Shown here one piece after another: positions 1 through 64,000 of a stretch of 64,000 nt of DNA. Under the pieces are notes generated by a model. That model was not told where the DNA came from and searched no databases. It worked only from the letters and a program-made list of their open reading frames with translations. The first letter of the stretch is position 1. Each line of letters begins with the position of its first letter. The DNA is from Convolutriloba macropyga (Eukaryota). The stretch spans positions 33,852,001-33,916,000 of the forward strand of contig NC_134473.1 of assembly GCF_964194025.1 (NCBI RefSeq), in the 5' to 3' direction. The position numbers and the translations under genes are program-made.

Positions 1-290
1 TTGTGTCTTTGACAAATTTAATTGAAAATATTTTCTTTCAAAAAGGCATTACATGAGATTTTTTCAGTCAAGTTTTATGCCGTGAATCTTTGGACACATG
101 CATTTAATATTAATAGCTGAAGAACTAATTTAGCTTAACTGAATTTAGCTCAGGAACTTAAGTGTCATAATTAATCATATGATTGTTGAAGAATTCACGA
201 GAAAATGTTCATCACTGTCCTCATAGAAAACGTTCAAAATATTTTGTTGAATAATAAGCTCAAGTTATTGGGAATAAATGAAATGTTGGC

Positions 291-687
291 CTGAATTCAA
301 TCATTTCGGCAGATGATAAAATGCAAACAGCAAATATATGTCTGCCATCCTTCAACACGTCTCGCAAAAATGTCATTGGTCGAAACACTGAGCTCTCGCT
401 CGACGTGAACAACCCATTAGCCCAATGGTCCTGTTCCAATGCCTCTTTTTCTGCCTTCGAAACCCGAACTGAATCGGTCGACGCCTCGTGATCAAATCCA
501 CAAACAAAAATAATCCCGAATCCCAATAAGAGCGATCCATCTACTAAATAGTACAACGGAATTCCGTGTCCAATTTTGACTCCACAATTCCAGTACGTAT
601 TTAACAATCCGAAGAAGAACATGAACTTAATTGGGAACTGTTTTCTTCCACGTGAACAAAGTTTATGTTTTTTGTAACAGTAACAAC
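291..687 (-). CDS. Exon of the membrane protein gene (3' limit uncertain)
   Basis: TTAG acceptor at 688-691; CYCYKKHKLCSRGRKQFPIKFMFFFGLL..LVDGSLLLGFGIIFVCG; ends either at CAG|GC (290) or reads to the stop at 260. Confidence 0.7.
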
Positions 688-691
688 CTAA

Positions 692-1254
692 CCATAGTGA
701 TGAGCGGATTCAAATCTTGCAAGATACTTGCAAGATGAATTCATAATATTGCGAGGATCTTGCGAGATGAATTCATAATCTTGCAACAATCTTGCAAGAT
801 GAATTCATAACATTGCGAGGATCTTGCGAGATGAATTCATAATCTTGCAAGATTCTTGCAGGATTAATTCATAATCTTGCAATAATCTTGCAAGATGAAT
901 TCATAATATTGCGAAGATCTTGCGAGATGAATTCATAATCTTGCAAGATACTTGCAAGATGAATTCATAATATTGCGAAGATCTTGCGAGATGAATTCAT
1001 AATCTTGCAAGAATCTTGCGAGATGAATTCATAATATTGCGAAGATCTTGCGAGATGAATTCATAATCTTGCAAGAATCTTGCAAGATGAATTCATAATA
1101 TTGGAAGGATCTTGCAAGATTAAATCATAATCTTGCAAGAATCTTGCAAGATGAATTTATAATCTTGCAAGAATCTTGCAAGCAGATTGCAAGTAGTATG
1201 TATTCCCTGCCAAGATTGCTTGCAATATTCTCGCAATATTTTTGATCGCTAGGG
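692..1254. mobile_element. Non-autonomous DNA element (CMC/EnSpm-like) with internal 32-bp tandem repeat
   Basis: Degenerate TIR CCATAGTGATGA / TGATCGCTAGGG; ~14 units of GATGAATTCATAATCTTGCAAGAATCTTGCAA at 715-1185. Confidence 0.6.
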
Positions 1255-1469
1255 ACGACGTATTTCTGTCGTGTTATACTCTAAATATTTAACAATTACT
1301 ATCTCAAGAACCACGGACAGGATTTCTACCGTTTCATCAAACTTCCGCTTAAGTAGCTAATGTTTGCGTGATATCCCAGGATTAGTATTGGACCAAGACA
1401 GGTATTGGCCAGACCAATTTGGGTTGAGAACAGGAGGATTCCACAACGACCATAACAAAAAAAGAGGTA

Positions 1470-1710
1470 TTGGCCAGACCGAAAAGGCTTTGGTCAGCAT
1501 TATCCACACCCAACAAACTTTGGTCATCATTGACCAGACCATAGAAACTTTGGTCATCATTGGCCAGACCGAAAACACTTTGGTCAGCATTGGCCACACC
1601 CATCAGCTTTTGGTCATCATTGGCCAGATCATACAGACTTTGGTCATCATTGGCTAGACGGAACAGACTTTTGGCACCAGTGGTCAGACTGGACAGAATT
1701 TGGACACTAG
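1470..1710. repeat. 30-bp tandem repeat (~8 units)
   Basis: TGGCCAGACC-N-ACTTTGGTCA(G/T)CAT repeated; explains the overlapping spurious ORFs. Confidence 0.85.
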
Positions 1711-2039
1711 AATTCGGTTAACTAGCTGATTTCAATCGAACAAATTTGCAATATAGGCTAGTTGCAAAAGTAATCTATCTTAAGAATTCAAAGTTTCTTC
1801 AGAATTTTTTGGCAAAAACTTCATTCTGTTTTATGAAGATGGACTGCCTGTTGCAACGCTAGTCTGGTGTTGCTGGTAGATGTTAAATATCTACAAACAA
1901 AAGCAACTAATATTGAGTTGAGCGAATTTCTTGCAAAAGACCGGCCAGTAATTGGCTTCGTCAGTAACTGGCCCCGGTGTATTGATGCTGGCTGTAGCTT
2001 AATTGAAGGAGCGTAAGATGAAAGCATGAAAGCAGCAGG

Positions 2040-2375
2040 GGGTGCACCAGGCGGGGGGACAGTGGCGGGGGAGCGGTGGGAGGGGGTCTTTGGCTGCCCG
2101 GCCCCTTACGGCCTAAATGATGTGCAGGAGTGCGGATTGCGGGTTGATGTGGGGGAGGAGTGAGTTGGCGGTAAAACTCTAAAAACTGCACTTCACACCA
2201 TAAGTATAAGTCTCCAAAACCGTTTCTGTGAATCCCATACTTGGAGGCAAATGAGCTGAAAGGCTCTAAAAGAACTTAATGCCAGCTGGCGCTACCTGTT
2301 TAACCCGTCTTTGAGGACAAAAAGTCAAACGGGTCAGACGAAAATCGGTCAAGTAAAAAATTGCATTGAAAAGAC
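2040..2375 (+). repeat. Dispersed repeat; reverse copies at ~32940-33240 and ~34890-35000
   Basis: Shared CACC(A)TAAGTATA.GTCTCCAAAAC anchor, GAGCTGAAAG.CTCTAA, GACAAAAAGTCAA and an adjoining G-rich tract. Confidence 0.75.
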
Positions 2376-4559
2376 CAACAAGAATAATATATTTGCTAGA
2401 AATTTCGTTGGAGAGCCATTAAAAAGAAGTTTGGATAATTTAACTATTAGTAATCCCACAAAAATTCAATATTCGACTTGTGAAAAGACCTTACTTGACC
2501 TATTAAATGAACATGGTCGACCTTAATTTGTTATGAAAAGACCATATCTGGACCCATGAAAAGACTTTACCTCGACTTTAACTAGGAGCTGGAAAGTGTA
2601 TTTATAGTCAATTTTGAACCCCCTGCTAGAATAATAAAGCCTTTTCATAAGTCGAGGTCTAAACCTGGGAACTGCTGCAGCAACTTTTTGTAATTTTACA
2701 ATTGTTTGTGAAGCGGGCTAAAAGACGCGATTAACCATAAAAAATGTAGCAAACAGAGGTCGGACGAATTGCTCTCAGACGATTGGCAAGGGGCTAGAAT
2801 GGCAAGGCCGTAATTCAGTTGATTAGCAAATACCAATACATATTTGGTAAATGTCAGTAAGATTGCTGACATTCTGCGTACTTAATAACGCGTTCGTTTT
2901 GTTATATGCCTTGCTTGTGTTTATAGTCGACTTAGAGTAGTGGTAGGGGTAGGGGTATTCGTTGTTTGCCACCTAACTAGAAACCAACTCATTGCTTAGT
3001 TACGTACGATTGTTAAGGAGTTTCGGAGAAACTAGCCCATCGACTTCCCAATTCACTTCCTCAATTATCGTCCCCCTCCCACATGGTATAGTAAAATGAA
3101 ATCTGGTTACCATAAGCTTTTGTATACATATGCGACATAGAGGTCCACGGTCGCCTACAAATATTCGAAGGGCGCATTGGCTCCTGCCCAATGTTATATT
3201 GAGTGAGAACAAAATCGCTGATTAAAACAAAGCAAGTTGAGCTTCTATAGTCCTATCAAAATTGGTTTTTGTGTTTCATTCAAAAATGCAGTGAAATTAT
3301 TTACATATGTGATATATGGAACATTTTATATTGTAAATTTGCAGCGCTATTCATTAAAATTTTTCCCTTTATTTGGTTCATTTGGCTTTGTAAATCTGAA
3401 TTTTATTCAGTTCATGTTTGAAGATCATCATTAATTTTTCAAACCCTTTTAAAATTTTTGTTATGATTCACAGTCTGTGCATTCAAACAACTTCCGGTTA
3501 ATTTTACCGCAATTTTTTAATTTTTGCTAGTTCATATCTTTAGTGCATGATCAAACTGATGATCAAATTCTGTTTCAATTTCAATCCTCACTCTTTGTCA
3601 ATTTGAATCAATTTTCAGTTGAATCTCTTTCCAACTAATTTTCGCTCTGCAACTTAGCTTAATTCAATCAGTACCAAAATTTTAGTCTTTCGTTACGTTA
3701 ATCAATATTCCTAATTCGTTAATTGTTTTCGCGGAGCGAATACCGCATAAATTTTGTCACGAAATAACATATTTTAAATTAACAAAATAATGCGCGATTG
3801 TGCACCGCAAAATCACTCTATTTCAAATACAAAACTGAGTGGGATTTCGCCAAGCAAAATCATCAGTCAGTGCAGAAAGAACTCCTGTGCGACAATTAAC
3901 ATACTTAGTTAATACTTGTTTATTTACTTATATCTTGCAGGCAGCCAACGTCTAATCGGTTTCTTCCAACCTTCCTTGCATAATAATCAAATACAAATTG
4001 TTCTAAAGTTAATAAATGTCTATTTTTATTTCTGTTCATAGCAGTACCACGACGTTCCATAGTTACAATTCCATTTTCTTCCATGTTGTGTCCATTTGGG
4101 AACACAACACCACTTCTGTTAGTATAATGTTAATGTGAACCAGTGCAACCTCTTCGAAGCGTTTTTCAATGATATTTTCTCTTCATGAAAAGCGTTCTGT
4201 AATGGTAATTCTCATGTTTACGGTCTACGTGATAACAATCGTAACAATAGCAGGTCGACCGAAAGGACCGCTAGATTTTGCTAGTGACAAGGTTACAGCA
4301 GACTTAGAGACTAGTATGTCGTAAGGCTCTTAGGGGCTCTAAAAGCTCTTAATGCTATCCGTGTTTTTTTCTTTGTTCATTTTGTTTTTGAAGACGGAAA
4401 ATCAAAAGCCTCAGACAAAAATCGATCAACCGAAAAATCGAATCCAAAAAGACCACAGGATTAATACAGTTGCTACAAACTTCGTTTGCGAGTAATATTC
4501 ATTATTGTTTACCGTTACAAAATTGTAAACATTTCATTTTTAAGAGGGTATAATTCCAC

Positions 4560-4816
4560 CGGGGACTGTAACAGTTCCCTTGAATGCACAGAGCCAAATC
4601 CGGTAGAATTTTCTTAGTTCTAAACCAAAGAAAGCCCAGTTGAAGATAACAGCCAATGAAAATGCTTGGATGTAAGCGGTGCCGAAGAAACGAATGGGAA
4701 GCTCCAAGAACATTCTGAAGAATTCTAACGCCTCGCCTGTTTGACTTATGAAAGCGAAGGTCACAAACAGAGCTCCAATCACAATGCAAGCAACGCCCAG
4801 AGAGTGCTCGTAAATC
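4560..4816 (-). CDS. Internal exon of the membrane protein gene
   Basis: TTTAG acceptor, G|GT donor; IYEHSLGVACIVIGALFVTFAFIS..QAFSLAVIFNWAFFG; phases match both neighbours. Confidence 0.75.
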
Positions 4817-5399
4817 CTAAATCGGACATATTTGTTCTGACCCCACTCGTGGGGGGAGGGAACTATATGCTCAAATGTTTTTTTTCAGTCAATGTAGCCC
4901 GATAAATATATTTATCATAGAGAATTGAGACTGGTATAACTAGAAAGCCCGTCAAGGGTAGAGTGTGAAATTAAAAGATTTTTTCGAGGTTTGAACAATT
5001 CACTTTTCAAACCATTCTGTTCACATTTTTGGCCATGTTTTAAAAAATAAGTTTATGGCCCGACTATGTTAGCATTTACTATGTCAACATGTACGGATTT
5101 TAGTAACCCCAAAGCAATATCGCGGATATTTTTTCTGTCATCGTGGCATTTAGAATAAAACGGATTTGGATTTGGATCTAGATTTCTCCAATTATTTTTC
5201 TTGTGATAATTCGACTTCTGTTATGTTTTCTTTCTTGTGAGAGAACTATACCTTTTAGGATGCAATTGTTTTATGGTGACTGTATCTTGTTGTATGAATT
5301 TGTTTGAGGGCAAATAATGGTTTTGTTGACGTTGAAAGAAAAAATTTCACTGAAGTTTGTAAAATTTGTGCATTTTTGTTCTTTAGATTTTTATTTTGC

Positions 5400-8300
5400 T
5401 GAGTCCTACACTGACAGGTCTCATTGAAGTTCTTCTGAGTTCTATACGAACCTCAATAAAGTTCTCAGTTAATAGTTTCTGGCTTTGATTAAATTGAAGC
5501 TTTTTTACCAAAAATATAGAGTTTTGACTATAGATGATTTTAATGCAGTTTTCTCAGTCTCATTGGATTCAGTAACAAAAAAGGAGTCTTAAAAAGGCTT
5601 GGAATTCTAATCAATGGTTTTCATGACTGAACACCAACTGTTTTAAAAAGAAATGTAACTAAATTTGTGTTTTAGGCTTTTTATGGTTAACTTTGTGGTC
5701 CTGCCCTTCATAATCATTTATTAAAATTAGTTTAGTGAAGATACTAAAGATCATTTTATTAAATCAGTGATGAGGTACATTTTAATATTAACATCTTTTT
5801 TAAATTATAGCTTATCAAAAGAACAAAATTGTGGTCCTTTAATTCTTTGAAAACTAAATTTCCATGCTTTTCGAGTTCTGTCTATATTTGTTTTTCATTC
5901 ATTATGTTTTTTTGTTCCATTTTGGCTGCTAATAATGCAAAAACTTAGCGGGATTGCCCAAAAACTTAGCGGGTTTTCTTTAAAAAAGATATTAGGAAGC
6001 TTACGAATGTGTCCGTTTGACAGCGAAACGTTGTTCAAAAAACAATAACATATTATAGAAAATAAAATTACCCCCGAATATTGTTATGCTGAGTTGTAAA
6101 CCGTTATCGTTCAAAAGAATCTATATAGCTGCTCCTAAGCTTGTGTTCTTGCGTTTTAGTTTTTGAATTTTACTTTGAGTTTGTATTTATTTTTTAACAC
6201 AAATGTTTTCAAGAAATTGGAGATATTTTTAGATTTTTCTTGTTTACATTTTTGCATATGTGGGTTCGTGTTTAATTTGTTAAAACAAAAGCTGGTTTGA
6301 ATCTAGGTTCAATATCTGCGTACCCACTCATGACGCTTGGTTAAACTCTATTTGAGTTTGAATTGTCAAATCAGATTTTTGAGTGCACAGTTCGTGTTTT
6401 TTTCTTATCTTTCGCACTAACTTTTAAATATAATGAGATTTTTTAAAATCTAATGAAAATTCTGTGGAGGGAGAACAATTTTATATGGAAGAAATTTTTC
6501 AGTTCAATGACTTTATTGGTTGAATCTTGTTTTGAAAACGCGATATTTGTTGACTTGTGGATTTCTGTTTTTTGTTTGGTGGATTTAGATGTTTAATTGA
6601 TGAAATTGTTGGTTATTTCATTCAAAAATTGCATCAGAAATCATGCAATATCTGTCTTTCCCTTCTTTGGTATATATTTCCGGGAAATAAAAAAGGTAAC
6701 CACACTGATATTAACTTTTTTTATGTAAACTTTTGCCATTTTTTAAAAACTCTATCAAAGTTTATCAAGAATTTCTACACCTGAACAACGGAGTTTATAT
6801 AATGCAGACTATTTGTCCTAAAGAGGTATAAATTATGTTTTGGGAATTGTTCTGAGCTGGAAAAATGATTTTGTTGGCATAGAGATTACTTGTTGTCATT
6901 TAAGTTCTGCAAGTTTTGTCCTTTTTATTCTTATATTGTACTGTTATCAAATCCCAAAACTGAGAGGAACAGTAGAAGCCCAATCGTGGTTTTATAAACC
7001 GATCAAATTAATCTTTCTCATATTGTGGTACTGAGTAAATCAAATTTTTTTTTATAACAAAAAATTATATATTTTACAGTTTTGAATATAGATACTTTTT
7101 TGCAGGCTTTTTCTCTTTTCTCCCAAATAACGAAAGATCTCATTGATTGCAATCAAAATGAGTCCTACAATGACAGGTCTCATTGAAGTTCTTCTGAGTT
7201 CTATACGAACCATAATAAAGTTCTCAGTTAATATTTTCTGGCTTTGATTAAATTGAAGCTTTTTTACCAAAATTTCATAGTTTCGACTAAAGATGATTTT
7301 ACTGCATTTTTCTCAGTCTCATTGAATTTAGTAACAAAAAAGAGCCCTAAAAAGGCTTGGGCCTCTAATTAAGGGTTTTCATGACTGGACACCAACTGTT
7401 TTAAAAAGAAATATAACTAAATTTGTGTTTTAGGCTTTTTATGGTTAACTTTGTGGTCCTGCCCTTCATAATCATTTATTAAAATTAGTTTAGTGAAGAT
7501 ACTAAAGATCATTTTATTAAATCAGTGATGAGGTACATTTTAATATTAACATCTTTTTTAAATTATAGCTTATCAAAAGAACAAAATTGTGGTCCTTTAA
7601 TTCTTTGAAAACTAAATTTCCAAAATTTTCGAGTTCTGTCTATATTTGTTTTTCATTCATTATGTTTTTTATTACTTTTTTGCTGCGGAAAACTGCAATT
7701 ATCAGTTAGCCGAGTGCCCGAAAACTTAGCGGGTTTTCTTAAAAAAGATTTTAGGAAGCTTACGAATGTGTCCGTTTGACAGCGAAATGTTGTTCAAAAA
7801 ACAATAACATATTATAGAAAATAAAATTAACCCCGAATATTGTTATGCTGACTTGTAATCCGTTATCGTTCAAAAGAATCTATATAGCTGCTCGCCAGCT
7901 TGTGTGCTTGCGTCTACTGGTTTTAGTTTCTGAATTTTACTTTGAGTTTGTATTTGTTTTTTAACACAAATGTTTTTAAGAAATTGGAGAAATTTTTAGA
8001 TTTTTCTTGTTTACATTTTTGCATATGTGGGTTCGTGTTTAATTTGTTAAAACAAAAGCTGGTTTGAGTCTAGGTGCAATATCTGCGTACCCACTCATGA
8101 CGCTTGGTTAAACTCTATTCGAGTTTGAATTATCAAATCAGATTTATGAGTGCACAGTTCGTGTTTTTTTCTTATCTTTCGCACTAACTTTTAAATATAA
8201 TGAGAGTTTCTAAAGTCTAATGAAAATTCTGTGGAGGGAGAACAATTTTATATGGAAGAAATTTTTAAGTTCACATACTTTGCTGGTTGAATCTTGTTTT

Positions 8301-8917
8301 GAAAAGGCGATAGATGTTGACTTGTGGTTTTCTGTTTTTTGTTTGGTGGATTTAGATGTTTAATTGATGAAATTGTTGGTTATTTCATTCAAAAATTGCT
8401 TCAGAAATCATGCAATATCTGTCTTTCCCTTCTTTGGTATATATTTCCGGGAAATAAAAAAGTTAACCACACTGATATTAACTTTTTTATGTAAACTTTT
8501 GCCATTTTTTCAAAACTCTATCAAAGTTTATCAAGAATTTCTACACCTGAACAACGGAGTTTATATAATGCAGACTATTTGTCCTAAAGATGCATAAATT
8601 ATGTTTTGGGAATTGCTCTGAGCTGGAAAAATGATTTTGTTGACATTGAAATTACTTGTTGTCATTTAAGTTCTGTAAGTTTTGTCCATTTTATTCTTAT
8701 ATTGTATTGTTATCAAATCCCAAAACTGAGAGGAACCGTTGAAGCCCACTCGTGGTCTGATAAACCGACCAAATTAATCTTTTTTATATTGTGGTACTGA
8801 TTAAATTAAATTTTTTGTTTGATGAAAAATTGTAAGTTTTACAGTTTTGAATATAGATACTTTTTTGCAGGCTTTTTCTCCCAACTAACGAAAGATCTCA
8901 TTGATGGCAATTGAAAC
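5400..8917. repeat. ~1.76-kb tandem duplication (5400-7159 / 7160-8917), possibly within a very decayed minus-strand LINE
   Basis: Both units start GAGTCCTACA.TGACAGGTCTCATTGAAG and end near AACGAAAGATCTCATTGAT; long identical stretches; faint GYAD-like RT motif on minus at ~6320/8085 (LINE call weak). Confidence 0.9.
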
Positions 8918-9857
8918 GAAAATTACACCTATGAATACAGGGAAATTATAGAAAAACACTTTGTTTGAAAGGACACTATTTATTTAATTTTAAGAGAATT
9001 TCGATTTCGAACAATTTTTTTCTAGCCCTTGAACCTCATTTAACAAAGTCATCATCAGTCCATAGTGAGGCAAATCTGAATCTAAGTTCTTTTTCCAGTT
9101 GATAATTAATCATAAATAAAGAATTTTTGCCATTTAATTGTGTAAAATTTTGGAGAATTTTTGGGTAATGTCTATTTTTCGTTTTTTACTCTATCGAATT
9201 TTTGGTAAATTTGGTTGATTCTGTTTGGAATTCAAAAATAGTTTGGTTGCTGACAAGTCGATACCGTTGCTGAATAGCCGTAGTTGAAAGTTTTGATTTT
9301 TCGATTTGAAAAGCAATGGTGTTATGTTTAAATTCAAAAAAGTTGAGCAGAATTTGGGAAAAGTTATGCTCTTCAATATTGTTTCCTTTTTTATTAAAAT
9401 AATCTAGTTACCAAGACATTTCACTATACAGCTTGGATAAACTGTATTTGAATTTTATCTGATTTTGTTTTCTCAGTTTAGTTTTTGTAAACGAGTGCAC
9501 TGATCGATTTTGTTTACTTCTACGTTCAGTTATCTGAGAAACTGAAATCTAATCGAAACTAAAAGAAGCCATTTGGTACCGAAATGGTTTTACAATAGAT
9601 GCTGAATAGATGCTGACTTCTAGATTTTGATTTTTGGTTTTTTGGTGAAACTATTTGTTCACCTTATAATTTTTTCTTTCTACTTACATTAGAGTAGATT
9701 TCATGCCTGTCATTCAAGTTTTTTCTAGTGTTCATTCAGGTGAAGTAACGGCATTTGACTCACGGTACTGGCTCATCTTTTTTACAGAATTCTGTCTTTT
9801 CTTAAGAATCCAGCAAAGTTCAAACTACAATATTTGCGCTTCTTCTTTGAGAGTATT

Positions 9858-9929
9858 CAGTTTGTAGACAACTGTTTGTAGACAACTATTTGTGTTTGTA
9901 GACAACTGCTTCAGTTTGTAGACAACTGA
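9858..9929. repeat. Short tandem repeat GTTTGTAGACAACT x4
   Basis: Directly visible. Confidence 0.85.
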
Positions 9930-11538
9930 GCTAAACTTGCGGATCAGCCGGGTCAAACATTATGTGCCATTGTACATTGGCGATCACCCTTGTATTACCA
10001 CAAACAATGTTTTTTCGTCCTTCGGTAAGCAGAAGGTGCACTTAAACTTATTTTCTGAATTTTGAATTTAAGTCTGAAAATTTATTGACGTGGGAGATCG
10101 ATATTTAGTAATTTTCTCCAAAAAGTTGGTAGAAGAAGGAAGAAATCATCTAGAACTAAATTTTAGCATAGCTGGCAGATTGCCAGAAAATATCCGCAAT
10201 AGCTTCTTAGATCTGCAGTCTCAAAAAGAACAGTAAAAATGACAAACCAAAAAAATTCGTCTTTTCATTAAAGGCTGATATGTTATATTTTGATTTGAAA
10301 ATCTGTATTTGAAAGTTTTTGCTGCCTCTATTAGTTGCCCTCAAATCACCTTCATTTAGAGTGACACACATTCGCTTGACATTACGTCTTTGAATTGAAG
10401 TAAACAAAAGTCAATTTCAAAGTGAGGAAGTCATTTTTGAGAGTGAAGTAAGTCAAGAGTGACCAAAAATTTAATCAAGCGAATGAACAAAAAAACTCGC
10501 TCCCTAAGAGCGAAAAATGAAGTCACACACGCACTTCAGTTGAAATTGCAAGAACGAATGAACAAAAATTAGATTTGAGGTGGTTTTGACGTCATATGGT
10601 CGTAACAAAAATCGCGACGACTAAATAAAAACATAGAAGGACAAGTCCTGACGTACAATTCAAAGAATTTTCATCGACTACACAAAAAATTAGACCTAGA
10701 GGGGATTATGAGTGAACTGGGAAAAGCAGTTCTAAAAAATCAGATCCAATAAATTTTTTTAAAAAAACCAGAAAATCAATATCAAAATGCCGCATTTGAA
10801 CAAAAAAACCAAAAGCGAGAAAGCGAACTTCTATTCAAACATCGTTTTCTCTTTCTACTTTAAAATTAGAGCGAAAAAATTCCACGCTGCAAAAGCACTC
10901 GCTTTTTCGCTCCATTTCCTGTTTCGGCTTGACCAAAATCACTACTCCAATTTGACTTCAAAAATCATGAAAATGTGTGAACAGATCTTTAAAAAAATAC
11001 AGCGCCCCAATACAATTCAAATTCTTTGAATTGTAAAAAAAAACCAAGAGAAGGCCAGTGATAGCCGCAGATATCGCTCTGCGGCTATTAATAACTTTAT
11101 ACAGATCTTACACACGAATCTAGCATTGCACTTCACCATATCTACATGTCCAAGTACACGTAAAATAGTGATTTGATTTTCCATAGAAATTAGGTTTCCG
11201 CTTACCATTATATAGCCGAACAGAGGTAAAAATAATCATTACATTTGTTCTATTATTTGAGCTATTCTTCCGTTAAATTCTCAATATATCGATGCTTTTT
11301 GATGTTTAAAACTGGCAACATTGAAAACTGCTTCAAATTTTTTTTGGTTTTTTTTCAGTTTTCTTTACTCTGAAATGATATGAAGATAACAATGATATGA
11401 AAGAGTGGGCTCTTTCCCTTTACAAACTCCCACAAAAATAAAAGCCCTACTTATTGTAATTAGAGGCAAATGAGAGGTTTATACGTCTCAGCCAGGTTAA
11501 AAAGAAGGGAGAAATAAAGAATCCAGTGTTGTACTTGC

Positions 11539-11748
11539 CTGCATATCATGAGATAGACAAGAATGGCAATGAGAGGATACAAGCAGCGAAGTGAGAGGAA
11601 CATAGCAGTGACGTAAGTCTCGTAATAGTTGTCTGTAGGACATCCCTCGTAACACATAGTCTCTGTGTCGAAAGAGGCTACTACTGTGATGAAACATGCC
11701 ATGAGAAGAGGCAACACCCTCCCTGCGTATTTATACAAAGGAGTGTCA
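11539..11748 (-). CDS. Internal exon of the membrane protein gene
   Basis: TACAG acceptor; DTPLYKYAGRVLPLLMACFITVVA..CLYPLIAILVYLMICR, two hydrophobic segments; donor CAG|GCAAGT in phase with the next exon. Confidence 0.72.
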
Positions 11749-14583
11749 CTGTATTATAACTTGAACTATTTTATTTGAGTTCCAGTATTTTTAAACAACT
11801 GATTTATTAAGCATTTTCTTAAACAAAAAGTTGTTTTTCCAAGATCAGAAACTTTTGTACTGATTTGAAAAGATCTCATCATCATAACTTCTAAAGAGCT
11901 ATGATATGCCATACCCTAGAGCTAATCTGAAAAATCTCGGCTGAACAACATAAATTAAATCTTAGTAATCAAACCGAGTCATATATAATTCTTGGTAATC
12001 TTATCAAATCATATATGAAAAATGTATCTGGAAAATACATGAAATCTTAGCAAATATACTATGATCTTAAATGGTTCTAACTAACCATTAAAAATCATAT
12101 ATGATTCTTATTAATAATTGCAAGATCATGCCTAGAAAATTTAAAAATCCTAATTGAGACCATATATATTCTTTATATGATTATCAAGGATGTTAATCCC
12201 CGGTAGTTACACAAGGGAAAATTAAGCCATTAATTACCAATTAGGTTTTCACTCATTTCTATCAATTGCGCAAGCTGTTGAACCGCACGATTTAAAGCAG
12301 TGAAAAGTGCGAGTACGCACTAAAAGGGCATCTCTTCGCTATTTGCAAAGAGATGCCCTTTACAACTAACTTGGATTTTTTTTTGAAAATCTTCAAAAAA
12401 ACTAGTTGTTGAAAAATTCTCAACTCAATGGAAACACAAACTGTAACCGACAATTCTTACGCTAAAATGTTTTTCCCACCTGTAGAATTTCCTTTGACGA
12501 ATTCTGATCTACCACTGGGTCTATTTTAATAAAACCGGAATCAAACGCTGACAGATCTATACAAACTCCAAAAAATCTTGGATCTACTCCGAGAAATTTT
12601 GCTAATTTGTAGGCCAGAACCGAGATTTTTTTACTCCTTCTTTTTAACCCCGCCCATTGTTTTCGACCCCACTTTGATTTTTATGACATCCACTCATAGT
12701 TTATGTGTTGTTTTATATTACGTAACTATGTAAGAAGTGTCACATGTCACATGGGCGCGTCAAACTTTTATTCCCACTCTTGGGGGCGAAATAGATTAAA
12801 CTCAAGAACTCAAAAAAACAATATGAAGTTTGCTATGCCTTCTTTCCAAACTCTGATACAAATTAATTACTGTCCTGTTCTAATTATTGGCTGCAATTTT
12901 AGTTGCAACATTTAGTTACGTTATTCACAAATGTTATTGTTATTTTTCTGTTTTAAGAAATTCTAGTTTATAAAAGTTCCTTGTTACAATAATTCATTGG
13001 TGGAGGAAATTGATTAAAGTTTGATGTTGCCTGGAGACCACTTGACAGTATTGCAGAAAAACCTCAGCACCTTTTAGCGGTGATAATTATGAAGGCTACA
13101 CTAGCTCTCAGTTTGCACATTTTTTGCATTCATTGCGGTTTTTAAAGAGAAAACACATTGAAAATGCGCGTTAAGAGAGCAAAAATCAACAAGGAATTGT
13201 TTAAAAAAGAGTCATGAAAACTTTTCATTGTTTCCAGCAAACTATTTTTGCCTCTTTGATTGCATTTTAAATTTTTGTATCTCTGTATTAAAAGATAATT
13301 GATAGCGTCAAACATTTTTAAATGAGATGTTTTCTTGAAACATTGCAAAACATAGAAGCTTCAGCTACTATTGTGCACGAAAAAAAACCCTACCTAATGC
13401 ACTCTGATGTTGAGTGCACAAACATTGGCTAGAAAATTAAGTTGATTTATAATTAAGAGTTTGTTTGTTCTGGGGACTAATACTATCTTTTGGGTCTATC
13501 AACCGGATGTCAGATTTAAAAATCTCCTATGACAGAAGATGGATTCTAACAACCACTGGACTCAATCTCATGAATTCAATTTAACCTAAATGAACCCTGC
13601 TGATTTTTGTAGGTTTTGAGAAGAAAAGTACTGTTAACACCAATTCGAAATGGCATATTTTGAAATCAGTTTTCAGTTTCAATATTCATATTAAATTTTT
13701 TGTCAGCCATTCTACAGAAAACTACAATGGTGGGTAATTTACTGAGCGACCACGAATGCTGAGTAAACTGCTGCGTGGCTTGTGTCTTTGTGGAGAAGTG
13801 TTCACCAAAGAGGACAAAAGACAAAACAGATTTGCAGCTGAGTTACAGCTAAAAACATTTTTCTTGCTTTATGTCGTCAAGTCAAAATTCTTCAACTTAG
13901 GAGCCTTATGAGTGAAAAATAACGGACATATTTTTTTGGAGATCACAAGATGAACCCAAAAAAATAAACAACTTTTCTAAGGAGAGAATAATAGGAAAAA
14001 ATTTCAAATTTGTCCATAGTGCAGGCTGTAGAAGAATGGGAAGACAATTTACTGGAGGGTATCAGATAAGAAGCACATTATTGCGACCTCAGAAAACTTA
14101 AATTTTAAAGCCAATTTTGAAGAGCAGCATGAAAAAAATTACAAATTATCTGACTATTGAGGAATTTTGAAGTAAAGTGCAGACTTCAAGATGGGTTTTT
14201 AGCTCATAAAAGCAGCAATGTTTCTTGTTGAAATTAAAGAAAGTTCAACAACTGAACATGGATTGCCCCGCAAAATGAAACAAGAACTTTAGTGCCACTT
14301 TTTTATTTGGAGTTGAGCCTAATTTAGTAAGCCCCGTCTTGTGTCCTGCACTACATGAGAAATGATGACTTCTCAAACAAAGTACAAACGTTTCAGATAA
14401 TATTAAAAGCGAAACATGCGCTAACCTACCAGTACAGCCGCACAGATGGCAAAACTTACACACAATGGCAAACGTGGCCTCTAAAAATGGAATAGACAGT
14501 GTATCTATGAAACAAGAGCATCCCGTGATCTAGGTGGCAAGACGATCGTCCTCATTGGAGTGCAAATTTTACAATAATGAGTA

Positions 14584-14970
14584 CCCGTACTTAACGCCAA
14601 GTCATTATCAGTACTGGGCAAGTCTAATTCCGAGTCTAATTAACAGTACTGATTCAGAGCTATGATCATAACACATTTAAGACTTGTCAGACTTGGCCAA
14701 GACTTGGCAAGTCTTAATCCAAGTCTTGGCCAAGACTTGGCAAGTCTTAATACAAGTCTCGGCCAAGACTTGCCAAGTCTTAATCCAAGTCTTGGCCAAG
14801 ACTTGCGAAGTCTTAATCCAAGTCTTGGCCAAGACTTGCCAGGTCTTAATCCAAGTCTTGGCCAAGACTTGGCAAGTCTTAATCCAGTCTCAAATGGCCG
14901 AAAAAAAGGTCAAAAATAGCCGAAAAAAACGTCAAAAATAGCCGAAAAAACGTCAAAAATGGCCGAAAAC
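14584..14970. repeat. 33-bp palindromic tandem repeat (14679-14886) plus 21-bp repeats; probably one arm of a CCC-ended DNA element
   Basis: Unit contains the 22-bp palindrome CCAAGTCTTGGCCAAGACTTGG; GCCGAAAAAACGTCAAAAATA x3; TA-CCCG at 14582. Confidence 0.8.
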
Positions 14971-17902
14971 TTTCAATTGTTTTCACGATCACAGAGCTGA
15001 ACAAATTGTTTTTAGGACCATTTATTCGCCATAGGGAACATTTTCTACAAAAAGCCACATTTTCCGCAATGGCTCCGATGTGATCAGATTGAGAGTTGAC
15101 AACCAGCAAACTTATTCTGCCTCAGAACCATTTGATGAGCTAGGATTGCTTCTGCTATTCCAAGAAATTAGTGGTCACAATTTTCTTTGCTGAGGGCTCA
15201 TGGACAAACTGCGACGACCTTTCCAAGAGCAACGAAGTGAAGAACGAATCAGTACAGTACGCAATTTCCATGCAAAAAAGACGCAACTTTCCGGCAAATT
15301 TTATCATCAAAAACGTCTGAAAAATTTTCCTCTTTATTCCAAATTCAACTTTCGACTGCGACCATTCTAATGGAAAAACAATCAAACTGAGAGGCTATCA
15401 GACAGTTCCAACATTAACTAGTTGCGACCATATCCCAGAAGAGAACCAAAAATCTAACAAAAACATGGGATCTCCACATTGGTGGCTTCTGCCACAAAAT
15501 TATCTGCAGATCAACAGCAGCCCAAAATATCAGAGCAATCAAAAACATCAAAAAAAGGCTAAGAACCGCAGAGAAATTATGTTCAAAAAATTTGTTATGA
15601 ATTAATTATGGTTGGGATTGTATCGCAGACCAATCAAGGAACTAAACTTGAAAGATTCCACCCTTTACCTTTCATCAGAAAAATGTGATTTTACGTGATG
15701 AACTCTGAGGTTCAGTCGACATATAATGGCACCAAAAATAAGTTCAATTCAAAATCATAATTTGGTCTTTCTGCAGAGATTATCATCTTATTTTCCAACC
15801 AATCGGATTGTCAGATGGGCAACTCTCTCACCCACAGAAACTTGGTGCTAACTTCCAAAGGCCACAAACTGATCAAATCACACTACCTGAAGCGATTAGG
15901 ATTCTCAAGATGAAATGATATTCTAATTTGGATGTGAAGCCAGAAGCTGGTTTTGTACCGCTGGTTTGTTTAGTGGAAAATTGTTTTTGATTAATGTGAC
16001 ATTTTACTTTTTGCTTCAAGAACTTTGCCAGAATCTATATTTTGAGTTTTATCTACTACAAACTCATCCAACTAGCCACATTTATGAGACTACTATTTAG
16101 GTTGGTGTCATAAATCTTTGCTTATGAGTTTAAATCCTAAAACATCTACACGTGGAAACCGCGTATCGCTATCTTACTTCTGGGCACTGTTTAGTTTCGT
16201 TGTTGTACTTTTGACTGGCCAAATTTAGATTCCAGGCTAAAAATTACCAGAAATGAAAGTCATTGTATCACGTTGAGATTACTAGGCTGTCAACTTCAAC
16301 TGGTGCATGACTTTTTCCAGCACCAATATCTCCGTATCTGCAATGAAAACTTGGCGAGGATCAAAACCAGATTCCGCGCAAATGGTCCACTTTCACGAGT
16401 AAATTTTCGTTGTTTTGCGTTGTAAAACTTTTGTTGTAAAATAAATATAAAGAAAGCCAAAAAATATCCTCAACTAACACAAAGATGCTTCTTGAGTCAA
16501 ATAGTTGGGTTTCGATGAGTAAATTACGCTTCAATGTCGAAGAACCGTATTCGTGATTATTTCGATGGGAAGTTGAAAAACCTTCCAAGATTTTGTTCGT
16601 CGATAACTGTTTTTCACAGCTCAACATTAGTTTTGCTTGGCTTACATTGGTTGGCTACGTGCCTGAGCAGTGTTCTGCAGCCACTCAAAGTGGCTAACTT
16701 CTTGTAAGCTGTTCTGTTGAACTTATATTTTTGAAGAAAACAAACTCAACAATAATGTTTTATTTTTCCGTTTTCGACAATTTTATTTCAGTTCTCGGCA
16801 GCTGAGGTTGACCAGCTTCAGTTTTCTAAATTTATCTTCTGATTGTTTCTACAACAAACCAAATCACGCTTACAGAATTTCTTGATGACAAGTTGAAAGA
16901 TCACAAGAAACATAGGTGTGCTTTTTACATACTTTTAGTTTTTACTTCGTTAAAAACAAGTGTATCTATTAAAAACTAAAACGATCTTTTCCATTTATGC
17001 CCCCCATAACGTTATGCGTCCCCAGTTACGGAGCACGTTACATAGTAAATCATTATGTAAAAGTATGGCCCCCTCGTGGGGGGATGCAAATAACATGCGC
17101 CCACTAAGCGTTGGGGAGCACAAACGGAAAAGATCCGGCTAAAACTCGCACAACGAAATGAGTTCATATTTCCACTAATTAAAATGTCGACTAACAAACT
17201 CTACGAGTGACCACTATGAGTGCGTGACTAGACAAATGCTATATCTTACTAACCTATTATCAATTAACAAAACAGTATAAGAAATTTTCGACTAAGCCTC
17301 AGTGTTGAATGACTTGTCTGCGGCCAGATCACCAATCATGTAAATTATTTAGTTAATCTAAAATTTGTTTCTGTATTTTTGCATAGATAAATATCAAAAA
17401 ACCGGCTCAACTTTTTTGCATATTCAGTTCCAATTTAAATTCGATATTCAAATTTTTGAATTTTTGACCGTGTTAGAGACCATGTCAGTAAGAGACTTCG
17501 TATCAGAGAGAAATGCGACGATTTGTTTCGTCCATATGTAAAAAAAGTTTTCAATGATAATCATCATTTTTATACGAATTCACTTTTTTGATATACATAG
17601 TAGCAATTCTTACCGCCGACAGTTTCGGACGGGTGGCGATATCGGTTGTACTGCACTGGTGTTTTGTTACCATTACCTTAATTGTTCCGTTAACAAGTAA
17701 GCTTTCAGGGAGTTTTTTGAATTTCTCTTGCTTATCCACACAATCTTGCATCTTTTCGGAAATAAAAAAAATCCGGGCGATCTTAAAGCAGACGTATAAA
17801 TCATGTTACGACTCGCGGTTGCAGCGGTTCGATTTGCGACCCAGAATTTTGAAGTGAATTTAACTAGAGTGACGTTAACTTCTATGAAACACGATCTTGC
17901 AT

Positions 17903-18757
17903 CCAGGTTCGAGAAAAAATCGAAAACATATGTAAAGTAAGCGGTGAAAAGTTGGTTTTTCACCGCAAATTTTGTACATAATTTTGCGGTGAAGTGCGGT
18001 GAAATTATGTAATTTCACCTCTAGAGTAGGCGGTGAACTTACAAAAAGTCACCACATTTCAGCGCTTACTACACTCTAACCTCCTTGCACGGACTCGAAC
18101 CTCTCTGCTCCTGCATGTCAGCCACTTCTTCTTCCTCTGCGCTACTTCTCACTAAACGCCAGCATATTTGTTTTGAATTCAAATCAAATTCACTCTATTT
18201 TTTGTAAATCATACGCGTTGATTTTTTTGTAAGATTAGCAGTGAAATTACAAATTTTAGCGGTGAAATGTGGTGATTTCTTGTAAGTTCACCGCTTACTC
18301 TAGTGGTGAAATTACATAAATTCACCGCTTTAAAAAGTTTCAAAAAGATGTATGATTATTTGAGGGTAAATTTTCGTTGGTCTTTTAATAAATGTATCTT
18401 AACTTCGTTGAACAAAAGAGAATTCGAAGCGTTTTCTAAGCGGTGAATTTATTTTCACCACTATGTTAAGCGGTGAATTTATGTAATTTCATCGAATTCA
18501 CCGCTTATCTTACACAATTTGGACACTTTTTTTCAAAGCGGTGAATTTATGTAATTTCACTGCTAAATTCAGCGGTGAAATTATGTAATTTCACCGCAAC
18601 CAGGCGATAACGGTTTTTTTCACCGCATTCACCGCCTGATTTATGTAATTTCATCGCATTCACCGCTTATCTTACAAAATTTTCCGCATTCACCGCTTGT
18701 CTTACATAACTTTGCGTTGATTGGCGGTGACACGTGATGTTAAAAATCGGGTCCTAA
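17903..18757. mobile_element. Older relative of the 19995-20642 element, opposite orientation
   Basis: Same GCGGTGAA/TTCACCGC motif arrays and a reverse tRNA-like core at 18081-18150; ends degenerate. Confidence 0.7.
18081..18150 (-). pseudogene. tRNA-derived Pol III promoter-like segment
   Basis: Minus strand TAGCGCAGAGG..CATGCAGGAG..GGTTCGAGTCC. Confidence 0.65.
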
Positions 18758-18899
18758 ATATATAAGAATATCAGGCACTTCAAAGTCTGTCACTTTTAAA
18801 ACATGAACGTGCGTGTTTCAAGCTGTTAATAGGCTGTTGATAAAGTGACAAGATTTTTGTGGTTTTGGAAACAAAATATACTAAATTAAAATAAAGACC

Positions 18900-19015
18900 C
18901 TCCCTGATTGGAACAGGTGGTTTTTGTACCAATCTGCATCCCTTTTCACTCCTTCTTCTGAGTCATCACTGTCAGATACACTCGCTTCCGATTCGCTTCC
19001 CAAGTCAGGGTTCAT
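18900..19015 (-). CDS. Putative first coding exon of a multi-pass membrane protein gene
   Basis: ATG 19015, acidic N-terminus MNPDLGSESEASVSDSDDSEEGVKRDADWYKNHLFQSG; phase with the next exon requires a GG (18899) or GA (18902) donor, or an unseen exon. Confidence 0.5.
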
Positions 19016-19994
19016 CCCAAATTGTGCACAAAAAAATGGATATGAATAACAGCTGAAAATAATGAGAGAAGTCGAGAAAAATCTAAGCTCTTCGACAATT
19101 ACAAACTGAATGCATTCTAGAGTGTGAATCCAAACTTCCCTACGTTTGTTAAAACAAAATCTTAGTCGCTTGAGGGACTTAGTGCCCTGACACGAGGGCG
19201 CTTGTGCCCGTGTGCTGGGCACGAGTTCGGAGTGTGACGAACATTTTGTTCTAACGCATTTAGAGAACCAGTGTTGAATTTCAGTTGAATTGAAGTTAAG
19301 AGCACATTTTCGCAGATTAATGACATGAAAGTTTTCTTAAAATATACAGGAGTTGAAATATGCCATACGTCTCCGTCTCCGATAGCGAAGCAGCCAATTA
19401 TTTAGAGCCGTTTGTTTCAAGCGTCAAAAGTTAGATTTCTATATAATTCTATTTTTGCCCTAAACTTAGTGTTCTAAATTAGAACACAAAGTTTAGGGCA
19501 AAAAATGAATTTTTACTTTTTTAGCTCTAATTTCAAACTTTCAAAAAAAGATCTCTGTCTCGAAGTTTCAGTGACAGATGAAATCGTCCTCGGTTCTCTA
19601 AATGGAAATGGGTTTACTCCCCCGTTGACAAATATAATTATCAGAAAAGCGGTTTAAAGTTACTCGTTTAGATGAATTTGTGAATTGAGAAGGGCATTTT
19701 GGCAATCCATCAAGGTAAAATCGAAAAACCTGTTGATGAAGGCATCATGACCTAGCAGAAAAACAAAAATAAGTGATCTCTTTAATTAAGATTATCCGTT
19801 GTTTCCGCAATTTTCCATCACGAATTGCTTTTTTCTATGTACAAGCTAGAAACTAAACTTTAGCGGCACGCGGGTATTCGTCTCCCGCCAGAAGTTCTCA
19901 GTCACTAATAGCGGACTCACATAACTTTGCTTAAAACACGCGCAAATAGCGCATTTTAAAATAATAGAAACTCATGGAAGTCAACTTCTGGCTA

Positions 19995-20642
19995 CCCGGG
20001 TCGAGGTTTTTGGGTAAATTTTCGTATGAAATGCGGTGAATGCGGTGAATTTTCGTAAGAAATGCGGTGATTGCGGTGAATGCGGTGAAAAAAAATAATT
20101 CACCGCTTTTCACCGCATTTCTTACAAAAATTCAACAAAAATTCACCGCATTTCTTACAAAAATTCACCGCATAGACTATTATGGCAAAATAATGTAAGA
20201 AATGCGGTGAATGCGGTGAATGCGGTGAAAAAAAAATAATTCACCGCTTTCTCTCAAGCGGTGAATTATTTTTTCTCACCGCTAGATGCGGTGAAAAAAA
20301 ATAATTCACCACATTTCACCGCATTTCTTACAAAAATTCACCGCATATGGTTTCCAAAGTTTACTCAATCTGATTTAAATTCACAAGAATTAACAAACAA
20401 GTAAGTGACAGTTGGCGCAGTGGAATAAGCATTGGAAGGCATGCAGGAGGTCAGAGGTTCGAACCCGTGTAGGGACGATTCTTTTTTGTAAGAATACTGA
20501 GAACGCGGTGAAAAAAAATAATTCACCGCGATTCACCGCATTCACCGCAAAAAGATGTAAGAAATACGCGGTGAAAATTATTTTTTTTCACCGCATTTCA
20601 CCGCATTTCTTACGAAATTTCACCACCAAACCTCGACCCGGG
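19995..20642. mobile_element. Non-autonomous TIR element (CMC/EnSpm-like) with TA target duplication and central tRNA-like segment
   Basis: TA|CCCGGGTCGAGGTTT ... AAACCTCGACCCGGG|TA; many GCGGTGAA/TTCACCGC motifs in both orientations. Confidence 0.88.
20406..20476 (+). pseudogene. tRNA-derived Pol III promoter-like segment
   Basis: A box TGGCGCAGTGG, B box GGTTCGAACCC; acceptor and anticodon stems do not pair. Confidence 0.7.
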
Positions 20643-23600
20643 TATGTACATTTTAAAGCGTGCACGTGACTTTCGACATTTTAAAGCGTGCACGTGCATT
20701 TTTTAAGTATATGTTTAAAAATGTGATCTTTTCCGTTTGTCTAAATCGAGCGCAGTCGTGCCCGAGTGTCATATACATGTCTGGAGAATGCTAAAAATCG
20801 TGATCTAACCTATTTAGAGAACCAAAGATACATGAAGATCAAGATCCACATACTTCTACTGTGTACGTCTTTCCCCGTCCCTTTCTGAGCCTTAATTGCA
20901 AACTAATTGACTAACAAGTCAAGCTGCCTCGATTTTTGCGGCTGATTATTTTTTAGCCTCTCAAAGTGTAAATGATAAGCAAGTGATATTAATAGACTGT
21001 TGAATCCGCGGACTCTTTTGGGCCATCCCTTAAAGATCAATCTTAAAGTGAACCAATAAGAGCAGCAATTTGATGGCAAAATCAGATGCTACATGAACTC
21101 AGTTAATATTTTGAAAAGAAAAAGGTATGAAGAGTTTTTCTTTATATAAATTTAATCATAATATATGGTCAAAAATGAAATCGGGCTTAAAAAGTACAGA
21201 TCATGGACAACTATATATTCTTCTGCATGTTCATCTTCTAATGGTTTCTTTCTAAGGCATGCAGGCCTTTTTGCAGTCAAATACTAACTCCTCAAGCTCC
21301 AAGAGACGTCCTAGAACAGTAGTTTCATGTGATTAACTAATGAAATTATGTGTTTTTAATTTCGATTTCTTTACACAATAATTATTCGATAGCTTTATTG
21401 GACGCTTCAAATATGAGATATATTTGCAAATTACTGATTTCAGTTTTGTCGCATTGCTATATTAGAACGCAAACCAACCGCGAAAATTCAAAAGATTTCA
21501 TGAAACTTAATCTGTATTTTTTTAAAACCAGCTTTGCAGATTTCATAATATTTCTCACGCTAACTTTCAACAGTTTTAGTGGAAGTAGATGCTTATTGCA
21601 GATGCAAAAATTCTAAAGCTGATTGCAAAATCAAAGAAAAAAGGAAAAAAGAAACAGAAAAAAATCATTGAATGTCCTGTCACCAAGAATGGTTCAAACA
21701 TCAAAAGTTGTGCGGAAACTAATACGAAGTAAGAGAACGAATTTTAGCCATCAGAATCGAGTACTTCTAGTCTTTAAAATAAGAATTAAATGCGTTCTTA
21801 TATACGTAGAAAGCTCCGAAAAAGTTCACTTAACCCAATTTTAAGTAAATATAACCACGATATGTACCAATTTAGGTGGTTTTCAGCTCAAACTTTTTCG
21901 GTTTTCTAAACAATTGTCAACTGATTATGAACCAACTTTGACGTCAGTAGGATACGCGCAAGAGAGCCGACGTTATAAAGAACCGACGTTAGAAAGCGCT
22001 GAAACCTGACTTGATATAAAAAGAGCCGAAAGCAAAAAGTTCACTTTAATTACCCTAAATTGTTAGCTGATTACAAAGAAAAATACTTAAGTGAGTTAAT
22101 TGGTCGCATGTTCGGCTGCGATAGTTTCATATTAATTCCCATAGGCCGCCGAGGCATGGCCATGGCCCACAATAATTTCAGGATAATTATTTATTGATTC
22201 GCTTTCAGTTTCGTTTACCGGAAAATATTAAAATTTCATTTTCGAATACTCGGTTATGATTGGTTGAGAATTTGGCAGTCTCATTTCAGAAAGCTAGTCG
22301 CTTCTCTCCGTCTTCCTAGGGTGTGACTAAAGTTTGTTCCGGAGTTAAGGCTAGCTTGTTCGGTTGCCTTTGTTGCTGTTGTCTGTTAACATAGTTCTTC
22401 AGCGCCTCCTCACTCGTTTCCCGCCTCTTCTCTCCCATCCGTTCCCTTGCGCGTTTCGCAATCGACTTCCCCTCCGCAACGTTTCCGTTGCGTCGCGCTC
22501 GACTTCCCGTTTTTTCTTCTTCTCTCATTGTATTGAACGCACAGCGTTCAGCGCTCGCATTCTGTTGTTGGCAACGTTTTGTTTGCTCGACCATTTTTTC
22601 TGCTCTAGGTTGGTTTGTTTTACAGAGTGTCTACAGTGTGCTGTCTTTCGCTGACTTTTGCGTTCGATTTCGTTTTTATGATTTTGGTTTATTTGGAGTG
22701 TGCGTATAACAGACAACTGAGAGCTGTGGTAGCTTATTTTTCCAATTATTAACATCGTGATGTCCAACACTCTTGACCAAAAAGTCAAAAAATGACACTC
22801 TGCTAGATCGAAGCGTTAAGCTGAATTGCCTGCTATACATGAAGATATCAATCTTTGTATAAATAGTCAAAGTATGCGCTTGTAAACTGACCGCACAAAA
22901 ATAAAATTCAACAAAGCCTCGTGACTTTCGCGGACAAAAATCAGGACTTGATTGCCTTTGCTTGGTTAACCGAGGACCCAACCGCACTTTTTTAAGCAAT
23001 AAAAATTTACTTGGAGGCAATGATAATTAAGAATGACAAAATCTTCACTTCGGCACAAAATTACATCAATTCTACTGATGATAAAATGAGTGACATTCAG
23101 GAACCGAGGACTTCCAGTCGTTCTAGAGTTTTTCACTGATAGCCTCGTCAAAAACATCTAGTCAACGTAAACAAGATAACGTTAATGCGAAATTTGATCA
23201 CGAAAAAACTGAATAACAGAAGGAAGCACCCATTTGCCTTGCTGAACAGAAAAAGGCAAATAGAAAAAAATGAACTGGAGGAAAACAACATGTAACTGTT
23301 GGCAGAGTCTACCATGCAAGGGTTTCAACTGTTGGGCGCCGTTTCCAAAGATAGTCACTCTGAAACAACTGCAACTGCTAGGAGCTCAATGAAAAGGGAA
23401 GAACCTGTCCAGGACTGGATCGAGACCTCATTTGCTTCAATTTTTAACAATGAGGAAACTTGTTAACCAGAAGTTACGAATGGCCCTCCAGAAAGTCTTG
23501 ATCACAACGACGGTGAAAAATGGAAGACCAGAACACTAAAACTTCAAGGCATTCCATTCCAAAATAATTTCGAAGCAACTACATTTTAAGCAGTTAGACA

Positions 23601-24522
23601 TTTATTGCAACTTGATTCTCACTACACGCCACCTGAGGGGTTTTTGGCGGTAAAAAACGAGCATTTTACGTGCATTGTACCAGGCAAATTTACAGGCGCA
23701 AATTAATCATTCTGGCTAACATGGCGCAGCGCCTACATTTCTAATTACACAAAGAATCAAAAAAAAGTTGCTCGATTCCGGTTCACGCACCAGTGTTTTC
23801 TTCACCACCCGCTGACGAACATCTTGTTTAATCACAACCATTAGCAGCAAGTAAATTCAATCAAATCTTCCAAAATTTCTCCACACGCACAAATTCAAAA
23901 TTCACAGTCCAGGTTACATGAAAAATCAAGTCTGCCAGAGAACACTTCAGCCTAGCGTATATGTCCCCAACAAAAATTAATTTTGTTTCCCGAGCCCCAA
24001 AACCCAATTGTCCACCCTTTCCGAAAACAAATAATCCAGACCTAGCAATAAATGTTCCCTTTCACCCAAGCGTCCCACCAAGTCCAAACACCCAACAGCA
24101 CAATGCGGAGCCCGGTATTTCTGATAATCTTCCACTCTCAAAACCAGCATTTGCACCTAACTTCACTGCTCCCATTCCAGACGTCCCTTTGATCAACCAG
24201 CATCCCGTCCGACCACAGCACTTCTGAGAAAAATACTAACTGTGTACACAAAATTGTACGTTCCGTTGATCTTGTTGTCCCAAATACGCCCAATATCACT
24301 CTTGGCATACATTTTGTGCCAATTATTAGTCACTGAAGCTTTTCACAGAACAGACCGTCAATAGTCAATCAAGGCACTACTACCGTTAACAGTTTGCCTC
24401 CAAATGTACAGGCACCTGGTGAATCATCAACCACTAGTGTTCCAGTACGATTATTTTATAATTCACCCCTTTTGATTGTTATACAATCACCATCCGGTAT
24501 ATATTAGGAAAACCCGATAGCA

Positions 24523-25020
24523 ACAGCTAGTAATGTTGTACCTGGTCTAGCCACTCCTGTTTGTCAGTCAATATTTCCTCATATTTATTCCTCTCCGTTA
24601 AGTTGGAGTAGTCGGCAGGTGTCTGCAACTGTTCTTCCGATCTCAGACAATGCGTCAATGCTTAGCGAATTCGCTGATGCGATAACAAGCCAGAAAAAAG
24701 ACTCACTGCCCGAATGGATACTTGTTCAGTATAATGGCAACCCATTGTAATGGCAAGAGTAGTATGGTCAATTCAAAAGAGCGATTGATTCGCATACGGT
24801 AACCAATCAATGCTAGTAATGTTGTACCTGGTCTACCCGCTCGAGTTTTTCAGCCAACATATCCTTATGTTGAGCCCCCTTCATTCAATTGGAGTAGTCC
24901 ACAAGTGTCTGCAACTGCCCCTTCCGATACCAGACAATGAATAAATGATTAGGGAATTGGATGATGAAATAACAAGCAAGAAAAATGACCGTTTGCCAGA
25001 ATGAAATCTTGCTCAGTATT
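24523..25020 (+). repeat. Diverged ~200-bp duplication inside Pao gag (24525-24730 vs 24812-25020)
   Basis: GCTAGTAATGTTGTACCTGGTCTA and GTGTCTGCAACTG anchors occur twice. Confidence 0.8.
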
Positions 25021-28000
25021 CATTTCAATGGCACAAGTGGGATGGTTTTCACCAACTATTACAAAAGTCATTTGCCAACGATCGTCACTGGTAAAACCAA
25101 GATTGTAATCGCCGTTTGCTTACTGTGGTATAATGTACAAGGATGCACAAGATACCTTAGAACGTAAAATTAGCAAGTCGCATGTTGTCGTAACTGCACG
25201 CTTGGATAAATCTGCACCATCCAGCATCGTTGGGTTTTTCAAGTCACTATCATATGACATTAACTTAAAGCGCGCTTCCTTACTCAAACGTTACTTATGT
25301 TACCATCAAACATGGAAGAGTCGCTGTTTACGGTTAAAAAGCACTGGGTTAAACATACTCTCCTTGACATTAATCATTGATTCAAAGAAAAGTCTGCGAC
25401 CCGCAATCTTATGAAACAGAGTGCAAACAAGGCAAAACCTGAAGATAACAGCACTTTGATAACAGCACTTAAATAACAGCGCTAAGAACAAAACAGCCTC
25501 AAAATTACTTGCATCAAATTTACAACAAAGAAACAAAGAACCAAAAGCCATCGTCTTCCACCAGCACTTGTTCTTGATGCATTGCTTGCAAAGGTAACCA
25601 CCTGCTATGGGAGTGTCGAGTTTTCAGGGAAAATAATCCAAGCCAGCGAGCTAAATTTCTGCCCGATAAAAGCTTTGCTTTTCGTGCTTGAGGCACAAAC
25701 ACACATTGTCCTCAACCAAGAAACTGCCGGGCAGAAGTGTGCAATAGTTCTCAAAAGACACTATTGCATGGAGCAGATTGCGTTTTTCCAAGAAAGCGGT
25801 GAACAAATTCCAATACTATTCAGCCTTCTGGCAAAACAGGTCGAAGTAAAGCAACTGCTAGTAAACAGCCGTCTAAAAAGACCGAAAAGGTGTCATCTCT
25901 TATTGACATTAAGGAGCTCCTTCAGGTGACTGAATTGCAGTTGATCAATTTGTCTGGTTTAAATACCAAGCCTTCAGTTTTCTGTGATATCGCCTGCAGT
26001 AACTCGTGGGTGGCCGGTAGTCTCGCAGATAGACTTGGTATGCAAAATAAAGCACGAAAGGTTACTGTCATGGGTACTAATATCGAAGATTTAATTGACG
26101 CTAGTGTTGTTGAAATTACTGCAAAACCAAGCTTACGTCATAATTTCAAACTATTTTTCATCAATCTTTTAGATAAAGAGATTCTGAACATGGACTCCGT
26201 ATAGTTAATGCATGAGAATTAGTTAATGCAAGAGAAGCGTTGCTGGAGAATTACCCGCACTTAGCCGCATTGATCCCAGGGCGTACTCCTATAAAGACAT
26301 ATAAAACGTACAAAAGATGTCTATCATGCCTTTCCCTCGTGAGAATACTTCTCTGCCGATGATAAGCGTTCACCCGTTGCCGTACGCTTACCCAAAGGTT
26401 GGGTCCGTTAGCATCAAGTTCGGGGTTAACCAAAAGGAGGTTTATAGTGAATATCGAGTATGACCATGAGTTAGCAAGTCAAGTAGATTCATGGTACGAC
26501 ATTGAATCGTTCGGGGCAAACAAACAGGTCGACTCACGATTGGCAGCAGGAGCAAGCAAATCCTTGAAAATACCATAGTACCCATGAGCTTGAGATACGA
26601 TGTTGGAAAGCAATGGGCTGCACACAACACAAAGTTCTCAAATAATTACTTCTCCTCCCTTCTGCAACCGAAACATTTCGAAAAACGATTCGTCAAAGAT
26701 GAAGACCCTAGAGAGAATCATACTAATACTACCAAGAATGATCTAAATAAGGGGTATCTAATTGAGATTCCGGACGCTCCGCTCACAAGGCTGAGAACCG
26801 GTCCATTAGTACCTACCACATTGTCCGGGTTAAAACCCAAATAAACCGGGTAAGGTGCTTAGGGTGCTCTATGAAGCAGCAAAAGTTCACCGCTTTTCGT
26901 TGAATAAGTCCTTGCTCACTGGTCCTCTTCTGATCGAAAAACTTTATATGTAATTAAACGCTCAAGACAACAGCCATATACCAAAGGCCGTCCTTGAAAA
27001 TTTTTAGAAGGACAATTGCCCTGCCTCAGTGGAGCCTTCCGAGAAAGCCATCAATAGATCGAGGGACTTGGTCCATCTTTTTGATCTTGTTGGGTTCAAA
27101 CTTACTAAGTTTGTAAGCAGTGCGCCATAATATGGCTGACCAAACCGACGGTCTTCCTCAATCTACTGAGCCCAAGGTTAAATCTTCATGTCTGGAGGAT
27201 TCATCGCAAGTGCTTGGGCTAAAGTTGGACCACACTAATGACAACTTAATTTTGAGTAGGGTCAAAGCTGCGCTATTATCAAATCACTCACGCAGCGCTT
27301 GGTTCTAAGTCTTTTCTCAAAAGTTTTGGTCTTGTCGAATCGTTTAAGTTTGGTGCGCGACTGCTCTTAAAATACATCTGGCGTGTCAGAGAACAACAAT
27401 GGGATGACGAGCTCCAACAGGAATTGATTCCTAGGTTTTTGGTTAGGAGTGTGGATTTAACATGGCTTGAAAACATCAGAATCCCCCAAAAATTACATTA
27501 GTGGACTCTTTGATAATAAAGAATTGCTGACGTTTGGTAACGGTTCCCGGGATATTTTCGGGGCCATCGCATTCTTTCAAGCCCTAGTAATAATTCTTAC
27601 GGGCGGGGAAAAACAGAGGCTCCGTTTCTTTTCTGAGGAAAAGAGTGCGTGGCACCAATGAAAGTAATGACTGTCCCAAAGCTCTAAATGCAATCAGTTC
27701 TACTCTATTGAAAAAGGAAATTACAGAAGCACCTGTGACTGTTAACCATTGAAAGGCAAGCAATGGTTGTTGCAAACCGCGTTTGCAAAGTTTTGAGGGA
27801 TACCAGCGTTGACTAATTGTTTCATCTTGCAACTTAGATAAACGCTGGTACGCGTACAATCTCTGCTGAAGTTTTGCAACTCCGCTTTTGAGTCTGGGGT
27901 CCACAATTCTCAACTAATTCACATACCCTTTTCTCACCGAACAAAAAACTCATTAATAACATCAAACTTGGCGTCAATCAGTCGGTCACTATAGAAGACA

Positions 28001-28124
28001 CTGTATCTTTGGCGTTCCATAGCGTCGTTATTCCCGTTTGATAAGTTCAGTTTTTATTTAAAAAAATTGTTTTGCCGCATACGTTCTTCGACTTTTGCGA
28101 TAACTTCGATGGTAGCATAACTAA

Positions 28125-29130
28125 CCATACTGAGCTTGACGAAGTTGAGCGTCATCTCCGTTACTTGGTGCAACGAGAGTCTTTTGAAACCAAAAGGAAG
28201 GATCTTCTTGACTACAAATTAGTTAAACGGAGCAGCCAGATTGCTCCACTTTCACCGTGCATCAGTCCAATCGGACTAATCCGCGCCTCGGGCGGCATCG
28301 AGCGGTTAATGCAAGCGGAGTTTAACGTGAAGTACACAATCATCTCAGCTGCAAGTCTCAAAATTGAGTAACATTGCCGTGTGAACTAATGTTTTCTGAG
28401 CGATAGAAGTTTTTTGCGCTGCGTTTAGTGAATGAGTTTTTGACCTTCAAAAGTATTTTTTGACAAACCATACTGAGCTTGACGAAGTCAAGCGTCATCT
28501 CCGTTACTTGGTGCAACGAGAGTCTTTTGAAACCAAAAGGAAGGATCTTCTTGACTACAAATTAGTTAAACGGAGCAGCCGGATTGCTCCACTTTCACCG
28601 TGCATCAGTCCAATTGGACTAATCCTCATACAAATTTTAATTGCTCTCATACATTTTAATTGCTCTCATATAAAGTTTGTAGCAATTATATTAGTCCTGT
28701 CGGTCTTTTTACGACTCGAGGAGGAGTATTGGTTTTCTTAAGGTTTTTTTACCGGAAACTATTCGTTGAGACCATCTTTTGACCTAAAAGTGAAATTGAG
28801 TAACATTGCCGTGTGAAATAATTTTTTCTGAGTGATAGAAGTTTTTTGCGCTGCGTTTAGTGAATGAGTTTTTGACCTTCAAGAGTATTTTTTGACAAAC
28901 CATACTGAGCTTGACGAAGTCAAGCGTCATCTCCGTTACTTGGTGCAACGAGAGTCTTTTGAAACCAAAAGGAAGAATCTTCTTGACTACAAATTAGTTA
29001 AACGGAGCAGCCGGATTGCTCCACTTTCACCGTGCATCAGTCCAATTGGACTAATCCGCGCCTCGGGCCGCATCGAGCGGTTAATGCAAGCGGAGTTTAA
29101 CGTGAAGTACACAATCATCTCAGCTGCAAG
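28125..29130 (+). repeat. Three copies of a Pao pol segment interleaved with two copies of downstream flank DNA (31097-31331)
   Basis: NHTELDEV.RHLRYLVQRESF segment at ~28125, ~28468 and ~28899; the intervening 28362-28467 and 28650-28898 match 31240-31331 and 31097-31331. Confidence 0.9.
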
Positions 29131-32100
29131 TCAACCGTTTGTGAAATTGCTCATTGAAAATATCCATGTAAAGCTTTACAATAAGGGCGTTGAGTACCTA
29201 AGGTCAATTGTTCAGGAACACTATACAGCACTGAACTAAGATCATCTTTCCGTTCCATCACAGCACACCGGTTGAGATGCCGAGAATTCCAAGATGTAAT
29301 TCTGCAACAAATCATGTCTGACTTAACTAAGAAGAGACCTGCTTACCCTTACGGCTTTGACTACTTTGGGCCGATCTGTGTTACTGTCCGCCGTACTACT
29401 GAGAAAGGTGGGGATTCCTCTTCACTTGTCTTACTACCTGCGCTGTTCATGGCAAGATAGTTGCTTCCGTGGACATCAGCTCTTGTGTAACGGGAATTGA
29501 GCGGTTTGTGTTACGTAGGGATACACTTAGAGATGGCACTAACTTCATTGGAGCGGAGAAAAAATTCCTTGAAAATGTTGAAAAGTGGAACCTTGTTAAC
29601 ATTGCAGCTGAGCTCACTCACAAAATTATAAAGTGAAGAATCAATCCACACAGCGCTCCAAATCAGGAGTTATCTGAGAGAGGTTGCTACGCATCTTCAA
29701 GAGCATGTTGTATACTATTCATGGCACGCGTTGCCTCACAGATGAGGTGCGGCATACTACCTTTTGTCTCGTGGAGCATGCTCTCGGTTACCATCCTTAA
29801 TTACACGCATGCGCTGATTCGTGCAATTTAAACGCTATAACGCCCAACCACTATTTTTTGAGGAGAATACTTAACAGGTATCTCATCTCTTGTCGGCAAT
29901 ATTGAATTTGACCATCGTAAACGTTACGCCCGTGCGCAATTGTACGCTAATGCGATCTGGTCCCGTTGGATCAGAGAGTAGTTGCCAACGCTGAACCCAC
30001 GCTCTAAGTGGCAGACGCCGAGCGACACCTTAAGACTGGTGAATTGGTTTCGAATAGTTGAGGAAACCAACCCCAGGGTCTACTATCCTACCGCTCGAAT
30101 TTTGGATCACCGTTGCGGCTCCGATAGCGTCGCGCACTCCTCCGTTTTACGTAAGTCGACCGGTTCACTTGTCCGCCCGCTTTTAAAGCTTGTACAATTT
30201 TTCCCCCACATCTTCTTGCGGCTCAGAGATTGTTACAGTGCAAATATGAATGCTTTCTATCGTTATGAACACGTTGTTTTGTATCATTGATAGATGATTG
30301 AATCCTCGAACTACAGTTAATAAAATTGTAGTTAATAAAATGATATATAATGAGTTAATAAAATGGACAGTCTAAAAATGACTTCTAATGCAATTCTTCA
30401 GACAATTGACTTGCATCGATGTTGGCTCAGTATTTGTCTCAAACTCAAGAAGAATGAATAGTGTCGTTAGAAACATATGTTAACTCTAGAATTACTGAAA
30501 ACTGATAAATGATCTAAAACAATAAAAAAGATATTTAAATAAGTAGAAAAATATCATTCTGAGAACAAGTGGTTGGAATAAAGATGTTTTCCTCTAAGCT
30601 CTCAGGGTGACCAAAAAAGAATGACATCAACATATTTTCATTTATTTTAATGCTCAATTAGGTATTGACAAAAATAAGAAATAATTTTTATCAGTATTAT
30701 AGACCATCTTATGTAAATGTTCAGGCCTCTTGTAACTATACATTAATTGGAGAAAGTCATTTGAGTCATCTTTCGGATACGGAAGATGTCGCGTACGCAT
30801 CACTCAGTTCTTATGTCTTCCACCCTTAAACTTTTGCTGGTGACACTCAGCTATCTTCGTCACAACCTTATGAATTAGTGTTCAGAACAATTGTTTTTGT
30901 CAAAACTTCATCAAAAACTGATGCTTTTTCTCAAGCGCAAATACATAACAATTTATGTAAAAAGAACGTTTGAGGCCTTTAAGGCTGTTGACACTGGCTC
31001 TTGCTATTCATTATCATGCATGAGTTTGCCTCTTCAAAAGTTATGTTTCAAAAAGCTTCTTGAAACTGCGAGTTAAGAAGTGGTTCGAATATTCGTTTTT
31101 AATTGATCTCAAATGAAGTTTATAGCAATTATATTAGTCCAGTCTGTCTTTTTACGACTCGAAGAGGAGTATTGGTTTTCTTAAGGTTTTTTGTTACCGG
31201 AAGTACTATTCGTTCACACCATCTTTTGACCTAAAAGCGAAATTGAGTAACATTGCCGTGTGAACTAATTTTTTTTGCGCTGCGTTTAGTGAATGAGTTT
31301 TTGACCTTCAAGAGTATTATTTTTTGACAAAATGGCAGATATAGATAACAGTTTTAGCCGCTTTTTCGTCAAAGTGGCCCAAATTTTTTGCTTGTAATGT
31401 AGATTTTTGTGGAACTAAACTTTTTTCGATGCTCTACTGAAGTGTAAACCTCGGACACTGATACCACAGTGTATTGCAGAGCTTGAAAATGCGTTTGAAG
31501 TTCAAAATTGGCACAGATTTCTTGATTTTTTTATGTAATTTTTGGCTTTTCTAGTAATTTCTTCATTTTTCGATCTTTCACCCGTCTTTTTGTCAAAAAT
31601 CAGTTAATATAGCAACTTCCTTTTGATAATTGATATATTCAACGCCTCTTTCTACCTCAATGTAATTTTGTAATATGAAATTGCAGATAAGCTAATCCGA
31701 TTTCGGTAGCTTTTTTCCAATTTTTCTCAGTTTTTGTTTGTATTTTGTTTTTGATTTCTAGAAATAGTCTTTTTCTTCAATATGAGGGTCTTTAATTTCA
31801 TATCAATGAAAATTCAATCATTTGGTGGCATTAATTTTAGAAAAACAGTTGAATTTTTTTCATAAATCAGTCTCAAAATTTTATAGAACACTTTTTTGCA
31901 AAATATTTCAATTTTCGTATGTTTGAGAGCTGCTTTTTCTTTTTCTTTTGTTTTGTTTCAATGAATCTTTGTGTCAGATGACTCGATGTCTTTTCTATGT
32001 CTCGAATGCTGAACAATGAAATGCATTCGTTTCTCTTGATTTTTTAATTTGACTTCTAACTTTCAAAAATCAAGGATTAGTTTTTTTGTAACGGCGTTCC

Positions 32101-34425
32101 TTACATTTTGTCCATATTCGTCACAGTCTAGTTTGTATCATTGTAGCTTTGTCCTGGCATCTACATTTTTATTAGTTGTATTGATTTCTTCAGTTGTTAA
32201 AATTTGAATGATTTCAACATTTTCTTAGAGTTTCGTTGTTTCTTTGGTTTGCAATTGATTCGATTCATCATAAGGCAGTACTTCGAATTTGCTAAAACAA
32301 CTTTTTCCAAAACTCCCCCTTGTTAATTTTTCTTACACGTTTCTGCAGGTCTTGATATTGTTTTTAAACGAATTTTTGCTTTTGATTATACTTCTGTTGC
32401 TTATGTCTTTTCTATGATAAATTTAATTTTTGAAGCAGTATAAAAGCATGTTGTCCAAATTAAATACATCTAGAAAGAACTATCTGTTGTTTTTTGTCGA
32501 CATCGCAGTGATTGAAAATCTAATTGTGATTGTTTTCTGAATCTTAACTTTGAGCATTCTTGTTATGCAAAATTAAGCTAGCTTCTAAGATTTTTGTCTG
32601 CCGTTTGCTTTCGCGATCTTTTTGAGATTAGAATCATGAATTGATTGAGGGTAAGTGATAGCCCTGTCAATGTTTTCAGCTGATCAGTATTTTGACCATC
32701 CTGATTTTTTCGGTGTTTTTAAACGTTACCAAACAATTTCAAAAATATAAAATTTTGCTGCATTTTGTTTCTCTTGGTGGCAGTGGTTTACATTTCACCA
32801 TTTTTTAGATCAAACCAGGGAAGCTAGTTAGTTAACGTTTAATGTTTGATACTAAAAATAATGACTTCAACTGCAATTACGGTTTTTTTGCATTAAGTTT
32901 TGAAGCCTCGAGTCGCTTCCGGAAATCTTCCCGCGACGTTTTTTACACGGTTTTCAGCATGACCGGTTTTTCGTTAGACGCTTTTGACTTGACTTTTTGT
33001 CTTCAAAAAACAGAATGCGCCCAGCGGGCATTAGGTGCTGTTAGAGACTTTCAGCTCTGTTCAGCTCAAACTGTTTTGGAGACCTATACTTAGGTGTTAT
33101 GGGCGTTTATTAAGAGGTTGAAGACCCCTCAACTGTTGACCAACCCCCCACTAACGCCCTCACCCCCCGGGCTGTTACCTCACTGTTGCCAACCTCCATC
33201 AGCCCGCGATGCATGCCCACCCTCCCTCCCGTTTCTAGCTAATGACAAACAACCGCTCGCTAAAAACACCCAAATTTATACTAATTGGCAAAATGTTTTT
33301 CAAACTTTTTGAAAATGTTTGACGTTTTTTTATTTTTATTTGCGCTAGCTGTCAAAAAACCTCCTGTAGATCTTATTAAAAGGTTACTGCATAATTTCTA
33401 GAGGTAAAAGAATGGTTTCAACAATTCAAAATCACGAAATTTAGCAATTTTTGACAAAACGTGCAATTTTTTTCAATTTTTTTCACATTTATTTTTTCCT
33501 TATTCAAGTATTTCTAGACCCAGGGGCAGAAAACTTGCTAAGAGGTCAGATAATAGGCTACTGACAAATTTTTGTGAAAATTTTTTTGTTTTGAACTCTT
33601 TGATGTCTCAACTTTTAACAATTTTTTTAAAGAAAGTTGCTTTTTTAATATTTTTTTTCATTTTTGTCATTTTTTTAATAAAATTATAAATTTTATCCTG
33701 AAGAGCCGCGAAATTTCCTCAAGGGTTTTAAAAAACTTTATTCCAATTCATAGATGTAATGGGAAGTTTTTCAATACTTTAATATAATGAATTTGAGCAA
33801 TTTTTAAGATTTTTGCGATTCGCTCAAGTTTTTGAGTTTTTTCCAGCACCTGGGGCCCCGAGACCTGCTCCAAGATTTGAAAATAAACTGTTGCATAGTT
33901 TTCAGAGTTAATGGAATGATGATCAATTTTTTCATGCCTCCAGTTTTAGAAATTTTGGATAAAGTTTGAAGTTTTTTTCAAATTTTTGGGAAGTTTTTAT
34001 CATGTTACAAGTGTATGGATCATTAAGCCAGCGAAACTATTTCAGGCTTGAAACAAGAATACTTGATAGTCACTTGAGACAATAAAAGTGTCCTTCAGTT
34101 TTTAATATCAAGGATTTGAGGAAAATTTTGTCTAATTTTGCAATTAATTCCTAAGTTTTCGAATAATTTATGTCCTTTTCTGAAAATAAAACCCATTAAT
34201 GAGATGAGTTACTTGACACAAATTTTAAGACAAAAATGATTCTGATTTTTTTATTGTAAAACTGAAAACTTATGACTTTTTTAAGAATTTTTCAATTTTG
34301 TCCAAATGGTTCATTTACTAACATGTCTAGAAGACTAGTAGTTGCAGAGTCTAATCCAATCATAGAAAAAATTTCTATCTCTCTTTTTCTCTCTGTCGGC
34401 TAGGGTTTCTTTCCTTTTTTCATCT

Positions 34426-34586
34426 NNNNNNNNNNNNNNNNNNNNNNNNNNNNNNNNNNNNNNNNNNNNNNNNNNNNNNNNNNNNNNNNNNNNNNNNNNN
34501 NNNNNNNNNNNNNNNNNNNNNNNNNNNNNNNNNNNNNNNNNNNNNNNNNNNNNNNNNNNNNNNNNNNNNNNNNNNNNNNNNNNNNN
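34426..34586. other. Assembly gap (161 N)
   Basis: Run of N. Confidence 1.
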
Positions 34587-37500
34587 GCTGATGTTATGTG
34601 GGGTAATGTCATCATCTCCGATACTCATTAACAGTGAGTTATAGTAGAACTGGTTTTTATCATAAATGACTTAACAGGAGATTTTTAGGGAATCATTGTT
34701 AATTGTTCTCAAAACCAATTTGTATCAATTATATTAATCTTGTTTGTCTCTTTTATGCAGTTTTTCGCTTGAAGAATTTTTCGTCCGACTTATTCGTCTT
34801 CAGAAATAGGATATAAAGATAACGCCTAGTTTGCAAAAAGTTCTCTTAAATTTGTTCAGCGCACTATTTTTCAAGTATGCGAATAACAGAAATTGTTTTG
34901 GAGACTTATACTTATGGTGTGAAGAGCGGCTCGTAGAAATTGATCCCACAACCCCACCCACCCACCGCACCCCATTAGTGCTCTCAATCCATTTTGCACT
35001 CCCGTTGAGGTGCACCCCGCTGCGCTCATCTTACGCTTCATCAGTTAATCTGAAGCTAGCCTCACTAAACAGTGGCTAGCTACTGACAAAGCCAACCGCT
35101 CGCCGGTCGTTTGAGAGCAATCCGCCAGACGTTAGTCGGTTATGTTTTTTTTTATTTCTTATGAAATTTCTTCAATTTGTCCTGTTGAACAGAAATTTGC
35201 TATGTCCCATCCTTTTTAAGTTCCTCCTGAAGAAAAATATCAAGTTTTACTTGAGTTTTTAGTGTCATTTTGACGTAAGTTTAGAAAGTAAGTTTTGCAG
35301 AAAAAAACAACTAACGCTTAAAATGGCAGATTTTGCAGCTTTATCAGGCTATTAAAAAACTGGATGACTGACTCGTTTTTTTACCTTTATCAAACCATAA
35401 AACATGAGCGGCCTAAACTCCTCCTGAGTCTCAGGTAATTTCACGATTAATTGTACCTAGTTCCGTTAATTGTCGCACACTGTTTTTGTTTTGCATTTCT
35501 TTGTTTTTTTTAAGTTGACCAGTGTTTTCAAAGTTTCACCTAGTTTACTACAATTTTTTTGACATTAAAAAACAACACCATTTTTTGGATTAGTCTGACG
35601 GAAAGATTCTTCTAAAAAATCAATAAGTTTATTAAATGTTTTATCCAATGGGAAAAGCTTTGCGTATGGTGTTGCCTTCCAATAAGTTTCAACGATTAAG
35701 TAACACCACCTTTTTTCACCATCGGTGTTTAATTTTACTAGAGAAAATGAGTAAAAAAACTTGATTAGTTTTTGAAGCTATTCAATTTGATTAGTGCAAA
35801 TTAGGAGAAAGAAAAAAGCTTCGAGTCCTATTATTTAGTGTTAAAAACATAAGATACTCTTTTGAATTTGGACTCAAAAGTTGTCCAACCTTCTAACACT
35901 TGAAGCTTTGTTCCCGGCAAAATAGTATTTTGAGCTGGAAGAAAGCCTGTATCAGAGAAGCATTTTCTACATTTAGCTACCTTTACGTTGGTCTCGTTGG
36001 AAATTCGAAATTGATGGGAACTCAGTTTTTCAGTTCTGTGAATTAATAAACATTGAAATCGAAGTTCTTGTTCAACATTTTAGTGAAGAGCAGTACGTTT
36101 TATGTACTTTTGTACTCCAGGAACAAACAAAGAATACTTCTGAATGGTTAATGAAAAAACTTTTTTTTACTCCGTTTTGATTTCTTTTGAACAGTTACAC
36201 CATGCTCAACCCTTAAATTAGACATAATATAATTCCATCCTTAAGATGTAGTTGTTTCTCTATTGTTTGGACACCACCTACAGTTGACTGCTGAGTTTTA
36301 GGTAGATATGCAGTGCATTCAAATTTATTCAATCAATTAATCACATAACACCGGATCGCTTTCTGGGATGTTTTTCAAAATGAATATTATTCTGTTTTCG
36401 TCAGGAGAAAAGAACGTTTTTGCCTGAGTGGGTAAATCAGCGCGACCTTCAAAACAACACAAAAGTAGCTGCTTACTTCACCCATATAGAAGGCAAATAC
36501 TTGCTAGAATGTTGTTTGATTTCTGCCTCTGTCTCTCTAGAGAAGCCCGTTGTTATCTGTAACTTAGATATTAGCCAAGCAGTCCCCCACTTATACCGGA
36601 AGAACTACAGGAAACTTGTTCACGAGAATTTGATTAGCATCAAAAAATTTTCTACTGAAATCAAATTATCAAATATGAAGCTGAATAGGAGTCAAATTCA
36701 AGACACAAAACAACTGGGTATGGAAAACAGTAGCTGCAAAACAAATAATCTGTTTATGACACAACCATTCTGAGCGTATCATGTCATTCTATTGAGAAAA
36801 GCAATCAAATTTTTATGTACAACTGTTCTGAAAGACACGGCAAGCTTCGGTTGGTAACTGATAATGTAGGTAAGTCTATAAGAAGTAACTTTATTGGACC
36901 TTCTCTAAACAAAAGTTAAAACTTCTGCGACCTTTCAGAAGTTGAACCAGAAAGGAAACGCAACGAATCAAATTGTCTGCTGAGTTTTCTACTTTCAAAA
37001 TTTAGATTGGAAATAAATTGAGTCAGCATCCAGTCCATCTTGTAAATCAATTTATTGAAATTATAAACAGATTTGGGATATATGGTAGATAATTAAGTAG
37101 TAAAATCTTCAACCATTGTAAAAATCATCTTTCTCTTGTTTTGATGTTTTTGGTAAAATCAAACACTCCTAAAGTCTAAAAAGTTTCTGATACAATTTTT
37201 TGATTCAATTGGGTGTCTAGCTCTATCGAAACTTGACCATTCTTATCCAGATAGATTTGGACGGTGGCAAAAGTTTTCCCTTCAGAGCTGTTTGCGGCCA
37301 AATCTATTGCTTTTTTTCAGATCCTTTGTATGCTATATGTAAAGTGACAAAAAGTGGTCTTTTTTCTCTTTTGCCTTTTGCAGAAAAAATGCTTGCCTAA
37401 AAGTTGATTGCAATAGATTTTTCACCTCGATGTTCAAGTTGGAGAACCGATTAACAGAAAAACTGGTAGCAGTTAGCTCAACAACATATGAAATAATGAA

Positions 37501-40500
37501 TTAGCGAAACAAAGTCTAGATAAATGCTTCTTTATAGCCCTACAATGACTCAAGAACAGTGCAACGCATATACATATGATCAGAAAACTTGAAAAATGAG
37601 AGGATCGTTTCTTTGGTTAAAAAAATTGAGTTTTTCTTGTAAGAAGCACTTTCTTTCAGAATCACGTTTAATCGTGTGGGTTTTTCCTTAGATGAACTTG
37701 ATAAATTTGCATCCTGACAAAAAAAATTTGCTTAAAAGCGGATGTTTGGGAACTGAAGTCTACCCTGTGTTAATTGAAATCAACTACACTAAAAAACCAG
37801 GAATCCGAATACCTTGAAAAACTACTGAACAAGTCAATGAGGACATTAATGTCGAGGAAGATAGTAGCAGTACAGAACATGGGAAAAAGACTGAAGAACA
37901 ATAGCGGCAGCTTTTGTAAGGCTGATTGTTAGTTTATGTTTTTCAATGCAAAAACTGATTTCATAGGGATTAGTAGCTCCACATTGTCACTTGGCACTTG
38001 TACGTTTCATTCAGGTGAGTAGTCTGTAACCACTTGAGAAGAAATCCCACTCAATTTCAAATGATCATCAAGTCCTAATTTTCCTGAAACTGAAAAAACT
38101 AGTAGCGTCAGAGACGTTGAAGTTGACAAATTTACATTAGTCCAAAAAACTGTGAGCCTTTTGGTAATTTATGAGTCCTACTTTGGCAGTCAGTTAGTGA
38201 AATTAGTTTTTCAAAGTCTCAGTTTGATTTTTGTTTTCCTATGTCAACTGGAAAACAGCTTCCAATATCTATTCAAATCTCCTCTTGCGAATTGTTCCTT
38301 TCCTTGATCCTAGCCCTAGGTGATAGTTCCAGCAAAAATATTCCTATAGCCGGTGATCATTTGAAACCATCACAAAAACTTTCAGAAAATTGCCATCAAT
38401 TGAGTCTTTGAATAAAATCCCGAGAAGAGACAGGCAAAAAGTGACGCATGTTGCCTCTTAACAATCACCAAAAACTCTGGCGTAAGCCCAACGGCATTGG
38501 AAAAATCTTGCTCCGTATCATTGGGAGAAGTAGCAAACAGAGCTTCAAAAATAATTTGCGCTTTCTGGTAGGCAATAGTCAACTTTGCCAGCCACTTAAA
38601 AGTAGCGCTGAATTTATTTGCTTTTTTTCAGCATATATCTGCATATGAAGCCCCGACAATATATCTGCATATGGAGCAATACTCCTAAAGACGTCAAAAA
38701 TGCAACAAATAGTCCCAATGGACATTTACTTCTTGATAACAATAAAGATTTTGTCCTGCTTTAAGTTGTTGAACAGTAAGTTTATACACAATCCTACCGG
38801 ACTTGTTTGTAGCCGGAACCAGTCTGCGCCACAGAACGTACTGCTGCTATACCATTATATGGTACAGCCATAATCCTGCTGAACGTCCTCATGCATAACT
38901 CGAACTTAACACAGAAATGTTACAAGGACAATGGCAGTGTGGAAGGAAAGTTGGAGATAATGCTGAACTTTTTCACTAACCTGTCTTTTCTGATGATTGC
39001 AAGCTTTTGAATTTTCAGTTTCCAACTCACGCTGACAAAATTGCAGCTGCGTGACGTTTTTTGCATTCGGTAATATCCGGAATCAAAAATACACCCGTCG
39101 TTTGCAATTTTTGGGGCACTTACCCATGCCCCCTAATGTGCAGTGGCGAGTTATGCCAACAAGACGGGCAGCGAAATTAGAGATGCGTATGCAATCGTAA
39201 TGTATGTCGTACACTACGCCGTCAAAATTGAGCCTTTATTGCAGATGCTAGAAGGCGAAAGCTTCCGCAAGAATTATACTAGCACTGATGACAACACAAT
39301 GCTCGACTTAATTTAGAAGCAAACAATTTGGATGGTTCTAATTTCAGTAAATGTTTTTTGACGTATAAATTTTTAATGCTGGCATATTGAATCCGAAAGG
39401 AAGCCAAGGAAGCCTGCAAATACCATGGGGCAAATGAACATCTGAAATATTGAGAACGCAATTTGAAGTTTGAACGAAGTATTTTTTCCTTTGCATGAGA
39501 GGGGGCATGGTTGTTTGCAAAAAACAATAAAAAGCAACTAGTAACAACATCCTCTGAAACAAGATGACGCCAACTCGGACATATTAACACATTTTTTCAT
39601 GATTAACAAACACTCAGCGCAATCATCTGTCAGAGACGCTTTTGAACGAGGATCTGAGGTTGGTAATACCGTCAGTTTTCTGTTTGGGGGATTCTATATC
39701 TAAGTAGTGTAGTTGAAAATTAATACTTTCACGCGGCTTCTAGAGATCGTTAATGTGATTTTAAAATACAATGCATTTTTGCTGTAAATTTATAAAAACA
39801 GCTGTGATATTTCAGAGTGAGTGTTGCTGTTCTATCTATTAGGTGCATCGTTCACCTTTTGTTTGTATCTTAATCACCAATATTTAGAATTACAAACATG
39901 TGATATAACTGGAACACTAGTGACGTGACGGAATATAGGGTTCTGATTTTCTTTTAAACCTTGTCCTCTACCCAATGTTTGACATTGTATCGGTAGCATT
40001 TGTTTGCATTGTTTGTCATTCAATGCACATCGTTGCATTCGTACATTTTAACGACGATATGTTTGGTTGAGCCCCTACACAGACATTCATAGTGAAAACA
40101 GAAAGCAAAAAATAGTAATCAGAAAGAGTATGAGAGAATGTCTGAATGTTATCACTAGAATTCCAAAACGCTCCTTTTTGGAGCCGTTATCATTGTTATT
40201 CTATAAAAGTTATCGGACTGGCAACAAAACAACTAGCTGAAATTAGGCTTATGCGGACAATAAAAAGTTGATAAAGAACGCCAAATAAAAGAAAAAACTA
40301 CCCTGGAGTGATAGAACCGTGAGCTGCAATTCAACGCCTATATAAAATTTTAAACCAAGTAAACCAGTTTTAAATAGACATTAGTAGGAAAAAAGCATCA
40401 AAAGCAAAGAGGATAGACAGAGAAAAAGATAGAATTTTGAAAAAAAAATAAAAACAAAAATAACCAATATAATCAAATTTATTTCAACTAAATTTATAGA

Positions 40501-41439
40501 AGGATTTTGACCAACACTTTCTTTTTTCTACAATTGTTCCGATCAAAGTTTTTCCTGCAGGTTACCAGTTCAAGAAACGTGCTCGACGAGGCAGAGAATA
40601 GAGCTGCCCAAGATCTTCTTTTGTCCTGAAGCAAGAAATCACATCTAAATAAGAGTACTGTTTGTTATCGCTGATCCTGGAAGTCAGTCTCTCATGGCTT
40701 TTACTGCAAACGGACCGGTTCTTCTTGTACAAGTAATGATTAATGCATAGAAGACAGTTTTCTGCACTTCGATTTTTTCGCTGTTATTTCAGTTTTTTGA
40801 TGAACACCTGATTTTTGTCGGGATCCAGTTTGCTGCTTGGACAGCTCTTAGCATACCAAAACATATTCATATCAAGGTAATATCTGCATAAACGTTATTT
40901 GACGAAGCTCTGAATTTTAATATGTGTTTAATTTTTGTCATCAGTAGTTGTACTTTTTGCGTCGCATATGCGTCCATTAGTCATTTGGGTTATGAGAAAT
41001 ATGCGCTACATTAATTTTGTCGCATGTGCATCCTGACGGTACTTGTACGGGATCCCATGGACAGCCAAGCGCAAACCATCTCTGATCAATTCTTCTTCAG
41101 ATCAAAATAATATAATTTCAATTAAAGTGCGTTTAGCAAGCATGATAATCTTTCTTCCGTTTCCAAATCTAGAGAGTGTGCCTCTTTATCGCAGATCAAA
41201 AACCTTTGCAGTTCTTCTCATAGCCAAAAACTGGCAACAGATGACTTTCAACAAAATCAAAATTCTTTGCTAATTTTTTTCTGACTTTCGTTCTCCGGTT
41301 TTCTAATGATATGAAATTTGATTGCACTAAAATTCTAGCGAATTGATTATAAATTTGATTGTAATCTTAGAGAAAAGTTTGGAGAGCAAAGTTTGAATTT
41401 TTGAGAATGATTGTTATGTCTTTTAATAATGCTCTGCGT

Positions 41440-42230
41440 ACCCAAGCATCAAGACCTAATTGACTATGTCTTGCATTGATTCTCAATCTGGCACAATCTT
41501 TTTCAGAGCCGTACTGTATATCAAAGACCGAATAGTTTCCGATATATTGAGATAACTCTGGACTGCTGGCCGATAGACGGTTGGGTTCTTTTAGGTTATT
41601 GAGGTTAGGGCAAATTCACTATTTCAGTATTTCGCGAACCGTAGAAACATCATGAGACGTCTTCTTCTTTCCAAGCATGTGATCACAAAGTCTGGAAACA
41701 TTTTTCAACCAAAATGGGTCCAAGAACGTGTAAGTTCCGTTACTGAGTCTGTACAAATTGTTTTTTGGGGCGATGTACAACATGTTTTCATAAAACAGCA
41801 AACCAAAACCAACGCACCACTTTTACTGGGGAAGCGAGTTGGGACATTGAAGTGAGTTGTCGGTTTTGTCCTTTGCGTAATGTCTTTATTGCTTAACTGC
41901 CTGTTGCTGATTGACCTCAAAGCAACTTTAATACCTGTTTTAAACTTTTTTGAACTTTTTATCAGACAAGAAACAATAAGATTAATGATTTGTTCGAAAT
42001 GCAATAAGTTTCACCACAATGATTTTCTCGAAATTAATCTTACCATTGTTCAAAAACACGACAGCATTTTGAAAACATATCAAAAAGTGACAGCGTCTAC
42101 CCTAGAGAGCAAGACGTAATAAGCAGAAACGAACAGCTGGTAACAATGAATTGAGCTGAACGTTTTTTGCTCCGAGGGTTTTGGGATGTGCCGAGTGAAA
42201 AGTTTCCTGGTACTGATCTGCTTTAAGAAA
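41440..42230. repeat. Diverged dispersed duplication with 45840-46635
   Basis: Anchors CCAAGCATCA.GACCTAATTGAC, ACAAAGTCTGG, GTTACTGAGTCT, TGTTGCTGATTGACCT, CTCGAAATTAATC in the same order. Confidence 0.75.
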
Positions 42231-42699
42231 CCAAGTCGTCTTATGTGTTGGTCAAAAATAGATAACACCCCTCAGTTTGCAAATTTCTGTCTCCTCAACA
42301 TTTTTCATTAGTTTATGTGCGGTTACTTGAGATAAGGTTCCTAGTCGGATTGAAACTCTTTTTGGATTTTTAAGTAGCATCTTCTGAAAATTGATATAAT
42401 TTCCAGGACATTCACTCAACATGGGTAACCGTGATGAACTCGTAAGAAACCCATGCTCACGAAAGACCTCACATACAATTGCCTGGCATGTTTTACACAA
42501 ATACATCTGATTCCTGAAGCAAAGTCATTCAATCGGTCTCAATTAATAGTAATGAAGCACTCAGTAGCCGAGTGATAATACTTTGGAACCAATGTCTAGA
42601 GAATCTCAAGCGGCATAATTTTATCAGATAATGTACTCTTTCCCTGGAGTACACAATTAGCGGTCAAGACGTTGGCGAAAAGCTTGGAAAAATGACTCA

Positions 42700-44600
42700 T
42701 CGAAATCGTTTATCACGAAGTATACATACCCTTCGAAACAACATTTGATAAAATCCACAAAACAAATGATACTGTAGTCTCCGTAGAAAACATTTTGCAA
42801 ACAGTGGGATAAGGTGATATAGAATAATCTAAAGCCGAATTATTGTACCAACTACAGAAGATTTTCATGCAAAATTGGATCTCGGTCGAAGTAGAAAGAC
42901 ATCAAAAATTTAGGAAACAAAGAGTGAAACTAGGAACATTACTGTCAGGTACTGTCTCAAGTGAACGTGGAGTGAGATTGGAATTTACAAAGAGTTTTGA
43001 AAAAAACGATGAGTTAATGGCGAGCAAGTTTTTACAAATTGCCTGCCTTTTCAAAAAGGATGCTATTAACGAGATTTCAATTTGTCTGGAAAGAAAAGAA
43101 CTGAATGATAAAGACTATATGAGAAAAAAATCGATTTAATAAAATCTTGTCAGACGTGGTCGAGATAATTTGAATACTTTCATTACACATCCTTCAATTG
43201 AATACAAGAATCCTACTAAACCTCCACAGACAAACATATTTTGCAAACGCTTTTCTTGCAAACTGATTACAATGTACTTTTTGTATTGCGAAGCCGGGCT
43301 AAACAACAACATGCTGAAGTCAGCTGAACTACTAATGCACAAATACAATAACTGTAGATCGGATCAAAAGTGTCAATGAGAAAAAATGTGCTCTGTGACA
43401 GCCTCATACCAGTTAAAAACAATGTTAATATAAGATGAAGTAGGAACCATCCTTCCTGACTCTTGTGTTCTATGTAAAATATTTCACGACAATGTGCAGA
43501 TACAGATTTTTCCTTATTAAACTCGCGAAACGGCAGTCCATATACGACCCGCGAAAAGGTATGTCCAAACAAATAAGCTTTTGCATCTCAAAAACATTCA
43601 CGAAACGTTTGACGAAAAACACCACTCTGAAAATACAACTTTTTGTACAGGCATCTTAAAAGCTTTCCATGAAACTCCTCAATGAGAGCTAATACAAAAA
43701 GTACAGAAATGTGTGAATTGGTGGATGCACGCCAGATGTTGTTACTGAAAAGTTGCGAAAAAAGAAACAATAAGTGAAATATAATAACGTCAGTTTTGAA
43801 TGCTTAAATGTAACCAGTTGAGGTCCAAGGGTCTCATTCCCTGGATTTTTTTTTGTTTTTCGTCTCCATCAATGACTTATGTAACTTCTTCCGATGGTGT
43901 TTTCAGAAACTGTCATACTTAAAGACAACCTCAAGAGACTTAGCATGATTTGCATGACATCAATAATTGGGGTCGTGTAACAAACTGTAGCCGGCCAAAG
44001 ACAAATGTGCAAATAAAATTTTTGGATGAAAAAAGCACAATTTCACTTTTATGGGAACAACGTTGGACGAAAGTGAAAATTTTAAAGTCTGGGGTTCCAT
44101 ATCACAAGGAACCTGGCACGGTGAAATTATCGAGGGCAGGTTGAAGAAGGAAAATAGCGTACTCTACATGTTGAGAAGGAACGTTGAATATCAAATGAAA
44201 TTTTAACATAACTGAGTCTCTCTAATTCACTTACTCTTTCAGTTCTTCTGTACAGCTTTAAGAGTGTTGCAGCCACACAATTGGATACGAATTTGATGGA
44301 AAGATCTGAAGAGAATATACAGCTGTTAAATATTAACTTCATACTTCAGTAAACTTAAATATCTAAACATCCTGCCCCTACTAATGTTCTTTCTACTCAA
44401 CAACCTTTGTGAAGAAGAACGCTCAACTGAGATTTTCAAAACTGATCAAAATTGAACGAAAAATGCACTTACAGAATCCTTCTATCGAATGGCTGGCTTA
44501 ACCAAATAGAAAATTACGTCGATGTTGATACCGCAACGGGCGTTGAGAACCAATTAATCAATTTCATGTAAAATTTGGTCAACGATCAGTTTGAGGAGAT
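42700..44600 (+). pseudogene. Highly decayed LINE RT
   Basis: LFKKD (~43047) and VQGSHSL..FVSINDL (~43822-43878) resemble PLFKKG and GVPQGS..YINDL; boundaries approximate. Confidence 0.5.
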
Positions 44601-47149
44601 AAATTTCTGCACAAGGAAATGCTTTTGCATTTGCCCGCTGTGCAGAAATACCTGTATGAGCATTTTTTTCAAAAGATGACTGGAAAAAGAATGAAATCCC
44701 TGCCCGACAGCGGATCCAAAACAACAAAATAAATAACAAATGGAAGAGTTGACCGGATTTCTGATTGCATGAATATTTATCTTTCAGAGCATGGTTTGAT
44801 GTTTTATTTTAATAATCACTGTAACCGTAATGCTAGGTAAGATCCTTTTTTGCATCTGCTGAAAAACATCGTAACGCAAGATGTCTTAACTGTCTCCATG
44901 TGTTCGTCAAAGGCTTTAAATCTATCCGATTCTCATTTTTTTTATGTAATGTGTTTAGCATTCACCTTATAAAACTTTTGTTTTATTAAACAGGTACTCA
45001 AATCCGCAACTGAATAATGCAACAAAATAGTTCAGAAGCAAACTTCATCGCATCAGGGAAAGACGTTGTCATTATAAGATCGAATTTAATGAAGCAATAT
45101 GCAATCTTCTATTTCTAACACATTTTGCAACTTTCTAAAACACAATGATTCGACCAATAAGCCTGTAAAATCACCTAAAGGATTGGCCTTAGTTTTCTGA
45201 CAATCTACCTTTTAATGGGAACGCTGATAAGCTGGAAAACGGGATTTAGATGCACCCTGTGTTCTAAAATGTAAGAGAAGCAACCCATGTAGAATGAAAA
45301 CGCTGCAGTTGCGTTTTTTAAAACCATGTTTGCAAAGACCCACGAAATCTTGTATCATAATTGAGGTGTCATGACTCTGCTTGAAAAAACATCAAATTAG
45401 CAGAAAGAATTGGATTGTTATTTATTTGTGCGATTACAATGAGTGCTTTTTGGAACCATTTCTATTTCCAATTGCCTTGTAATTTCAATTTATATGTTGT
45501 TGTTATTTTAGTTACAAACAGCATCGTTTTAATGACAAATCACTGAGACAGTTCAAGGCTTATATTTCTCATAGCGAGGCAACCTTCGATTCCTTCACAT
45601 TCAACGCGAGAAAAGGAGTACAATCAATCCAATGGACGGAACAGTGAGCCCCTACTATTAAGCATCACAATAGTTACGCATTTTTTTCAAATTCACCACA
45701 AAACGAACTTTATTTAAAACTTACAGCGATATGATGGACCCTAGAAGCCGCATCGAAAGGTTCAAAATCTTTTGAACCAGTACAAACAGTATAATAGCAC
45801 TGAGACAGATAAACGCGCTGCGTAGGAGTTGTCTCCATTTCCAAGCATCATGACCTAATTGACCATGGTTTGCAGTGGCTCTCATTGTTGCACATCTCTT
45901 CTCAGAGCCGTAGGAAATATCAAAGATTTTATAATGCTTTTCTAGTTTATTGAGGTAGGGGCAAGATTACTACTTCAGTATTTGCAGAAAAGCAAGAATA
46001 TCAAAAGACGTTTTCTCCTCTCGAAACGAGTGACCACAAAGTCTGGGTACAATTTTCGACCATCTACTAAAGGAAGAAAAATTGTGAACAAAACAAGTCG
46101 GTTCTGTTACTGAGTCTAAAAAATTTGCATTGTACTTTTTAGTGTTAAATAGTTTGATAACTAACCAAACGAAACCAAAAAATAAACGCACTAAAATTAC
46201 TGCGGAAGGGAGTTTTTCAATTACTTCGGAAACTTGAAGTGATTTGTCGGTATTGTCTACTGCAAAATTTCTTTATTGCTTAGACGCTTGTTGCTGATTG
46301 ACCTTAGAGCAACTTGAATACGTGTTCTACACTTTTTTAAACACTGGTTGTCTACAAGATCAACGCTTCGTTCGAAAATTCAATAAGTTGCGTCCCGATG
46401 ATTGTCTCGAAATTAATCGGACCACTATACAAAAACGAAACCAAAAAACGCACCAAATTTACTGCGGAAGGAAGCCAGGAAATCATCAAATCATAAAGAG
46501 ACATCGTTCATCCTCAAAAGGAATACGGAATAAGCAGAAACGGGTAGCTGTAACAATAAAATAAGCTAAATTTTTGTCCTTTCTATGGTTATGCGATGTA
46601 CCTAGTTAATAATTTCCTTGTACGGATCTGCTTTAAGTTGTATATAGGTGAGCGACAGTCCCGATTACGGGCACCTTGTGTCTCCAAGCGAAATATGAAC
46701 AACCATGGAGAATGAATAGGTTGAGGTTTCTTTTGTAATACCATTTTGCAAAGACATATGATATGTTGTATCCTAATACAAAAATAAAGTGTCATAAAGA
46801 TGCTAGAAAACAAATAATCAGCAGAACCAAATGGATCGTTACTAATTTGCACGATGAGCGCTTGTTCGAACTATTTTTCTTTTCAATCGCCTTACAATTT
46901 GAATTTATATGTTGTTGTTATTTTAATGAAAAACAGCGGCGGTTAAATGACAAAACCGCATATAAGTTGAACAAAAAAGGTCCCATTACGGTTTCTTGGG
47001 CTAAACTTCTGACAAACTTCATCCTAGCGGAGTAAATTGAATCTAATTTTCTACGTTGAAGCCTAATAGGAAGAAAAGTAATCAATAAGGTTCTGTGCAT
47101 CGCCATCAAAGCCAATTAGTTCTAATTTTTCTTCTAGGATATCATGAGA

Positions 47150-49575
47150 AATGGAATCAAACGCTTTTGTGAGATCCAGAAGTGCAGTTTGGATTATATT
47201 GTTCGAGCCAGTACTTTGCAAACTGATTCAATGAAAAATAACGAAGCATCAGCTGTAGAAATACCTAATAAAAAACCAAAAATTGAAGCAGATTCATAAG
47301 TTCAAGTTTTTGTTGGTGATTCATTATTTGCTGATGTAGGATTCCCTCAAAAATGTATGAAAATGCAGTGTGATTGATATTGGATGGTAGTTGATTGCAT
47401 CCAATGGGCCACCTTTTTGTAGTTTAGGCTGATTTCCGCTTTTTCAATGCAGTCTAGTAGAAATTTTTGTTTAGTGCATTCGGTACGAATGTAACTAAGA
47501 TGTGGTAAAATTATGGCTTGACCATCTTTTATAGCCCAAGCATGAGCCGTACAAAGACCTAATGGCTTGTTGGAATTCAGTTCCCTGACAACATCATGAA
47601 TTATAGTTTCTCTAACAAGCTGAAAATTGAACGGTTTGGTATATTTTTCTTAGGTTATTTTTGTGGGTGTATCAATGTACACTCTTGTCCTTAAAAAACT
47701 ACCAAGGTTAGTAAAAGTATAATTCAAAAACCCCGATATTTCAAATTCGTTAGTAAGTAAGTCCTTAAACGAATTTTGCATCGCAGTTTTAGTAGTGCAC
47801 TTACTTTGTTTCTCTCTAATCGAAATAAAGAAATTTTAGCATTTTTCTCAGTGTTCAGAGATTCAAAACAATGCCTTGAATGTTCTGTTTTTAAAACATT
47901 TATTAGGTTTGATAGGGACTATCGTTTTTTGTTATAAATATTCCAATTTGTAGATGTTTTGCTATGTGCTAAGGGCTTTTTTCTTTCTTCTTTATTCTGT
48001 TTTGCATTTCTTGTCAAATCATTCTAATTTCAGCAAATTCTCTGATGTTTGCAATGTCGAATATAGTTTTTTACAACTGGATTGTGAGTTTCGAGCGCAT
48101 AGCTAAAAATTGATATCAATATATTAAACATTACGAGAACATCATTGTATTGATAAATGAAGTGCCACGTGGAAAATAACAGGGTTTTAGGGAAATCATT
48201 TGCCTTGTACTGTTTCTTGTCGAAACAAAATATAATTTTTGCTTTGCATTTTATCAATTTGATATCGGTTGCAAAAATGGATGCTAAGTGATCTAATTTG
48301 GATGGCGTATCAAAAGTATATTGCCTGTTTTTTCTATACTTTAGGTCAAAAAGTAATTAATGTGTGATTCTGAATTTTGTGCTAGTTTTGTGGGTTCATG
48401 GAGACGTCAACATTTTTTAGACCATAAGCTGTTATGATGCTGTCTAATTTGTTTATCTCGCCTTCGTTCCAATAATTGAGGTTATGGTCGCTCAATACAT
48501 GTACAGTGTTGCATTGTTCAAAGTCGTAGTATAAGTTGTATGACAGTTTGTATAAAAAGTTCTCTTGATGTTTTGAGTAATTGTACGTTAGGTTGATGAG
48601 CATTTTTTGAAATTTTTTTTTTAATTTATCCAAAATTGTCTCAAACACGTTTTTCATCAAACATCATTAAATCAGGTCTTTTTTGCTGGTTTTTTTGGAA
48701 CAAATAGGGGCAGGCCTCCGCCTTTCTTTCTATCTTTTCGAAAGCGGTCTTTTCGGAATAGTGCATAAATATCATTTAAAACATTCCGAAGCTTAGAGCA
48801 ATCATTTCCAGTTAACCAAATTTCACTTAGTCCAATAATTGTGTTTACCCCAAAAACCTCTAGAAGACATTTCAGTGAGATTTTTTCCGAACAATTTTTT
48901 CTCTTGTTCAAGTGGAAAATTTTGATGATTTTTGGAACTGTTTTTGTTATTGCGAAAACAGATTCTTACGAAACTTTTGGTCCTAGATTTGACTCCACGT
49001 CAACACATAGCGAAAAATTAATCGCAAAAAAATTTTATCGGAGCCAACCTGGGTTGATTCCAGATAACCCGTGACACTACATTCAGAAATGAATTTATTT
49101 TTTGTATTGCAGTTATGGTAGTTTACAAGACCATCAGGCATGTTGCTGAGAAAAAGAAAACCTTATCCAAAAAGTACGCTATCAGACATAGTTTTTTTAA
49201 AAAAAGATGCACATGATTTTGGCTATTTATCATGGTCTTGGTGTTTGTCGAATCTGTTTCGGTCTAATTAATATAACACAGTCGCTTATTTCATTAATTA
49301 AATTTATCAGATTGTTTTGAAGGTCATTACAATAGCCTTAACACCTATTTCAGAGCAATGGAGGCCATCTGTATAAATAGAGTCTTAATTATTTTAGAAC
49401 TCTGCATTCAAATCAGCCAGGTTAAGTTTTGTGCGGGTTAGGTTCCTCAGTTTTGAAACTAAAACGTATAGTTGCTTGTTAAATTTATTGACACTAAAGT
49501 TACTCTCTTTTCCTATAGAGTTAGCGGCAATAGAGTGCCAAATGATGTTGTCTCTGGTGTGAATAAAGGAGCACT

Positions 49576-49631
<56 letters not shown>

Positions 49632-50140
49632 CTTTTCGTATGCTGTAGTTAATTTTTAATATCGAAATAAGCCGATAGAGAAGCATTGATTGTTACCTGT
49701 TTCAGTTTTTTGCTCTGGAGTTTGAAGTTATCTCAAGCAGCCATGAGATCCTATCAAACCGAAGCCTCTTGCTGACAAATTTGTTCAAATTTGAGTTCCG
49801 TCAACTCTGTTGGTAATTGATTCTCCGATTACTTTTGCCTCTGTAGTTCCGATCTTTGGGATAGATCAATATTGTCTATAGGCATTGATTGTGCTGGCAT
49901 TTTGTGTCGGGTCAACTTTATTTGACAAGTCTTTGAGATGATCTGCGTAGGTTGTCGGTTGAACGCTGGATGTTGAATTTGCTCCTCTTGATGTTGCAGT
50001 TCTGTTCGGAATTGGATACTTGATGCAGGTTTTTCTAAAAATAACTGAAAAAACGTCACCTGAAAATTTTGAAGCACTATTAGTTTTCAAAAATTCAGGA
50101 GACAGTATTTGTTTTCATCAGACAGAGTGGTAAAACTGTC
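47150..50140 (-). mobile_element. Degenerate CR1/L2-group LINE (ORF1 with esterase-like motif, AP endonuclease, start of RT)
   Basis: Minus strand DGLHCSEIGVKAI (~49335-49370), IIGLSEIWLT..FRKDR..GGG (48672-48911), YKKGGPLDAINYHPISIT (~47370-47420). Confidence 0.75.
49579..49629. repeat. (TA)n microsatellite
   Basis: ~25 TA units. Confidence 0.98.
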
Positions 50141-50156
50141 TGTTGAGCTTTGTTTA

Positions 50157-50388
50157 TTTACCACGGTGATAGAACCGATATTTGATACTAAACAATGAAA
50201 GGATTTTATTCAGTCAGTGAATTTCCAACCACACAGACGAGTTAACAACTCTAAAAAATCTCTAATTTAACATAATAATTTCTGCTTAATCTACTTATTA
50301 ATTCAACTTCTTCCTTTTTATTAGTATTTTCACTAGTACAACGCTCAATTAACTACAGACAATATATTGTGCACAGGTGGCTGCAATA
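50157..50388 (+). repeat. Fragment (3' half) of an LTR related to the Gypsy LTR
   Basis: TTTACCACGGTGATAGAACCGATATT, ATCTACTTATTAATT.AACTTC, ACGCTCAATTA and GGCTGC.ATAG shared with 62750-62983. Confidence 0.8.
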
Positions 50389-50479
50389 GTGTCACGGGAT
50401 CTTTTCCGGCGAGTTTAAAACGAGATGGGGTATCTTTAGCTACTTGACATGACACACGCACAGTAAGGAAGTTTCCTGA

Positions 50480-50720
50480 TTTATACAAAACAAGACCCAA
50501 TACCGATTCATGGGGCACTCCACTATGAACACAGATTTCAGAAATGGTGGCGAGTCCTAATTTTATGGTGTCTGTCGTGAAGGTAACTGCAAAGAAGACT
50601 GAGGCCCGCCTTTGTATTCCAGTCGTGTAAAATCTAAAAAGAAGCCGCTCATGGTTTACCTTGTCAAAACTTTTTTTAAAATCAATATAAAGGCTATGTA
50701 AGTAGTTTCTCCTGAGAATA
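50480..50720 (-). pseudogene. LINE RT fragment
   Basis: LYIDFKKSFDKVNHERLL and VHSGVPHESVLGLVLY. Confidence 0.8.
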
Positions 50721-51280
50721 ATAACTAAGGTAGACTTCGTGTAAGTATTGAATGAAGGTTTCTCAAGACAAGGCTTGAGTGATGACGTGCTGATCCGCAA
50801 GAGCAGTGCAAAAGTACTGACAAAATTGTGTCGTTCAGTGATTTTGTTAAGGAGTTCTAAGCGATTTTTTGGTCTCTTGCAGAAAGACAGTAAAAAAAAG
50901 ACCCGCAGCGTTTTTTTGGAGTAGTTCATTATCTAACTTGTTGAAAGTAAAACCTGCACCTGGTGGTTACATGGCTCATGTATTTCTTTGAAATCTATCT
51001 CAAAATTCATTCGCTAATGATAAAAACTTTTACAGACCCTTGGTCTGATCGTAAATCCTGGAACTGCTTTAGCGTAAAACTAATTAAAGACAAATTAATT
51101 TCAAGTAATTTTTCGCAAAATTATGGCCAGATTTAAATTTTTAAGCTACGCTTGCTCCAAATCTTTAAGTTTCGAATGAATAACCTTTTGTTGATGAAAG
51201 AGATTCAGTCTATCGTATCGCGAGACTGACCCAAATTTTGAAGACCAGTAACCTCTTCTGTCTTTAGCATATAAAAATTT

Positions 51281-51440
51281 AGATCTCTTACGTTTGTGCC
51301 TCCCAGTACGTAATACGCCGCCAGTTCCAGAACACGTTCCACTACATAGTAAACCATTATGTAAAACAAGGCACGTAAGTCTGGGGACGCAAATAATATG
51401 CGCCCAGTAAGCTGGAGGTGGCACAAACGGATGAAATCCA
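51281..51440. mobile_element. ~160-bp MITE; second copy at ~16984-17138
   Basis: Inverted ends CGTTTGTGCC / GGCACAAACG; shared core ACATAGTAAA.CATTATGTAAAA and CAAATAA.ATGCGCCCA.TAAGC in both copies. Confidence 0.65.
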
Positions 51441-52849
51441 AAAAATTGTACTCACCGTACTCACCATTGAAAAATCTTAGATAATAAGTGATCCTATAAA
51501 TATTTGATTTTCTTCAGAGTCAATCAATATACATGACACTATAGAGCGTTAGATGTATAAATTCCTTAAATGTAAAGTTATAAATTTTTGAATATGAAAA
51601 ATAATATTCACTTGCTAATTTACATCTTTGTTGTTGGGAAAACGATGCTTATTTCAAGTGCAGTTTACACTGATGTTTTCCGGAACTATTCCGTTTTTAC
51701 ATGTGAATTGATTATACTTGATGTTGACGTTTGGTTGATACTTGTAATAAAATGCTAGGAAACATTACATGTCATCGAAAGTCATTTGTCTAAAATGTAA
51801 AAGGGCGGTAAAAACTAGGTATATAATTTGATCAAGATCTTTGCCTGTTGCCACTGTTGTCACATATCAATTTTAATTGAAAAATTTGACTTCACAAATT
51901 ATCTCGCGTTCCCATTAACCGATAGTTTATGCACCCCGAGTTTATATGAGATAAGTAATCACTTCACTCTAAAATGACACTATGCTGCTTTGTCTCTGCG
52001 CTGCATTAGAGGATTGCTGTAGTCAATTGGAAAACGCACAAAAAGACAATGAGAGACAAGACTTGTAGTCAAGCAGTGGTCAAGAGTCAGAAGGAAAGTA
52101 GGTGGGTCTGGAGCTAAAGTGTGCTCTATTTACGTTGGAGAACGAGTTTGTGTAGCTGATTAGAGGACTATGTTTGTGGAAAGGGAGCATCTGTAGCTGA
52201 TTGTGGACTCTGTTGTGTGACGAAGCTTGTATAATTGACTTGGTGACTCTGTTTGAGGAAACGGAGTTTGTTTATCTGTGTTGGTCTCTTTGTTTGTGGA
52301 AGTTTGTGAGGTATTTTGTGATGAAGTAGATGTTTATTTAGCAGAACTTTCTACGAGGACTTCTACGGCTTACTTAGTACTGCTGAGAACAGTTCAGTTT
52401 AAACAACTGTTTTCTGATCCTCGTTTCTCATCGTGCTATCCTCGGTGCTCATAGTGTTATCTTGTTGCATTCTCAATGTGCTAAAAGCGTTTGTTAGCTA
52501 ACACAACGACACACCGATTCGTCGCTAAATAACGAGGCCACCAACAGGCAACATATTAATCTGAAGGCTAAAAAAACGGCTAGGAGTTTTGCTCTAAGTC
52601 AGAGTAATTTTCACCTCAACCTATAGCAAAAAAACAAATTTTTACGTAGAACAGTACTAGTTTTCGATTGAAGCACAGTAACACACGGGACATAGGCTAA
52701 ATTAAGAAAGTTTGAGTTATAAATAGGTAAAAGGAAAAATTATAAAAAGAATTTAAAACAAACAGACAGGTACAAAATAACTTCAGGGCTGAGTTCAAAG
52801 TCAGAAAAAAAAAATTAGTGGGCGTCAGGATGACATCGTATTTTTTGTG

Positions 52850-55800
52850 GAACAGTTTGAAGCTCGTATACACTAATTGAAATAAGGAAAAATCTTAACT
52901 GGCGATGCCACACATGAAAGTTATATGCATACTGTTAGGAATGGCGCCTCTGAGGATCAAAAAGCACAAGTTGCTTATAAAGAAAGGGAAAAAAATAGAA
53001 GACAGGAAAAAGGCTTTATAATACGATTTTGTTCAAGTGTTGGATAAAAAGTCAGTTCTGTTTTTCAGATCACAGAAAGGTGATTGTACTTGGACTTGGG
53101 ATATATTTTGTAAAAAGTTTAAGAGTTTCGAGAGACCCCAATTACTTAATTTATTATCAGAATTAATAAAACTTAAGAATAACTCGAATGAAAGCACAGT
53201 AGAATACTTAACAAGAGCAGACGACATAAATTTCAAATTGACACTGGTGAACGAAGAAGTTAGCGAGAAAATTTTTGTTTCAATAAATTTGAAGGGACTA
53301 CCTAATAAATACGAGACCTTCATCACACTCTTAACATTGAGAAAAAAAGATAAGAGCGTGGGGGAAATTACGCGGGAACTGATCAATTTTGATAATGAAA
53401 ATTTGAGAGTATATTCAACAATAAAGAAAGAGAATGTTTCAATTGTCAAAAGGTCGCACACATAGCTAAGGATTGTTGACTTCAAAAGGCGAACACAGAA
53501 CAAACAAGGAGGCAACCAAAAAAGGGGCAACCAATTATGTGTTTTCAATGTGGTGAGTCGGGTCACAACTCCAAGTTTTTTAAGAAAAAGAAACCAGAGA
53601 AAAAGCTTATAAGCCAGCGTAGAAAGTTTAGTTGAAGAACCAAAATTTAAGAAACGAGAGTACTTCTCATTCTGTCAAACAACAAGTAATAATCCTTCCT
53701 GTGAACTAGTGTTAGACTCTGGAGCAACAAGTCATATAATTAAGGATGAAAGCATATTTATTGAGATTGACAAAGAATATACAGGGACAAAAACTAACGC
53801 AAATAGTAGCAAAAGTTCAATTGAAGGACAGGGGACAAGTGTGAACGGAAAATAAGATTGTCAATTACTTTACTTGTACCTGATAACTCAAAAATTTTGG
53901 TTTTTGTGTCGGATGAGGTTTTTTTTGGTAAGGACTTAGAGATAAGAGCAAAAAATGGAACAATTTTCCCGTTTGAGGAACATGACTATCTTTTTCATTG
54001 GAAAACAGTAAACTCAACAGGTACAGAAAACTGCATTTTAGTCAGTGGAGACAGAACAAAAGTAAACTTAAAGCACAAACGTCTAAGACATAATATTAAT
54101 GAAGATCTTTTGAAATCAAAGAATCAGGCCATAAGACTTAGAATAAGGGAACATGACGTGCGGAATTGTGAAACTTGTCATTAAATAAATAAAAGAAGAT
54201 TCCCGTTCTGAACGATTCTCGGACAAGAGCCAAGGATGTCTTAGAAATAGTCCATACTGATATAATAGGCCCCAATTCTTTGCAGATATAGGAAATCCAG
54301 AAACGTTGGTGTGCAATGGTGCGTTCGAATTCAATTTGAACGAGAATAAGCAACAATGTATAAAGCAAGGCGTAAAACTAGAGCATTCAGCACCTTATAC
54401 ACCTGAAGAAAATGGTTAAATTGAACGTAATTTTGGAACAAAAAAACCAATGGCGAGATGCCTAATTGAGCAGTCAGGACTTGACAAGACATACTGGCCT
54501 TATGCATTAAACATGTCAATTGACATTAAAAACTTTTGTTTCCAATCTGGGATCAAAAGAACACCATTCGAAGCAATGTATGGACAAAAACCGAGTTTAA
54601 AATCACTAAAAATTTTTGGTTGTACTGCTTACGTTCATATTGAGAAAAGTGATCGGACTTCACAAAAGTATATTCTAGGGATCATCAGATAACAGCAAAA
54701 CATATCTTATAGTAGTAAAGGATAAAAAAGGCACTATTAAAGTAAGCAAGTCTAGAAATATAAATTTCATTGAACAGAAAATATTCAATATTAACTCGTT
54801 AAGTGTATGGCAAACACGGTCATAATAGGAAGCAGATCTGAAGCCAGTATCATTCTTAAAAGAATTGATAACTGATAATGTGATAGTTAAATCAAGAGAA
54901 GAATCAATAAAAGACAAAAACTGATACGAAGCAATGAAAACAGAATATAATCCATTATTTGAAAACAATCTCTGGAAACCTATAGATAATCAGGAAATCA
55001 AACCTATTGGTAGCCGTTGTCATTTTACTCTGAAAATCGAGCCTAGCGGAGAAATAAGGAGATAGGAAGCCAGATTGGTAGCTAACGGTTTTAGCCAATA
55101 CCAGCCATGGCTAAAATGATACCTATTCACCGACAACGCGCCTCTCAACTATCAGGATACTTTTAAGCTATGCACTCCTTTACGATTCTGAGCTCAAACA
55201 AATGACAATAAAACTGCTTTCTTAAATGCTGACATAGTTGAGGAGAACTTTATGCAGAAACCTTACAGTTTTGAAAAATACAATGAGCAAGGAAACCCAT
55301 TAGTCTATAAGCTTAATAAGAGCTTATATGGATTAAAACAATATGATAGGAATTGATTCCTAACAATAAAAGTTTTTCTTGGGGGTTCTGGTTTTGTTCC
55401 CTCTATTCAAGATGAGTGCCTCTTTATAAAAAAGGACATAGGAGATATAGAGGGAATGATCTGTCTTTGGGTAGACGAAGTGGTTATATTAGGAACCCGT
55501 CAAAAATTTGCAAACTATGTTAGTGAGAAGTTCAAAATCCGTTGCTATGGTGCCCTGAGTTGGTTCTTAAACCTTAAAATAGAAAGGATAGAAAACAAAA
55601 TAATACTAAGCCAAGAGGCTTTTATGGAAAAAATAATAGAGAAAAATAAAATGAGTGACGGTAGGACGTTGGAAACACCTCTAGATGTTAGTTCAAAGCT
55701 TTCAAAACTTGAACCACCAAATATAGGAAGCAAAGAATATCAAGAATTGCAGTCATGTGATTATAAAGAAATAGTAAGATGTTTAAATTAATTAGCCTTG

Positions 55801-56112
55801 AATAAACACAACAAAACTGATATTGCACATACAGCTCATATTTTCAGTTCTTTTGTAGAAAATCCGGGGAACAGGCTTGGGAACGACGCAAAAGCATGCC
55901 TACACTACTTGAAGGGTAAAAATTATGAAAAATTTATTTTTATTAAGTGTGACAAATTACATAAAAAATAATTTTGGATTCTGACTGGGCTGGTAACATA
56001 GATAGCAGAAAAAGTACAAGTGGTTATTGTCTCAAGCTTAAAAATATTTCAGGAGCAAAAAGCTGGGCTAGTAAATTACAAAAGAGCGTATAAACCTCCA
56101 CAACTGAAACTG
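52850..56112 (+). pseudogene. Copia gag-pol, many stops and frameshifts, deletion in integrase core
   Basis: ORF fragments 53037-53465, 53858-54184, 54450-54692 and 55456-55791 carry the Copia motifs. Confidence 0.9.
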
Positions 56113-56486
56113 TGTGAGTGTCACACGTATGTAAAAAAAAGGGTGTACTAAAGCCTTGGGTTTCAAGGTCAAAGATTTAGTTTAAACTTTAATTTATTAC
56201 TTGATTAATGACTGACACAATCTTGATAGTTGTCGACAGATCGAAATAGACAAAGCTCGGGCTTCGAGCAATACTAACAATTGTGACATATCAGTATTTA
56301 CTTGGTTAATTTACCACGGTGATAGAACCGATATTGGGTACGGGCAAAACTGAGGATAAAACTCATTCATTGAATAATAAACCTACCTTCAGAGTTAATC
56401 ACTCAATTAGATCTTCCTTTATTTGAAACCATTCTCTTCTACTTTTATCTACTTATTAATTAAACTTCAATCCTTGTATTTTAAAC
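56113..56486 (+). repeat. Gypsy 5' LTR (3' end and primer-binding site deleted)
   Basis: Aligns to 62536-62926 with about 10 substitutions and 4 indels by eye; identity stops abruptly after TCCTTGTATTTTAAAC. Confidence 0.9.
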
Positions 56487-56890
56487 GAAGAAATCTAGTT
56501 TTTGTTTGAAAACCAACTTTTAAACTCGAGTTCGACGTCTTAACATCACAACCCGGAAGAGGAATTGTGGACTGCTGTCGGGATTCGACAAGAACAACTG
56601 CCATATTGGAACTTTCAAGTGAGTACTCCCTAAAAATTCGAATAGCATAAATCAGGGCGTACATATTTTTTTGATAATAAAATAGCGTTCAGAAACATCA
56701 GTATTTTAATTTGACTTAATTTGACTTAAACTCAAGCATTAACCCTCGAGTTTTTTTGCATTTATTGAAGAAGGAATAAGAGTTTCAATCATATTTAAAA
56801 GCTGTTAACTAGAGTGTCGGAAAAATAGTTCGAGTTTCGAACAGAATTATTGAAATATTTTGAATAACATCAGCTTTTGAATAAAATAAG

Positions 56891-57555
56891 GATGGCGCGG
56901 CACTCCTCAAGAACGCTGTTACCGGAACCGTTTACTGGATCAAATTACTTTAAAAGTTATATTACACACTTTGAGCTCTTGTTACAACTTCAAAAGTGGC
57001 TAAGAAAAGAAACAGTAAACGGCGCCAAGACCGAAATTGATGAACGGCCGCATTATTTCGCGTTAAGGCTACAAAAGTTGGCTATTGATCTATCGTACAC
57101 TTTCGGAGGACACTAGAAAGAGTTATGACAAGACCGTAAAGGCTTTCAGACAACATTATAATGAGAAACCAGTAGTTTTCCGGTGGAGGCTAGCTAGGAG
57201 AGTCCAGCAGCCTGGTGAAAAATTAACAGATTTTCTCGGTGATTTGCAAACTTTAGCCTTGAAAGCATACGCTCAGGAGTCTAATGAGATAAGGGAACAT
57301 CTCATTTTGAGGGGATTTCTCGAAGGCAAAGAAAATAGTCAGGTGCGAATCGACCTGAGAAAGAGCTTGGGTGACGCAGATATGACTTTAGACAAAGCTT
57401 TAGAAAGAGCACTACACATTGAGGCAGTCACGAGAATTGAGGAGGAGTATAATGAGCCGCGGGTTTCTCTTCTGCCATCCAGTCGAATGAAAACACACAA
57501 CTGGTTAATTCGATTAACGATTTAGTGCAAACACTGCAGACTAATCAACCTAATA
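56891..57555 (+). pseudogene. gag: Gypsy gag (frameshifted)
   Basis: LLPEPFTGSNYFKSYITHFELL, then LARRVQQPGEKLTDFLGDLQTLALKAY and TLDKALERALHIEA (retrotransposon gag motifs) across ORFs 56877-57116 and 57085-57525. Confidence 0.85.
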
Positions 57556-58211
57556 GCGACACACTCTACAAGCAATTGGGGGAACCGAGCCAGATCAGAA
57601 TGTGCAATAAAAATATAATAGCTGCCAATAACGGGAAAATTCCTATAATGGGGTCAACAGATATTCAAGTTCAACTTCAGAAATTTACATGTGAAATAAC
57701 AGTTAAATTTCTAGTGACCAGAATTGAGATAACGCCTTGTTTATTAGGAATAGAAATCTTGTACAATTTTGACTGTATTTTAATTCTCAGAAAGAACAAA
57801 CTTTTTTGCGGGGCGATTGGGAAAACATTACAATTGGCCCCATCCCAACGAAATAATAAGAATCTGTTTTGAATTGCTGCTGAGGATCACGAAATACCTC
57901 GTCGCTGCGAGGGTTTCTTTAAATGCAAAATTATCGATGAGGAAGGTAACATAACACAGCAAACAGAAATTATAGTCGAACCCATGAAAGGGTTTGAAGA
58001 CAAATCACACCTATTAATAGCGAGATCGCTGAATGACATGGTTGATGATGTCGTATGGGTTCGAGCTCTGAACCCTACATTAGAATCAAAGAAAGTTTAC
58101 AAAAATGCGAGAATCGCATGTGCGGAAAACATTGAAAAATTTTCAAGAGTATAACAAAATAACCCTGACAATTATAAAAAGCATAGGAACGAATTTGATT
58201 TCGAGAAACAC
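57556..58211 (+). pseudogene. Gypsy aspartic protease C-terminal half plus linker; catalytic N-terminal part apparently deleted
   Basis: IIAANNGKIPIMG..FLVT..PCLLGIEILYNFDCIL matches the C-half of retropepsins; no D(T/S)G motif seen upstream; stop at 57870. Confidence 0.7.
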
Positions 58212-59405
58212 GTGAACTCAAGTTCAATGAGCTTGTCTTGTAAAGAAATGACAATAGTGAGGTCACTTTGCACAAAATATGAAGTGTTATCTTCGCGAAA
58301 CTCAAATGATATGGGATTTTCCGACCGAATTAATCATAAAATAAAATTTAAAATGGATGCTGTGCCATTCAGACGTACATACGGCATCATGAGCTTTGCG
58401 AAAAGAAAAACCATGAACAAAATTGTCGAAGACTTGGAACGAGATGACTTAGTCGAACCAACACACTCTGATTGGGCAGCACCATCATTACTGGTACCAA
58501 AAAAAGGCGGAACCTACCGCTTAGTTGTAGACTACCGTGGTCTAAACAAACAAATAGAGAAAACATGCTGGCCTTTGCCACGAATTCATGAGGTTATTGA
58601 TTCACTGGAGGGAAACATGTACTTCTCAAACATTGATCTTCTGTCGGGATACTTTCAAATGGCGCTGGAAGAAGAGAGTCAACAAGTAACAGCTTTTATT
58701 ACACCTTTGGGCCTATATAAGTGGAGGAGGCTCCCTATGGGACTAGCTTCTGCACCAGGAGCTTTTCAAAACCTAATGGAATTGATTTTTGCTGGTCTCT
58801 CTTACCAAGTAGCTTTAGTTTATCTAGACGACGTTATCGTTTTCGGAAGAAATTTCGAGGAACATCTTAAACGGTTAGAGCTGGCTTTCCAACGTTTATC
58901 GGAGAATGGGTTAAAGATTAAAGGATCAAAAAGCAATTTCTTCCAAAAGCGCGTCAGCTTTTTAGGACATATTATATCTGAGAGTGGTGTCGAGGTCGAC
59001 CCAGAGAAAATAAGAGCGGTAGAAAAAATGAAAGAACCATCATCCCTAAAAGACGTCAGGGCTTTTCTGGGCCTTGTGAGCTATTATCGAAAGTTCCTTC
59101 CGGGTTTCGGAAAAACAGCAGAACCTCTTTACAGGTTACTAATTAAATCAAATATATTTGAATGGAGTACAGAGTGCACAAGTGCGGTAGCAGAGTTGAA
59201 GAAAAAGCTTTTAGAAGCCCCAGTTTTAGGATATCCAAACGATAGGGATCAACATACATTAACTACCGATGCATCGTTGATCGTTTTTGTTCTTACACAA
59301 AAACAAGGAACTGAGGATAGAGTTATTGCATATGCTAGCAAAACTTTGAGTAAAATTCAACGAAACTACTCAGCAAATAAGCGGGATTTAATCGCAATAT
59401 TTTGA
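58212..59405 (+). pseudogene. pol: Gypsy reverse transcriptase + N-terminal RNase H, truncated by deletion
   Basis: WAAPSLLVPKK, YRLVVDYRGLN, PLPRI, DLLSGYFQ, LPMGLASAP, YLDD, FLGH, then RNase H LTTDAS and YASKTL..QRNYS; sequence switches to env-like at ~59400. Confidence 0.95.
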
Positions 59406-60669
59406 AGACGATTTAGTAAACTATTTTTTTGAAATCAAGGTGAGCAAACATGTCAAACGATCAAACACTTTAATAAGGAGGACCCTGTAAAAATTTTTGG
59501 TAACAACAAAACCACTTTTATCAGCAGAAAAACTTTGCACAAAAACAAATATGAAGATTTTGCATTAGAAATCTTAGAGTAAAAAGCAATTAGTTTGTGT
59601 GGACAGCAGGTGAAAACAACCGGAGTTCCAGGTGTTTTTTACTCCGAGAAAAGTTCAGAATTGAAAACTGGTAATCTTAAAATAACCATGGAAATGTTTC
59701 TTTCAAGCGTCGTTGACACCTTGAATTTCGAACTTCTCAAGGAGAGAAAATTTTTTTTATGAAAATTAGAACGCTCCATTGCGAGATTCAACGACTAAAA
59801 ATTCAAACTATGATTGAAATATCAAAAAACATTGTTAGTCCATCGGTAACACTCTTCGAGAAAGGAACTCTCGTCAAAAGAGCAGGATTTGTGTTGTATG
59901 TTCATAAATGTGCAAAGATGGTAGCAACAATAACTAAACTTTCTTTTTGCACAGAAGAAGTTCCTGTGTTAGTAGAGGGTCAGAATTTTTCTTCAATTAG
60001 ATATATGGACCCTATTACAAAAATTTTGTATCATAATTATACAATCGCTGCATGCAACCCGCTGTACCCAAATGTTGTGAAATTAGAAGACGGCAGTTTT
60101 CAACAATATGGAGAAACGCTGAAGAAATTCAATCGTCAGATATATCAGTGGTCGATGAATAATAACTTAAATGTAAGTGATGAAAATCTGCATCGCAGCT
60201 TTTTCTCCATATCAGACGTGAAACAGAGTCCAATTGCACGAACAATTCGCCATAATAGTAAAGGAATTATCATGCGGGAAGCATTCCCCGAGATTCGGAT
60301 GGAAAAAACAGTCATGAAAATTTTATTCATCGGAACGCTCAGTTCCAAAAACAATTTTTTCTAACAAATGTAATAACAATTTTTCGTAACTTAAAAACTG
60401 AAAGCTTATAGGTTTTGTTAAAAGCTAAGGACATTGTTGTGTCAGTCTTAACAGTCTACCTCATATTCCAAGTTGTGAAAAATTTTCCTAAATTGTTCAT
60501 CTATTTAGGATTAGTCATTAATGGAGCCTCCTGGCAACAACCGTTGCGGAATCTCGACCCAGTAACGGGAACACACATGTATAATCAACTACTCAAATTA
60601 ATTAATGAGCGCCGAGAACAAAAGAAAATGATTGAAGAGAAAGAGTCCTTGAACGAGTCGGTTGTGTAA
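59401..60669 (+). pseudogene. env: Envelope-like glycoprotein (C-terminal part) resembling chuvirus G / Tas-type class III-like env; frameshifted
   Basis: Cys-spaced ectodomain motifs FALEI..SLCGQQVKTTGVPGVF, HCEIQR, AGFVLYVHKC..V, FCTEEVPV, YMDPITKIL, CNPLYP; N-glycosylation sequons (NFS, NYT, NVS); C-terminal hydrophobic segment DIVVSVLTVYLIFQVV..LFIYLGLVI and charged tail; located after pol. Confidence 0.78.
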
Positions 60670-61459
60670 AAAAAATGAAAATGAGTTGTCTTGAGTTCAA
60701 GACCAAAAAAATGAAAATGATTTGACTTGAGTTCAGGACCATAAAAATGAATGAAAAAGACTTGTCTTGAGTTCAGGACGAAAGAAAATGAAAATGACTT
60801 GTCTTGAGTTCAAGACCAAAAAAAACGAAAATGAGTTGTCTTGAGTTGAAGACCCAAAAAAAATGAAAATGAGTTGTCTTCAGTTCAAGACCAAAAAAAA
60901 AGAAAATGATTTGTCTTGAGTTCAGCACCAAAGAAATGAATGAAAATGACTTGTCATGAGTTCAGGACGAAAGAAAATGAAAATGACTTGTCTTGAGTTC
61001 AAGACCAAAAAAAATGAGTAGTCTTGAGTTCAAGACCCAAAAAAAAAATGAAAATGATTTGACTTGAGTTCAGGACCATAAAAATGAATGAAAAAGACTT
61101 GTCTTGAGTTCAGGACGAAAAAAAATGAAAATGACTTGTCTTGAGTTCAAGACCAAAAAAAAAACGAAAATGAGTTGTCTTGAGTTGAAGACCCAAAAAA
61201 AATGAAAATGAGTTGTCTTCAGTTCAAGACCAAAAAAAAAGAAAATGATTTGTCTTGAGTTCAGCACCAAAAAAAATGAATGAAAATGAATTGTCATGAG
61301 TTCAGGACGAAAAAAAGATGAAAATGACTTGTCTTGAGTTCAAGACCAAAAAAAATTAAAATTAGTTGTCTTGAGTTCAAGACCAAAAAAAAATGAAAAA
61401 GAGTTGTCTTGAGGTCAAGACCATTACAAAATAAGGGAAAAGTCTTGAGATCAAGACTG
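60669..61459 (+). repeat. Tandem array of ~21 units (~36-40 bp), each with a GTCTTGA-GT-TCAAGAC inverted repeat
   Basis: Consensus A(n)TGAAAATGA(G/C)TTGTCTTGAGTTCAAGACC; variant units 2-8 recur as units 11-17 (higher-order period ~337 bp). Confidence 0.95.
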
Positions 61460-61487
61460 AAATTATTGAGAAACTTTAGAAGCAAAA

Positions 61488-62406
61488 ATGGTTTCTATTA
61501 AACATAGCAGGCAGTGAGATCCCACAAATTGGTGAAATTGTGTACTATATGCCAGAGTTGTGGAAACTTATTTCGTAGATTTCCCCGGGAGTGTACCGAG
61601 TTGAATCTTGTCTGTCACGGACTCGAAAGTTGTCTAGACTAGAACTTCTGGTACCCGCCAATATTCGGCCCCGAGCTCTGCAGACTGAAGTGGAACTGCA
61701 AATCCAGTGCGCGCAGTTAGAGAAATTGAAGAGTACAAACTCTTTACTCCAAAAGGATCTTGTCGAGCTTCGACAAAAACTAGACAAACATTGCGACAAA
61801 GCCAAAGAGGTAACAAGAGAAGCATTGAGAAAACTGAGCGCCCAGTGTGAGGCGCTAAGAGATAACCTAAAGGCGGCGGCAGCTAGAAATGGGGAACAAG
61901 AGCAGTCAATCGACTTACTTAAGCAGGAGTTGGCCGATCTAAAAGTCAATACTGATAAAAAGAACAAAGCCATGGAGAAAATGGAGAAAGAGAATGACCA
62001 ATTGAAGTCGGAGCTTCAGCAGTTGGAAAACTATAACCAATACTTGGCGAATGAGTGCCGAAGTAAAGACACTATAATTGATAGACAAAAGCATTCTTTG
62101 AAGAACGAGAAAGACAAAACGAAGGTCACAGAAAAATGTTTATTCGAGATTCGGAATAAAAATGTATTGAATCGGCCTGCGACATTGTACGAGATTTTGT
62201 TGATAAAAAGTTTTGCTTCAAAAGATCAGATCAAAAAACACTACCACAAAATGAGCTTGTTGACGCACCCTGATGCTGATGGAGATGAGGAGTTTTTCAA
62301 GACCATTAATCGAGCATACCAAATACTGATGAACGATGGGGCGCGAGAAGCGTACAACAATTTCGGGCTGGACGAGGCAGAGAAAGTCATGAATGACGAA
62401 AACTAA
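61488..62406 (+). CDS. Coiled-coil protein with C-terminal DnaJ/J-domain encoded inside the Gypsy element; 5' end damaged
   Basis: Open frame 61591-62406 (271 aa): heptad-rich E/K/L/Q middle, then TLYEILLI..ASKDQIKKHYHKMSLLTHPD..GDEEFFKTINRAYQILMNDGAREAYNNFG (62182-62370). The upstream frame has a TAG at 61576 and needs a 1-nt shift to reach ATG 61488. Confidence 0.88.
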
Positions 62407-62535
62407 TACCTAAACTTTTTATATGAAAAGCACAAACTTTTTGTATTTTAAAACGTTCATGCATCAAGAGCTGTAAAATTTGTTTAATTTTATGTGAGTG
62501 AGTGGCACGCTCTATTCTTATTGAGAGCGGGGCAG

Positions 62536-62982
62536 TGTGAGTGTCACACGTATGTAAAAAAAAGGTGTACTAAAAACCTTGGGTTTCAAGGTCAAAGATT
62601 TAGTTTAAACTTATTACTTAAATTTGAGTAATTTATTACTTGATTAATGACTGACATAATCTTGATAGGTGTCGACAGATTGAAATAGTCAAAGCTCGGG
62701 CTTCGAGCAATACTAACAATTGTGACATATCAGTATTTACTTGGTTAATTTACCACGGTGATAGAACCAATATTGGGTACGGGCAAAACTGAGGATAAAA
62801 CTCATTCATTGAATAATAAACCTACCTTCAGAGTTAATCACTCAATTAGATCTTCATTTATTTGAAACCAATCTCTTCTGCTTTTTATCTACTTATTAAT
62901 TGAACTTCAATCCTTGTATTTTAAACAAGTACCACGCTCAATTACAAAAGATAATACATATTGCGCATGGGCGGCTGCTATA
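62536..62982 (+). repeat. Gypsy 3' LTR
   Basis: Follows the PPT; TG start, ends GGCTGCTATA immediately before the target duplication and resumption of the Copia reading frame. Confidence 0.88.
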
Positions 62983-63365
62983 GCTGAACTGAATGCAGCA
63001 GCTGAGGCAAGCAAAGAGGTGGTACGCTTAGCAAACCTTTTGAAGGAAATGAACATAGATGTTGAGCAAACTTTGAATGTTTTTGTAGATATTCAAGCAC
63101 GTATTGCTCTTAGTAAGAATTCCATGAACCATGGCAAGACTAACCCCTTTGCTCAACATCTATGTCACTAACCCCTTTGCTCAACATCTATGTCACTAAC
63201 CCCTTTGCGTTGAAGGTGCACTTCATTTGGAACTTAGTCGGGAAAAATGTATTAGATCTGAACTACTTGCCTTTCGATGGCATGCCGGCAGAAACCCTAA
63301 CAAAAGCTTTGGGGAGAACAAAAATTTCATTTTTGCGTGATGTTCTCCTAGGTTCAAACACTTAA
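62983..63365 (+). pseudogene. Copia RNase H C-terminal half
   Basis: AELNAAAEASKEV, VFVDIQARIALSKN..HGKT, LKVHFI, MPAETLTKAL; 28-bp tandem duplication at 63138-63208. Confidence 0.88.
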
Positions 63366-64000
63366 TATGATAGGAGGGCTATTTATTGTATAATATTAAT
63401 TGCGTAATATGAAAAAGTATACTCACTGATTTTTATCTCTGCGTTCCCATTAATCAAAAGTCTGTACTCACCTCCAGTGAAAAATCTTAGATAAAAAGTG
63501 ATCCTATCAGAATATGGTTTTGCTCAGAGTCAATCAATACACATGACACTATAGGGCGTTAGTATTTTTACCTTTATGTGACTGCTACTGCTTGTACGTT
63601 TTCACGTGGCCTTTATTTGGGACGTTTGGTGGATAACCTAATTACTATAGGAACCCAAGCGGAATCAGCAAAAATGCTTTTGCAGGAACAAAGGATGACT
63701 TAACTTAGCGTGGACAATAGATTGCTGGTCTGTCTTAGGCAATATATCTAACACCATGAACATCTCCCTAGTCTTCAAAACGTGTAAACAAAATTGTGAT
63801 TCAACTATCTTTAATCCGTATTAAAAGGTCTTATCTGATGTCTCTTCTGCTGAGACATGCTGGCCTCAACATCTCTTCATAGATGATAAAACAATAGTGT
63901 TAAAGTAGTGTTAGTGTTAAAGTAGTCTGAAAGTAGGAGACTCTATTTGTTTTCATCCGTCAAGTGGTAATTTTTTATTAGACAGTGGTAAAACTGTCTG

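Follow-up and report, generated by a model that had tools for sequence, protein, structure and literature searches.

Organization of the locus

The window (the whole 64,000-nucleotide stretch of Convolutriloba macropyga contig NC_134473.1 that was analysed) carries a damaged Ty3/Gypsy-type retrotransposon at 56113-62982. It is inserted in the RNase H region of a decayed Copia relic, sequence of which flanks the target-site duplication on both sides. The features are as follows:

53022..56108, resuming at 62987-63365, + strand: Ty1/Copia relic (Pfam Retrotran_gag_2, 1.3e-10; RVT_2, 7e-11)
56109..56112, + strand: 5' target-site duplication, 4 bp, with one mismatch relative to the 3' copy at 62983-62986
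56113..56486, + strand: 5' LTR; compared with siblings, ~55 bases at its end and the primer-binding site have been deleted
56892..57554, + strand: gag remnant, frame-broken (tblastn and blastn with sibling L021)
57555..59402, + strand: pol remnant, with protease, RT (YLDD) and the first part of RNase H (Pfam RVT_1, 3.7e-31; RT_RNaseH_2, 2.1e-18)
59397..59402, + strand: point where ~2.9 kb has been lost, located by comparing L021 and L023 with the window by blastn
59397..60669, + strand: env remnant, corresponding to about residues 244-666 of the class III glycoprotein of the family (666 aa), its frame broken three times and interrupted by two in-frame stops
60668..61423, + strand: tandem array separating env from ORF4, made of about 20 copies of a 37-bp unit
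61492..62406, + strand: ORF4, encoding a beta-rich motif at the N-terminus, then a coiled coil, then a J-domain at the C-terminus; the frame is open over 61579-62406, and a stop interrupts the 5' part
62185..62358, + strand: J-domain (DnaJ) with its HPD motif (Pfam PF00226, 58 bits, cut-off 27.8, E 1.1e-15)
62536..62982, + strand: 3' LTR, with TG...TA ends and a purine-rich tract in front of it

The termini of the element are thus TG...TA, not TG...CA, and exact 4-bp target-site duplications were found in three of the four sibling copies that possess both LTRs. Relative to the siblings L021 and L023, the window copy has undergone three deletions. One removed the end of the 5' LTR and the primer site; a second, of ~0.5 kb near 57556, removed the gag zinc knuckle, which is found as zf-CCHC in the sibling; the third, of ~2.9 kb when measured against L021, took the end of RNase H, the whole integrase and residues 1 to ~243 of env. 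What remains of pol matches sibling pol at 91%. In L023 and L021 the pol domains are arranged in the order gag-asp_proteas, RVT_1, RT_RNaseH, Integrase_H2C2, rve and Integrase_p58_C, which is the Gypsy-type PR-RT-RH-IN order; since RVT_1 and RT_RNaseH_2 are retained in the window, the Gypsy backbone assigned in the original prediction holds. The two LTRs of the window copy differ at 10 of 373 aligned bases, versus 1/430, 5/428, 3/430 and 7/429 in four siblings, from which we conclude that the window copy is older and dead and that the family was mobile until recently.

The same family has left other traces nearby. Upstream of the Copia relic, at 50148-50391, lies an older relic of the same LTR (71% identical). 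Just 3' of the window, the locus L129 (33918500-33923300) has the same pol-env deletion and aligns straight across it at 97.5%, which indicates that L129 is a local duplicate of the window copy. The 37-bp array is shorter and variable in siblings, and is absent from a sister family (family B, the window copy belonging to family A), where ORF4 begins right after env. Families A and B have the same primer-binding-site-like sequence 3' of the 5' LTR (L021-L029, L148), despite LTR lengths of 430 versus 617 bases.

The env remnant and its intact siblings

The env motifs listed in the original prediction are all present, spread over three reading frames of 59397-60669, and succeed one another as predicted: FAL..LCG..T..P..F, a C..QR-type motif, AG.VLYV.KC..V, C..E.PV, YMDP.TKIL and CNPL.P, then a hydrophobic segment. 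The reading frame is broken near 59750 and 60290, close to the frameshifts announced at ~59755 and ~60320, and also near 59440, a break which had been missed; the in-frame stops lie near 59580 and 60409. The largest open piece (59717-60361) matches the Pfam family PF24664, Monjiviricetes_fusion, with 37.8 bits (cut-off 27, E 7.6e-10), and the remnant as a whole is 95.6% identical in nucleotide sequence to the open env of L021. The signal peptide had been thought to be lost with the integrase; the same deletion did remove both, but it took ~243 residues of env and not just the signal peptide.

At least 151 matches to env exist in the genome, 150 of the 2006 candidates having been scored. An open env was found in each of the five siblings fetched for long frames (677 codons from stop to stop, 666 from Met). 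Both of the sibling envs scanned against PF24664 were above the cut-off, the window copy and its siblings spanning 37.8-41.6 bits (cut-off 27). Maximal Kyte-Doolittle hydropathy over 19-mers was 1.88 for the window tail, 1.56 for L021, and 2.18 and 2.27 for families B and C, the membrane anchor of family A being weakly hydrophobic (1.56).

The predicted fold of env

The protein modelled was the L021 ectodomain, not the broken copy of the window. An earlier model, built on a 9-row alignment, was unusable (pLDDT 29). The final one, built on an 82-row alignment of related families and database fragments, reached a pLDDT of 68.6 and a pTM of 0.57, with residues 446-550 below a pLDDT of 50; five of the alignment rows came from env families with a stronger Pfam match, so that the evidence on the fold depends in part on those families.

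The likeness to chuvirus G and herpes gB that had been anticipated was borne out when this model was submitted to Foldseek. Against the PDB, all the top rows listed were herpes gB, the best with an E of 8.4e-11, and 105 matches had E<=0.001. Against BFVD, the best E was 2.9e-22 and the top matches were chu-, xinmo-, qin- and rhabdo-like virus glycoproteins, 12-16% identical to the query, the chu-like ones being mixed with the xinmo-, qin- and rhabdo-like ones at similar E. VIA-align gave a Z of 8.4 to gB (a Z of 7-8 being middling) and superposed model residues 46-222 on the fusion domain of rabies G (53-183) with an rmsd of 4.2 over 94 residues. Whole-chain TM-scores were only 0.2-0.35, with large rmsd, which may reflect a different domain arrangement in the monomer model. 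As model residues 46-222 correspond to env residues 81-257, the deletion in the window copy took nearly the whole predicted fusion domain. An Atlas feature search, of low recognition value and used as a lead, placed 16 of 30 matches in Monjiviricetes fusion clusters (best 0.96), followed by rhabdovirus G and gB; by sequence, env had no match to any solved structure in the PDB.

The Pfam PF24664 match, together with a predicted fold that matches gB and viral glycoproteins, confirms that env belongs to the class III (gB-like, Monjiviricetes-type) fusogen family rather than to errantivirus F. It is thus to a class III family (by Pfam) and to a class III fold (by Foldseek) that env is positively assigned, and not to the class I F type. 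The original description, a chuvirus/Tas-type env as opposed to F, was therefore right as to the class, on which Pfam, Foldseek and VIA-align agree, but the label 'chuvirus' is too narrow for such a mixture of viral matches. With the Monjiviricetes glycoproteins (chu-, xinmo- and rhabdo-like; PF24664) and herpesvirus gB, env shares a Pfam score above cut-off and the predicted class III domain order; it differs from them by an identity of at most 16% and by being encoded by a retroelement. The nematode Tas env is considered gB-like.

Selection on env and its probable role

Variation in env was analysed among 41 of 45 loci, those covering more than half of the gene. Variants common to at least 3 of the 41 copies had a pN/pS of 0.55 and comprised no stop, versus a pN/pS of 1.02 and 57 stops for the singletons (shared versus singleton, Fisher p=0.016). 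This difference indicates that env is under purifying selection in the source elements, the singleton variants with their stops being as expected for decay after insertion.

We consider it very probable that the stretch is a broken class III env in a dead Ty3/Gypsy copy from a family with the layout gag-pol-env-ORF4, and that in the intact members env would fuse particles into neighbouring cells and ORF4 would recruit host Hsp70 via its J-domain. By extension from the known family, the intact env would be a trimeric type I membrane glycoprotein, with signal peptide, ectodomain and C-terminal anchor, and would pass element particles from cell to cell, as the F-type env does for Drosophila gypsy. 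An env that is class III by descent and no longer a fusogen, but rather a surface or receptor-blocking protein in a family spreading in the germ line only, is an unlikely alternative in view of what has been conserved: the envs of families A-D, at 27-31% identity, have all retained the signal peptide, the complete ectodomain and the anchor, and env is under purifying selection in family A. Its appeal lies in the cysteines, fewer in the alignment for family A than for families E-I (with family B lacking some more), in the weak anchor, and in the mechanism of gB-type errantiviruses being stated as unknown by Chary and Hayashi (eLife 2026, PMC13524379).

ORF4, a gene with a J-domain

ORF4 is the least ordinary feature of the element. 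Its match to PF00226 scored 58-60 bits in family A and 52 bits in family B (cut-off 27.8), and its J-domain matched 56 PDB J-domain sequences at E<=0.001. ORF4 matches number at least 151 in the genome for family A and at least 138 for family B. Of 45 family-A loci, 42 of them selected through env and 3 through a J match, 44 covered more than 50% of the gene, and HPD was intact in 39 of these 44. In sister family B, where the same ORF4 gene occupies the same place after env, HPD was intact in 11 of 12 loci and env lay within 1.5 kb in 11 of 12. The two families are 76% identical in RT and 30.6% in env; for ORF4, identities amount to 26/63 in the N-terminal part, 33/115 in the coil and 28/82 in the J-domain. 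A hydrophobic segment is absent from both versions of ORF4.

When compared with 17 host J-domains, those of families A and B formed one clade (support 99/95). The best host match for both families was the DNAJB12-like L180 (52 bits versus 45 and 51 for the next); as a J-domain donor, L180 received a tree support of 80/52 and is a lead only. A search for ORF4 homologs returned 226 matches, and among the 120 listed all were ENA proteins with identities fitting families A and B; an Atlas feature search with ORF4 gave no usable match. For the N-terminal motif, the best hits of a profile search were Integrase_p58_C (E 0.14) and a WW domain (E 1.1); the family's own integrase tail, considered as a possible source, did not match, and an SH3/Tudor-like fold is our guess. 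In the contigs of three runs, examined for signs of expression, only many diverged copies were visible.

We lean towards the view that, in an env-bearing Gypsy lineage, a J-domain captured from the host (DNAJB12-like by its best match) became an Hsp70 co-chaperone gene of the element itself, placed after env and retained by two families that diverged long ago and have moved recently. It would be the retroelement counterpart of the polyomavirus T-antigen J-domain, undescribed for LTR elements. Much less probable is a passive ORF4, derived from an exon for a host J-domain that was acquired once and carried without benefit. The within-family selection test would allow this, being not significant for ORF4 in family A (0.54 versus 0.76, p=0.36), as would the variable start position of ORF4 between copies and the situation in families C and D, which belong to the same env clade and have a different ORF4 without HPD. 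The case for conservation, however, comes from what was kept between families A and B and not from the within-family test: open frame, domain order and HPD persist in two families that have drifted to ~30% ORF4 identity, the same level as env, and neutral cargo would lose its open frame over such a distance.

As a co-chaperone, ORF4 would act as a soluble adaptor, given the lack of a hydrophobic segment; its N-terminal module or its coiled coil would bind a client, to which the HPD-containing J-domain would bring Hsp70. Our tentative first choice for this client is the element's own Gag or particle, during assembly or uncoating. A possible but weaker candidate is a host complex involved in silencing or defence, which would be dismantled following the logic of SV40 T antigen, and another client, or none, seems slightly less likely still.

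In SV40 T antigen, a virus-encoded J-domain linked to further modules brings Hsc70 to a client (PMC7356129). ORF4 likewise has its J-domain linked to further modules, the likeness being one of analogy, but in ORF4 the J-domain is C-terminal and follows a coiled coil. Captured accessory ORFs downstream of pol are known from bdelloid LTR elements, with a GDSL esterase and a DEDDy exonuclease (PMC5408684). These are ORF3s that replace env, whereas ORF4 is added after env, and DnaJ is not mentioned in the available text of that paper. No J-domain gene in LTR elements was found in the literature searched, whose scope left out most subscription papers and Repbase; we thus found no earlier description of such an ORF4, and the literature search on viral J-domains yielded nothing relevant either. 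If our reading of ORF4 is true, an env-bearing retrotransposon would possess a dedicated tool for steering the chaperone machinery of its host, in the manner of some true viruses. It would also offer a testable handle on the assembly, cell entry and silencing evasion of gB-type elements, matters left open by the 2026 survey (PMC13524379).

Origin of env

The other PF24664 families of the genome are all on Gypsy-type pol wherever pol is readable. The env of family A is 26-31% identical to those of families B, C and D and of P0001 (an ENA protein, see below), and ~20% identical, over short stretches, to those of families E-I. The RT tree (built with families of this genome only, and leaving out the RT of families F and I) and the env tree each separate families A-D from E-H at 100/100. 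In the RT tree A groups with B at 90/97; in the env tree, subject to a long-branch warning, this grouping is not resolved.

As the families fall into the same groups in both trees, the data fit an env travelling with pol, as described by Chary and Hayashi (PMC13524379). Their survey, with 1,512 elements published, reports Gypsy elements with gB-type env, including chuvirus-like ones, across animals; baits made of mosquito BEL/Pao chuvirus-like glycoproteins recovered 114 Gypsy elements, and in gB-type errantiviruses env tracks pol. The original prediction had accounted for a class III env on a Gypsy backbone by independent capture or by transfer between LTR superfamilies. The combination was already published (PMC13524379), and with env and RT trees in agreement across the families sampled and Gypsy-type pol wherever it was read, neither a recent capture nor a transfer from BEL/Pao finds support. 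Most likely, to judge from the trees, env came down together with pol from an ancient Gypsy lineage that already bore an env, and was not captured recently; an ancient env exchange with BEL/Pao is possible. A fairly recent, independent capture of env from a chuvirus-like RNA virus, or its passage from a BEL/Pao element, is highly improbable: although chu-like viruses are among the best BFVD matches, two env clades ~20% identical in one genome permit separate captures and occasional env exchange was reported by Chary and Hayashi (PMC13524379), every viral match is at most 16% identical to env, the PF24664 score of family A (40 bits) is far below those of families E (162 bits) and I (132 bits), env follows RT across the families sampled, and no BEL/Pao-type pol stands beside any env read.

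The present family stands close to the HSV/gB-type errantiviruses (PMC13524379). Common to both are the Gypsy pol, the gag-pol-env order, the LTRs, multiple copies, env tracking pol, and an env made of signal peptide, gB-like ectodomain (by predicted fold, in the present case) and anchor. The difference is the fourth ORF with its J-domain, which is unmentioned in the available text of that survey and in 7 supplements. Acoel names are absent from the same text and supplements, and three motifs of the family-A env are absent from the text supplements, the survey's sequence files possibly lying elsewhere (GitHub). As to env itself, the present family adds a further, very divergent member to this published class and leaves the picture unchanged.

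The mosquito element Anakin, described by Dezordi et al. (2020, PMC7642597), is also an LTR element in which a glycoprotein related to that of chuviruses lies downstream of pol. By its description it is set apart by a BEL/Pao backbone and a clear chuvirus ancestry, versus a Gypsy backbone and a remote likeness to chu-like G here. In the discussion of that paper, Tas is assigned to a phlebovirus and Cer to a herpesvirus.

Related elements

Database searches with env returned mostly relatives from the same or a close organism. Among the 150 matches listed of the 441 given by phmmer against 1.84 billion representatives, 118 were at least 55% identical to the env families of this genome. A word-index protein search with a single env confirmed none of 6563 candidates; when the env alignment was used, one of 8000 was retained, P0001 (26% over 612 columns, pairwise E 9e-79). 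No env match was found in phages, and in viral contigs none of 40 pattern matches was confirmed. P0001 (8,419 bases in ENA) has an env 54% identical to that of family C and 26% to that of family A, and is possibly an element of another host.

Family C (L146, L164 and 40-odd matches) has a 684-codon open env in many near-identical copies, which suggests that it spread very recently. At least two env clades are found with a Gypsy backbone in this genome, env being followed in each clade by an extra ORF particular to it, and they constitute a natural series for following accessory gene turnover. The envs of the second clade (L061-L080, families E-I) are 750-900 aa long, score 132-162 bits on PF24664 and accompany a Gypsy pol with YIDD; other unassigned ORFs follow env in each of these families. 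In family I, a gap of ~3.8 kb separates pol from env, and env is N-terminally extended.
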